DNA of 52,941 bases, counting the filler, from Sphacelaria rigidula (Eukaryota): assembly GCA_964200075.2 (NCBI GenBank). It is 4 parts of 4 records of this genome, joined end to end, with 100 filler letters (N's around TTAATTAATTAA, not from the genome) between each part and the next. Parts side by side here need not be neighbours in the genome. Positions count along the whole stretch, not along the records: positions 39,784 to 52,941 come from CAXNAA020003111.1; 3 more parts are not named here. One strand, written 5' to 3'. The notes beneath the pieces were generated by a model that saw only the letters and a program-made list of their open reading frames with translations, searched no databases and was not told where the DNA came from. Below are positions 1 to 52,941 of the stretch, one piece after another. How positions within the stretch are numbered: position 1 is the first letter of the stretch; each line of letters starts with the position of its first letter. The translations under genes and the position numbers were made by a program.

Positions 1-3000
1 CATTTGGATGACAGCCAACAATGAGTTGCTTTATTGTGTGGTATCGCCACTTCCAGAGCAGGGGGGGGGGCAATCCCGATTGCTTTCATGAATAGTTTCA
101 CAAATGCTTTTTTTTTCCCCCACCCTTTTATCGTGTCAGAGCGGAAAAGAAATGTGCTTTGAAGCAAAAACGGTCAATAACACCCTCATCTATTCGCCCG
201 AAAGTCGTTCAATGATGAGCGTGGAGATTGTTTTTGTTTCCGGATGTGGAGCGAATGCCTAGTATCTCCCGATCCCCAAACTGAAGACATCAATTGTTCA
301 CTGGGGTGAGCGGTGGCACGCGAGAAAAATATTGAAAACCGCCGACTACGAAGAAATTTAAAAAATCCCCTATATCGGCTGGAAAGTACTATAAAACGCC
401 ATTCGTCATCAATCACAGTCGTTCCCGGATATTTTGTCACCTTTAGTAGGGAAAGTTCTGTTTCCCAGCATATATCAAATTACAGCGAACGGTGCTTGTG
501 TTCCAGAATGTCACTTTTCCTTGCTGTCCCGTACCGTGCCCTGTACCACGTTGCACGCCCATCCTCCCCGTTCGTGCGGGATGTTGACCTTGGTCGTCTC
601 ATAATTATCGACGGTTGTACATAATTCCATATCGTCCGCACCCAACGACGCCGCTCGCTCGAGTAATGCCGCGCCCTTGTGTTTGCCCGGTTTGCAAACC
701 CCGTCGGCATCCGCACTGGCCCGGGTACTTCACATTTTCGCGGTATTGCTCACGGCGGAGACAGGCGCTTTTTGCTGCCCCTGTTGTGTGTTCCGCGGCG
801 CCCGGATCCGGTAGAATTCATTGCGAACACCCCCTGCCTCCTTTTCTCCCGCCCGCTCCTGTATATGGCTCTGTCGAAGGTGGTGCATAAGGACTACATA
901 ACCTGCACCGTCCAGCTCTTCTCGGGCATGGGAGCAGAGGGTACCCCAACCGCAATCCAAGACATTGCACAGGATGCGCCTGGTGCGTACCCCCCTTCGT
1001 TTCAGGGGCTTCGCCATGCGGGCTTGGCGGTGGCGGCGAAGCATGGCCGGGGGCCGCTGGTGTTGACGGCGCCGGCACGAATAAAAGAGTGGCGTCTTAG
1101 TTGGTGCACGCGGTGCCGGCAGGAAGGCCACGGAACTAGCTTTTGCTGACGCCGCCAGCGTTAAAAAACCAGTTGACATTGTCATCGGCGCATGGAATAC
1201 CATAAGGAGGGAGATTGCACTATTTCGTGCTGACGTCACTTGCGTCCAAAACACAGTTGGCATGCACCCTGGTCCTAGGATGGCTGGTAAGTGAACGATT
1301 GCACTATCTCGTGCTGACGCTGCCTGCGTCGGAAAACCATCCGGAATCCTCCATGGTGCCGGGAAGGCCGATAGGACGGGAATCGAACTGGTTTCTGCTG
1401 GCATTGAAAAGTAAAACCCATCAATCCAGAAGCACCGGTGGGGCCTTGACTCACAACTTTCAAACATTGTCGCTCCCACACCCGGAAAAGGGGTGACCTG
1501 CATTGAACCCATCACTCACAGGCTACCAACCCGTCCATCGGATTCCGCGCGAGTCTGTAGCGGCGTCGCCGACCCCGAAGCCACGTTACTGGTTGCACGC
1601 GAGTGCGGTTGAAGTGGGTATGTAGAGCTCGCTAATACCGTGCAAGGTCCTTCGCCCCGACCACGTTGAAATGGGATGTAGGCACCGTCGCTGCACACGT
1701 TTCACTGTATCGCGGAGGTCACCGCCCCGGCGTGAGTACCGACATGCGCGACATAGACGGCGACGGCTGCCCCAGACGATGGCCTTTGGTGGAAATGCAT
1801 CGGTCCGGTCAGATCAAGTGAGAGTGAAGAGCATGGTCAACTGTCTCCGTAGATGTAGTGAGCGTATTGCCACACCCTCCCGTTGTTAGTGTAGACGCCT
1901 CGTGGTGTTCGCCGTCGCTCTGGAGCAAGCTCCCGAGCCCATGTTTAGCCACTGCCATTCCTGAAAAACAGGTATTCCGAACCCCCGGCGAACAAAAGAC
2001 GGCGGCCTACCGGGCGCCGAAGAAGACCAGCCTCTATGGCAACAAATCTTCGAACATACAAATTCAGGGATTTCAATCTTTCTGAAGACAACTTCGGCCG
2101 GTGGATCGAGTAGTCTTTAGAGCCTCAGTCCTTCCTCCGCACCCCGATGGTCCAACTGATATACTAATAGCCAGGTAGGGCGGAAGGATGCGGGTTCGGA
2201 TCCCGGCGGACGCGGTCTTCATGGCCGGGAGTGGTGTCCGTCGTTGTACTCGTAAGTTTCGAGGACGTGGGTAGCAGATGAAATTCGACTAGAGTCAACG
2301 TCGTGCCGAAGGGTTAATCCAATTCATGTTACCATGTCTTGCAGATACCAGGGAACAGATGGGGCGATTCCATGAGATTACTGGCTCGTCCCGAGGTTGG
2401 AGAGGGTTGAAACATGGCGAAAAATAAACAAGATACTCTGAACATTTGTGTCGGCCTGCGGAATGAAATCAGATCGATTTTCTAATCCATTGGACATTGG
2501 CTTTGCTTATTTTACCTCACTGCTCGAATTTGTAGGAGTCCGAGTTTGTGTGCACATCGAACAGATTGGGGTGGCGGGTGTGCTCCTTGTGCAAATATAT
2601 ATGTCCTCGTACATATTTGAGTAGTGAGGTGGAATACCATGATAAGTCAACGTCCAGAGAATCGAAAATCTAGCGAAGTTTATTCGAATCCGTCCTAGCT
2701 AGCGGAGTAACATTGCTTCAAGGCTGGGGGTCCGAGAATTCAATTCGCGGGCCAAGATCGCCTTGAGGACGGCCGAAATCCACTTGTGTGACAGCGAATC
2801 TGTTGTTGTGATGTAGTCGAAGGTCTCAAGAGTCTTTCACGTCTTACAGTTGAGATCTGCACGCAGATCTTCGCTGCATATATGCCCGCGGCAGCGTTGG
2901 CGGGCTCGGCGGGCGCGGTTTCCGGTCGGTGTTCCCATTGAAAGTGCGACGATTCGTTGGATATCGAACGACGCCGGCGCATCGTCCGTAGTGTTCTCGG

Positions 3001-4189
3001 CGGTCGACATTTTCTCCAAGCTTGGTTGGAACGTGAAAATTGGTCTGATTAATTCGGAGAAATGGCGTCGAAACAGGCACGGAGTCTCCAAAGTGCAACA
3101 AGAAGTAACACTTTCGATTTTCGGCGTGTGGTTATGTCCCGAACGGTGGAGGAGAGGTGTTCACAGTGTCCGCCATGTGACGACAGGTATGTGGACTCGC
3201 GCTCAGTTCCATGCTCGCGATGATGTATATACGATGCGTATTGCGCAATAGGTCTGGCATCGAATGTATTCCCACGGCAGGACATGAGGGAGAGTAATTC
3301 GCTGCATGCCTCTGATATGAGCAATAGTAGCGCGGAGTATCTCCCGAAGACACGCAACGTGCAGAACTCGTATCGGCAGGCCCTTTGCCGCGTTTCTTGT
3401 ACAGCGAACGCTCCGGGCGCGGTGCAGAAGCACATTTACGACCTGAACTTTTGGCCCTCATGAAGGATGCAGTTGTCATAACAGCAGGGGTATACGTGTT
3501 GATGACAAGACTCCTTCCTCCGGCCTTTGCACGTTTTAAGAGAGAAACTCACACTTTTCCAGACTTCTCCGACATGTTACTTCCCGGAGGAAAAAGTCGG
3601 CCCTAGATTTCCAGAGTACAGTGATCCTTAGTTCGAAAAAAATGTACCAGTGGCCTGACCTCTTGCCAAAGTCTATTCTCGCATTTCTTGGATTGTTTTT
3701 TTTATGTCGTAAAATTCGATGTATGTAATGAAGGTTCCGTCGAAAATGGGGCTGGCATCAGCCGTAAAATTATACTCAGACTGTTCTATGCCGGCGTTGA
3801 TCTATATACGAGTGTTTGTTATTACAGGACTGCAATACCCCAGATACCCACTAATTCCGACATCGCAGTCCTGGCAATGGACACGGGCCACCCACGGGGC
3901 GTCTGTAGATACTTCTTACATGTGGGTACATTATCAGTTGACCTTCGGTTAACATTTGAACCGCTTCGTTTTGGGATAAGTCTGCCAAAAATCCTACTGT
4001 AGAGTACTGACCTTAAACACAATATTTTTCGTAGGTGCAACAAAAAATAAAAAAAAATGCGTTCATTAACCCTGGCTTCGTGGCAGCATCGACTGCATAA
4101 TTCGCATTAGCGCACACCCGTAGTCGCGCGCCCTTTTGCATCTGCGCGATACCTCAGTCTGCAATGCACATTGCTGTCGACAACATAAA

Positions 4190-4854
4190 CCCTTTGGGAA
4201 CCCCCCCCTCTCGTCCCCGGTTCAGACGCCTCATTCTTTCAAGCGCTGACAAAGTAGAAAAGATGGGACAAGAAAATACCCACAACAACCATTTTTGCGG
4301 CGAAAGGCCACAGAAGAACCCACCGACATACGTCATGCTCGCACCAAAAATGTCGTCTGGGTGCGGTCGGAATAGGAATATCGAACGAGGGAACGCAACG
4401 GGTCAAGGATGTTCAATTTTGTGCACACAGCAAAAATCAGCACCGCGGTCTCTGAATCCCATACAACAAAAATCAGCACCACCTGTATATTTTTTACATA
4501 TTCAGTCCCGTGTGGCACTGCGGCTCACATTTATATAGGTGACACACCCCGCCGGAGTATTGTTGTGCTGCAGTTCGGAGGTCCTACCCGCTCAACACTT
4601 GGTAAGCGTGCTAAGCCACATCACAGAAACAACGTAGTATGGCCGAGCACACATAAATCCTCTCACCACACGTGGAAGGATTGAGGTGCGATACGGTACT
4701 TACGCGATTTACCGTCAGTTGAAAGCGGTCGCGGGTCTGAAAAACAGGCTTTGGGCAAAATAGTGGTCCTTGAAAGCTGCAAACAATCAACCATATGTTA
4801 TTCAAAAACAGCACCTCGAAATCAGCACTTTTCCATTGCCGGTGCCCAGAAGGG
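4190..4854. mobile_element. Possible degenerate piggyBac-like non-autonomous element
   Basis: Left end TAAA|CCCTTTGGGAACC and right end GGTGCCCAGAAGGG|TTAA form short imperfect TIRs. An internal AAATCAGCAC motif recurs three times (~4434, ~4470, ~4819). Confidence 0.3.
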
Positions 4855-7119
4855 TTAAAACCAGAAAGCACCGAAGGGCCATGCATCGAACCCTAACCCG
4901 GTACGCGCTCGCGGATCCTACTGCTCTCGTTTCTCAATCGATGGCCGCCGAAGGGATGCGGATAGTACGTCAGTGTTCACAGCAAGCGGGATATGCGGCG
5001 TAATCGCACCTCATGTATATTTTTGACGGTTCAGTACTACTGTAGTTTCCAACAATTGAACCGTTATTTTGCTTGTGGATTTCTCCATCATGTCTGAACG
5101 AACCGGCCTGAAACTTGGGGGGGGGGGCACAAGACGCACAAAGCGAGTACGGATTTTGGGCAACGCCCTCGATACCCCTCAAAACGGCCTCTCCGCGGCC
5201 CAGAAACGTGAGTTGATGCATATGTTGACACGCGGGGCCCTCACTTCCACATCATGACCTACTGGACAGCTTCTGCGCTGGTAAAGAAACATCGATCTGC
5301 ACTGGGATACACTCTGGACAATGACAATCTGCGCGGGAATCATTTCCATATCGCCTGTAGAGGTGCTCACCCTAGGAGACACGGCCGTACACGCCCTGTC
5401 TGCGCTTCTAGGCGCTGAAACTTTGGCCGCATGTCACGTAGACCACAGTCAACAACCTCATGTCGCTGAATCTCGGGTTGCTCGTTGCACCATTGCGTTG
5501 CGGGGCGGGAAGAGGTCAGATTCTCTTCCGAATTACTCGTGTGTGTGTGTGTGTGTGTGTTTTTTGGCGCATCCCTGCATGAACGGACCCTGCGGATATG
5601 ACTTTTCTTTGTACAGTAGAGTAACGTGATCACATGATTTCATCGGCAGTGCCGGTATGACATGCACGATATCCACGCACAAAATACGATATCCTCAAGC
5701 ACCGCCATCAGGCATCATGTTGCACATCTGTGCATGTCTACTATTATAACTGTAGACGAGTATATCGTGTGGTACTGTACGTGATACTGAACAGAGCACT
5801 GCACGAGAAGTTGAAAGCTGGTCGTGCGAGTAGCAAAAAATCATGATGGTCCGTGATTGACCGCTTAAAAGTATATCTTGTCCTGAATGGACGTTTATGC
5901 AAACTGACCTGAGAGCAGCCCTCCGCAGAGCCGCGACGTAGAGCCCTGCTGGCCCTTCAGTGAGGATCCCCACAAATGTTCCACAATGCCCAGATCGAGC
6001 TGAGCCCAAAGGGTATGGCACTATTCTGCCGTACCCTTTGACGGAGCCTAAAAGCTGTCAGAAATTTCTCCGCACATCAATCTAGCGGGTCAGACCCGCG
6101 GTCATATCAACAGTGTGTTAGCGAGTTCGCTCACGACAAGAAAAATAAGAAAACGCGCTGCCGGCAAATAAGAATAATATGATTCTCAGGTCGTAGATAC
6201 TTGAAGGTCCTGCGACTTTCATTGTGGAAAATGCCGCGACTCGCCATTATGTGCATACAACAGTAGAACATACTTGATCGCGCTTCACGTGATCTATTCT
6301 GCTTTTTTTCGTCCCGCCTGCTCCGTTCGTACCTGGTGGCTCTGCAGTTTTTCGTTTTTTTTTTTTGTCTTTTTTCGGCCGCAGCGCATAGCAGGAGGTC
6401 GACCGCTAATTCGCCGAACGAGGAGAATTTTGAGAATCGCATGGGATTTGACTTAGTTGCAGTTGATGAACAGTTTGAGGAAGTACGCACAACACACCAC
6501 TAGAGCCGGGACTGCACCTGTAACGGCTTTTGTCTGGTTTACACGCCATGGGAGGAATCTCACCGCACATACAAAATGGCGACCTTCACAGACAGTCGTT
6601 CAAAGGTTACCCATAAACTTTGCATCCGCTCAAGACGGAAGCTCCACGTATTTCAGCAGTGTGGTTCATTGTTGGTGTGTGCTCCCAAGATAGCAGGCAA
6701 AAACAAGCATCAAGACATGCACCACGGTGGTACTCGCATTGCTGGGCTGTAGGTAGCCAGCATTGTGCGCTCTGACAGGGCGTCTGCCTGCTAACTACGA
6801 TATTTGGCATGCGTCGCGGCAGTTGTACCCTTTGGGCTCTATAAAATACTGTGATGGGAAAGCGGAGAAACGGCGAACGCGACTTCCAGCGGGGATTTTT
6901 TGTACAAACCTGGCCAAATGTCAGACTAAGTTTCCCCACTTTCGAATCCCACCAGAGCCACCGGGGTGCAAATATCTAGTCAGAACTCAGGTGCCAATAA
7001 TCACAGACCGACGCCCTGTATAGCGCGCTGTACCCGCCGCAGACACAACTCACCAATTTGAATGTGAGTGCCGTGGCGTACACAGACGATGAGCAGTATC
7101 GAGACCTACCTGCTGATTA

Positions 7120-7815
7120 TGTCTCTTGTGAACTTCAGACGTGGTGCAGGACTAGCACCTGTACCTGGGATAACCCATGTGTTTATCGGCTCCTTGGAGA
7201 TCAAGGCGGCTTCGAGGTGTTTATGTGGTTCAGTGGGTGTTCCGGGAACATAATGCTGGTGCTAGATAAGTGCTAGATGGTTACTTGTCGAAAATATTTC
7301 GTGGTACCGAACTGTCCATGCCTTGATGCGGTTCCTATGAGATCACGAGTGGCCGCTGGTACGTGTTATCCCCAGTTTGTACATCCCCGGCCATCAGCAA
7401 GTTGAATAGTAGCATGCGTACAGGCATCGTGCACGGGGTTGCAAAACGGATATGCCAGAATGTAGGCGCGTTTACGACGCTTACACGATGCGACGACGCG
7501 CGCGAACATAACCCGATTCATTCTGCTCGCGCGTCCTTGAACTCGCATATCCACAACGTTCTGCAACTTACGGGGACACCCTCAAATGTATGGATAGCTT
7601 GTACCACCGGCAACCCGTGGGTCCGTGCACCCGAGTATTCTGTACTCATGCACTAAAATTGCTACCCCTGCCACCTGGTATGTATTCAAGGGGTGCGGAT
7701 ATGATGGGTGTCCCTGGAACAAACAGGGGTGCACAGAAGCTGCTGCAAACGGGGATACAATATTGACGTGATGAAGTGATGCAAGGCCCAAGTCTGCCGT
7801 TGGAATTTGAAAACG
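7120..7815 (+). pseudogene. Decayed ankyrin-repeat gene of the 'HLxVLxWxRxxGCPW' type
   Basis: Manual translation across frameshifts. ELQTWCRTSTCTWDN...GGFEVFMW at ~7130-7230. VFKGCGYDGCPWNKQGCTEAAANG at ~7682-7753 (GCPWN = 7706-7720). Then, frameshifted, IDVMK*CKAQVCRWNLKT to ~7815, where TGA stands at the conserved Trp. Confidence 0.65.
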
Positions 7816-8309
7816 AACGAGGACACGAAAGTTGTAACCTTCCAGGTTTCAGTGATCTCTCCAAGATAAAGTGACATTCACAGCATCGGCAGATTCTGCA
7901 GTTGATCATGATTGTTTACCCGAATTCAGTTAGTGGTACACCTGATCAGGATCCAGCAATCACCGACCAGTGCACCTAAAAAAAATAATCTAAAAACGCT
8001 CAAGATATGTGTTACAGATTTATTGGTCATTTTCCAGTCGACTAGGTTACATGCGTCATACTTTGTCATGCTTGGTACCTGATGACTCATACTACAATTT
8101 GTGGTAGATTTGATCTGTCTACCCTCAGGTGTTACAACGTTTTTGACTATGCGTCTCTACTAGTAAAGGACAAGTTAGCCTGTACGCCAATAATACAAGA
8201 GCATCTACGCCATCACGGACTGCGGTATCAGAGGGATCTCTGGTCTTTTCACAATGTAAGCCTGACCTCCATGCAACACATGTTGTCCTGCAGCCTGCGC
8301 GGCTCACCG

Positions 8310-8706
8310 GTGTGCAGCCCGACGCTGCGAACCTGGGTTGACTCCGCACTTGGTTACATCGAACTCAATGGATCGACACACTCGACTGTGTTTTCGCGCG
8401 ACGGCCGAGGTGCCCACGAAATGGCACCTTACACCGCCAGACGGTACGTATCGAACCATGACATGGTGTCCAATCCGAGAATCGAACTCGGGTGTCTTTC
8501 ATGCAAGATTTGTTGTACTGGCGTCCGAGCGGCTCATCGGGTATGCAGCCTGACGCTGCGAACATGACTGACTCTGCACTCGGTAACGTCGAGCTCAATG
8601 GATTCGCTATTCATTATTGTGTTTGAGCCCGCTAGCCCAGGTATCCACTGAACTGGCACCATTCCCAGCTAGGCGGTGAGTATCGAACCATGACATGGTG
8701 TCCAAT
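8310..8706 (+). repeat. Diverged direct duplication (~165-bp units, ~231-bp period)
   Basis: TGCAGCCxGACGCTGCGAAC...GTATCGAACCATGACATGGTGTCCAAT occurs at ~8310-8476 and ~8541-8706. Confidence 0.85.
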
Positions 8707-9405
8707 GCCGTGCTCGTGTAGAGTCAACCCCGGCATGCTCCGAACACAAACGTTTGGAGGGGAGGGTTTTCTGGCGTGTGAGTCGGATCCGGTATAATGT
8801 TACTTTTTCATATAGAGTAAATAGTGTACCGGTTCACAATATGTCGTTTCCACCGTATATCTTAGCTGCAACATCATATAGTACAGTATGAAGTAGGCGG
8901 TGCCTTTGAAGTTCACAACTGGGTGTCTCTCACATGGTTGGAGAGCATGTACAGTGTACTATAATGGTATGTTGCTTCGGCTCTTCGCACCCTTTTGTTC
9001 TGTCTACCTACCATACGCACGTTGAGCATAAATAGTTGAGCGTGGGCTATGTAGTTTGTTTTGCCCCGTGGGGGCCCTGTGCTCCGTACCCCCGCGTTGC
9101 TCCGTTTTCTCGCCCGTGTTGCACTATCTTAAAATCATAACCAAGCAGAGCGCCACCAACGGCTTTATGCACGAGCTCATCCGAGATGGTTCATCAGCAC
9201 GCGCTGCAATCTCTCATCTTGAACGAGCCCAACAGGCACTGCTGACGTCCAAAGTAAAAGCGAAATGACCTAGCCGATATAATTTAATGAAATGCAATAC
9301 GGTCGAACGAGAATTGGACGAGTTCAACGAACCAGAGGGCCTACAATTACTTCGGGGCGTTTCGGTACATCAGGTTCCAGACAGCTGCGGAAGCTGTGCA
9401 GCTGC

Positions 9406-9406
9406 G

Positions 9407-9437
<31 letters not shown>

Positions 9438-9670
9438 CTGTTGTCGTGGTTGTTCGTTGCTCGTTGTTTGTTGTAGTTTTCGATCTTGTTCTGTGCTGAT
9501 ATTCGTCGCTGCCGTGCCGCCGCTGTGTGTTGCTGCTGCTCGCCCCACGTCTGCACTGTTGTTCTGTGCTGTTTTTCGTCGCTGCCGCGCCGCTGCTGTA
9601 TGTTGTTGGTTGTAGCTGCGTGTCGTTGTTTGTTGTTCGTTGTTTGTTGTTCGTTGTCTGTCCGTCTGTC

Positions 9671-9757
<87 letters not shown>

Positions 9758-9853
9758 GGTTGTGGTTGTGGTTGTTGTTGTTGTTGTGGTTGTTGTTGTA
9801 GTTGTTGTTGTTGTGGTTGTGGTTGTTGTGGTTGTTGTGGTTGTCTGTTGCTG

Positions 9854-9886
<33 letters not shown>
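9406..9886. repeat. Compound microsatellite: (GTT)n with GTG variants, then (GCT)n
   Basis: Visible directly. Longest pure (TGT)n run is ~9671-9757; (TGC)n is at ~9858-9886. Confidence 0.97.
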
Positions 9887-9888
<2 letters not shown>

Positions 9889-10430
9889 TCCACCGTGCTT
9901 TCTGCTACCCTGGTTTGCTGCCGTTGTCCCGCTTGTTGTGTTGTTTTTGCCTCTACCGCCTTCTGTTGACTGTACTTCTCGTGCTTGCTTTCCCATCGCA
10001 TGTTGTCATGTGCACGCGTATTTTCCGCCCTCATGTTTTTTTGTACCTTTCTTCGATCTGAACGCACAGTTTATGTTTCGTCATCGTCGCCTGCATTGTA
10101 TCAACTTCGCCTGACCTACACCTGTTTAGCCATAATATCACCGCTGTACCTAACCAGCAGTGATCGTGTTCCAGACATTCTCCATATTGTTTCGGTATCT
10201 TTGTTGCATATTGAATTGGGACAATTAACCCACCATGATCGGTATGTATTTTGCATTTTTATTGTGGCCATGAGAATTTGTGAAATGCACGTGCGGTAAA
10301 GCTCCCAATTTTTTCGGTCTTGATTGATTTCCTTTCATCACACATTCCAATATTTTCTGCATCTCCGGGTGTCGTGTCTACCATAACTCTTTTTTTAGCC
10401 ACCCAATTGTATTGCGTGTTTTATAATGTT

Positions 10431-10588
10431 GCGCCGCCGCCGTCTTGCTCTGTAGAGCTGCACTATTTTTCATTTCATGTTCTGGAAATTTTGTATTTTA
10501 TTTTGATTGTCTTATCATTTGCGCCGCCCTCGTCTTGCTCTGTAGAGCTGCACGATTTTTCATTTCATGTTTTGGTAATTTTGTTTTG
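10431..10588 (+). repeat. Tandem duplication, 90-bp period
   Basis: GCGCCGCC..CGTCTTGCTCTGTAGAGCTGCACxATTTTTCATTTCATGTT at 10431 and 10521. Confidence 0.9.
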
Positions 10589-11399
10589 TGTTTGGCGATC
10601 GTGATGTTTTTTTTTTACCGTGCGGGTGTAGGCTATCTGCAGGGCCCTGTCTGTTGCGCTGCCTGTACTCATCATGCTTGAGCAGGAGTCCGCTTGTAAT
10701 CGTTTCATCTATCTGGTTCGCAAGGCCGAAACGCCGAATTTACCGCCCGGCACACGACACTTCGATCTGCGTCACGTGGTATAAAACCGAGCCATATTTT
10801 CACGGACTCCCAAGACTTTCAACGCATACTAACCGTGTCCTCTATTACTTCCGCCCTTGTTTCACCTACACTCTTGTCTTGGGTGTGTCGCATCCCGGTG
10901 AGGGAACCGGCGCTGAACGTGATTGCTTTGGGGAGAACACGCAGGAAATACTGAACGGTTTGCTCATGACGGTATGTTCCGGCGTGGAGTGTCAGCAATT
11001 TGCTTTGGTCTAGCTAATCCCGTGTACCTTTTTATAGCATTCGGGTAGCAGGGTTATTACCTTGGTGTCACTAAAAATGATCCCTATTTTATCCCACACT
11101 GGTAATCGATTGTATGGTTTGTTATTCACCAGGTTGACTTCGTGGCGCACCCTGTACCGTAGTTGGATACCACCTTGTCCCTTCCTGGTACCGTGGTTGG
11201 ATACTAATTTGTTCAGTTGCTTTAAACTCCGCTTTCGATACCATGCAATCACAAATCTTTCCGGGCAATGTCTTATCATTACTTATGCAGTACGCAGACT
11301 TTGGCAGCTTCCCTGTTATTTTTTTAACCCTTTTGTCCTTCATGCCCAGCGTACCATGCAAGTTGACTGCGCGACTACATACCTTGCCTTCGACAGTTC

Positions 11400-12340
11400 T
11401 TACAGGCCCTACATATACTTTCCAGACACTCATTCCGCTGATGTGGTCGCTGAACCCCCTTGGGGGGGGCGAAGTACGAGTTCCATATTTTTTGCTGGTT
11501 GTTGTCTCGCGTGCACACCCTTTGCCACAAAACAATGCGGCCTCCCACCATAAGAACGCCGCATAATCAGAGAAGAAATGCACAAGCTTCTTGACCGAAG
11601 TGTTGCTCACCCAACTTTCCCCGGCAACAATTGTCGACTACACGATCATATGTTTGGTAAAATTCGCCAAATTCGCCAAAAAACACAGCATCTTACAAAC
11701 TGGGGATGGATCTTTTATTGGGGATGAGAAACCCGGAGGATTTCAAATCTTCGTATCCACATCAAATCTTCGAAATATGGTTTCATTTCTTCACCTACTG
11801 ATAGCTATTAACAACTGCTACACGACATAGAAATTGGGATTTCAATCATCGAAGTGTTGGGATCCTAGGTGAAAAAACAATTTCGGAACGATTTTGGCGT
11901 CCGTTCGGACACCCGGAGTTCCCCAAAAGTGGTTTCTTAACTAGGACCCCAACACTTCGGTGATCGAAATCCAAATTTCTACGGCGTGTAGCAGTTGCCA
12001 ATAGCTATCAGTAGGTCGAGAAATAGAATCATATTTTGAAGACTTGGTGTGGACACGAAGATTTTAATCGGGTTCTCATCCCCAATAAACGATCCATCCC
12101 CAATTTGTAAGATCCCGTGGTAAATGCATCTTTACTGCAGGGTCTCACAAGTTCCTTAGCCTGTTGATCAATAATACCAGCATACAACCGGCCCCCTCCA
12201 AACGCAACGCAATTGCTCAGATGTCACGTCCATACAATCGAAAAACTACGTTCGTTTCTAGACCCAGCGGGTACCTTGGACAGTTTCTCCAGAAGCGTAG
12301 CATTTTAGTCGCTCCGCAGACCGATATTCTGAATAAATAG
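11400..12340 (+). mobile_element. Ty3/gypsy LTR-retrotransposon pol relic (RT start and RT end/RNase H linker), internally deleted and interrupted by a MITE
   Basis: PFATKQCGLPP*ERRIIREEMHKLLDRSV at ~11518-11605 resembles the RT N-terminus. After the MITE, KCIFTAGSHKFLSLLINNTSIQPAPSKRNAIAQMSRP / TIEKLRSFL / YLGQFLQKRSILVAPQTDIL at ~12122-12335 resembles the gypsy 'LRSFLGxxGYxRxF..APLTDxL' linker. Stops and frameshifts are present and no YxDD core was seen. Confidence 0.7.
11684..12119. mobile_element. MITE family A, copy 1 (~436 bp, ~185-bp imperfect TIRs, CAC...GTG ends)
   Basis: The 5' end CACAGCATCTTACAAACTGGGGATGGATC is the near reverse complement of the 3' end GATCCATCCCCAATTTGTAAGATCCCGTG. 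The arms pair along most of the length around a short central spacer. A homologous copy lies at 40294-40736. Confidence 0.85.
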
Positions 12341-13162
12341 AAAAGACAACAGTATCGCTACACGATGTAGGTAAACGCGCGCTCTTCTTTTAACAGCCGA
12401 TTTCAAATTTTGGGGTTGAAACAACAAATTAGGTTCAAGTCCCATTTCTCTATTGCAGGGAAGATACGAAAGAGTAACACAGAGCGGAAGTATCTTCCTT
12501 CCCAAACCTCCGCAGCCGGAGTTAACCGTTAGACCGCGAGAGTAGGTCACCTGCTGAATCGGCATCAATATTCACTTGAAAAAAGTACACGGGGTCCGGA
12601 TGGACTACGGGCACCGTGGTCCAAGGGTTAAGTAACTCTGGCTAGGTGCACCCAACGAAATGCGGTGTACACGCGTGTCGATGACGATATCACCAGCGAG
12701 AAAAGCAACGACACAGAGGAAGGTCGTCGCCCGTGCCCTTAGTGTGTCCCCGCTCGGCGATTACCAAACTCTCGAGAGACTGGCATCCTTGATCTTCCCA
12801 GCATGTGCCAAATTTTTCATATGCCAGAGCATCGACGTGCGGAGAAATCCCGTGGTCTCTTCTTGCCTGTCGCCAACGCGAACATCGATTTTTCTCTGCC
12901 TCTCCTTTTGGATAGGACGTGCCTCTGTGCGCTGAAAACATGTTAAACAAATAGAGCAATGTTCCCGTCATCGCTACTACTGTTCTCTGTCACACACATA
13001 TGCCAGCAAGGACGGTGCTGCGGCGATAACATATAGATCCAATGTGAACTTAGGGGGTGTTATTCATCATTGAGTTTACCCGCACCTCCCCCGCCAGCCG
13101 GGCTCCCGAGCTGAACACGCCAGTTGAAAGGGGTTTATGAGAGATCAAACACTTGTAGAAAC

Positions 13163-13262
13163 NNNNNNNNNNNNNNNNNNNNNNNNNNNNNNNNNNNNNN
13201 NNNNNNTTAATTAATTAANNNNNNNNNNNNNNNNNNNNNNNNNNNNNNNNNNNNNNNNNNNN
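13163..13262. other. Assembly gap with artificial TTAATTAATTAA spacer
   Basis: 100 nt: N run, TTAATTAATTAA (stops in all six frames), N run. Confidence 0.97.
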
Positions 13263-13332
13263 GTTTCTGGCCATTTTTCGTACCTTTCCTAGGCAAAAAA
13301 CGAGAAGGTATACCTTTTCTAGGCCATTGCCC
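13263..13332 (-). mobile_element. Terminus of a repeated element (GGGCAATGGCC end, PIF/Harbinger-like), truncated by the assembly gap
   Basis: 70 bp matching the reverse complement of 52859-52928 with 2 mismatches. Similarity stops sharply at ...CCATTGCCC, followed by TTA, which fits a TWA target site. Confidence 0.6.
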
Positions 13333-14659
13333 TTACAATTAAATCCCCGCGAGAAACACTGCACAAATTCCCCGAAATCCTGCGAAGCGTCGTGTGGGGC
13401 GCGAAAAAAACAACTACAACCAGCTCCCCGCGAGAAAGACTGCACAGTTCCCCTGGACGCTGTAAACGTGCCCCCAGGGTGCTCTTTATCCACGTGTGTG
13501 GATCGGCTGCCTGCTGAGCGTGTGTGATAATGTGACCCGCTGCTGCTGCTTTCGCCACTCGCTGATGGCGGTTCGTCTCCACATTTGTGTGTGGGCTTTG
13601 GTGCTGTCCTTATGCGTGCCGTACCGTGTGCCGTGCATGGGCTTTCTTGTCGCGGGGCGCACTCGAAAATGTTTTGGTCGGACCGGCGGGTCTGCTCAAA
13701 CGTGCTACGGAACTGGTTTTACGTTGGGGGTAGGTTCCGTAAATCTGCCTGTGGGGGTAGAAATACGCCGGCCGCGAAACTGTAGAGAATTGTATATGAA
13801 GCCCCGCCTTCATTTCACACGGTACCTGGTTGATTGCACTAGTCTCAACCCAATTACGTATTTCTGGTACCACACTTGGCAAATCTATTGGGGAGGAAAG
13901 TTACAGGGTGGATAATGATCCTGTAAAAAAGAAGACTGTGAAGTGACTCGACTGCCGGTCCTGACACCCTAACCCGCTCGAGGATGAGACGCTGAAAACA
14001 ATGAAATGGGCCAGTGCCTGTGATCCCTACCCGCTCAGAAGATGAGCAAACCCCAAAACGATATTTAAGAGCAATATTCGCCACTTAAATAATCAACTGC
14101 ATTCGACCACTGCTGAACACTGAATACGACGCGATCTGTGCGAGGGATGGCCATCGATGAGATGAGCGGCGATACGTCACGGGCTCCAATTAGTATGGGC
14201 GAAAGATGGCTATCAGGAAACAAAAGTGTGCTGGTGAGTGAACATACCTGCCCCAGTTCATCTGCTCCCACCCATGGCAGTACATACTTGATACCTCGCA
14301 ACGTCTAGGGTATCAGTTTCAGTACAAAGCGCTACTCATCATTGGGTAATCGAGTAGACGGGTAGTCGGGTAGGTGTTGTCAAAATGAGCGTGAGCGACT
14401 TCACGGACCGCACATCTGACTCTTCCATGGGATACCCAGCGGTGGGAACAGTCCAAGACGCTGGAACATCGGAACAGCCGCAAGGGGGAGGAACAAAAAG
14501 GGGAGCGACGGGATCATGAGGAATGATGGACCTGACCCCAATAGATTCTACCCTTATTTTGTACGATTTGGTTATGATTCAAATGCTTTCTCGAAAATAC
14601 TATATCCCGATGTTTGCTGAAGTTTAAACAGGAATAAGCACTTTTCATGGGCGGCCAAC

Positions 14660-15400
14660 TCTAGGAATACCTGGGTATTTACTCTACCTCAGTTCGGGTA
14701 TCTTGGACTTTGATTACTGAACTCATACCCAAGGTTTTGATACATTGGATGCGAACTCAGATACTCTGCCCAAATTTCGGGTAGATTGAGTATAACTCGG
14801 AATAATACTATATGTTCGGGTACGTGACATATGACCTCAGACACTGTACTCAAATATGGGAAGATCGGGTATATCCTCAATACATTACTCAAAGTTTGAG
14901 TAGATTGAGTACGATCTCAAATACTCTACTCGCACATTGGGTAAGTACTCTCAGGAGTAGTTGGTACAGAGTATCACTTGGGTGTGACCTCAAATGCTCA
15001 ACTCAAATTTCGCGTAGATTGAGCACGAACTCTAATGCTCCACTCAAATTTCGGGTACTAAAAGTTTGACTTTTCAAAAATACCGAATATTGAGCAGACT
15101 CCCATACCGGTACCGCAGAGTTGTATAATCCGTGTAAGCCCCCAGTACCGTTACCGGGGGGCACGGGCACGGTCTTGATGAGAAATCCGTTTGCGGGTAC
15201 GGTTTTCTGTGCAGGCTCCATACTCTACCCGAAAGTTTCGGTGAATTATGTCAGCTTCCCTTATCGTACCCGACAAGTTTTGTAATTTTCGTAGGACGTT
15301 CTAACCGTTACCCGACAATTTTTATATTCCTGTAAGACTTTTATACCGATACCCGGTATTTCTTCAAGATCTGTACGGAATCTCATACCCTACAGGACAT
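14660..15400. repeat. Degenerate satellite-like array (GTAGATTGAG / CTCAAAT / TACTC / TACCCG motifs)
   Basis: GTAGATTGAG recurs at ~14781, ~14900 and ~15014, with repeated CAAATTTCG and TACCCG words. Probably the interior of an old TE. Confidence 0.55.
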
Positions 15401-16105
15401 ACCTGTACGCTAAAAAACACAATCTTGCAATGAGAGATGTTGGACGGATGACATCCCGCTACAACCACGGAAATAAAATCCAAGCTGCGATCGCTCCGGT
15501 GGCAAATCATTTGCAACCATTTCCATATTCACTTGTCACGCCGAAAGCCAACTATAAATGCCTGTCCGCCGATCCACCATACCACGACTAGAAACTCTTC
15601 ACTGAGCCGTCTGACGCCTGCAACTCACATTTGTACTCAATTCAGTGTCGGGGGTTGGTGAGTGCACGCTTCATACGTTTTCTTATGAAAATGTGACATC
15701 GCTGACAAGCCTGTTGTTCCATTTGCAACACAAGAGTTGTTCCCAACGAAAATTGACGCCAGGGTGCTGCTACAGTACTCACAGCAAAGCAGCACTAGAT
15801 AAATGAATGTTCTGCAGTACGTTTCACCAGTGCCAATCAATAGGACAGGCATCACAGTGTTCATACCCGCTGCACCACAAAAAAACACTTGAGCGAACTG
15901 CTTCTTCCACGAAGTACTTGGTTGAACCAATAACGGAACTCCGGCGCCGGCATCATCATGGTCACACAAGAACAGCTCCACCCTGTCGCACCGACACGCA
16001 CGAAAACCAGGGCTGCGGCGGCGCATTTGAATATACCACCAAGCTCTTCAGGCAGAACTGGCGCTGAGCTACAGATCGACGTGCAGCGAGCATGTCATTA
16101 TCACT

Positions 16106-18217
16106 CTATCTCGCGTTCGTGTTTATGCTACTTACGCAAGGGGGGGAAAACGAAGCCGAAACTGCCAGCTCCATCTTCAGGCCTTCCTCTTTCCCATGAA
16201 ACACCACTGAAGAAATATCGACAGCAGCATCTTCTGCCCGAAGGTGTTCACGAACCATCGACGGCGTCCTCCTGCAAATCTGCTTCTTCATTCTTTCATC
16301 GCAATTATCGCTAGAGTTACAGCCAATCGTGCTGCTCCCACCTTCATCAGAGCAGGTGGCCCCGCCAGCACTCCTTCGCAACCTCTGCCTGGAACACTGA
16401 AGGGGAGCAGACGCTTCCAATTTCACCCTCGTGTGCGGCCTTTTCCACAGAGATTCTTCGGCACCCTCGGCGGGCTGCGGCGGCGCAGTACCAACAAGTT
16501 CGGGACTCACGAGCGAAACAGGGCCGAACCCGACATCACCCGTACCACCCTTATGACTAGCGGAATATTTGGGTTGTCTGTCCTTGGAACTTTTATCGAG
16601 GACGTCTCCACGTCGCCCTCGTCCGGTTGCTCGAGATACGGCATGTTGGCATACGTCAACATGTTCGTCGCCATCAACGCGATACACACACCGATTCAAA
16701 CAGCCCCCGGTGCCACACGTCTTTCTCCTTACACTAACCATCCCCACCCTCGCGTGATCGGCACAGAACTGCGCCTTCCGGCTTCCCGCTACACCATAGG
16801 ATGGTTGTTTGGAGCAGCCCTCGTTGCCGCACCTCTTGTTCACTACATCAACCATCCCCGTCTCGGCGTGGTCGCCACAAAAGAGTCTTTCCCTACTTCC
16901 CGCTTCACCGTAAGATGCACGTTTGGAGCAGCCCTCATTGCCACACTTCTTGCTCACTACATTGACCGCCCCTGCCCGGGCATGCTCGGCACAGAACTCC
17001 GCTTTTCGACTTCCCGCTACACCGTACGATGGTTGTGTGGAGCAACCCTTTTTGCCGCACTTTTTGCTGCTTACATTGACCATCCCTGCCCCGGCATGAT
17101 CAGCACAGAACTCCGCCTTCCGACTGCCCGCTACACCGTACGATGGTTTCTTGGGGCAGCTCTCGTTGCCGCACTTGCTCACTTTACGGATCATGTCCGC
17201 CCTGGCGTGATCAGCACAGAACTCCGCCTTCCGGCTTCCCGCTATCCTGTATGATGGTCGTTTGGAGCAGCCCGCATTGCCGCACTTCTTGTTCACTACA
17301 TTGACCATCCCCAACCTCGCATGATCAGCACAGAACTCCGCCTTCCGGCTTCCACCTACACCGTAAGATGCACGTTTAGAGCAGCCCTCGGTGCCACACG
17401 TGTTTCTCCTTACACTCACCATCCCCAACCTGGCGTGATCAGCACAGAATTCCGCTTTCCGACTCCCCGCTACACCGTACGATGGTTGCTTGGAGCAGCC
17501 CTTGGTGCCACACGTCCTTCTCCTTACACTCACCATCCCCAACCTGGCGTGATCAGCACAAAATTCCGCTTTCCGACTCCCCGCTACACCGTACGATGGT
17601 TGTGTGGAGCAGCCCTCTTTGCGGCACTTCTCGCTCCTTACATTGACCATCCCTGCCCTGGCGTGATTAGCACAGAACTCCGCCTTCCGACTGCCCGCTA
17701 CACCGTACGATGGTATCTTGGGGCAGCTCTCGTTGCCGCACTTGCTCACTTTACGGATCATGTCCGCCCTGGCGTGATCAGCACAGAACTCCGCCTTCCG
17801 GCTTCCCGCTATACCGTATGATGGTCGTTTGGAGCAGCCCGCATTGCCGCACGTTTTGTTGACTACATCAACCATCCCCAACCTCGCGTGATCGGCACAG
17901 AACTCCGCCAACCGGCCTCCCGCTATACCGTATGATGCACGTTTGGAGCAGCTTTCAATTGCGCACTTCTTGTTCGTTACATCGACCATTCCCAACCTGG
18001 CGTGATCGTCACAGAACTCCGCCTTTCGGCTTCCCGCTATACCGTACGATGCGGTTTTGGAGCAGCCCTCCGTGCCGCACTTTTTCTTCTTCACGTTAAC
18101 CATCTCCACCTTCGCGTGGCCAGCACAGAATTCCGCTTTCCGACTTCCTGCTACACCGTACGATGGTTGTTTCGAGCAGCCCTCGTTGCCGCACCTCTTC
18201 CCTACGTTTTTCACCAT
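16106..18217 (-). CDS. EsV-1-7 cysteine-rich repeat protein, ~14 tandem repeats plus low-complexity C-terminal tail
   Basis: Uninterrupted ORF. The track starts it at a TTG at 18286; the first in-frame ATG is at 18217. A pyrimidine-rich ...ttctcag just upstream could be a splice acceptor, so a 5' exon is possible. It has 13 well-formed and 1 degenerate repeat of consensus KxCGxEGCSKxPSYGVAGSRKAEFCADHARxGMVxV (C-x4-C-x16-C-x2-H), which matches the EsV-1-7 repeat family of brown algae and phaeoviruses. Confidence 0.9.
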   Translation of the reverse strand: MVKNVGKRCGNEGCSKQPSYGVAGSRKAEFCAGHAKVEMVNVKKKKCGTEGCSKTASYGIAGSRKAEFCDDHARLGMVDVTNKKCAIESCSKRASYGIAGGRLAEFCADHARLGMVDVVNKTCGNAGCSKRPSYGIAGSRKAEFCADHARADMIRKVSKCGNESCPKIPSYGVAGSRKAEFCANHARAGMVNVRSEKCRKEGCSTQPSYGVAGSRKAEFCADHARLGMVSVRRRTCGTKGCSKQPSYGVAGSRKAEFCADHARLGMVSVRRNTCGTEGCSKRASYGVGGSRKAEFCADHARLGMVNVVNKKCGNAGCSKRPSYRIAGSRKAEFCADHARADMIRKVSKCGNESCPKKPSYGVAGSRKAEFCADHAGAGMVNVSSKKCGKKGCSTQPSYGVAGSRKAEFCAEHARAGAVNVVSKKCGNEGCSKRASYGEAGSRERLFCGDHAETGMVDVVNKRCGNEGCSKQPSYGVAGSRKAQFCADHARVGMVSVRRKTCGTGGCLNRCVYRVDGDEHVDVCQHAVSRATGRGRRGDVLDKSSKDRQPKYSASHKGGTGDVGFGPVSLVSPELVGTAPPQPAEGAEESLWKRPHTRVKLEASAPLQCSRQRLRRSAGGATCSDEGGSSTIGCNSSDNCDERMKKQICRRTPSMVREHLRAEDAAVDISSVVFHGKEEGLKMELAVSASFSPPCVSSINTNAR

Positions 18218-20069
18218 CCCAACCCTGTTCGCCGGCCCCTCCTGATGCTGCCTGAGAATATGCAACAGATTCAAAAGCCGGGTCAAAGATTGTCAAGTGT
18301 TCATCAAATGCGGCATACAGTACTTCGAGAAAAATGGTGAGTGCGGGCTGTTCATATCTTGCGTGGGCCTTCGCTATGTGATAAGCCCGGGTAAGCCTTT
18401 GCTCTGTCGAACGTTTCATTTCCAACCGTGATGCTGTCGATTCGTGGAGAGCTTTGTAAAACACTGCATATTTCCCCCACTGAAGTTGCCACTGGATTGC
18501 GCAACCCATGCAAAAAAGCAACTCAGACACATGTCACACGCCACGGCCAAAACCCAGCAGTATGGGAGAATGATATCGATCGAAAACACACATCACAAGC
18601 TTGATATATTCGTTTTTAAAGTTGTAAGATCTCGAGGCTCCACGAGAAACTCGTAGCCCACTCTCTGTTGCGGTCAGTTGTGCCATGCAGAAAGCTTGAC
18701 AAAATCAAATGTATGTGTATCACAAATGTCTTTGCCTGCGGAAACCTCCTTCACTCAACTTCAGCCAATTTGCGCGTGTGAATTGACATGGTTAAGAGGA
18801 TGGCAACGTCCTCGTCGTAAGTAGCATTCTGCAAACTTCTGCATTAGTACGTGCCACCGCTGTTATTGTCCGTACTGACACAACCGGTCGACGACTCCGG
18901 GCCTCAAAAGGCAGGCAGGTTTCTCGGCGACTGATGACCACCAAACCTTCAGTTTCCGCAACACCCACTGACATACTTGCAACCAACGAGTACCGAAAGT
19001 TGTGGAATAATCACGCGAAACTACAATACAGAAAACACGGGGTAGACAACCGAAGTTGATTTTTCCACGAATGAGTCGGGGATTCTACTAAAAAAATACG
19101 GAATCCTGATCTATTCTCGGTGAATTTCGATCCATCTTGCAAGCGATAGCTTGGGAAGACGGCATACTGAAAGGGAGGTAATCGAAACGACTGGTGATGA
19201 ATGAGAACAAGAGCAACAAACGATGAAATATCTGACTCTCCATGCGAGAACCGAAAGTCAGTGCCTTGCTGAATGCTAAACCTACTCAGCACACCTTGGA
19301 CCCGGCGTAACCAGGAGATGGTGGGGGTAAGCTACACACTTTGAAATGTACGATAATAACGCTACCCAAGTTAACTTGTTGGAGGAGTAGTACGTATCGG
19401 CGTCTACTGACTACGAAGTGTCCATTACGTCGGCAAGTCGCCCAGTCACGGTATGGCTCGAGCGGTGAGGCCCATGCTTGAAAACATTCATTTCGCGGTG
19501 GCTGGAAAATATTAAAAGCTCAGGTCCCGCCTCAGAACCAATACATGATGATCTCAATAATCCCGTCGACAGCTCATAATGAATGCATGGCCATATCATA
19601 TATGCCCAACAAATACACGTCCTTGACGAAGCCATCGTGGACTGCGCCACTTGAAGTTCCTTCGTAGTATATCTCGAGGGTTGATGCCGAGTTTGCGAAT
19701 GAAAATGGCTTCAAATGTGCAGGGAGATACACCATATGCACTGCCCTCCGTGTGTGACACGATATTACATATATATATAATATCGGGGGCGCACAGCAGC
19801 GCAGCGATTATCGTAAGGAGGCGTGCACGCGATTTTATACTGGAATGAGTGTGCAAGTCCCTCCGCGCCCGCCCCGGGGGATGACTGTCCGGGCCAATGC
19901 CAATGATAGGGGTCCAACGCGCGGATTCGTTCCGCGTGCTGCGTCCTACGTTGTAGCTACGGTAATACGGTGAAAGTGTGTCGTCACCGATGAACGGAAC
20001 ATGTATCGATGAGAAATCCCTGTGGTTGCGGCCACACAGCGCGCGGGGTTCAACCCTCGTGTTTTGGAT

Positions 20070-20400
20070 CTGATAAGCCGCAGCGACGGGCGCTACATTT
20101 TGAGCGGGCGCACAGAGATTGTCGTGAGCTGAAACCTATTTATACAGTGTATCACATACTGAACCACCTGCATATTACTCAATACGCTCGCTGAAAACTC
20201 AACGAAGGTCGCGACACTGTAGCGTGCATTGAAATGATGAAGCGAGCGGTTCAGCCAGGCATCAAACAGATGTAGCTGAACTGTATGTTGTTTGGGAAAA
20301 ATCCGCCCGAGATAATCTCTCATGAACCCGGTGAGTTTTCACGTACTGCTTTCAATATAAATTGCGAGTGGGTGCAGCGTGCGCCGTAATCATGTTACTA
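20070..20400 (+). repeat. Dispersed repeat family C, copy 1
   Basis: CGCAGCGxCGGGCGCT...GCACAGAGAT...ACAGTGTATCAC and ATATAAAT..GAGTGGGTGCAGCGT are shared with 25100-25600. Confidence 0.7.
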
Positions 20401-22272
20401 TATCGTTTGCCGTTATCATCAGAAAGAGGTAAACCACAGAAAAACGGATTTGCGTTTCGAAGTGTTTCAAATGAAAATTGAAGTTGTTGGTTGAGCGTGA
20501 AACCGTAATAATACAGTGCACAAGGTTCCCCTTCGGGAGGTTGGTACGGACCTCCCGGGGGTGACGCAAGTCGAAAATATATGGATAAGATAGCCTGTTG
20601 TATCTCAATGTACAGTAGTACTCGTGGCTGCACAAACATCGCATGTGTTTTCGAACGGTGGCTCCGGATACGGTTGACCAACTCGAGTTACACGGATGGA
20701 AGATTGTACAACTATTGGGCGGCAATGATTTTGACATGTGTGGCATATGCGTACCTGCTCATCAGCTATGCAATTTGTGCGTGACCTTAGCTCAAATCTG
20801 TTCTGATACTATTGAGAAATTATTATTTGTTTGAGGCCGCTTCCTCTAAACAGACAAAAGTCTCTGAGATAAGTCATTCCGAAATACTTTGCTCGGAGAC
20901 TTTTCAGTGAAATCAGTTCTCAAAACCCCACCTTACTGGGTATAGTCTGTAGGAAATCCTGGGAATTTGTATACCCGAGGCCACCATCAAGTCTGCGTGC
21001 AGACGGTGGTATATATAGTGGTCATCATTTGCATTTCATGATCGTCCCACCTGCGGTGAACTAATACGTACATAATCACGTCGAGGTACAGGATAGATGG
21101 GATGGTAACACACGCACACGTACAACAGCTACAGGTATAAAAAGGATCGAAATGACAGGCGTATCAACCCTTACTTCAGCCGACCGCCGCCTGGTACAGT
21201 ACTAGTGTCGCAAGCGGTGCAGTGTGTGCAGCATACGGTTCGTGCCATACCGCACACAACAAACTCACGTGACAGTCAGTAGTGCGGTAACAACCGTCTC
21301 AGCACACAGAATATTACAGAGTTCACAATCGCTGGCGGGCACGACGAGCATGACACGATATGAGCAGTCAACACAGCCAGCAAAAGCGACATCGTGTTAT
21401 TTTTTAGTGGTAACGCTGCCGGCGAAAAAGCACTGTACTGCCTATACTCTGTCCCTGACCCCACGATCATGAAGAGAATGCACGCAGTGTTGCAGCAGCT
21501 ATGCTGTTGCCACGGTACTGTACATACAACATGTACGGCTACTTTTGCGCTGACTGTACTACACTTGTAGGCGAGGAGTGTGTGATGGTGTACTGACTGT
21601 ACCATTGCGGGTGCAATGTGCGAAGAGTGTGTGATGGAACGACAACTCCTAGACAGAAACGTCTCTGGGAATCGATTACTTTTGCCAGAGAGATTTGGAA
21701 AAATCCCGCTGTCTGGGAATTAATCAATTTCCAGAGATTTGCTCCTCTCATGAATGTGGAATATTTGTTATACCAAATGTGACGCAACGTAAATTCAAGC
21801 CAGACCGTATAACATGCACATTTGTGCATGTGTCCATCTCTGCCATCTCATTCCCTATTACACGCCTCTTCTAATTTCCTCTGAAATCGTGCCATACGCT
21901 ATGCCCGAAGCCTGTCCCTCCCGGTCCGACTACGGTGTTCATGTATTATTTACCTCGATCGTGAATACACGATGTGATCCAAACAATATCAATCTCCGTG
22001 ACTGACCTATTCGCTTGCATCGACCGTTCGACCGTTCCACAATTTCCCTCACCTTAGCCGAGATTGTTCACAATCGTACCCGTTCCACAAACCTCAGATT
22101 CTGCTACGCTCCGATCTTTCACCGTTTTTCATGAAGAATGGTCCTACAGTACAGTATAATAAAGGCCGGATGTTTTTGGCAAACAGATTTTTGGCCTACG
22201 GGTTGTTCACGTTTGGAACGTTTGACTCAGTTTTAACCCCGAAGAGGGAAAATCGCCAACGCACGTCTCGGG

Positions 22273-22533
22273 CACTTTGCATCACCCCATAGAGAGGAGC
22301 TTAGCCTACTTTTCAGATTCGCTTGGCTGGGAGGTTTCGAGATTGGCCGCTGAACAAAAGTCGTGTGCAATATTCTGTGCCTGCCAACATACGGCAGTTT
22401 GCCCAGTAATCTGTAGAGATTGCCGTAGATTTTATTGCACACGGATTCTTATTCAGCGGCCACTCTCGAAACCTTGGCGCCAAGCGAGTCTGAAAAGTGG
22501 GCTAGACTCCTCTCTGTGGGGTGATGCAAAGTG
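22273..22533. mobile_element. MITE/fold-back family B (~261 bp, ~100-bp imperfect TIRs, CAC...GTG ends)
   Basis: CACTTTGCATCACCCCATAGAGAGGAG... pairs with ...CTCCTCTCTGTGGGGTGATGCAAAGTG. Pairing continues through TTTTCAGATTCGCTTGGC/GCCAAGCGAGTCTGAAAA and GGCCGCTGAA/TTCAGCGGCC. Confidence 0.8.
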
Positions 22534-23117
22534 TATAAAACAATCGTTTTAGGTCGAAAACATGCGGTCGAAAGGCGCCAAGCGGGACTTTACTCCTATC
22601 TTACAAACCACCGCGCCAGATAACACCCGTTCACAGGACCATGCACACTCCATCCAACTTATTCTCAGCTACCACCACAACCTTGCAGCCTAGAGCACGA
22701 GTGAGGCACAGGGATAGATACACTGCTGCAGTAGTCGGGTGTGCTTTGTTTTTTTTCTGTTGGCGAAAACTTGCGCATCTTCTCTCATGGTAAGGATCAG
22801 CGACGGAACTGCGTGGTACGATGGGCAATCGAGATGCGTGCACGCTCATGGACAGTGCAGGCAGTACCAAGCTGCATGCTGCTGAGGCCCTTTTCACGTC
22901 GCATTGGAAGCAGAGGAAACTGATAGCCCTTCGGCGTCTTCACTGCACGTTGCCCGCTTCTCCTTTATATCCTCCTGCACGAAACACGCACACACGCTCT
23001 CAAGACACCCTGCCTGAAAAGCAGTGCAGGCAGTACAGACTGTACTGAACACCAGTGACCATATTCCGTTCCACAAACTTCACTGATATACTGTAGTACA
23101 ACCGAGGTGGAGTTGGT

Positions 23118-23450
23118 GGTGTTGCCAAAAAATGTCGCCTAGGTAGCTATTATAGCTACCTAGCCGTATATTCCGCTCGGGTGCGATCGTCGTAAGTGCA
23201 CATGCATGTAATTATTCTTGTGTTCGGGGAGAAACCCCTGAGCTCTCCGAACCCATGGTTGCGGACTTATTGTACTGCACGATCTTGTTTCGGAAATGGA
23301 TATAGTAGAAATCCCCGAGCCCTCCAACCCCATGGTTGCGGACTTACTGAACTGTACGGTCTTGTTTCGAAAACAAATAGTACAGTCTGTGGCGTTGCCA
23401 GATGATGTCGCATAGCTAGCTACCCCTAGCGATACATCCCGCAGACGGTC
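23118..23450 (+). repeat. Nested direct repeats (A-B-B-A) with a small hairpin
   Basis: CCCATGGTTGCGGACTTA...TCTTGTTTCG occurs twice, ~77 bp apart. It is flanked by GTTGCCA..ATGTCGC.TAG.TAGCTA at ~23121 and ~23394. Hairpin CTAGGTAGCTA-TTA-TAGCTACCTAG at ~23139-23163. Confidence 0.7.
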
Positions 23451-24719
23451 GACAAGGGAAAAGGCAGTGCTGATCCCCCGTCACGATAAACATAAAGAAG
23501 CAACCACCATATAAAATACAGCTCCGAATGGGGGACCCTGTAGTTCACCTGTTCACAGTGATTTGTTTCACTAGACTCAAGTTTTTATGCTGTATATCAT
23601 CGCACGGTAGGTGCAGACCTGTACGCAAGACTATGTCTCTAATACAGCAGCTGCATGCATGGCTTTTTCAAAACACTGTGGCTGCCAAGGTACACAGACA
23701 GCTCTCAATATCTGCATTTGCAGTGCCGGTCGCCCCAGTTGCTCAGTTAATAACCTCGACACCTTCTGACGGTTGAGTCGTGGATTGAAATCTCGGAGCG
23801 GTCTGGGATTTTTTTCTCACACCATGCCCAACAGTGGAGAGCGACCATGTCGTGGGTACACAAGAGGAAGATGAAGTACTACTATAATTACAAATCAAAA
23901 AGAAACAGCTCATGCGTTGACCTTCCTCCTGTGTGACCACCTGCCACGGCTGGTGCGCGTACATATACCGAAAGGTATAGACTGGCGCCCACAATAAATG
24001 GCACGCTACAAACACAACAACACAACCTAGCCGACACCCGAGGAACCTTCCTCGTGGTCATAAGTTTCCAGCGGACAGGACCCGTGAGGCCTCAACGTAG
24101 AACAATAAAGGCTGTTCGGTTCGCATGAGTGTACGTTTCAACCCTTGGACCGCAGCGCCGGTACTCCATCTCAGTCACGCATACTCTTTTCAAGGCAATA
24201 TTGATGCCGATTCAGCAGGTGACCTGCCCTCGCGGTTGAAGGATGAACACCGATATCCTCTTTCAACTTATTCTCACTCATGTTCTTCAACATGCTTTTG
24301 TGGACCGTTGCGTTCGCACAACGGGGACCCACATGACCTAGATATGACGGTATTCGACGCTTCATGTCAAAACTAAAGAGGGAGGAATTCTAGATGTTCC
24401 GACTTGTGTTTGTGATGAAGAAATGCCCCGCCATGAACACGCTGCTTTGGTTCGGGTTCTTGTTGAGAGTTTTTCACGATCTCGAGGAGGCTTTTGTGGT
24501 TCGGGATCGACACCCCGCGAAATAGAGCCAGTGTGGGCGACTTTCGTTGGCCAGAACACGCGCCACAGGTATCAGATGACACCCAAACCTGAGCTGTAGT
24601 GTACCGCTGACCCTCCTTCGTGTACTGCAAAACAAAGCGCAGGCTAAAATGCCTTTCAGCCAGAGAAAACTCGGCAAAAGTAGTGAAAAATGCGATGTGA
24701 TACATGTACATATATAGCT

Positions 24720-25730
24720 ACATGCTCTTCCCACGACTTAATAGGTGCTTCTTTCTCTCCCCCTTACTCCTTAGGTAGAACACGTTTCCTTTGCACCGGG
24801 TGATGTCGTTTATCTACTACATGACCAAAAAGCTTACTTGTTTTTTCGTACCCATAGAGTCGAACAGCATTTGGGAGGGATCTGTCTTGCGCAGTTCCTG
24901 AAACACTAGGTAAGCCGTAGTACGATGCTAGGGGCCCGGTACGCGGAGTCGTTGCGCCTTACTGCCCATGTCCAAGCTGAACCGCTCGCTTCACCATTTC
25001 GATGCGCGCTGACGATACCAGTGGGTATCGACGGCAATGAAACGCCCCGACCAAGGAAACGAAGCGCTCGAAAGACGAGACGTCATCACCCTCAAGCGGT
25101 GATAATCAGTCGCAGCGTCGGGCGCTGAATTATGAGCGGCAGCACAGAGATAGCATGCCGTTAGCTTAAACCGTCTATACACAGTGTATCACGTACCAAC
25201 TACACCCGGATGATACTCGAGAACACCGGCAAAGCTCCTCAAGAACCACAACTACACACGACATGCTCCGCTTTTCCACAACCAAGCAAAAGAAGAAGCG
25301 CTCGAAAGACGAGAGAGGATCACCCTCGAGCGGTGATAATCAACCGCAGCGTCGGGCGCGCGCTTGCGACGATCCATCTTGCACTGACACGGTAATCGAA
25401 AAGCACGCAACGACTAACCCTAACCCTAACCTTAACCCTAACCCTAGGAATGATGTTCAAATTACGATGCCATCCCCTGAGCACGCGGTCCTCTCACGCA
25501 TTACAGGGAGATGAGTCTCTGCTGAACCGGGCGAGTTCTTCCATACTATTTTGCGATATAAATGTAGAGTGGGTGCAGCGTCCGCCGTTATCATATCACA
25601 AATAGGTATATTACAGAAAAACAGGTTTGCGTTCCCAAGCGTGTATTACTACATGCTCTTCTCACGACTATGCGCTTTTCCCTCCCGCTCATACTCCTTC
25701 GGTAGAACACGTTTCCTTTACACCGGGAAT
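24720..25730 (+). repeat. Dispersed repeat family C, copy 2, with internal duplications and ~80-bp flanking direct repeats
   Basis: ACATGCTCTTCxCACGACT...GGTAGAACACGTTTCCTTTxCACCGGG at ~24720-24800 and ~25650-25727. GAAGCGCTCGAAAGACGAGA...GCGGTGATAATCA at ~25061 and ~25295. Confidence 0.7.
25414..25446 (+). repeat. Interstitial telomere-like (CCCTAA)n tract
   Basis: CTAACCCTAACCCTAACCTTAACCCTAACCCTA. Confidence 0.8.
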
Positions 25731-26424
25731 CGAGTTCGAGTCCTTGCCCGGTATCCCCCCCCCCTTCTATAGCGTCGCTCTTTCACAACACCGCTTCACG
25801 ACACCACGAATCGTGTTTGTTTTCTGTAATGCGACGTTGTTCCTTTTCATAATGCTTCGACACGAACTACATCAAACACTGTACCGCCGACATTCATACT
25901 CGAATCTAGGTTTCTTGCCGTGCACTCGGTACCATTTCTCACACTTGTCATTTTTTACAATCACGCAGTAACGGTCCATTCTCGCTCACGTATTTTTCAC
26001 CGTCTCCCCGCCAACCCTCCTGCCAAAAACCAGCGCCGAACCCTCTATGCTTCTCGAACAATCGTTTCACACAACGAAACACGAGAGCTTGGCTGTTTAT
26101 AACGCGTCAGCCGTGACCCGCTAAAAAAGAGACCGCTGACGGCCGAAGGCAACACACGGTATGAGTGTCGCGTTGTAATCAACTAGACTTGGAACCAAAA
26201 TTGGGGGCGCGGGGGAAGGAATTCATGTGGTCCCCAGCGCCCCCCAATGTTAGCCCTTTCGGGACCGGACCCCAACCAACACAGGGTTGACCCTGTGTTG
26301 GTGGGATAATATGAAAAAAGATGAGCGACCTGCCCAATCACGGCGAGGCGAAATTTATCGACCAGACCCGAACGACCAGCGCGGGGATTCTTGTCAAGTG
26401 TGATGCCACTGCAAAGATCGTGTG

Positions 26425-26524
26425 NNNNNNNNNNNNNNNNNNNNNNNNNNNNNNNNNNNNNNNNNNNNTTAATTAATTAANNNNNNNNNNNNNNNNNNNN
26501 NNNNNNNNNNNNNNNNNNNNNNNN
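26425..26524. other. Assembly gap with artificial TTAATTAATTAA spacer
   Basis: Same 100-nt structure. Confidence 0.97.
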
Positions 26525-29500
26525 AATGGTCTGATGACTATGGCATGTATGATCATGAGTACAACCCCCTCCCCCCCCCTCGAGACGAGCCCATAGTCTC
26601 TAGGAATCAAACCATCTCGCTTCCGGTGCCTGCGTAACAAACGCCCCTGAGGATTGGACCAGAATTGCCATAGCCCGTCGACCGTCGTCGAATCATTCAA
26701 CCTAAGCTATGACGGTTTCCACCACAAGGTACGCCATTACTGCCGGGCTTTTCTAACCCAGCACCGCTGCTGCTCCGCCCGAACTGGCCGATCGTGTATC
26801 GGATTGACCGTCGCGGCACGGCGGCTTGACATATCGCTTCATTCCCGAACTATCCCAGAGTAGGTGGGGGGGGGGGGGGTAAGCTGTCACGCGAAATGTA
26901 GTGGTTTATAGTTGTGTGACGTAATCCCCCCGCACGCCTTCTTTTGCATTCCTCGGGGCTGAAAAGGCCACCAAACTCATCGGGGCATAGGCGAATAACC
27001 CGTGTCCGTGAGGTTTCGCCCACGTCGCCGAACACCGAAACGTAAAAGTGTATTTTTTGTCCAACAGTTACGTCGAGCTCTCCCCTCTCCACCCATGCCC
27101 CCAAGCGTGAAATGACTAACAACGATGCCGATGACCAAGACCTCGGTGTCTGCCCTTGCCCCCTCGCCCCTTCCCCCCGCCCCCCTTTTACCGCCTGACC
27201 CCACCAATCTTTCCTCCAATTCTCAAACATGTCGATTTCCTGCAGATACAAAATCATCACTTCCGACCACAGTTCTGCTCGTGCCAGCTCCATGAGGTAA
27301 GAAACGACGGAAGAAGCACGCACAGAGACGCTGCGCCATACGGGGAGTACCGAGGTTTTTGATGGATAAGAAAGACGCACGCAAAACATATGTGAATTAA
27401 GTGTTCTGTTGAAAGCGTACCACAAAGACTTGATCGTCGTCTCGTCGTACGGCCTTGTGAGCTAACCTCTTACGCGCCGATTTTGTCGGTCGTTCAAATC
27501 GGTAATGTTGTACTTTCGCGACTTATTTGCATGTTCCGTGATTCTCTTTGATATTTATTTGTGCGGTTCCCTATTGAAGCTGTCTGCCGAGGTGCGAGTG
27601 TGGTCGAGTACCATGTGACCAAGTCTAGTGAAAGACCGAGAATCGATGTTCTTCACGTGCGAGTTTCATTTTGGATTCACCTGCCAAAGACGAAACGAAC
27701 GAAAATCAACGAAGAAACGTCGGGTGTTCGTGTGAGAGCCCAGGCCGGAGGAACTCGACGATGCGATGCTCCTGTTCCACCTAGGTGCAAGTAACTACTC
27801 CTGATAAAGATACCGCACGTATTATGATGTATCCATGATGCATCCGCTGAGATAGTTCAACGCGTGTGCTACCGAAGGTGTCCTACAGAGTATGATACTC
27901 GGAATGATACGAAGATCGACTTCAATTTTGTGTATAGAAACGGCCCCGCATACTGCATCGAGGGATCGTTAACGGAAAGATCTCGGAAAGATCTCAACGA
28001 GATCTCGATAGCGACAAAGAATCGGCGGCGTAGCCGTCGCAATTTCGCAATAAAGTCGAGATTGGTCTTCTTTTCAGGTTGAATAATGTACCCCGTAACA
28101 CTCCGTGGGTAAAATGGTGGTGTTAATGGCGTATGCCTAGGGTAGATGTTGCCGCATAGCTGACCGTTAGTTGCTCTTCATTTTTTCATTCATTATTTCA
28201 TTCATTTTTTCTTCTTGTTGTTTTTGTGTCGTGTTCGTCGTCTCCCAGTTTACTCTGTCTTGTACGACAGTCAACTAATCTGCCATTAATCAATCAACAT
28301 TCTGTTGTTTCCCTCCCTTCATCTTTATTATTTTTCCCCCTTTTGATCTCGAGCGTTCCTCAACGAGTATTTTCATAGTTTGTCTTTTTTTTTTTCCGTG
28401 GGTACATCTGTCTTGTGGCCACGGCTTTTTTGCGTCTTAACTAATACGCTCATGTCCGACAATCCATCAATCAATCAATCGAAAAATCGTCGCCCCAACG
28501 CCAGCCCTAACCCCAGCACCAACCCCAATCCGTGACCCTCATCCTGAAGGTTGTCCCAGGTGGCCGCGGAAACGCGGAAATTTTGGGCATCTCTAAGGCC
28601 CCAGAAACACCGTGCAGATGACGCTAACAGCGATTGTGAACCGCACTTTGTTTTGCCTGTTCATAGTGTCGCAATAACAACGAGGCGACGCCAGGCTTTC
28701 ATACTCGTGGGCAAAGTGCATTGAATCCGTGCGCTCGATTGATTTTAATTTAGTACTGCGTTGATGTATTGATTGAATTGATTCTCGCATACCAAGAAGG
28801 ACTGCTTCCCCACAAATCCAGACGTCATCGTAAAAATAGGCGTACGTTACCCAAGGTGAACATATTGAGACACTTACTAAAAAAAGACGTCGAGAAAGAG
28901 CAAAGCTTGGAAAATAAAAAGGAGAAGACAAACACAATGAAGCGAAAAACGAGAGGTTTTTCCTCGAAAAAATCCGGAAAAGCAGACACCTGAACGAACA
29001 CTCCAACGGCACTCTTAAACAAGTACATTATGAGAACTTCGTACTGTTGCTCCCGCCAAGAATGATCGTCAATCTCTCCCCTAATCTTATCCCTTTCCCT
29101 ACCACCAATCTTCGCCATTTAGCGCTGCACGTCTCACGTCTCACGTCCCACGCGCAACTCACCTACTGTCTCCTCTCTCGTTGCGCTGCTCTATGGACAG
29201 TTTCTTCCGCTGTTCTATGTATTGCCATTCTCCAATATGTCGGCCGAAGCAGCGGCGTTTGCAGACAGGCTGCCTCAAGCGCACGATGGCCCATCATCTT
29301 CAGTGGCAATGGTAGACCATGTCGATCCAAGCTTGAGCGCAAAAATGGAAAACGGAAGTCTTGAAGAGCCGGAGTCAGGCGTATGGTTATCCGGGGTCAG
29401 TTACATGAAAGTAAACACAAGCTAACAGGGGGGTCAGAAACATCGATCTGTTTTTTCAGCAACCCCATGTTATTTGAGCCTACCTACACTCAGGAAAAGC

Positions 29501-30228
29501 TCTGTGAATCCAGTTTGACTAAGGTAATCGTATTTGTCCTTTTGATTTTCACTATTGGCAGAAATGAAACACACATCCTCGAGAGGAACCGAGTGCGTTC
29601 TGAGTAGATCGATCGCCCCTCTGAAATCTTACCAAAGGGATTTTCGGCAGGACGCCTTGCGTAACGTCTATGTCCTCATGAGGTCTTGGCAGCTGCTGAT
29701 GTGGGCAAACAGTGAATTAATACCACCTCATGTTAATGCCCGATTCCCAAAGGCTTGAAGTCGACGACTCTCTCCACAACCACCTCCCTGTAGACATGCA
29801 GTGTTGGCGACAACGCACACATGTCAACTGTTCACACGCCTGACCACTTATGAGTTAACTCAGTGATACCGCATAACTCTCCGCCAATGGGAAAGGAACC
29901 GCGGAGCTATACCGTATAGCTCAACGCTGGGTTCATACGGAAAAATCTAGCGAACTCGAGTTTTTCAAGATAGTGTGAGTTGAGGTTTCCGAGGTGTGCA
30001 ACTGCTTTATTTTTCCCAGAGCTGCGCGAGACTGCGTCGAGACGCAAACTGTTGTGATGAATCCCGGACCACGATCGCAACACATGGAGTATGAGCAACC
30101 TGTCTGTACGCGTGCGAGTCATTCTCCAACAAAGCTTCCCAACTTCACCAAGATCTACCCCCTTTTCCCGCATCATAACTAACCCCCCCCCACCCGCTCC
30201 CCGCTACCGTTCCTTCTCCATCCACTCG

Positions 30229-30396
30229 GGCTACATGGATGCGCACCAGCGAGTTCGACCCGCAACAAAAACCACGGCGTTGGAGGCGGAGATGGCGGCC
30301 GACGGTTTCGGCAGTGGGGTGGACAAGGAACGACGCGAGGAAATCCGGGTTTTCTTCACCGAGCGGTTCGAGCGGGCCAGGGATACCCACGAGAAG
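30229..30396 (+). pseudogene. Exon-like segment of an unidentified gene
   Basis: GC-rich, coding-like GYMDAHQRVRP...ERREEIRVFFTERFERARDTHEK ending at a donor-like AAG|gtagtg. It is preceded by a pyrimidine tract that ends in cgg instead of cag. A possible first exon (MSAEAAAFADRLPQ...EPESG|gtatgg) lies at ~29237-29380. Confidence 0.35.
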
Positions 30397-31379
30397 GTAG
30401 TGTACATGGGCGCAACTTTGCCTTTGAGTTATTCTAGTTTTCGATCTGTGGAGCATGATTTTGTCCTTTCCCATGCCGCCACCTCGCGAAACTGTGGCGG
30501 ATTCGGATTGGAGGAGGGGGGAGGGGGGAGGGGGGGGGGGGGGGGAGGGAGTTTGTGGTGGGTAGAGCTGCTGCATGTGCGNNNNNNNNNNTGAGGGCGG
30601 TGGGGGGGTGGGGGGGGCGGGGGGGGGGTGGGGGGGGGGGGTGGGGGGGGGGGGTGGAAGTTTGTAGTGCGTACAGCTGCTGAATTTGCGGGATATTGCG
30701 TCTGGGTACGCGAATCGACACAAGGCAATTCACTGCAGATTGCTTGCAGGCACTACTCTAATGTTGCTCCAGCAAAAAACGAAGGCGCAGCCGGTCTACC
30801 TCCTCTGTCGGGGGCATACTCCGCATCGTACGACTCCTGTCATGGCAGGCATGGTCACCTACGACTGTAGTATGGGAACCGCGAGATTCATATGCAGTAG
30901 GTACGAAACGGTGCATGCAGGCGCGCCCAACCGTGTGATGCGTACGTAGAACTTTGGTACGATGTTGTAAATCGTCAGCACACGACCGTAGTTGTATTTG
31001 GCCCTCCTCAAGAGTGCGGGTCGCGATCCCAGAGGCAGCACGGTATTTTCTTTGCGCCTCCGCACGATGAACATATTTTGGGGTGTACGACATGCAACGT
31101 TACATGAACCAAGATCAGTCGCTGCTTGACAGAAGCAAAACATTTCCCCACAATAGTTTCGCCTTGCAACAATGCAGACGATGAAACACACAGACGTTTG
31201 CTCCGCGCACCCCATTTGTTGCAGTTCGCAGATGCGTGTGTAGTGCTGTTGGCCGTGTCAAGGTAACGCCTAATGCGTCCCTTTGCCTCATGTTTGTCGT
31301 CCGTATGCATGAGTTCAACGTACATCTTTTGTCTGATCGAGAAAAATATGTTTTAACATGATTGATGTTGCAGCTGCAG

Positions 31380-31965
31380 CAGTCTTCCGGGCGGAATGCG
31401 TGTGTGTTTTTATGGTTGTGCATGAAGTCTTCCGGTAGGGACGCGTGTTTCAGCCGTCTCGGTGTTTTCTCTCGGCCATGTACAAAGTTTTCCGGGCGGG
31501 ACGTGTCTTTTCTCGGCCGTGTACAAATTCCTCCGGGTGGGACGTGTTTCTTTTCAGTGCAAAACTCCCGCGGGCAGGATACGTATAAACTCAATCTTGA
31601 TTCCATTCTCAATGAATAAAGTTTGCGGGAGGGATATCTATTGTGTCGGCCATGAACAAATTCTTCACGGTGGGACGTGTTTTTTTTTCCGACCAAGTAC
31701 AAAGTCTTTCCGGGCGGAACGTGTTTTTTTCGGCCGTACATGAATCTTCCGGGCGGGATACGTGTGAACCTAATATCAAATTTTGTTTCAAATGAACGAA
31801 GTCTTCGGGGCGGGATGGGCGTAGATCTGATCGTGGTTTTTGTTCTGAATGAGAAAAATGTTCCGGAAATGGCGGAGGATTTTTTCGTTAATGTAAGAAC
31901 TTTTTCCGGGAAGGACGTGTTTTTCCTCGACCATGCACGAAGTCTTTCGGGCGGCAAGTGTTTTC
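31380..31965 (+). repeat. Degenerate minisatellite (~40-60-bp units built on TTCCGGGCGGGACGTGTTTTT)
   Basis: More than ten variant copies of TTCCGGGCGGGACGTGT...CGGCCGTGTACAAA. Confidence 0.85.
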
Positions 31966-34900
31966 GAAATAAAACAGCCTTAATTTCTAGCACATGATAG
32001 GTTGGTGGACCCCTTTCACCCCTGAGAATCTGAGGATCTCCGCAACGACTGCAGAAAAACCTACACCGGCAAAGAAACCGGAGATGGAGTTGAGACTCAG
32101 CCGCAGCTTAAGCGTCATCATCAATATCCTCGCTGTTTTTATCGCTTACCGGCGTTGCTGTTCTCCTCCAGGTTACCGGTGCTGCGCAGCAGAAAGCCAA
32201 GTTCTTGTCTAAGCGAGTGTTGACGATCGTGCAAGATGTGAGAAGCGTATATTTATGGGGAAACGAGGCTGGTACAACAGTGTTGCTGCGTCAGTGCACA
32301 CGAAGAGTTGGTTGCAGGGTTGTTAGATTGTGAGTCGTGCAGGCAGAAAAATGCATGTCTTGGCCATCATGCGACAACGTGAGAGCTACTTCTCAAGCCA
32401 AAACTGTTTTTCGAAGCAATTTTGAGGTCAGAAGGGAAAGCCCTACAGTCCATGATGACGCGAACGAATTGCACTGAAGAATCGCTTTCGACGTTATTCC
32501 CGCGTAAGCCAATCTTGGCGGTTGTGCAATACGGTTTGAGCTACTAGCGGTACGAAGCGATGATGTTAATGCACCCCACTTTGCGTCCGGTTGAGTCGAC
32601 GCATTTGAGCGAGTGCCACGATGTGCCCTCTATCATACCTGAATGCTCTTTGCAGAATGTACCGTCAAGTGCGGCTGACATCCAATAAGTGCTCGGCCAG
32701 CTTCTGCATGTGTATTTGAAGAATCCTTGAACACTTCTCTGCCGCAAGTGTCCGCCCCTCTTTCCGTCCCCCTCGATCCTCGGCCCTTACATTTTTTCTC
32801 CTCTGCCTCTGACCCCTTTACATCAAATCTTGCTCGAGGGTAGATCTACGCCGAGGACTATGATATGTTCGGAGACCACTTCCGATGACATCCCCGTCAA
32901 TGCGTCCGAGTGAGGACAATGACACAGGAGGACAGTACAGAGAAACCAAGAAACCACGGAGGATTATTTCGCGAGCGTATCCGTCCGTGCTCACAGAGCG
33001 CTGATACCATACTGCATGCAGCTTCTAGGCGATCAAGAATCCACGACTAGGGTGGAGTTTTTCCGGATAACACGACCGTGTTCGAGCTTGGAGAGCGGAA
33101 GCGGGCGGCGCGGAAGGACGGTAACGGTGGAAGATAAGCGCAGCACTCAGATTTTGAGGTGTACTTATGTTCGTCGATGGTCGGGTGTGCTCATCAAGAC
33201 ATTGAAAAGAAAAAGTCGTATCGGGCGGGATTCGGCTCAGAAGATGGAAATACCAGTCGTCCGCGTTAAGCTTTTCTCTGTGAACGATGCTGGCTGGTCC
33301 CGCAGCAGGTGGCCGGAACGACTATCGACTACGGTTGTTCTGCCCTTCCAGGGATCTGCGCCCTGCTTCTACTGTTTATGGTGCCACCTACTGTTGCACT
33401 TGACTAACATTATTTGAGAGTATGACGCACTGCGCTTCATCCGGTTTTCCTCATTCACCCCTCACATTCACCGTGCACTCAGGTGAGCGTGTAAACGCGC
33501 CGATTATAGATTGTCTATACTTTCTTGCCCGGGATGATGTATCGAGGGCGTGGTATATGCTACCAAGAGATACCAACAGGAATCATAGAGTTCGAAGAGG
33601 AGTATGAGAAAAATCATCACGTCTCTTTTTGGCGTGCACGGCTCGGACAGGACTTCTCCGCTACATGGGGTGGAGGGGGGGGGGGGGGGGGTTGATTTGG
33701 TGGCTAGAAAAATCTTTGGGGGTGCGGGTGTTCCTGGTTTTGGTTTTGATTAGTATTGTGGAGAGGATTTNNNNNNNNNNGGGGGGGTGGGGGGGGGGGG
33801 GGGGGGGGGGGGGGGTGGGGGGGGGGGATTGAATTGCTCGCGACAAGAAACTTTGGTGGTTCCGGTATTCCCTGTTTTGTGTTTACGTAAGACTGTCGAG
33901 AAGACTTCATTTGACGCGAAAGGAAGTGGAGTTATGTTCGTGTCGACTGGTAGGCGCTATCTTGTGCAATCAGCACTCGAATCTTGCGATGGGGGTACCA
34001 TGGCCGTCTCCAACAAAGCCTGCCCTGTCGTGTACGGTAGTGGTGTGGTTTATCTACCTGGAGGTGATACCTATAGTGCTGTACAGTCGCTACCTTGTTC
34101 CAAGAGTTTGGCAAACGTCGTGTAGCTAGTTGTGAGTATTGGATATGAAAGTGACTGGTTCGACATCTCAAACAAGCGTTTACTACCATTTCCTTTATTT
34201 CGTGATGCTGTGCTACAGTGTGTTTTCGCGTGCTGTAGGGCAGTACAGGCTGTACCGCGGAGCGCGTTCTGCGTTCAGAAAAATGATTGTGAATCATTCT
34301 CGCGTCTAGCAAATGGTCATCGATACGTTTTTAGAAACATTCATGCTTTGTACGAAACTATCCTGGTGGGGGCAACGGGGGTGTATTTCCCCTGGACGGC
34401 CTACTGACCAGACAGGACGCTTGCATGCATGATCACAGACAACACTTGACGAAGATAACGTTTAATCAGCAGATAAAATGACTGATTGAGTCATCCTACG
34501 ATAAGGGAGGGAGGGGGGGGGCATCTTGGGCCACCTCTTCCACGATATCTCACTGTAAATCGTCGTTGTGAAGCAACAACGATTCTTCGAACGCGCTCTT
34601 CACCGATAAATAACACTCCCTCATGCTGCTTGACATCTTCTTCACTCGAACCGCGATTGTGTTAGGCCTTCTGACACACCTATGTGAGCCCTTGCTTGTG
34701 GAATCACTCTCCGCCCTATGCGCCGTCTCGAAAGGGATGCGTGGTCAATGGTCAAACGACTAAGGCAAGCAACAAATGAGTACACCCCCCCCCCGNNNNN
34801 NNNTTGGCCATAGGCAAAACACACAAGGAAACCAACAAAAGATCCCCCCCCCCCCCCCCCCGCCCCATCGTAGGTTCACTCAATCACGGCGACATGAATA

Positions 34901-35475
34901 CAGCGGTGACCCATGCAGTAAAGACTTGGTTCCACTTGTTGTACGTGTCAAACAGCTGTAAACGTCTCCATCTATCGATTTGAACTGACAAATACTATCG
35001 AGAAAACCAGGTGCAAATAAACATTTATGATGGGCACCCGCCGATACGTTATTGGAAATAATTTGAACGGCGACTGTCGATGCAGCGAACATGAGAATCC
35101 CCACAACTCAAGCCGAAGCCTAGCGGATCCGTCCCTCCTTCAGGAATAAAAGCCTGGTTGATGGCATTGTCGTCAGAGTATGTATGCTGATAGGTTCATA
35201 ATTGATAGCGTGAGATCCTTGTGCCGATTCTCTGACGCAAGGACACTTCGTGGGCTACCCCTAGAGAAACGTTCTGTCCTCTCGAATAATTAGCGAGGAA
35301 GAACGTCATTTCAGCCACAGCCGCCCACCGTTTGTCCGGTCGTCCTCAATGTCGTTTCTGAGAGCATTAATAGGGGCCGCAATAGTGAGCATAACCGGAA
35401 CCATGGATATTTTTGAAGTTTCACTTTGCACACCTTCTGCACACTATCAGCCAACCCGAGGTACACCTCAACAAA

Positions 35476-36201
35476 CTACACGACTGTCTGGAAAGCGTCT
35501 GGCACGCCGTCTTTCTTCGACACTAAATCTGCACTACGACTACTTCTGCTGCCAGCACTAGCTTCGATTTCCATGCTGGTGCCCGCACCGCCTCCATCAG
35601 GCCCACTCTCCCCCAGAGACAATTCGTCTCCCCGGTCCTTTTGACCTGTCCGTTCTAACGCGTCTAGCCGGCTCGCAATCCCACTCAACCGGCCGCTTAT
35701 ATGTTGCACTTCCGTCAGCAACAGATCGAGTTTTGCATGGGAAGTGTGCCGGCCCTTGCCGCGCGGAGATGACGCGAGAAACGCAGGAGGACGCGGTGGC
35801 GAAGCATGGTTTCCGCTATCACTGCCCCTCTCCCGGACATCAGCTGGCACAGCAAATGGGGATGGAGGGTTCCCGATATTGGCATATCTCTCCCTCGCGG
35901 TGCCTTCAGCGAGATACCCCCCACCACCACCGAGAGTAACCTCTACCCCATCCCCATCCCCATCCCCAAGACCCTCTTCCCGCACCGATATGGTGAAAGG
36001 ATTATGGTCATCCCTCCTGCGTATAAAAATAGAAGAATTTTCCCTGGAACATTCTGTGGATCGATCCCGCGAGAACTCTGCACCAAAAATTTGTTGCGGT
36101 GAATCTCCTCCTCCATCGCCTCCTTTACCACCATCACCGTGACCATCGCCTCCGCCAGCCCACACAGGAGATGAGCAACGATGTTGCGGCGACCTGGCCA
36201 T
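35476..36201 (-). pseudogene. 241-aa ORF with a coiled-coil segment; probable truncated gene or TE ORF1 with a decayed continuation to ~34880
   Basis: ATG start and Gly/Ser/Pro-rich disordered N-terminus. Heptad segment KLDLLLTEVQHISGRLSGIASRLDALE. Protein-like reading continues past the stop (FVEVYLGLADSVQKVCKVKLQK) with further breaks. No family was recognised. Confidence 0.4.
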
Positions 36202-38923
36202 GAAACATGTATATGTATATATTAAATTAGTACGAAAATATGCCGCAAAATCTTAACCTCTGGCCCGTGTAATTATTGAATCGACCGAGAAATATTACGC
36301 ACTTGATTAATGCCTAGCGCGTGAGATATTACTATTGTGTATAAATCGTGCGGTCGACTGTAATTGGTTATCAGTGACAGTGGTATAGCTACATGCATAG
36401 TGTGCGAAGTCTTGACATTGTGGTTCAGTATTATGTACTTGTTCTACATTACAGCACAAAGTACAGTGTGTGTCTGAATCGCCTCAAGATCGTATGGAAG
36501 TCGCTGCAATATAAATTCATGGTGATTTCCAAGGTGTGGCAAATTAGAGTATACGGCCGAGATCTTCCAACTATTTTTCTCTATATATTAGAACCTTCAG
36601 ACAACATATCATGAAACCATGTAAAAAGAATACGCTCTTAGATAGTACCGCTTATGTAGTGAAGGTCTGACAGAGATCAACACATAGACAGTGATTCCGA
36701 GTTAAATCTGCGCTGTTTTGCCTGTACAGATTTATCAGGCAGTGCTGTCTTGCTCATCATCTAACAGAGGTACTCGACTTGCTGATGCTGAGTGCTTGTG
36801 CACGAACCCAAACACTTCATCCCTTGCGTGTGATGTATGCAATGAGTAGCACAATTTCGCGCTTTGCCGTGGTTGAACTGTCAGGCACCGTACCGTACCG
36901 AGCCACGCAGCAGCCCGGTATTGGCAACAATACCAAAGGAGAGAGTGATTGATTGTCATTCAACAAAATGTCTGCCCTAGAAGAAGGAGCTCAGCTCTTG
37001 CCCACTTTACTCAACAGAGTGTCACTTTATGATCTGATAAGAGGTGACTGTGCCGGAGGGGCTGTCGCTCTCCCCGACTTGCGTGTAGTCGGCAAGGTGG
37101 GCGAGGTAGGCAAGGAGCTCAGCACAGCACGGAGGGTGGAGAAGGATGCCGCCGTTATACGTTTGGAAGGGGCAGGAGCACGAAAAGATTCTGACGAGGG
37201 ATCGGAGCAATAAGTATATCGTGGTCTCCCTTGGGAAATGGTTTTCCCTAAAACCGTTCGTTTCAGGGATAGGACGCTCAGGGCTTGGGGGGGGAGCATG
37301 AAGCCTTGTTGAAGCCCCTGTTTGGGGTGGAATAAATGAATTCAAGTTCAACGGTTTGAACAACAGTTCTCACTCTGTTTGGTCATTCAGTGGATGGATC
37401 TTGGAATCTTCTGTGAATTGGTGCAGAGCAACGACTGCAGTGTGGATATTAATGAACTTCTAGTTTCTATCCAATTGAACTGCTTTCGACCAGGCTCGTT
37501 GTCCATGCCATGAATCGCTGTGCGCCGAGCCGACATAACATTGCGCGTGTAACCTGCGGTCTGCGCGATACTAGTAAATGGGATATTTCAACCGTCCCAA
37601 TATTATCCTGGTAGTTATCTAGGCTATATGATGTGGGTACGATTTTTTCGAGTCTCAGCACGAGGAAAACGCATCTTGTTGGCGGGCCAGGTCTACAGTC
37701 TAACTGGCAGGCACAGCACCGTATCGAATGGCTTTACCTTGGGAGGTGCGTTGAAGTCTTGTCGCGGGAGCGGCTTTGGCCTGGCGATGTAGTAGCGTAT
37801 TGACGGGGTTGTTGACTGCTGTTGGGTGTCAAGCTGCGCGCTGGGCTATCGAGACACATACGCTCCCATGACTCGTGGCTAGGGGCAAGCAAGAACACCT
37901 GTAGAGTCATTTGCGATACACAGGCGATCTCTTGTTGCGGTTGAGATGGCAAAAAAGCGTTTCTTCCCCCTCCCGCGCAGAAGGAGCCCTACTGTGCTCC
38001 CTCTCCCTATCGACCACCTCGTTTTGCTACCCAGTGGATCCATGTTACCATGATATTTCCAAGACACACTCAACGCGCTGAACAAACATTGTCCGATGGG
38101 CAGTTCTGTGGAATCGCTCTTGAGTCAATGCGTCCCCGAATCGTAGCACAACGTTGCATATAAATCCTATATATATATATATATACTTATGCATGGGCGT
38201 TCGCCCGGACAGTCATCCCCCGACGCTGGCGCGGCGGGATCTGCACACTAATGTCAGCATATTATCGCGTGGACGCCTCCTTGCGATAATCGCTGCGCTC
38301 TCGTGCGCCCTCAAGATCTTATATATATATGCATACGTATATACATACGCTGGGCGAGAACGCCATTGAAGTTGACATAAAAAGCGCGATGAACTCGAAG
38401 AGCGAAATGAGAGAATCTTGCTCGGTATGGAGCTGCCGCGTCACCCATCCTGCATGCTTGCGTGTTTATTGTACAACGATCGCTCTCTTCTTTCCACTAC
38501 TGTCGCTTCCGCGGACTAATGACGAGATCATCGAAACATTGGAAGCAGTATGCCTGAAGGGTAGGGAAAATCAGACCAATCGTGGAACGCAGATTCCGCG
38601 TACGAGTAGAACTATACCGAATTGAGTCAAACGACCCATATATGCCGCTGAACAATCGATGCTCCAGCGGTAAGAATGCTTTCCCGAACTTCGTCAGGCA
38701 ATGGAGTACATCTACACGTCGCATGTATAGATATCTAGTAGAGTACCGCCTACGATGACTGCTAAGCAACGTATGAATATCTCGAGTAAAACCTTCGAGG
38801 GTATACATTACCGGCAAACTCACGCAGCCCCCCTTCCCGAAGGAGTGAAACACCTGGTAAAATGTGGGGATTGACATGAACGATTTCCTCAGTCAAAGAC
38901 CATCTTGTACACGTAGTGGGCGA

Positions 38924-39154
38924 TCAAACACGTTTCACATCCACGCCGATCGGAGGTGCCCATCGAACTGATGATTTTGGGGGGTTCCTTGTGACGACGG
39001 CCGGTGTGACCGTGGATGGGCTGATATGCGGCAAAATCAATCGATCGTTTCCGGGCATGAACACCTCTACTACCTCGAACAGCTTTACAAGTAAGTCTAT
39101 CAGGGATTGCACCATGGGCAGGTCGATCAAAGACTCCACGTATCGCCGGTAAAC
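38924..39154 (-). pseudogene. Probable next exon remnant of the same gene
   Basis: Acceptor ctgcag|GTTTAC. Reads VYRRYVESLIDLPMVQSLIDLLVKLFEVVEVFMPGNDRLILPH in frame with the upstream exon, then reaches a stop at 38924. Confidence 0.35.
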
Positions 39155-39180
39155 CTGCAGCGTATGTGCGTTATTCTCAC

Positions 39181-39399
39181 CTTATCTAGCGGCATGACTT
39201 TTTGCTCAGGGGGCGGAGAACAATGCACGAACATCGGCGCCTCCTTATCGGCGCCTCCCACCTCCCCCGGCGAAGGCGAACCCACCGGTGGTGAGGGTAT
39301 CGGTGCTCCTGTTTCCGACAGCTTCTTAGACTTCTTGCCGTGGCGCAACAAGCCGAGGGGAAGGGCGTCGTACTCATCGAGCATGAACCTCATGAGTTC
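39181..39399 (-). CDS. Probable internal coding exon (73 aa) of an unidentified, possibly decayed, multi-exon gene
   Basis: Acceptor tgtgcttgtcag|GAACTC and donor GATAAG|gtgaga. Open phase-0 frame ELMRFMLDEYDALPLGLLRHGKK...KVMPLDK. Confidence 0.5.
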
Positions 39400-39683
39400 C
39401 TGACAAGCACACACACACCCATACACACGAGCAAAAAGCTGAGTCGATGCACCTAAATCGTGCAGGAGTGAGTTGTCAGCCGCGATGGTGCGGTTCTTTT
39501 CTTTTCTCCCCCATCGTTAGGCATTTCCAATGCTACTGCACATATGCATGAATGGGTTGTACGATGTGTTCCGGGGTAAAGGTCGAGAGAAATCATGTAT
39601 TACCCGGTGACGGTTCAACGGAAGAACACGGACGACGAGGGTAGGGGGGGGGGGGGGGCGGACCTATTTGTTGGTTAGAGGGG

Positions 39684-39783
39684 NNNNNNNNNNNNNNNNN
39701 NNNNNNNNNNNNNNNNNNNNNNNNNNNTTAATTAATTAANNNNNNNNNNNNNNNNNNNNNNNNNNNNNNNNNNNNNNNNNNNN
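39684..39783. other. Assembly gap with artificial TTAATTAATTAA spacer
   Basis: Same 100-nt structure. Confidence 0.97.
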
Positions 39784-40092
39784 CTCGTGGCTCTCACGCC
39801 GGTTTTGGCCCCAAAAGTGCAGACCCTATCGCAGCACCACTCGTTCAGACTCAATACTGCACACGTCGGACGGATCAGTTTCTATAGGATCCGGGTCATA
39901 CCGCTCAAGTGTGAACAAACATGTGTTCCCGATTCGGGTGATGCAGTTCAACTAGTCATGGAACGGTCCTCGTGATCCGGATCTCATCGATCAAGAGGGA
40001 GGTATCTTGTATGGGTGATAAGGATACATAGGTTGTCCTTGACGTTTCGTGTACACCTGATTTGGATTACGTGGGTGTGCCCAAGGAGATAA

Positions 40093-40249
40093 TGTACGGA
40101 TCACACGGGTCATACAGATCATCATCAGACAGACATGTACGCATGGCACGGATCATACAGATCATCATCAGACAGACATGTACGGACCGCACGGATCATA
40201 CAGGTCATCATCTGACAGATATGTACGAATCGCACGGGTCATACAGGCC
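40093..40249 (+). repeat. 43-bp minisatellite, ~3.6 copies
   Basis: TGTACGGATCACACGGGTCATACAGATCATCATCAGACAGACA-type units start at 40093, 40136, 40179 and 40222. Confidence 0.9.
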
Positions 40250-40293
40250 AGTCATCACGCCATGTGTGCAGAGCAACCGGGTTTATAGGTTAC

Positions 40294-40736
40294 CACAAAC
40301 ATCTTACAAATTGGGGATGGATCTTTTATTGGGAATGAGAAACCCGGAGAATAAAAATCTTGGTATCCACACCAAATCTTTGGAATATGGTTCCATTTCT
40401 TCACCTAGTGATACAGTTATTGACATCTGCTACACGCCATAGAAATTTGGATTTCGATCACCGAAATGTTGGGGCCCTAAGTGAAAAATCAATTTCGGAA
40501 CCACTCTGACGTCCGTTCGGACACCCGGAATTCCCCAAAAATGCTTTCTGACCTAAGACCACAACATTTCCGTGATAGAAATCCAAATTTCTATGGCGTG
40601 TAGCAGTTGTCAATAATCATCAGTAGGTGAAGAAATGGAACCATATTTCGAAGATTTGATGTGGATACGAAGATTTTTATTCTCCGGGTTTCTCATCCCC
40701 AATAAAAGATCAATCCCCAATTTGTAAGATCCCGTG
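40294..40736. mobile_element. MITE family A, copy 2 (~443 bp)
   Basis: Colinear with 11684-12119, including the central CGTCCGTTCGGACACCCGGA and the terminal TTTGTAAGATCCCGTG. Confidence 0.85.
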
Positions 40737-41007
40737 TTCACACGAGAAATTCATTTTGATTAAACGGGTCGCAAAGGTCATTCAGCTGATGATCGAGCAG
40801 GCTTGCGGGAGATACCCGTGCTTCAACGCCGGCAATGTACACGTCAACCACTCTTCTCCGGAAATTTTCGTCTGACGCCGGCCGGATGTCATGATGAACC
40901 AATCGAGCATATTATGGCTGTATCTTGTTTCTCTTTTCTCCCGCCGCGCGTGAGTGTACACCCTGGAAATACGAAACCAGTCGTCCACACAGCCGCTGGC
41001 ACAACCG

Positions 41008-41308
41008 AATACTGTTCATTGTATACTTTATTTGGATGCGCCAACAGTGCACATCTTCAAAAAACGTATGCAGCCCTACGGTGGAACCATCCGGAATAAA
41101 ATATACGCACTTAATTTTCCATATGCCCGGGTTGCTACAGCCAACATACGGACTTGTGAACATGCACAGTGTACCAGGGCCATACGGGTTAGCAGGTGAG
41201 GATTGTTGAATACTGTTTCATGTATACTTCATCCGGATGCGCCGACCGTGCACATCTTTGGATAAAATATGCAGCCCTACCGTGGAACCACTCGGAATAG
41301 AATAGACG
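41008..41308 (+). repeat. Diverged direct duplication (~100-bp units, 200-bp period)
   Basis: GAATACTGTT...GGATGCGCC...GTGCACATCTT...TATGCAGCCCTAC.GTGGAACCA at 41008 and 41208. Confidence 0.85.
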
Positions 41309-41742
41309 TATTGCCTTCAGGAGACAGAGGCCGAGACCATGGATACCACCTCTGAATGCACGGAAAACCCACCCCAGGGGACGGCTGTTGTATAATTCCC
41401 TGCGCCATCATGCTGTTTATATACTACTGTGCATCACCCGTCTCTCATTTGGGCTCCAAGTGAGTTTTTTCATGCATTCAACTGCAAAATCTCAGAAACG
41501 TGGTCTGGCGGGTTACCGCCGATATCCCCCACGGTTCGATGACAACCTGGTTGAACTCAGCGTTGGAGATACCAGGCTTTCGCAGCCTTACGAACTCCTT
41601 CGCATCAATGAAAAAAGACAACTACCAACCGTATTTTGTCTACGAGCGTTGATGGTGCACCTGAGCGCAAGCTAGCGTACGCCCAGCGAAATCGTAGCAA
41701 GTTATGTTCAACTAAAAGCACCATCCATCATCTGTCGGACAC

Positions 41743-44700
41743 TCAAGGAGGATGACCAGATACTCCTAGCTCCAACTTCACGCGTGAATTCTCATCCACC
41801 TCTTCAGAGTGGACATCTTCCAACGCGCCGAGACACCAAGACACCACAGCTGGCGAACCACAGAGCCGTCCCGCATTCGCTCCACGACTGCTGCTGCTGC
41901 TGGACCTATCACCACCTCCCCCCCTGCTCCGACCATGCGGAGCGGTAGCCTGCTCGCTCCAAGCTCTCATGACATTGCCATCGTATGCAGCAGAAAAGAC
42001 TGCCAGCTCCATCTTCATTCCTGCCCCCGTCCTTGCCTCTGAGGGAATCCCACAATCAGTCACGAAGGGTAGCTGTTCTAAGAGCAGCGGGGCTGTTGTA
42101 CCACCCCGCCCGGGACCGGGGCACGCACTACGGCGAGTACCAATATAGTCGCTTCCAGTAGACCCAGAACATGCTGCGCGCTTGCGTTTAGATCCTCGTA
42201 CGTCAGCGACGATTCCCTCACCACTCTCCGTCGGACTGCGGTCCGAGGTGGTCACTCCAGTGCTGATCTCTTCGGTGCCGTACACCCTAGCTGTGTTGCA
42301 TGCAGTAGCATGATCGTGGCAGAACTTCGCCTCATCAAGGTTGCGTTTCTTGCAGATATTCAGTGTTGAGGATCCCTCATTGCTATACCTCTCGGTCTCC
42401 ACATTCACCATTTCCACTGTGGAATGCTTGGAGAACAACTCCGCCATGCTTCCCGCGACACCATGTGACGACTGCTTTTGACAGCTTTCATCACCGCACC
42501 TCTTTTGTACCAACTTCACCATTCCCGCCTTGACATGCTGCATGCAGAACTCCGCCTCCTTGCTTCCCGATACACCATACGATGCATGCGTTTGGCAGCC
42601 CTTTCCGCCGCACTTTTTCTTCACGCTCACCATTCCTGCCGTGGCATGCTCGGAGCAGAACGCCGCCTTCGTGCTCATCACCCCACCATACAACGGATAT
42701 TTTTGACAGCCCTCGTCCTTGCACTCCTTGCGCCTCATGTCCGCCATTCCCGCACTGGCATGCTCGGAGCAGACCTCCGCCTTCTTGCTTCCCGTTACAC
42801 CATATGATGGCTGCTTTTGGCAGCCCTCGTCTCTGCACTTGTTGTTTCTCACGTTCACCATTCCTGCCGTGGCATGCTCGGAGCAGAACTCTGCCTTCGT
42901 GATCCCCACCACACCATACGACGGATACTTTCGACAGCCCTTGTCCTTGCAGTTCTTGCGCTTCACGTCCACCATTCCTGCCCTGGCATGCTGGGAGCAG
43001 AACGTCGCCTTCGTGCTCCCCACAACACCATACGACGGATACTTTCGACAAAACTTCTCCTTGCATATGTTGCGCTTCACGTCCACCATTCCCGCACTGG
43101 CATGCTCGGAGCAGACCTCCGCCTTCTTGCTTCCCGATACTCCATACGACGGCTGCTTTTGGCAGCCCTCGTGTCTGCACTTGCTATTCCTCACGTTCAC
43201 CATTCCTGCCCTGGCATGCTCGGAGCAGACCTCCGCCTTCGTGCTCCCCACTACACCATACGACGGCCGTTTTCGGCAGCCCTCTTCGCCGCACTTGTTG
43301 CTCCTCACGTCCACCATTCCAGCACCAGCATGCTCGGAGCAGAACTCCGCCTTCTTGCTCTCCACTCCGCCATACGACGGTCGCTTTCGGCAGCCCTCTT
43401 CGCCGCATGTTGTGCTCGCCTTCACCATTCCCGTCCCGGCATGCTTGATGCAGAACGTCGCCTTCGTGCTTCCCACAACACCATACGACGGATATTTCCG
43501 ACGGATCTTGTCCGTGCACCTCTCGCTCCTCACGTCCACCATTCCTGCACTGGCATGCTCGGAGCAGACCTCCGCCTTCTTGCTTCCCGATACTCCATAC
43601 GACGGTCGCTTTCGGCAGCCCTCGCGTCTGCACTTGCTATTCCTCACGTTCACCATTCCTGCTCTGGCATGCTCGAAGCAGACCTCCGCCTTCGTGCTCC
43701 CCACCACACCATACGACGGCCGTTTTCGGCAGCCCTCTTCGCCGCACTTGTTGCTCCTCACGTCCACCATTCCAGCACGAGCATGCTCGGAGCAGAATTC
43801 TGGTTTGCTTCCCGATACTCCATACAACGGTCGCTTTTCGCAGCCCTCGTCTCTGCACCTGTTGTTCCTCGCGTTCACCATTCCTGCCCTGGCATGCTCG
43901 GAGCAGAACTCCGCCTTCGTGCTCCCCACAACACCATACGACGGCTGCTTTCGGCAGCCCTCTTCGCCGCACTTCTTGTTCTTCACGTCCACCATTCCTG
44001 CACTGGCATGCTCGGAGCAGAACTCCGCCTTCTTGCTCTCTACTCCACCGTACGACGGCTGCTTTTGGCAGCCCTCTTCGCTGCACTTCTTTCTCGCCTT
44101 CACCATTCCTGCCCTGGCATGCTCGAAGCAGACCTCCGCCTTCGTGCTCCCCACCACACCATACGACGGCCGTTTTCGGCAGCCCTCTTCGCCGCACTTG
44201 TTGTTCCTCACGTCCACCATTCCAGTACTAGCATGCTCGGAGCAGAATTCTGGTTTGCTTCCCGATACTCCATACGACGGTCGTCTTTCGCAGCCCTCGT
44301 CTCTGCACTTGTTGTTTTTCACGTTCACCATTCCTGCCCTGGCATGCTCGGAGCAGAACTCCACCTTCCTTCCTCCCAATACACGATACGACAGTCTCTT
44401 TCGGCAGCCCTCTTCGCCACACCTCTTCTCCCTTACGCTCACCATCTCCGTAGTAGCATGCTCGGAGCAGACCTCCGCCTTCTTGCTTCCCGCTACACCA
44501 TACCACGGATGCTTTTGACAGCCCTCGTGCCTGCACTTGTTGTTCCTCACGTCCACCATTCCTGCACTGGCATGCTCGGAGCAGAATTCCGGTTTGCTTC
44601 CCATTACATTATACGACGGCTGCTTTCGGCAGCCCTCGTCTCTACACTTCTTGCTCCTCACGTCCACCATTCCCGCACTAGCATGCTCGGAGCAGAACTT

Positions 44701-45120
44701 CGCCTTACTGCTTCCCGATACTCCATACGACGACTGCGTTTGGCAGCCCTCGTGTCTGCACTTGCTGTTCCTCACGTTCACCATTCCTGCCCTGGCATGC
44801 TCGGAGCAAAACTCCGCTTTCTTGCTCTCCACTCCACCATACGACGGCTGCTTTCGGCAGCCCTCTTCGCCGCACTTCTTGTTCTTCACGTCCACCATTC
44901 CAGCACTAGCATGCTCGGAGCAGAACTCCGCCTTCTTGCTCCCCACTCCGCCATACGACGGTCGCTTTCGGCAGCCCTCTTCGCCGCACTTTTTTCTCCC
45001 CTTCACCATTCCTGCCCTGGCATGCTCGAAGCAGAACTCCGGTTGATAGCCCTGCAACCCAAGCAATGGGTGCTTGGAGCAGCCTGCCTTGATACATTGT
45101 CTTTTGGCCATGTCGGCCAT
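41743..45120 (-). CDS. EsV-1-7 cysteine-rich repeat protein, ~24-25 tandem repeats plus C-terminal tail (1125 aa)
   Basis: 3.4-kb ORF starting with ATG. Repeats have the consensus KCxxEGCRKxPSYGVxGSxKAEFCSEHAxAGMVxV. Repeat 15 lacks its second Cys and the last two repeats are degenerate. The tail carries a basic GSKRKR patch. Confidence 0.92.
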   Translation of the reverse strand: MADMAKRQCIKAGCSKHPLLGLQGYQPEFCFEHARAGMVKGRKKCGEEGCRKRPSYGGVGSKKAEFCSEHASAGMVDVKNKKCGEEGCRKQPSYGGVESKKAEFCSEHARAGMVNVRNSKCRHEGCQTQSSYGVSGSSKAKFCSEHASAGMVDVRSKKCRDEGCRKQPSYNVMGSKPEFCSEHASAGMVDVRNNKCRHEGCQKHPWYGVAGSKKAEVCSEHATTEMVSVREKRCGEEGCRKRLSYRVLGGRKVEFCSEHARAGMVNVKNNKCRDEGCERRPSYGVSGSKPEFCSEHASTGMVDVRNNKCGEEGCRKRPSYGVVGSTKAEVCFEHARAGMVKARKKCSEEGCQKQPSYGGVESKKAEFCSEHASAGMVDVKNKKCGEEGCRKQPSYGVVGSTKAEFCSEHARAGMVNARNNRCRDEGCEKRPLYGVSGSKPEFCSEHARAGMVDVRSNKCGEEGCRKRPSYGVVGSTKAEVCFEHARAGMVNVRNSKCRREGCRKRPSYGVSGSKKAEVCSEHASAGMVDVRSERCTDKIRRKYPSYGVVGSTKATFCIKHAGTGMVKASTTCGEEGCRKRPSYGGVESKKAEFCSEHAGAGMVDVRSNKCGEEGCRKRPSYGVVGSTKAEVCSEHARAGMVNVRNSKCRHEGCQKQPSYGVSGSKKAEVCSEHASAGMVDVKRNICKEKFCRKYPSYGVVGSTKATFCSQHARAGMVDVKRKNCKDKGCRKYPSYGVVGITKAEFCSEHATAGMVNVRNNKCRDEGCQKQPSYGVTGSKKAEVCSEHASAGMADMRRKECKDEGCQKYPLYGGVMSTKAAFCSEHATAGMVSVKKKCGGKGCQTHASYGVSGSKEAEFCMQHVKAGMVKLVQKRCGDESCQKQSSHGVAGSMAELFSKHSTVEMVNVETERYSNEGSSTLNICKKRNLDEAKFCHDHATACNTARVYGTEEISTGVTTSDRSPTESGEGIVADVRGSKRKRAACSGSTGSDYIGTRRSACPGPGRGGTTAPLLLEQLPFVTDCGIPSEARTGAGMKMELAVFSAAYDGNVMRAWSEQATAPHGRSRGGGGDRSSSSSSRGANAGRLCGSPAVVSWCLGALEDVHSEEVDENSRVKLELGVSGHPP

Positions 45121-48100
45121 CAGCTTCTTCTTTGCGTGGTGCTCCTTGGAGACCTATTTGTTCGCGGTGGCACGATCGACAGAACGCCGGAGAGGTGTTG
45201 TGAGCTACAGCGGGAAGAACATTGAAATACTCTGCAGAAGTAATGATATTATTTTTGTCACACAGGAACTAGCACAACAAGAGCTATTTACATTCAAGGA
45301 GAATGACACTTCGTATACATTGGCCCCGCTTCTCCAAACCTTTCACCTGAGTCGATTTCAGCGAATAAGACATCCTCTACACTACGGCGGCTCGAATCAG
45401 CAGCGAACATATCACTGGTATATTGTAAAGCAAGATGAGCATGCTGCAGAAGCACACCATGCGTACGTGGTTGAGGAAGAGCCACCGTGAGAGCTATCGA
45501 GCCATGTCTAGATTGTCGGTTGCTGTATTCATGGTGGTCTCTGAGTCCGAACCTCATACATATCCGGAGCATTTTTCCTGCCGATGCTGGACCCACATGT
45601 GGATTCGGTTTCTATTTACGTTTTTACAAAGACACGTTCTGAGGTTTGGTGACGGGCAATTTATTGTGAAAAGTTCTTCTTGTTTTCCCCCCAAATAATT
45701 AGGGCTGCTCGAGGAACCACGTACATTACAGGGGAACAAAAAAATGCGACACAACCGCTGTATGTACTCTATTGTACTATTGACATCCCCATCACCGCTG
45801 CCCTGCACTACTGACACCCCCCTATCGAATGCACCGCATGACGTCTTCGTAGAGAAACGCATATACTGCACAGCACATACATCACCTTCATTCATCGAGT
45901 AGATGGCGGCCTGGGTCGTTTGTCCAACATTTGAAATCTTGGACAGGACAGTAGCTGAGAAGACGGGGGAGCACCAAGTGCAAGATGGGGTAACATGATT
46001 GAGCGCAACAAAAAATAGACGACTTCAACTAAGCAGTTTCGCCTGCCGCGCCTGCTGCTTTACCATGACCGATAACTGGTCCTCGATGCGCTGAGAGCTT
46101 GATGGCGGGGCGCTGGGACGGGCCATCATTTCGTTGCGACGAGTTACAACGTTCTGCACAGCCATCGTGTAGTCTTGTGGTGTCGACCACATCAAACGTT
46201 CCTGCCCGTGCCGCCCCGTTCCTCTTCGGTGCACATCTCATTGTCTCGCATGTCCTTTTTGGAATATTCCTTGGTGTTCGAGAGAGTTTCGATCAGACTC
46301 AAAGTTGTCGTTTTGGTTCGAGTGTGGTTCGAGAACGTGATTCTTCGGCGTGGTTCTTCGACATATGATTTTTTTTCATCTTGAAAAGATACGGCCCGAG
46401 TGAAGAGCTGGTGCAGTAGGATCGAAGAACGGTGCATCGCCCTGCCAGTACGATACAGTGAACTGCTGTGCGATACGGTACCGAGTACAGTACGGTACAC
46501 TGCATACTTGGTCATCGCCCTGGGGCATGGCGTTTCTGTTGCATTCGTTGTCCGTCAGACCCCGGTCAAGGAATAAAAGACTCGCGTAACTGAACTGCTG
46601 CGAACGGGACTGTCTGCTGTTCCAGTTTTGAAAAGAATATACGCCTCCTGTAATATATATCATCGTACGTCACCGTGCGTGCGTTCCGTGCGCAAAGAGA
46701 TTTGTTTTCTAAGCGTATCTTATCGTGATTTTCAACTAAGTGACGGAAGTTCAGAATGAGGGACAACTCAGAGTCGACTACGACGAGTGAACTCGGAATA
46801 CATGACGATAACAAAATCAAGCGCTACGACTCGCAAAAACTCAGACCCATAGCCGTTGGACGTATGTAGACATACCACGAGCCGCACCCCCTTCCAACTA
46901 CCGACCACTCTTTTTTAAGGCTCGCCACATGGTCGGCGCTGATCAATAATACTCATATCTAAAGGGAAACGTGAACGTAGAAAGCGCACGCAGAAGTGAT
47001 ACATACTATCTAACACAGCAACACATGAAACCAAGAGCTCCACCGTCCCCGCCAACACCCGACGCAGCTCGAGCCGTACTGATCAGGTGAGCACGTGGTG
47101 CTTGGCCTTGGTCTACTTTGATCAAAATTCTATGAGAAACAGCATATTGTAAGGTATGTACCAGAAAGTCGCACAGATGAAGACAAGCAACACCACGTTT
47201 TCCAGTTGAAATCAACAGGCACGCGGACGCCCCTCTTCCAATACGGCGTAGAGTTTGATCAAGCAAAGATTGCTGTGCGTAGATGAGCAAGGACTAGAGG
47301 AGGAGCTAAAAACGAGTGGGTGGTAGGTTTTCGCGCTTGTTCACGGGGCTCGTTGTATACATGTTGCGTTTCTGTGTCGCGTCTTTCTTGTGCCAGCATA
47401 GAGATGTTGGGTCAATCGTCACAGCTAGAATCGATGCATGCTTCGACCTATGCGCAGATTTGGATTGCATCTGAACAATGTGCGTTCAACAAGACTCGGA
47501 AGGGTCGTTTGGGGCAGATTTATGTTCGTGACCTAGCTAGCAACAGATTTCACCTCTCCCGCTAAGGCAAGACATTCCGTGAAGGTCTCTCCTCCGCCGT
47601 TTGGTTTAAAAATGGTTATGTGAGACTTATGCCCAGTTCAGAAATGCCCACATGAGTATTGCTGTGCATGTGAAGAGCGCTTGCTCCTTTTGTAATAATA
47701 CCGGAAATTAGGGCAATTCTTAGTTGACAACGTTTTGTGCACATCTTGTCAAATGTCAGGGCCAATTGTCCCCACTATTGCATCCAATAATAGCCCGGGG
47801 GGTGCAGATGTCGGGTCAAATGTTAACTATCAATTACCATCTCCGAGAGCCTAATCGGCGCGCTTCGTCACCACATATAGCCCACATAGATGTGAAGTAC
47901 TGTAGTGTATCCTTTCCTCCTCGTCCTAGGAGCACACATCACTAATCTTACGCTGCTCAGAGACATAATGTTCATCGTGAGCGAGTCTGTTTGTAGTATC
48001 TGTACAGACAATAGTCTCTTGGTGCGCGAACAAGTGTGCTGTGAGCTCTGTGTCGTTTGATAGGCTCGTATGTGTATGAAGGTTGTCGTTGGGACGGCGA

Positions 48101-49489
48101 AGTCAACGTGCCAGCACACCTCAGCCGCAAGCACGAGAGCCCCGGGGAACATTTTTCAACTTGATTACATACAAGCCCCGTGGTCACAGTCGCACGCCAC
48201 AAAGGCATCATGGTGATGCTGAACGAGTGCGTTCCCTGCTTCGCTAAAAAGCTGTGCAACTCTCTCAACCCTAAAATGGTTCGCTCGGGTCCGCCGGAGG
48301 GTTACGCTGTACAGACAGTTCAAACACACACCCCACGCACGACCGGGGTGCATTTGGGCTGCGGGATGGTTAGTGCAGCCCTCGCGAAAAGATGATGAGC
48401 GCAAGGCACGCGGCAGCTCCGGCACTGCGAGTTGAGGCGTGATGGGCTCGGGTTCTGGATACAGAGCTGTTTCTCTCGTGAGCATACATTTAGCGTTTGA
48501 CACAAATTCAATCGTGCCTGCTAGACGTAGCGTTGCGCCGGCAATCCGTTACTCATGCTTACGCCTTTTTTAGCGTTTCCACATCGTCGTGCATGGTGAC
48601 AATTATCGCGGCTTTCCGCGCTACTTGGTTCCCAGTTGATCAAGACAAAATACAGCACACAGCGAGTACAGGCTATTGTGAGAGTGACGTCGATATTTTA
48701 CATATGTGAGGAGGCAAAGTGTAGTACATGCTTTGAAGAAATACGAGGTGGCGCGACACGAGATGAGTCCTTGCTTTGGTGTTCATTCCCCACGGGCGGA
48801 CCAGGTTCATGGTGTTGCGAGAGTTTTTCCATTTTCGCTTCTCACTGTTTGCGACGTCACCAAGGTAACGTACAAAACCTCAAGATCAGCCTTGAAGAGT
48901 CTTGCGCCAAAATAAAGTGAAACAAATCAGAACATAACCTGACCTATCTCATCACCCCGTTGCGCCTTGCAGCAACGCACAGCCTCCGATTCAGCGACAT
49001 GGGCTCGTTGACTGTGCTTTACATGACGTGTGGACGAAGTTTTCAGCGCGTTGCAGCGCCGACAGAACGCGTATGGCCGTGTCTCCCGAACTGAGCACCC
49101 CTACAGGCGATGCGCGGATGCGTTTTGTCCAGATCGTCACTATCCAGTGGCCGTCCCAGTACAGATCGATGTTCGTTTGCAACCGCAGCGGATCATGATA
49201 GAGAAGTTGGTGCACCAGCATGTCCAGACATGCATCCACTGGCGGTACACGTAGTCTGGGCTACCGGAAAGTCGTTTTGTTAGTAATCCGTGCATTGTAT
49301 GCTTGGGGTGGGTGGGGACGTGTATTTCTCGTATCACATTCCCCACGATTGGGCTTCTTCAATCTAAACAGACATTCAGACACCTCCATACACAGTAGTG
49401 GCCGTTGGTATATTCCCATGACAAGCATTCTTCGCCTCCTCTCGTTTCGAGTGAAGGTCAGTATCCGTCCTTTCCCGTCATTAAAGGCC

Positions 49490-51290
49490 ATGCCGGAGCG
49501 CGTGCTCTTGGAGGCTGTAACGCGCACTCGTGCCGCTCAACACTCGGATCCAGCTACCGCAAATGCCGAGGACAATCAGGATGGCGATGGTTGGGTTCCA
49601 ATGAGTGCTAACTGCCGTGGGAAAAAGAACCACAGAAGGGACGACGACAACAATAGAGGAAGCTCACGCCGCCGCCATGGTGGTGGAGGATCCTCCTCGG
49701 GCGGATCCGCGGACCGAACCGCTCGGGCCGCAATACCCGCGGTGCGAACCGCAAGAAAACCAGAGGCGGTTTTTCCGGATCTAACAAGAAATCTCGGAAC
49801 CGGTCTGACACAAACCTGACCCCTTCGGGTTCGGCAACAACTAGGCAAGTGATACCTAAGTTGGCCGCTGTTTCGGGTCGCATTTGGGGTGCATCTGATA
49901 CGGAAACACCAGACCGTCCATTATATTTCACTGCATCTCGGGCCTTAACAACCGCCGCGGCTGACAAAGAACGTTCCGAAGCTGGTAAAAGAGCAGCTTC
50001 CGCTGAAGTCGAGTCTGCTCGAGTAGCTGCAGTACAGAGACAGTACATTCAGATGAATGTGAAAAAGCTTTGGCGCATTGAAACCATGCCTGCTGCAGAT
50101 AACGAAGATCAAGGACTGTGTACGTCTGCTCTCATCACGTCCATTCGCCGTACCGTTCGCAATATCCTTCAGTTGGCGGATGCAACTGGCGCCCAACGTT
50201 TTGAAGATCCCATTTGGGTAGAGGGTTGGCAGATCCCCATTACATTAATCATTGCATAGATTCATCAGCCGCCGCTCTCCCGACACTGCTGCTTCCCTCA
50301 CACGATCATTGACGGATTCCTCACCGAGATGGATCCGAATCGTGCCAAGGGAAAGACAGGCCCAACATGACTCGCTGATTTGGAAAGGCGTATCTTAGAT
50401 TACTTCGACCGGAGCGACCGAGGAAGCATCATCCAAAGGCTGAGTTCTTTTTCTGTCCCATCGGATGTCCCCTTCGAGGATCATCTTCGCGAGTTTAAGC
50501 TTCTAGTCTCAGGTACTACGGACGCGGACGCCAAAATGGACCGAGTAACGCAATGTGCCAGACATATGTTCGCAAAAACGTTGCTCAGCAGTATCCGACT
50601 CTGATGCCGTCGTTGTTTCCGGGTGTCTTGGTCCATCGCGAGGTGCCTTGCGCCTCCGTGGATGCAATGTGGTCTGCTATTGTACACCAAGAGGGTAATC
50701 TAACGCCCGCCCTACGTGGCAAACCTTATACGCCTCTGCGTTCACAACCCACGGTTGTGTCTTCCGCGAACGCCCGCGGATCTCGCGGCAGGAATTCGAG
50801 TTCATCTCGCACTTCATGGACCCCCGATCCGGTCGCCGGTCCAGTTATGCATGTTCAGAGTAACAGAGATACATTTAGTGCGAGTTTTGATGGTTGGCCG
50901 TTCTCCGAAGAAACTCGGGATGGCGATTATTTGACTTCGACGACGGCATTTATGACGGATGATCGCCATTTGTGGAAACCCACTTCTTTCGTATCCTGCT
51001 AGACCCAACGTCTTCAGCAGTCATGCCAACAGTTGTATCAACTGTAGTGTTCAAGGCCACAGTATGCGCGACTGCGGCAGCCCATGCATCAACACCTTTC
51101 ATATCATGAACCCTGAACTGCAGGACAATGAACCCGCGTGGCGCCGATGGCGAAAACGAATGCGCGACTATCGCCAACCGAGTCGAAATTATCACTGTCA
51201 TTCGAACCAACAAGGTAACAAACGCTTCAATCGCGATCGCCGACAAAACAACAATAATGCAAGCCCCCGCCAGAGAGATAATTCTTAACG
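49490..51290 (+). mobile_element. Degenerate gag-like ORF of an LTR retrotransposon with a CCHC zinc knuckle
   Basis: A chain of + strand ORF pieces (49220-49819, 49849-50259, 50380-50604, 50553-51002, 50959-51288) separated by stops and frameshifts. It includes a capsid-like segment (ILDYFDRSDRGSIIQRLSSFSVPSDVPFEDHLREFKLLV) and an exact C-x2-C-x4-H-x4-C knuckle, CINCSVQGHSMRDC (~51034-51075), followed by a basic/Asn-rich tail. Confidence 0.75.
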
Positions 51291-52858
51291 CAACAACAAA
51301 CGATCCGCTGATAGACACCAGCGGACGGGACCGACACAAAGCTCGAATCCCAACACCAGAAACCCTGGTACCTTTACTACGGATCGCATAGACCCATAAC
51401 GTGCCGACGCCGGCGTTTTAGAGTCTTCCGCGCCGCCGACAGCACTTGCGAAGATTTGTTCAACACAGCTCGCGGAGCCCGTGACTAAGATTGCTCACCC
51501 GACTCCCCCGGTATTATCCAGGAGCGCAACACACGGCCGTCCAAATCGACCCCCATCTCCACCCTCCACAGACCTTTCAACACAGCCCGCAGGGCCCGAG
51601 ACTGAGATTGTAGTCCTTTGGCCTTCAGTCGCTGAAGACACCAAGATCCGCGTGGTGCAGATGGGCTGGTGGTGTAGAGTGCTGACCGGAGCTTGAGCTG
51701 TATGGGTCCAGGGTCATCGATGAAGCGCATTTCGTCGCTATATACGGCTTCACACTTGCATCTGACCAACTCTGAACAGACCTGCGTCTTAAAGCAACCT
51801 GAAATACAACAGCTAGCTGGACCCGTCGACGAGTCTGAGGCGGCATGACAACAGGCTAATACGCTCTTCTTGACAGTGCATCCATAGGTCACACATGGAA
51901 ATGAATCTAGTAATTGATGAACCTGCCGTAATACACGACACTATTGCCTGAGGGTATGTAGGACTGTCGAAAAGTTTGAAACTAGAAAGCTCCAACACGT
52001 TTTGCACGTCCGTACAGTTATGGGTGGGACTGGAGGGCCTAACGACCAAAAGTCAGCGGCAAAAACTAAAAGAAATCAGAAGCGCGGAGGAATAATGAAT
52101 ACGTCACTGGGTGGTCGCACCTGTGCCGAGGCCCTCTCGAGCAGAACGCACGCTTCATCACTTGTAAACTTGGTCAACTATGGGACAGCTGTAGCACGGG
52201 AGATCGCGCGGTTCTCGACACAGGAAGCAAGCCAGCCCACGGCACTTCACCTCCCCCCCATACACACAAGATCTAGGGTATTCCATTTCACATTTTCCCG
52301 CCGTCATGACACAGCGAGAACCCCCCCCCCCAGAGCGCAAAACACCTCATTTTTGTACGTTTGGATTTGTTGCGGCTCAGTACCACGCTCAAAAAAAAAC
52401 GTGAAATGGGTTGACCTAGCTTGGGTGTGTGGAAAGCGCACGCAAGAAACCGCAGTCCAATCCTCTGCATCGTCACCGAGTTCTACGCGTTGCGCGATCG
52501 GCACTTTTGGGTTAAGGATTAGTACCGCTATTCGCGGTCCAACATGGCAAATTCTAAAAAATCGGTGCGCACGCTATTTTTTCTTGCCGCAAGCAAGTTG
52601 TGACGACATGCAGTTTGGTGCGTGCCGCCAGGTGCTCCTGTTAAGTTCTGTGCGGCTGTGCACTAGAGGCAATTTCGCCGCTCAACAGCGAGCAAGTGTC
52701 GAATTTCAGAGGGGGACTTCACAGAAAGAAAACAAAGCTATTATAGCGGCTGCTTCGTGTCAGGGCCTTAGTGCAGAAGCCGAGGCGTCTAGAGCGATTA
52801 TGGTACGTGCACGGCCTTACATCTGCTGGCGACTGTCGGTGATCATATATTTGGTATT

Positions 52859-52941
52859 GGGCAATGGCCTAGAAAAGGTATACCTTCTCGTTTTTTGCCC
52901 AGGAAAGGTAAGAAAAATGGCCAGAAACGCGAAAACAGCCA
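52859..52941 (+). mobile_element. Terminus of the same GGGCAATGGCC element, running off the window end
   Basis: GGGCAATGGCCTAGAAAAGGTATACCTTCTCGTTTTTTGCC..., an inverted match to 13263-13332. Confidence 0.6.

Follow-up and report, generated by a model that had tools for sequence, protein, structure and literature searches.

An intact EsV-1-7 family gene, apparently with a single exon, lies on the minus strand of the window, the whole 52,941-nucleotide stretch of joined Sphacelaria rigidula DNA that was analysed. The reading that we favour, with modest confidence, is that this is a family gene enlarged by block duplication, without a two-residue code, whose product forms a putative nuclear nucleic-acid-binding array, for DNA more probably than for RNA. 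A two-residue recognition code at columns 9 and 33 of the repeat, as proposed in a preliminary description of the locus, is not supported.

The array gene and its paralogue

The open reading frame matched the Pfam family PF19114 (EsV_1_7_cys) over 24 stretches (E=0, 1076.4 bits, cutoff 25), and the same scan found no domain in it besides EsV_1_7_cys. Contigs from public runs were collinear with positions 41270-42656 and 45006-45154. The features of the array gene and of a paralogous gene in the window are the following:

41743..45120, minus strand: whole ORF of the EsV-1-7 family gene, apparently single-exon (1125 aa plus stop, ATG start, PF19114 match)
42388..45096, minus strand: array of 24 EsV-1-7 units of 36-38 aa each, residues 9-911 (Pfam and custom HMM)
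42274..42387, minus strand: degenerate 25th unit, residues 912-949 (first two Cys lost, C-x2-H kept)
41746..42273, minus strand: C-terminal tail, non-repeat and of low complexity, pI 6.6, no Pfam domain
42178..42189, minus strand: KRKR basic motif, NLS-like (a sequence motif with a putative nuclear role)
42007..42018, minus strand: MKME within the KMELAV motif, fitting psi-K-x-E and common to the paralogue
41770..41781, minus strand: VKLE, a second psi-K-x-E-type motif, found in the paralogue tail too
16106..18286, minus strand: paralogous EsV-1-7 gene P0002, 726 aa, 13 units at 16721-18193, with one block of units duplicated internally

The preliminary description had reported about 24 strongly basic repeats with a nearly fixed C-x4-C-x15/16-C-x2-H scaffold, and these observations hold. 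The full ligand set was found in 22 of the 24 units (18 with x16 and 4 with x15), unit 15 having R instead of the second Cys and unit 24 F instead of the third; counted by position, C1 and H26 are kept in 24/24 units and C6 and C23 in 23/24. The degenerate 25th unit gave no match to the custom repeat HMM. The repeat region has a pI of 9.24, with 165 K+R versus 101 D+E residues and a net charge of +64 over 903 aa. Macaisne et al. reportedly defined the EsV-1-7 motif in 2017 as tandem units of about 38 aa with the pattern C-x4-C-x16-C-x2-H. Because the Cys3His ligands are nearly invariant, we infer that each unit of 37-38 aa most likely binds one zinc via Cys1, Cys6, Cys23 and His26. The units are joined by short basic linkers, four to six residues long. 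An AlphaFold2 model of three units (mean pLDDT 85.4) contained strands only, with no helix of at least 4 residues, and each unit is predicted to fold into a small beta structure whose strands lie at columns 12-14, 22 and 31-33; DSSP on the AlphaFold2 models did not call columns 7-11 strand. The superhelix that had been expected from the preliminary description did not appear in these models, which predict a string of small beta units rather than a helical solenoid, at pTM values of 0.27 and 0.48, which are too low for a confident prediction of how the repeats lie relative to each other.

The array gene is a new, unusually long member of the family and, apart from its length, an ordinary one. 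None of the 201 other proteins examined has as many as its 24 units, the maximum there being 14. The best 150 of the 4946 cluster representatives that matched gave no more than 14 matched stretches, and with the custom HMM no other protein exceeded 13 units. A search of 5.8 billion clusters found no ortholog of the array protein closer than 44% identity. Foldseek matches at E<=0.001 were exclusively viral EsV-1-7-type proteins, EsV-1-7 itself (Q8QNQ2) among them with E=2.5e-12 and 51% identity. The tails of the array gene and of P0002 keep shared motifs, including the KMELAV motif, which lies at 16161-16179 in the paralogue and is identical over 19 nt. The psi-K-x-E motifs fit the pattern of SUMO sites. 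Furthermore, the tails of algal-type homologues have similar KR(K/A)R motifs. EsV-1-7 family genes are described as clustered in the available part of the preprint of Denoeud et al., and the spacing of the two genes here can be likened to this clustering in so far as they are 25 kb apart along the joined stretch, in separate joined records that are not necessarily genomic neighbours.

Variability at columns 9 and 33

The preliminary description had taken column 9 (CRK[x]PSY) and column 33 (GMV[x]V) for a TALE/PPR-like residue pair. Its lists of states are exact, namely H,R,Q,Q,Q,H,R,R,R,Q,Q,R,R,R,Y,R,R,Q,Y,Y,Q,Y,H,Q for column 9 and K,D,N,D,D,S,N,D,K,D,N,D,N,D,K,D,N,D,D,N,D,S,K,N for column 33, and the small polar alphabets at both columns are what such a pair would show. 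However, about ten other columns of the array are equally variable. The entropy is 1.86 bits at column 9 and 1.76 bits at column 33, eight further columns reach 1.9-2.4 bits, and columns 2, 3, 7, 15, 18, 28, 35, 36, 37 and 38 are about as variable as these two or more so. With 12 columns in total at or above 1.5 bits, a TALE-type code, which needs near-identical repeats that vary at two residues only, was rejected. On a tree of the repeats, columns 9 and 33 underwent 8 amino-acid changes each, tied with columns 3, 7, 28 and 35, and columns 36 and 37 were at the top with 12 changes each. There is also no sign of the diversifying selection that had been anticipated at the two columns, because their combined pN/pS was 0.28, a value of low power drawn from 7 non-synonymous and 5 synonymous changes over 12 pairs. 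The caveat that CpG decay might have produced some of the pattern does not hold here, the observed/expected CpG ratio being 1.02 for the window as a whole and 0.99 for the array.

To place these columns in the context of the family, we used 1234 repeats from 200 other proteins, with 162 arrays for the ranking of variability within arrays. Columns 9, 7 and 11 were the most variable (1.87, 1.70 and 1.57 bits), column 9 ranking first in 999 of 1000 bootstraps over the 162 arrays, and a further dozen columns stood at 1.4-1.55 bits. Part of the proposal thus survives, with column 9 at the top family-wide, but column 33 ranks 19th of 38. Column 33 differed in none of 19 ortholog-like repeat pairs and, judged from sequence, is a conserved Asp/Asn site; that it is kept between such pairs yet differs between units of an array would fit a code. 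Column 9 is a tolerant, mostly Arg/Gln, putatively exposed site, and its Arg/Gln dimorphism is not simply one-step mutational toggling, because the Arg codons in viral arrays are mostly CGY, two steps from Gln. Two-state columns are also found elsewhere in the repeat (column 12, Y/F; 13, G/N; 10, P/A; 27, A/K).

The states of columns 9 and 33 combine independently and in similar numbers family-wide (R with D 142 and with N 104; Q with D 131 and with N 107), a pattern that a recognition code would also produce. The correlation between neighbouring units is low as well, with a mutual information of 0.093 at column 9 and 0.047 at column 33 versus 0.3-0.5 at most of the variable columns, which again favours the proposal. 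On the other hand, the same lack of coupling, which places columns 9 and 33 at rank 54 of 703 column pairs by mutual information, with R/Q and D/N combining randomly, led us to reject a combinatorial code of the PPR/PUF type, in which two or three specificity positions would occur in preferred combinations.

Array history and putative ligands

The history of the array offers another origin for these patterns. Tandem Repeats Finder reported a period of 114 nt with 22.3 copies and 77% matches, but units of 225 nt scored slightly better, and two- and three-unit periods scored at least as high as the one-unit period. Nucleotide identity is high between some non-adjacent units (r2/r16 96%, r3/r17 92%, r4/r18 89%, r8/r12 95%, r9/r13 94%, r13/r17 97%), whereas neighbouring units share only about 75-89%. 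The array thus grew as blocks comprising two to four units, drawn from about five unit subtypes, were duplicated. Over 12 independent closest repeat pairs, pN/pS was 0.36 at the 17 scaffold columns and 1.00 at the 21 other columns, which suggests that duplication was followed by near-neutral drift at non-scaffold positions, the ligands and core staying constrained. We attribute the four states seen at each of columns 9 and 33 to this duplication-then-drift history and not to a two-residue code.

As for the ligand, contact of the repeat with nucleic acid is plausible from sequence comparisons, given its fusions to a nuclease-like domain, its occurrence on viral contigs and its near-threshold SBP match. 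A C-terminal domain with invariant RPD...DE..H...R...R.NPD residues was present in 24 of 61 relatives and in 60 of 201 proteins of a second set; it had weak, sub-cutoff Pfam matches to DUF2726 and Hjc, and the searches returned neither a PDB sequence match nor a named PHROG for it. We located 21 loci with such array-nuclease-like fusions on IMG/VR viral contigs, some of them labelled giant-virus MAGs, and among 27 significant BFVD matches four were named 'Endonuclease' and one 'DNA primase'. In addition, two paralogues on one viral contig share a nuclease-like domain that is 84% identical, while their arrays are 55% identical and differ in unit number. The plant SBP DNA-binding domain (PF03110) was the second-best Pfam family for the repeats, matched by 11 of 42 sequences (best match E=7.9e-6), with profile positions 1-35 of 75 aligned wherever the stretch was printed. 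The basic array could therefore act as a nuclear nucleic-acid-binding module, more likely on DNA than on RNA, a suggestion that draws on fusions in distant viral relatives, a Pfam match below the cutoff and the charge of the array, with the KRKR motif of the tail in line with it. Many surface positions would share the contacts, the bulk of the variability lying near columns 7, 9 and 11, which follow the first zinc knuckle directly, and one-base-per-repeat reading through two residues is not expected.

Alternatively, the array could be a scaffold for protein-protein or other non-nucleic-acid contacts, of the LIM, B-box or RING-like kind, in which variation reflects partner diversity or tolerance. 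The PDB fold search of the repeats gave no significant match, and the nearest, non-significant ones were protein-interaction modules with several zincs, such as LIM pairs, B-boxes and PHD fingers, and the nsp13 zinc-binding domain; the pN/pS of about 1 on the non-scaffold surface is in line with such a role, and the accessible portions of the EsV-1-7 family literature give no nucleic-acid ligand. We nevertheless consider a scaffold unlikely, as the repeats recur fused to DNA-acting enzymes (the nuclease-like proteins of the second set, plus the endonuclease- and primase-named ones), approach the SBP threshold and carry a strong net positive charge.

A looser modular model, in which the units read nucleic acid with a specificity set mainly by columns 7, 9 and 11, possibly together with other positions and in a context-dependent manner as in C2H2 fingers, agrees with the rank of these columns across the 162 arrays and with the 50 nuclease-fused arrays, whose most variable columns are 11, 9, 29 and 7. 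Alternating with them, columns 8, 10 and 12 are conserved family-wide (K, P and Y/F), which would follow if 7, 9 and 11 lay together on an exposed side, and viral paralogues keep the nuclease-like domain and diversify their arrays. However, the contrast with the dozen columns ranked next is shallow, pN/pS for columns 7, 9 and 11 in the array is 0.59, and the DSSP assignments do not place these columns on a strand, and we hold this model to be quite unlikely. We would give similarly little chance to its broadest extension, that EsV-1-7 arrays are a hitherto unrecognised modular zinc DNA-recognition class, with which giant viruses aim nuclease-like, homing-type enzymes and which brown algae and related lineages domesticated as nuclear regulators, each unit making a few base contacts mainly through columns 7, 9 and 11, with Arg/Gln-9 as a main determinant, and the 24-unit protein recognising a very long or repeated target.

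Another reading is that the gene arose recently as a rapidly expanding copy of a virus-derived repeat and does little or nothing by itself, duplication and neutral decay having shaped the pattern. The neutral pN/pS at non-scaffold columns, the loss of one zinc ligand in two units, the degenerate 25th unit and the lack of a close ortholog in the cluster search could be read in this way, and in the available part of a preprint the family resembles young, peripheral genes in co-expression networks. Against this, a frame of 3378 nt has stayed open through 24 units, the scaffold columns are under purifying selection, all four ligands are kept in nearly every unit and both paralogues retain the shared tail motifs, and we hold this reading to be very unlikely. 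Lastly, the original proposal, that columns 9 and 33 are TALE/PPR-like specificity residues with which every unit would recognise one or a few nucleotides in a programmable manner, can hardly be right in spite of the nuclease-like fusions, since the two viral paralogues differ over many columns (all 6 units at columns 3, 7, 14 and 28, 3 of 6 at column 9 and 1 of 6 at column 33) and the column statistics and predicted folds given above also speak against it.

With the two-residue shortcut dropped, the leads left are column 9 with its alternate neighbours, the giant-virus enzyme fusions and the likeness to half of the SBP domain. Sequence-specific DNA recognition, if true, would account for the rise of a family of developmental regulators from a virus-derived repeat, and it might add a new scaffold for designed DNA binders.

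Comparison with known systems

The closest system is the EsV-1-7 family itself (PF19114 / IPR043822), with the same tandem Cys3His unit of 37-38 aa and no other domain, which we take to comprise Ectocarpus siliculosus virus 1 gene 7 and an expanded set of genes in brown algae and giant viruses, among them the developmental regulator IMMEDIATE UPRIGHT (IMM). IMM has been described as a protein of unknown function in which the EsV-1-7 repeat is the only recognisable domain, and the accessible portions of the literature on the family and on IMM name no ligand. According to the available text of the Denoeud et al. preprint, IMM has five repeats behind an IMM-specific N-terminal domain; here eight residues precede 24 units and that domain is absent, and on this published description an IMM orthologue was rejected.

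The array-nuclease-like proteins of giant viruses have the same repeat unit by sequence and fold, and vary in unit number and sequence while keeping the enzyme domain. Relatives named 'Endonuclease' in UniProt come from Faunusvirus, cedratvirus and pithovirus-like MAGs. These viral arrays are shorter (4-11 units), whereas the protein described here has a low-complexity tail and no nuclease-like domain.

The first zinc site of the SBP domain also resembles the repeat, the matched part of the profile aligning with one whole unit. The first SBP finger probably has the spacing C-x4-C-x16-C-x2-H, the same as the EsV-1-7 unit. It is Cys3His in the available part of PMC5768680. The match covers half of the domain only, the repeats have neither the second, Cys2HisCys site nor the SBP nuclear signal, and SBP is a single domain whereas EsV-1-7 forms tandem arrays. 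A full SBP domain (about 75 aa, two zinc sites) was rejected on these grounds, the best match scoring 26.5 bits against a cutoff of 27, and no SBP chain was among the matches of the PDB sequence and fold searches.

TALE, PPR and PUF proteins are likewise long tandem arrays of units of about 35 aa with few polar positions that vary between units. They are, however, metal-free helical solenoids, whereas the units here are predicted to be zinc-bound beta modules, and a TALE-type superhelix was rejected on the predicted structures. Unlike them, the array does not divide clearly into a fixed scaffold and two hypervariable residues, and its candidate positions are uncoupled. In C2H2 zinc-finger arrays and tandem RanBP2-type zinc ribbons each module reads 3 bp or 3 nt. 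A C2H2 finger proper was rejected, as the ligand spacing differs from C-x2-4-C-x12-H-x3-5-H and neither zf-C2H2 nor zf-RanBP gave a Pfam match at E<=0.01; the features that the array would have in common with these two classes are one zinc per small unit, short linkers and variability beside the zinc knuckle, at columns 7, 9 and 11.

An unusually long EsV-1-7 array and its paralogue

The main gene is a single open frame whose product matched one Pfam family only, PF19114 (EsV_1_7_cys; E=0, 1076.4 bits, 24 stretches), and it is a new, unusually long member of the already known EsV-1-7 family. Divided so that every unit begins with its first Cys, the protein yielded 24 units of 36-38 residues followed by a degenerate 25th. 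The array reported in the preliminary description is confirmed: the zinc-type scaffold C-x4-C-x15/16-C-x2-H is kept in 22 of the 24 units (the second Cys is missing from unit 15 and the third from unit 24), the repeat region is basic (pI 9.24; 165 K+R against 101 D+E), and the residue series read at the CxK[x]P position (column 9, counting from the first Cys) and at the GMV[x]V position (column 33) both agree exactly with the translation. Tandem Repeats Finder detected a 114-nt period (22.3 copies, 77% matches), and periods of 225 and 339 nt scored equally or higher, which hints at higher-order units. A six-frame HMM scan of the window found one further array only, of 13 units at 16721-18193, in a paralogous gene on the same strand and 25 kb away along the window.

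Genes and tail motifs
41743-45120, minus strand: main gene, single open frame with ATG start, 1125 aa (ORF translation)
16106-18286, minus strand: paralogous EsV-1-7 gene, 726 aa, 13 units (ORF and Pfam, E=2.5e-194)
41999-42017 and 16161-16179, minus strand: identical 19-nt stretch encoding KMELAV in the tails of both paralogues (nucleotide comparison)
41770-41781, minus strand: VKLE motif in the main-gene tail, also in the paralogue's tail

In a word-indexed search 61 relatives reached E<=1e-10, of which the best aligned to 44% of the query at only 44% identity. Used as a profile in an exhaustive search, the 37 units of the window returned 4946 cluster representatives at E<=0.001 (2452 at E<=1e-10 and 428 at E<=1e-30), and in the best 150 of these 4946 no protein had more than 14 matched stretches, so that the 24 units described here form the longest array among those examined. 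The Denoeud et al. preprint describes a family grown to hundreds of genes, frequently clustered in tandem, in which orthologues of the developmental regulator IMMEDIATE UPRIGHT (IMM) are defined by a unique N-terminal domain and five repeats. According to a 2026 preprint, the domain has a viral affinity, none of the Ectocarpus members carries a second Pfam domain, and expression resembles that of young genes; in two reviews IMM is an EsV-1-7 repeat protein whose function is given as unknown.

Apart from the 19-nt stretch and the short motifs listed, the C-terminal tails of the two paralogues are unrelated. The main-gene tail carries KRKR and two motifs of the psi-K-x-E type, the SUMO acceptor-site pattern, which KMELAV and VKLE fit and which the paralogue also has. 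Furthermore, KR(K/A)R is frequent in the tails of algal-type relatives, and V/A-K-x-E strings occur in those of several algal-type homologues. A spliced tail was considered and rejected: contigs of public runs align collinearly across 41270-42656 and show no joint within the tail, and the 19-nt stretch is all that the two tails have in common at the nucleotide level. None of the public runs listed with the main-gene sequence is recorded as RNA; contigs of three runs of one study, whose RNA library type is a guess, cover 41270-42656 and 45006-45154, with little or no contig past 45157, where a run of unrecorded kind continues. Given the single study and the guess at its libraries, this coverage is not taken as evidence of expression. 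The window shows no mark of a viral insertion: none of its ten largest other ORFs matched a Pfam family above cutoff.

Several other features of the window were recorded. A Pfam match to DUF1490 on the paralogue's repeats (E=3.2e-21) looks spurious. A dispersed element of about 440 bp lies at 40300-40738 and 11689-12119 (82-86% identity between sites), both EsV-1-7 genes having a copy 1-4 kb downstream; its sites match in both orientations, which suggests an internally palindromic, MITE-like element. Very high public-run depth at 41000-41307 suggests a further repeat there. Paired runs of 44 Ns with 12 bases between them are found at 13163-13262, 26425-26524 and 39684-39783, near the window quarters, and their regular spacing (about 13.26 kb) looks like masking or scaffolding rather than biology; short N runs also occur at 30582, 33771 and 34796.

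Variation at columns 9 and 33

The preliminary description had proposed a TALE/PPR-like code in which the residues at columns 9 and 33 of each unit would recognise nucleic acid. These columns are not singled out within the main array. Their entropies (1.86 and 1.76 bits) are exceeded at columns 2, 3, 15, 18, 28, 36, 37 and 38 (1.9-2.4 bits), and columns 7 and 35 have 1.5 bits. When the 24 units are placed on a maximum-likelihood tree, each of the two columns requires eight amino-acid changes, as do columns 3, 7, 28 and 35, compared with 12 each at columns 36 and 37. In addition, about five subtypes can be distinguished among the units, and members of a subtype lie apart in the array, with nucleotide identities of 96% for r2/r16 (units 2 and 16), 92% for r3/r17, 89% for r4/r18, 95% for r8/r12, 94% for r9/r13 and 97% for r13/r17, adjacent units being less similar than these pairs. 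This recurrence indicates that the array grew by copying blocks of units, so the four-state pattern was partly inherited with the subtype (retention index 0.58 at column 9 and 0.50 at column 33; 0.83-0.89 at the subtype-defining columns 2, 15 and 18). Units 9-11 of the paralogue are nearly the same as its units 4-6, a block duplication that, judging from the sequences, is attributable to the same process.

Selection was assessed with Nei-Gojobori counts over 12 phylogenetically independent closest unit pairs. CpG decay, raised earlier as a possible origin of the R/Q pattern, was rejected because the observed/expected ratio of CpG is 1.02 for the window and 0.99 for the array. Columns 9 and 33 gave no sign of diversifying selection, their pN/pS being 0.28 on small counts, and the most changeable columns among the pairs were linker positions 35-37.

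Substitutions between closest unit pairs
Columns; ratio; non-synonymous / synonymous differences
All columns; pooled dN/dS 0.66; 143.5 / 55.5
17 scaffold columns; pN/pS 0.36; 35.5 / 25.5
Other 21 columns; pN/pS 1.00; 108 / 30
Columns 7, 9 and 11; pN/pS 0.59; 11.5 / 7.5
Columns 9 and 33; pN/pS 0.28; 7 / 5 (small counts)

The family tally, of 1234 units in 200 proteins drawn from 201 other proteins, separated the two positions. Column 33 (478 D, 465 N; 2.05 bits) takes 21st place among the 38 columns overall and 19th place within arrays, and is a constrained Asp/Asn site. Column 9 (310 R, 308 Q, then H, I and K) ranks 11th overall and first for mean within-array entropy (1.87 bits), a place that it kept in 999 of 1000 bootstrap replicates over 162 arrays of at least five units; column 7 (1.70 bits) and column 11 (1.57 bits) follow, then a dozen more at 1.4-1.55 bits. 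In the 50 nuclease-fused arrays the order of within-array variability was 11, 9, 29, 7. The alternate positions are conserved family-wide (column 8 K, column 10 P, column 12 Y/F). No coupling of columns 9 and 33 was found in this tally by APC-corrected mutual information (rank 54 of 703), R/Q and D/N combining at random. The information in common with the neighbouring unit is 0.093 for column 9 and 0.047 for column 33, against 0.3-0.5 for most variable columns. In three ortholog-like protein pairs 76-84% identical, with 19 units aligned, no unit differed at column 33 and three did at column 9, the latter being about average.

On its own terms, then, the two-residue code fails in the main array at both columns and again at column 33 across the family. 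What survives of the variable-position idea is column 9, across the family a genuine site of variation from unit to unit: the units of one protein differ most there, with columns 7 and 11 next. Arg codons at column 9 of viral arrays are CGY in 16 of 24 cases, two steps from Gln, so the R/Q dimorphism is not everywhere a one-step mutational toggle; Arg and Gln may be two equally tolerated states or two functional ones. We consider a modular recognition role improbable.

Predicted fold of the units

AlphaFold2 models of units 2-9 (51 aligned sequences; mean pLDDT 69.0, pTM 0.27) and of units 16-18 (mean pLDDT 85.4, pTM 0.48) agreed on the predicted secondary structure of the unit: columns 12-14 and 31-33 form short strands and column 22 a bridge, with no helix of four or more residues in either model. 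Column 33 falls in the last predicted strand, adjoining the invariant Met31; the placement of units relative to one another was not reliably predicted. Against the PDB, Foldseek gave no match with E<=0.001 for either model (54 with E<=10 for the eight-unit model and 26 for the three-unit model). Among predicted viral structures (BFVD) there were 27 matches with E<=0.001, including EsV-1-7 (Q8QNQ2, E=2.5e-12) and EsV-1-115.

A profile of the 37 window units gave four matches with E<=10 among PDB sequences, none significant. The best was plastocyanin (E=0.47), via a C-x2-H-x4-M string, and the string F-C-x-x-H-A-x-A-G-M-V (columns 23-32; e.g. window 43180-43293) resembles the plastocyanin copper-site loop. 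All 24 units have Met31, and across the family Met was found in 1069 of the units tallied at column 31. Met31 is probably a core residue and the likeness to plastocyanin a chance match.

Viral fusions and the likely ligand

Some relatives carry a conserved C-terminal domain, which a strict motif identified in 24 of the first 61 relatives and 60 of all 201. R-P-D, D-E-x-x-H, R and R-x-N-P-D are invariant in this domain, which looks nuclease-like: sub-threshold Pfam matches were to DUF2726 (E=0.0012) and Hjc (E=0.0063), two families of the PD-(D/E)xK group. Single-sequence search with this domain gave no PDB chain at E<=10, profile search gave one chain only (E=2.1), over the repeat part, and PHROG gave none for it in five proteins scanned, two of which matched unnamed PHROGs in the repeat region only. 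Additionally, the 27 BFVD matches include four giant-virus proteins named 'Endonuclease' and one named 'DNA primase' (A0A481Z3W0 of Pithovirus LCPAC104; three-unit model, E=5e-6), a name that suggests that replication enzymes, too, can carry the repeat.

IMG/VR viral contigs, several of them carrying giant-virus MAG labels, contain 21 loci with relatives of one fusion protein. Two paralogues, L001 and L002, lie about 34 kb apart on one 153-kb IMG/VR viral contig; their C-terminal domains are 84% identical (155/184) and their arrays 55% (205/374), with whole units gained or lost and differences spread over many columns. The evidence of the fusions, which is independent, points to DNA as the putative ligand. 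Taking the fusions together with the viral contigs, the divergence of the arrays, the tail motifs and a match to the SBP domain of plants (PF03110), we consider a nuclear, DNA-directed role most likely, each step from fusion to function being inferred.

In the accessible literature on EsV-1-7, PF19114 and IPR043822 we found no recognition-code proposal, binding data or SBP comparison. Among Pfam families, the SBP DNA-binding domain ranks second for the repeats and matches 11 of 42 sequences; the best match, to window units 16-18, is sub-threshold (E=7.9e-6; 26.5 bits against a cutoff of 27). Compared with TALE arrays, EsV-1-7 arrays have a shallow contrast between variable and fixed surface positions, nothing TALE-like. 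As to SBP, its first finger is a Cys3His site according to PMC5768680, and it is to this part of the domain, profile positions 1-35 of 75, that one EsV-1-7 unit aligns.
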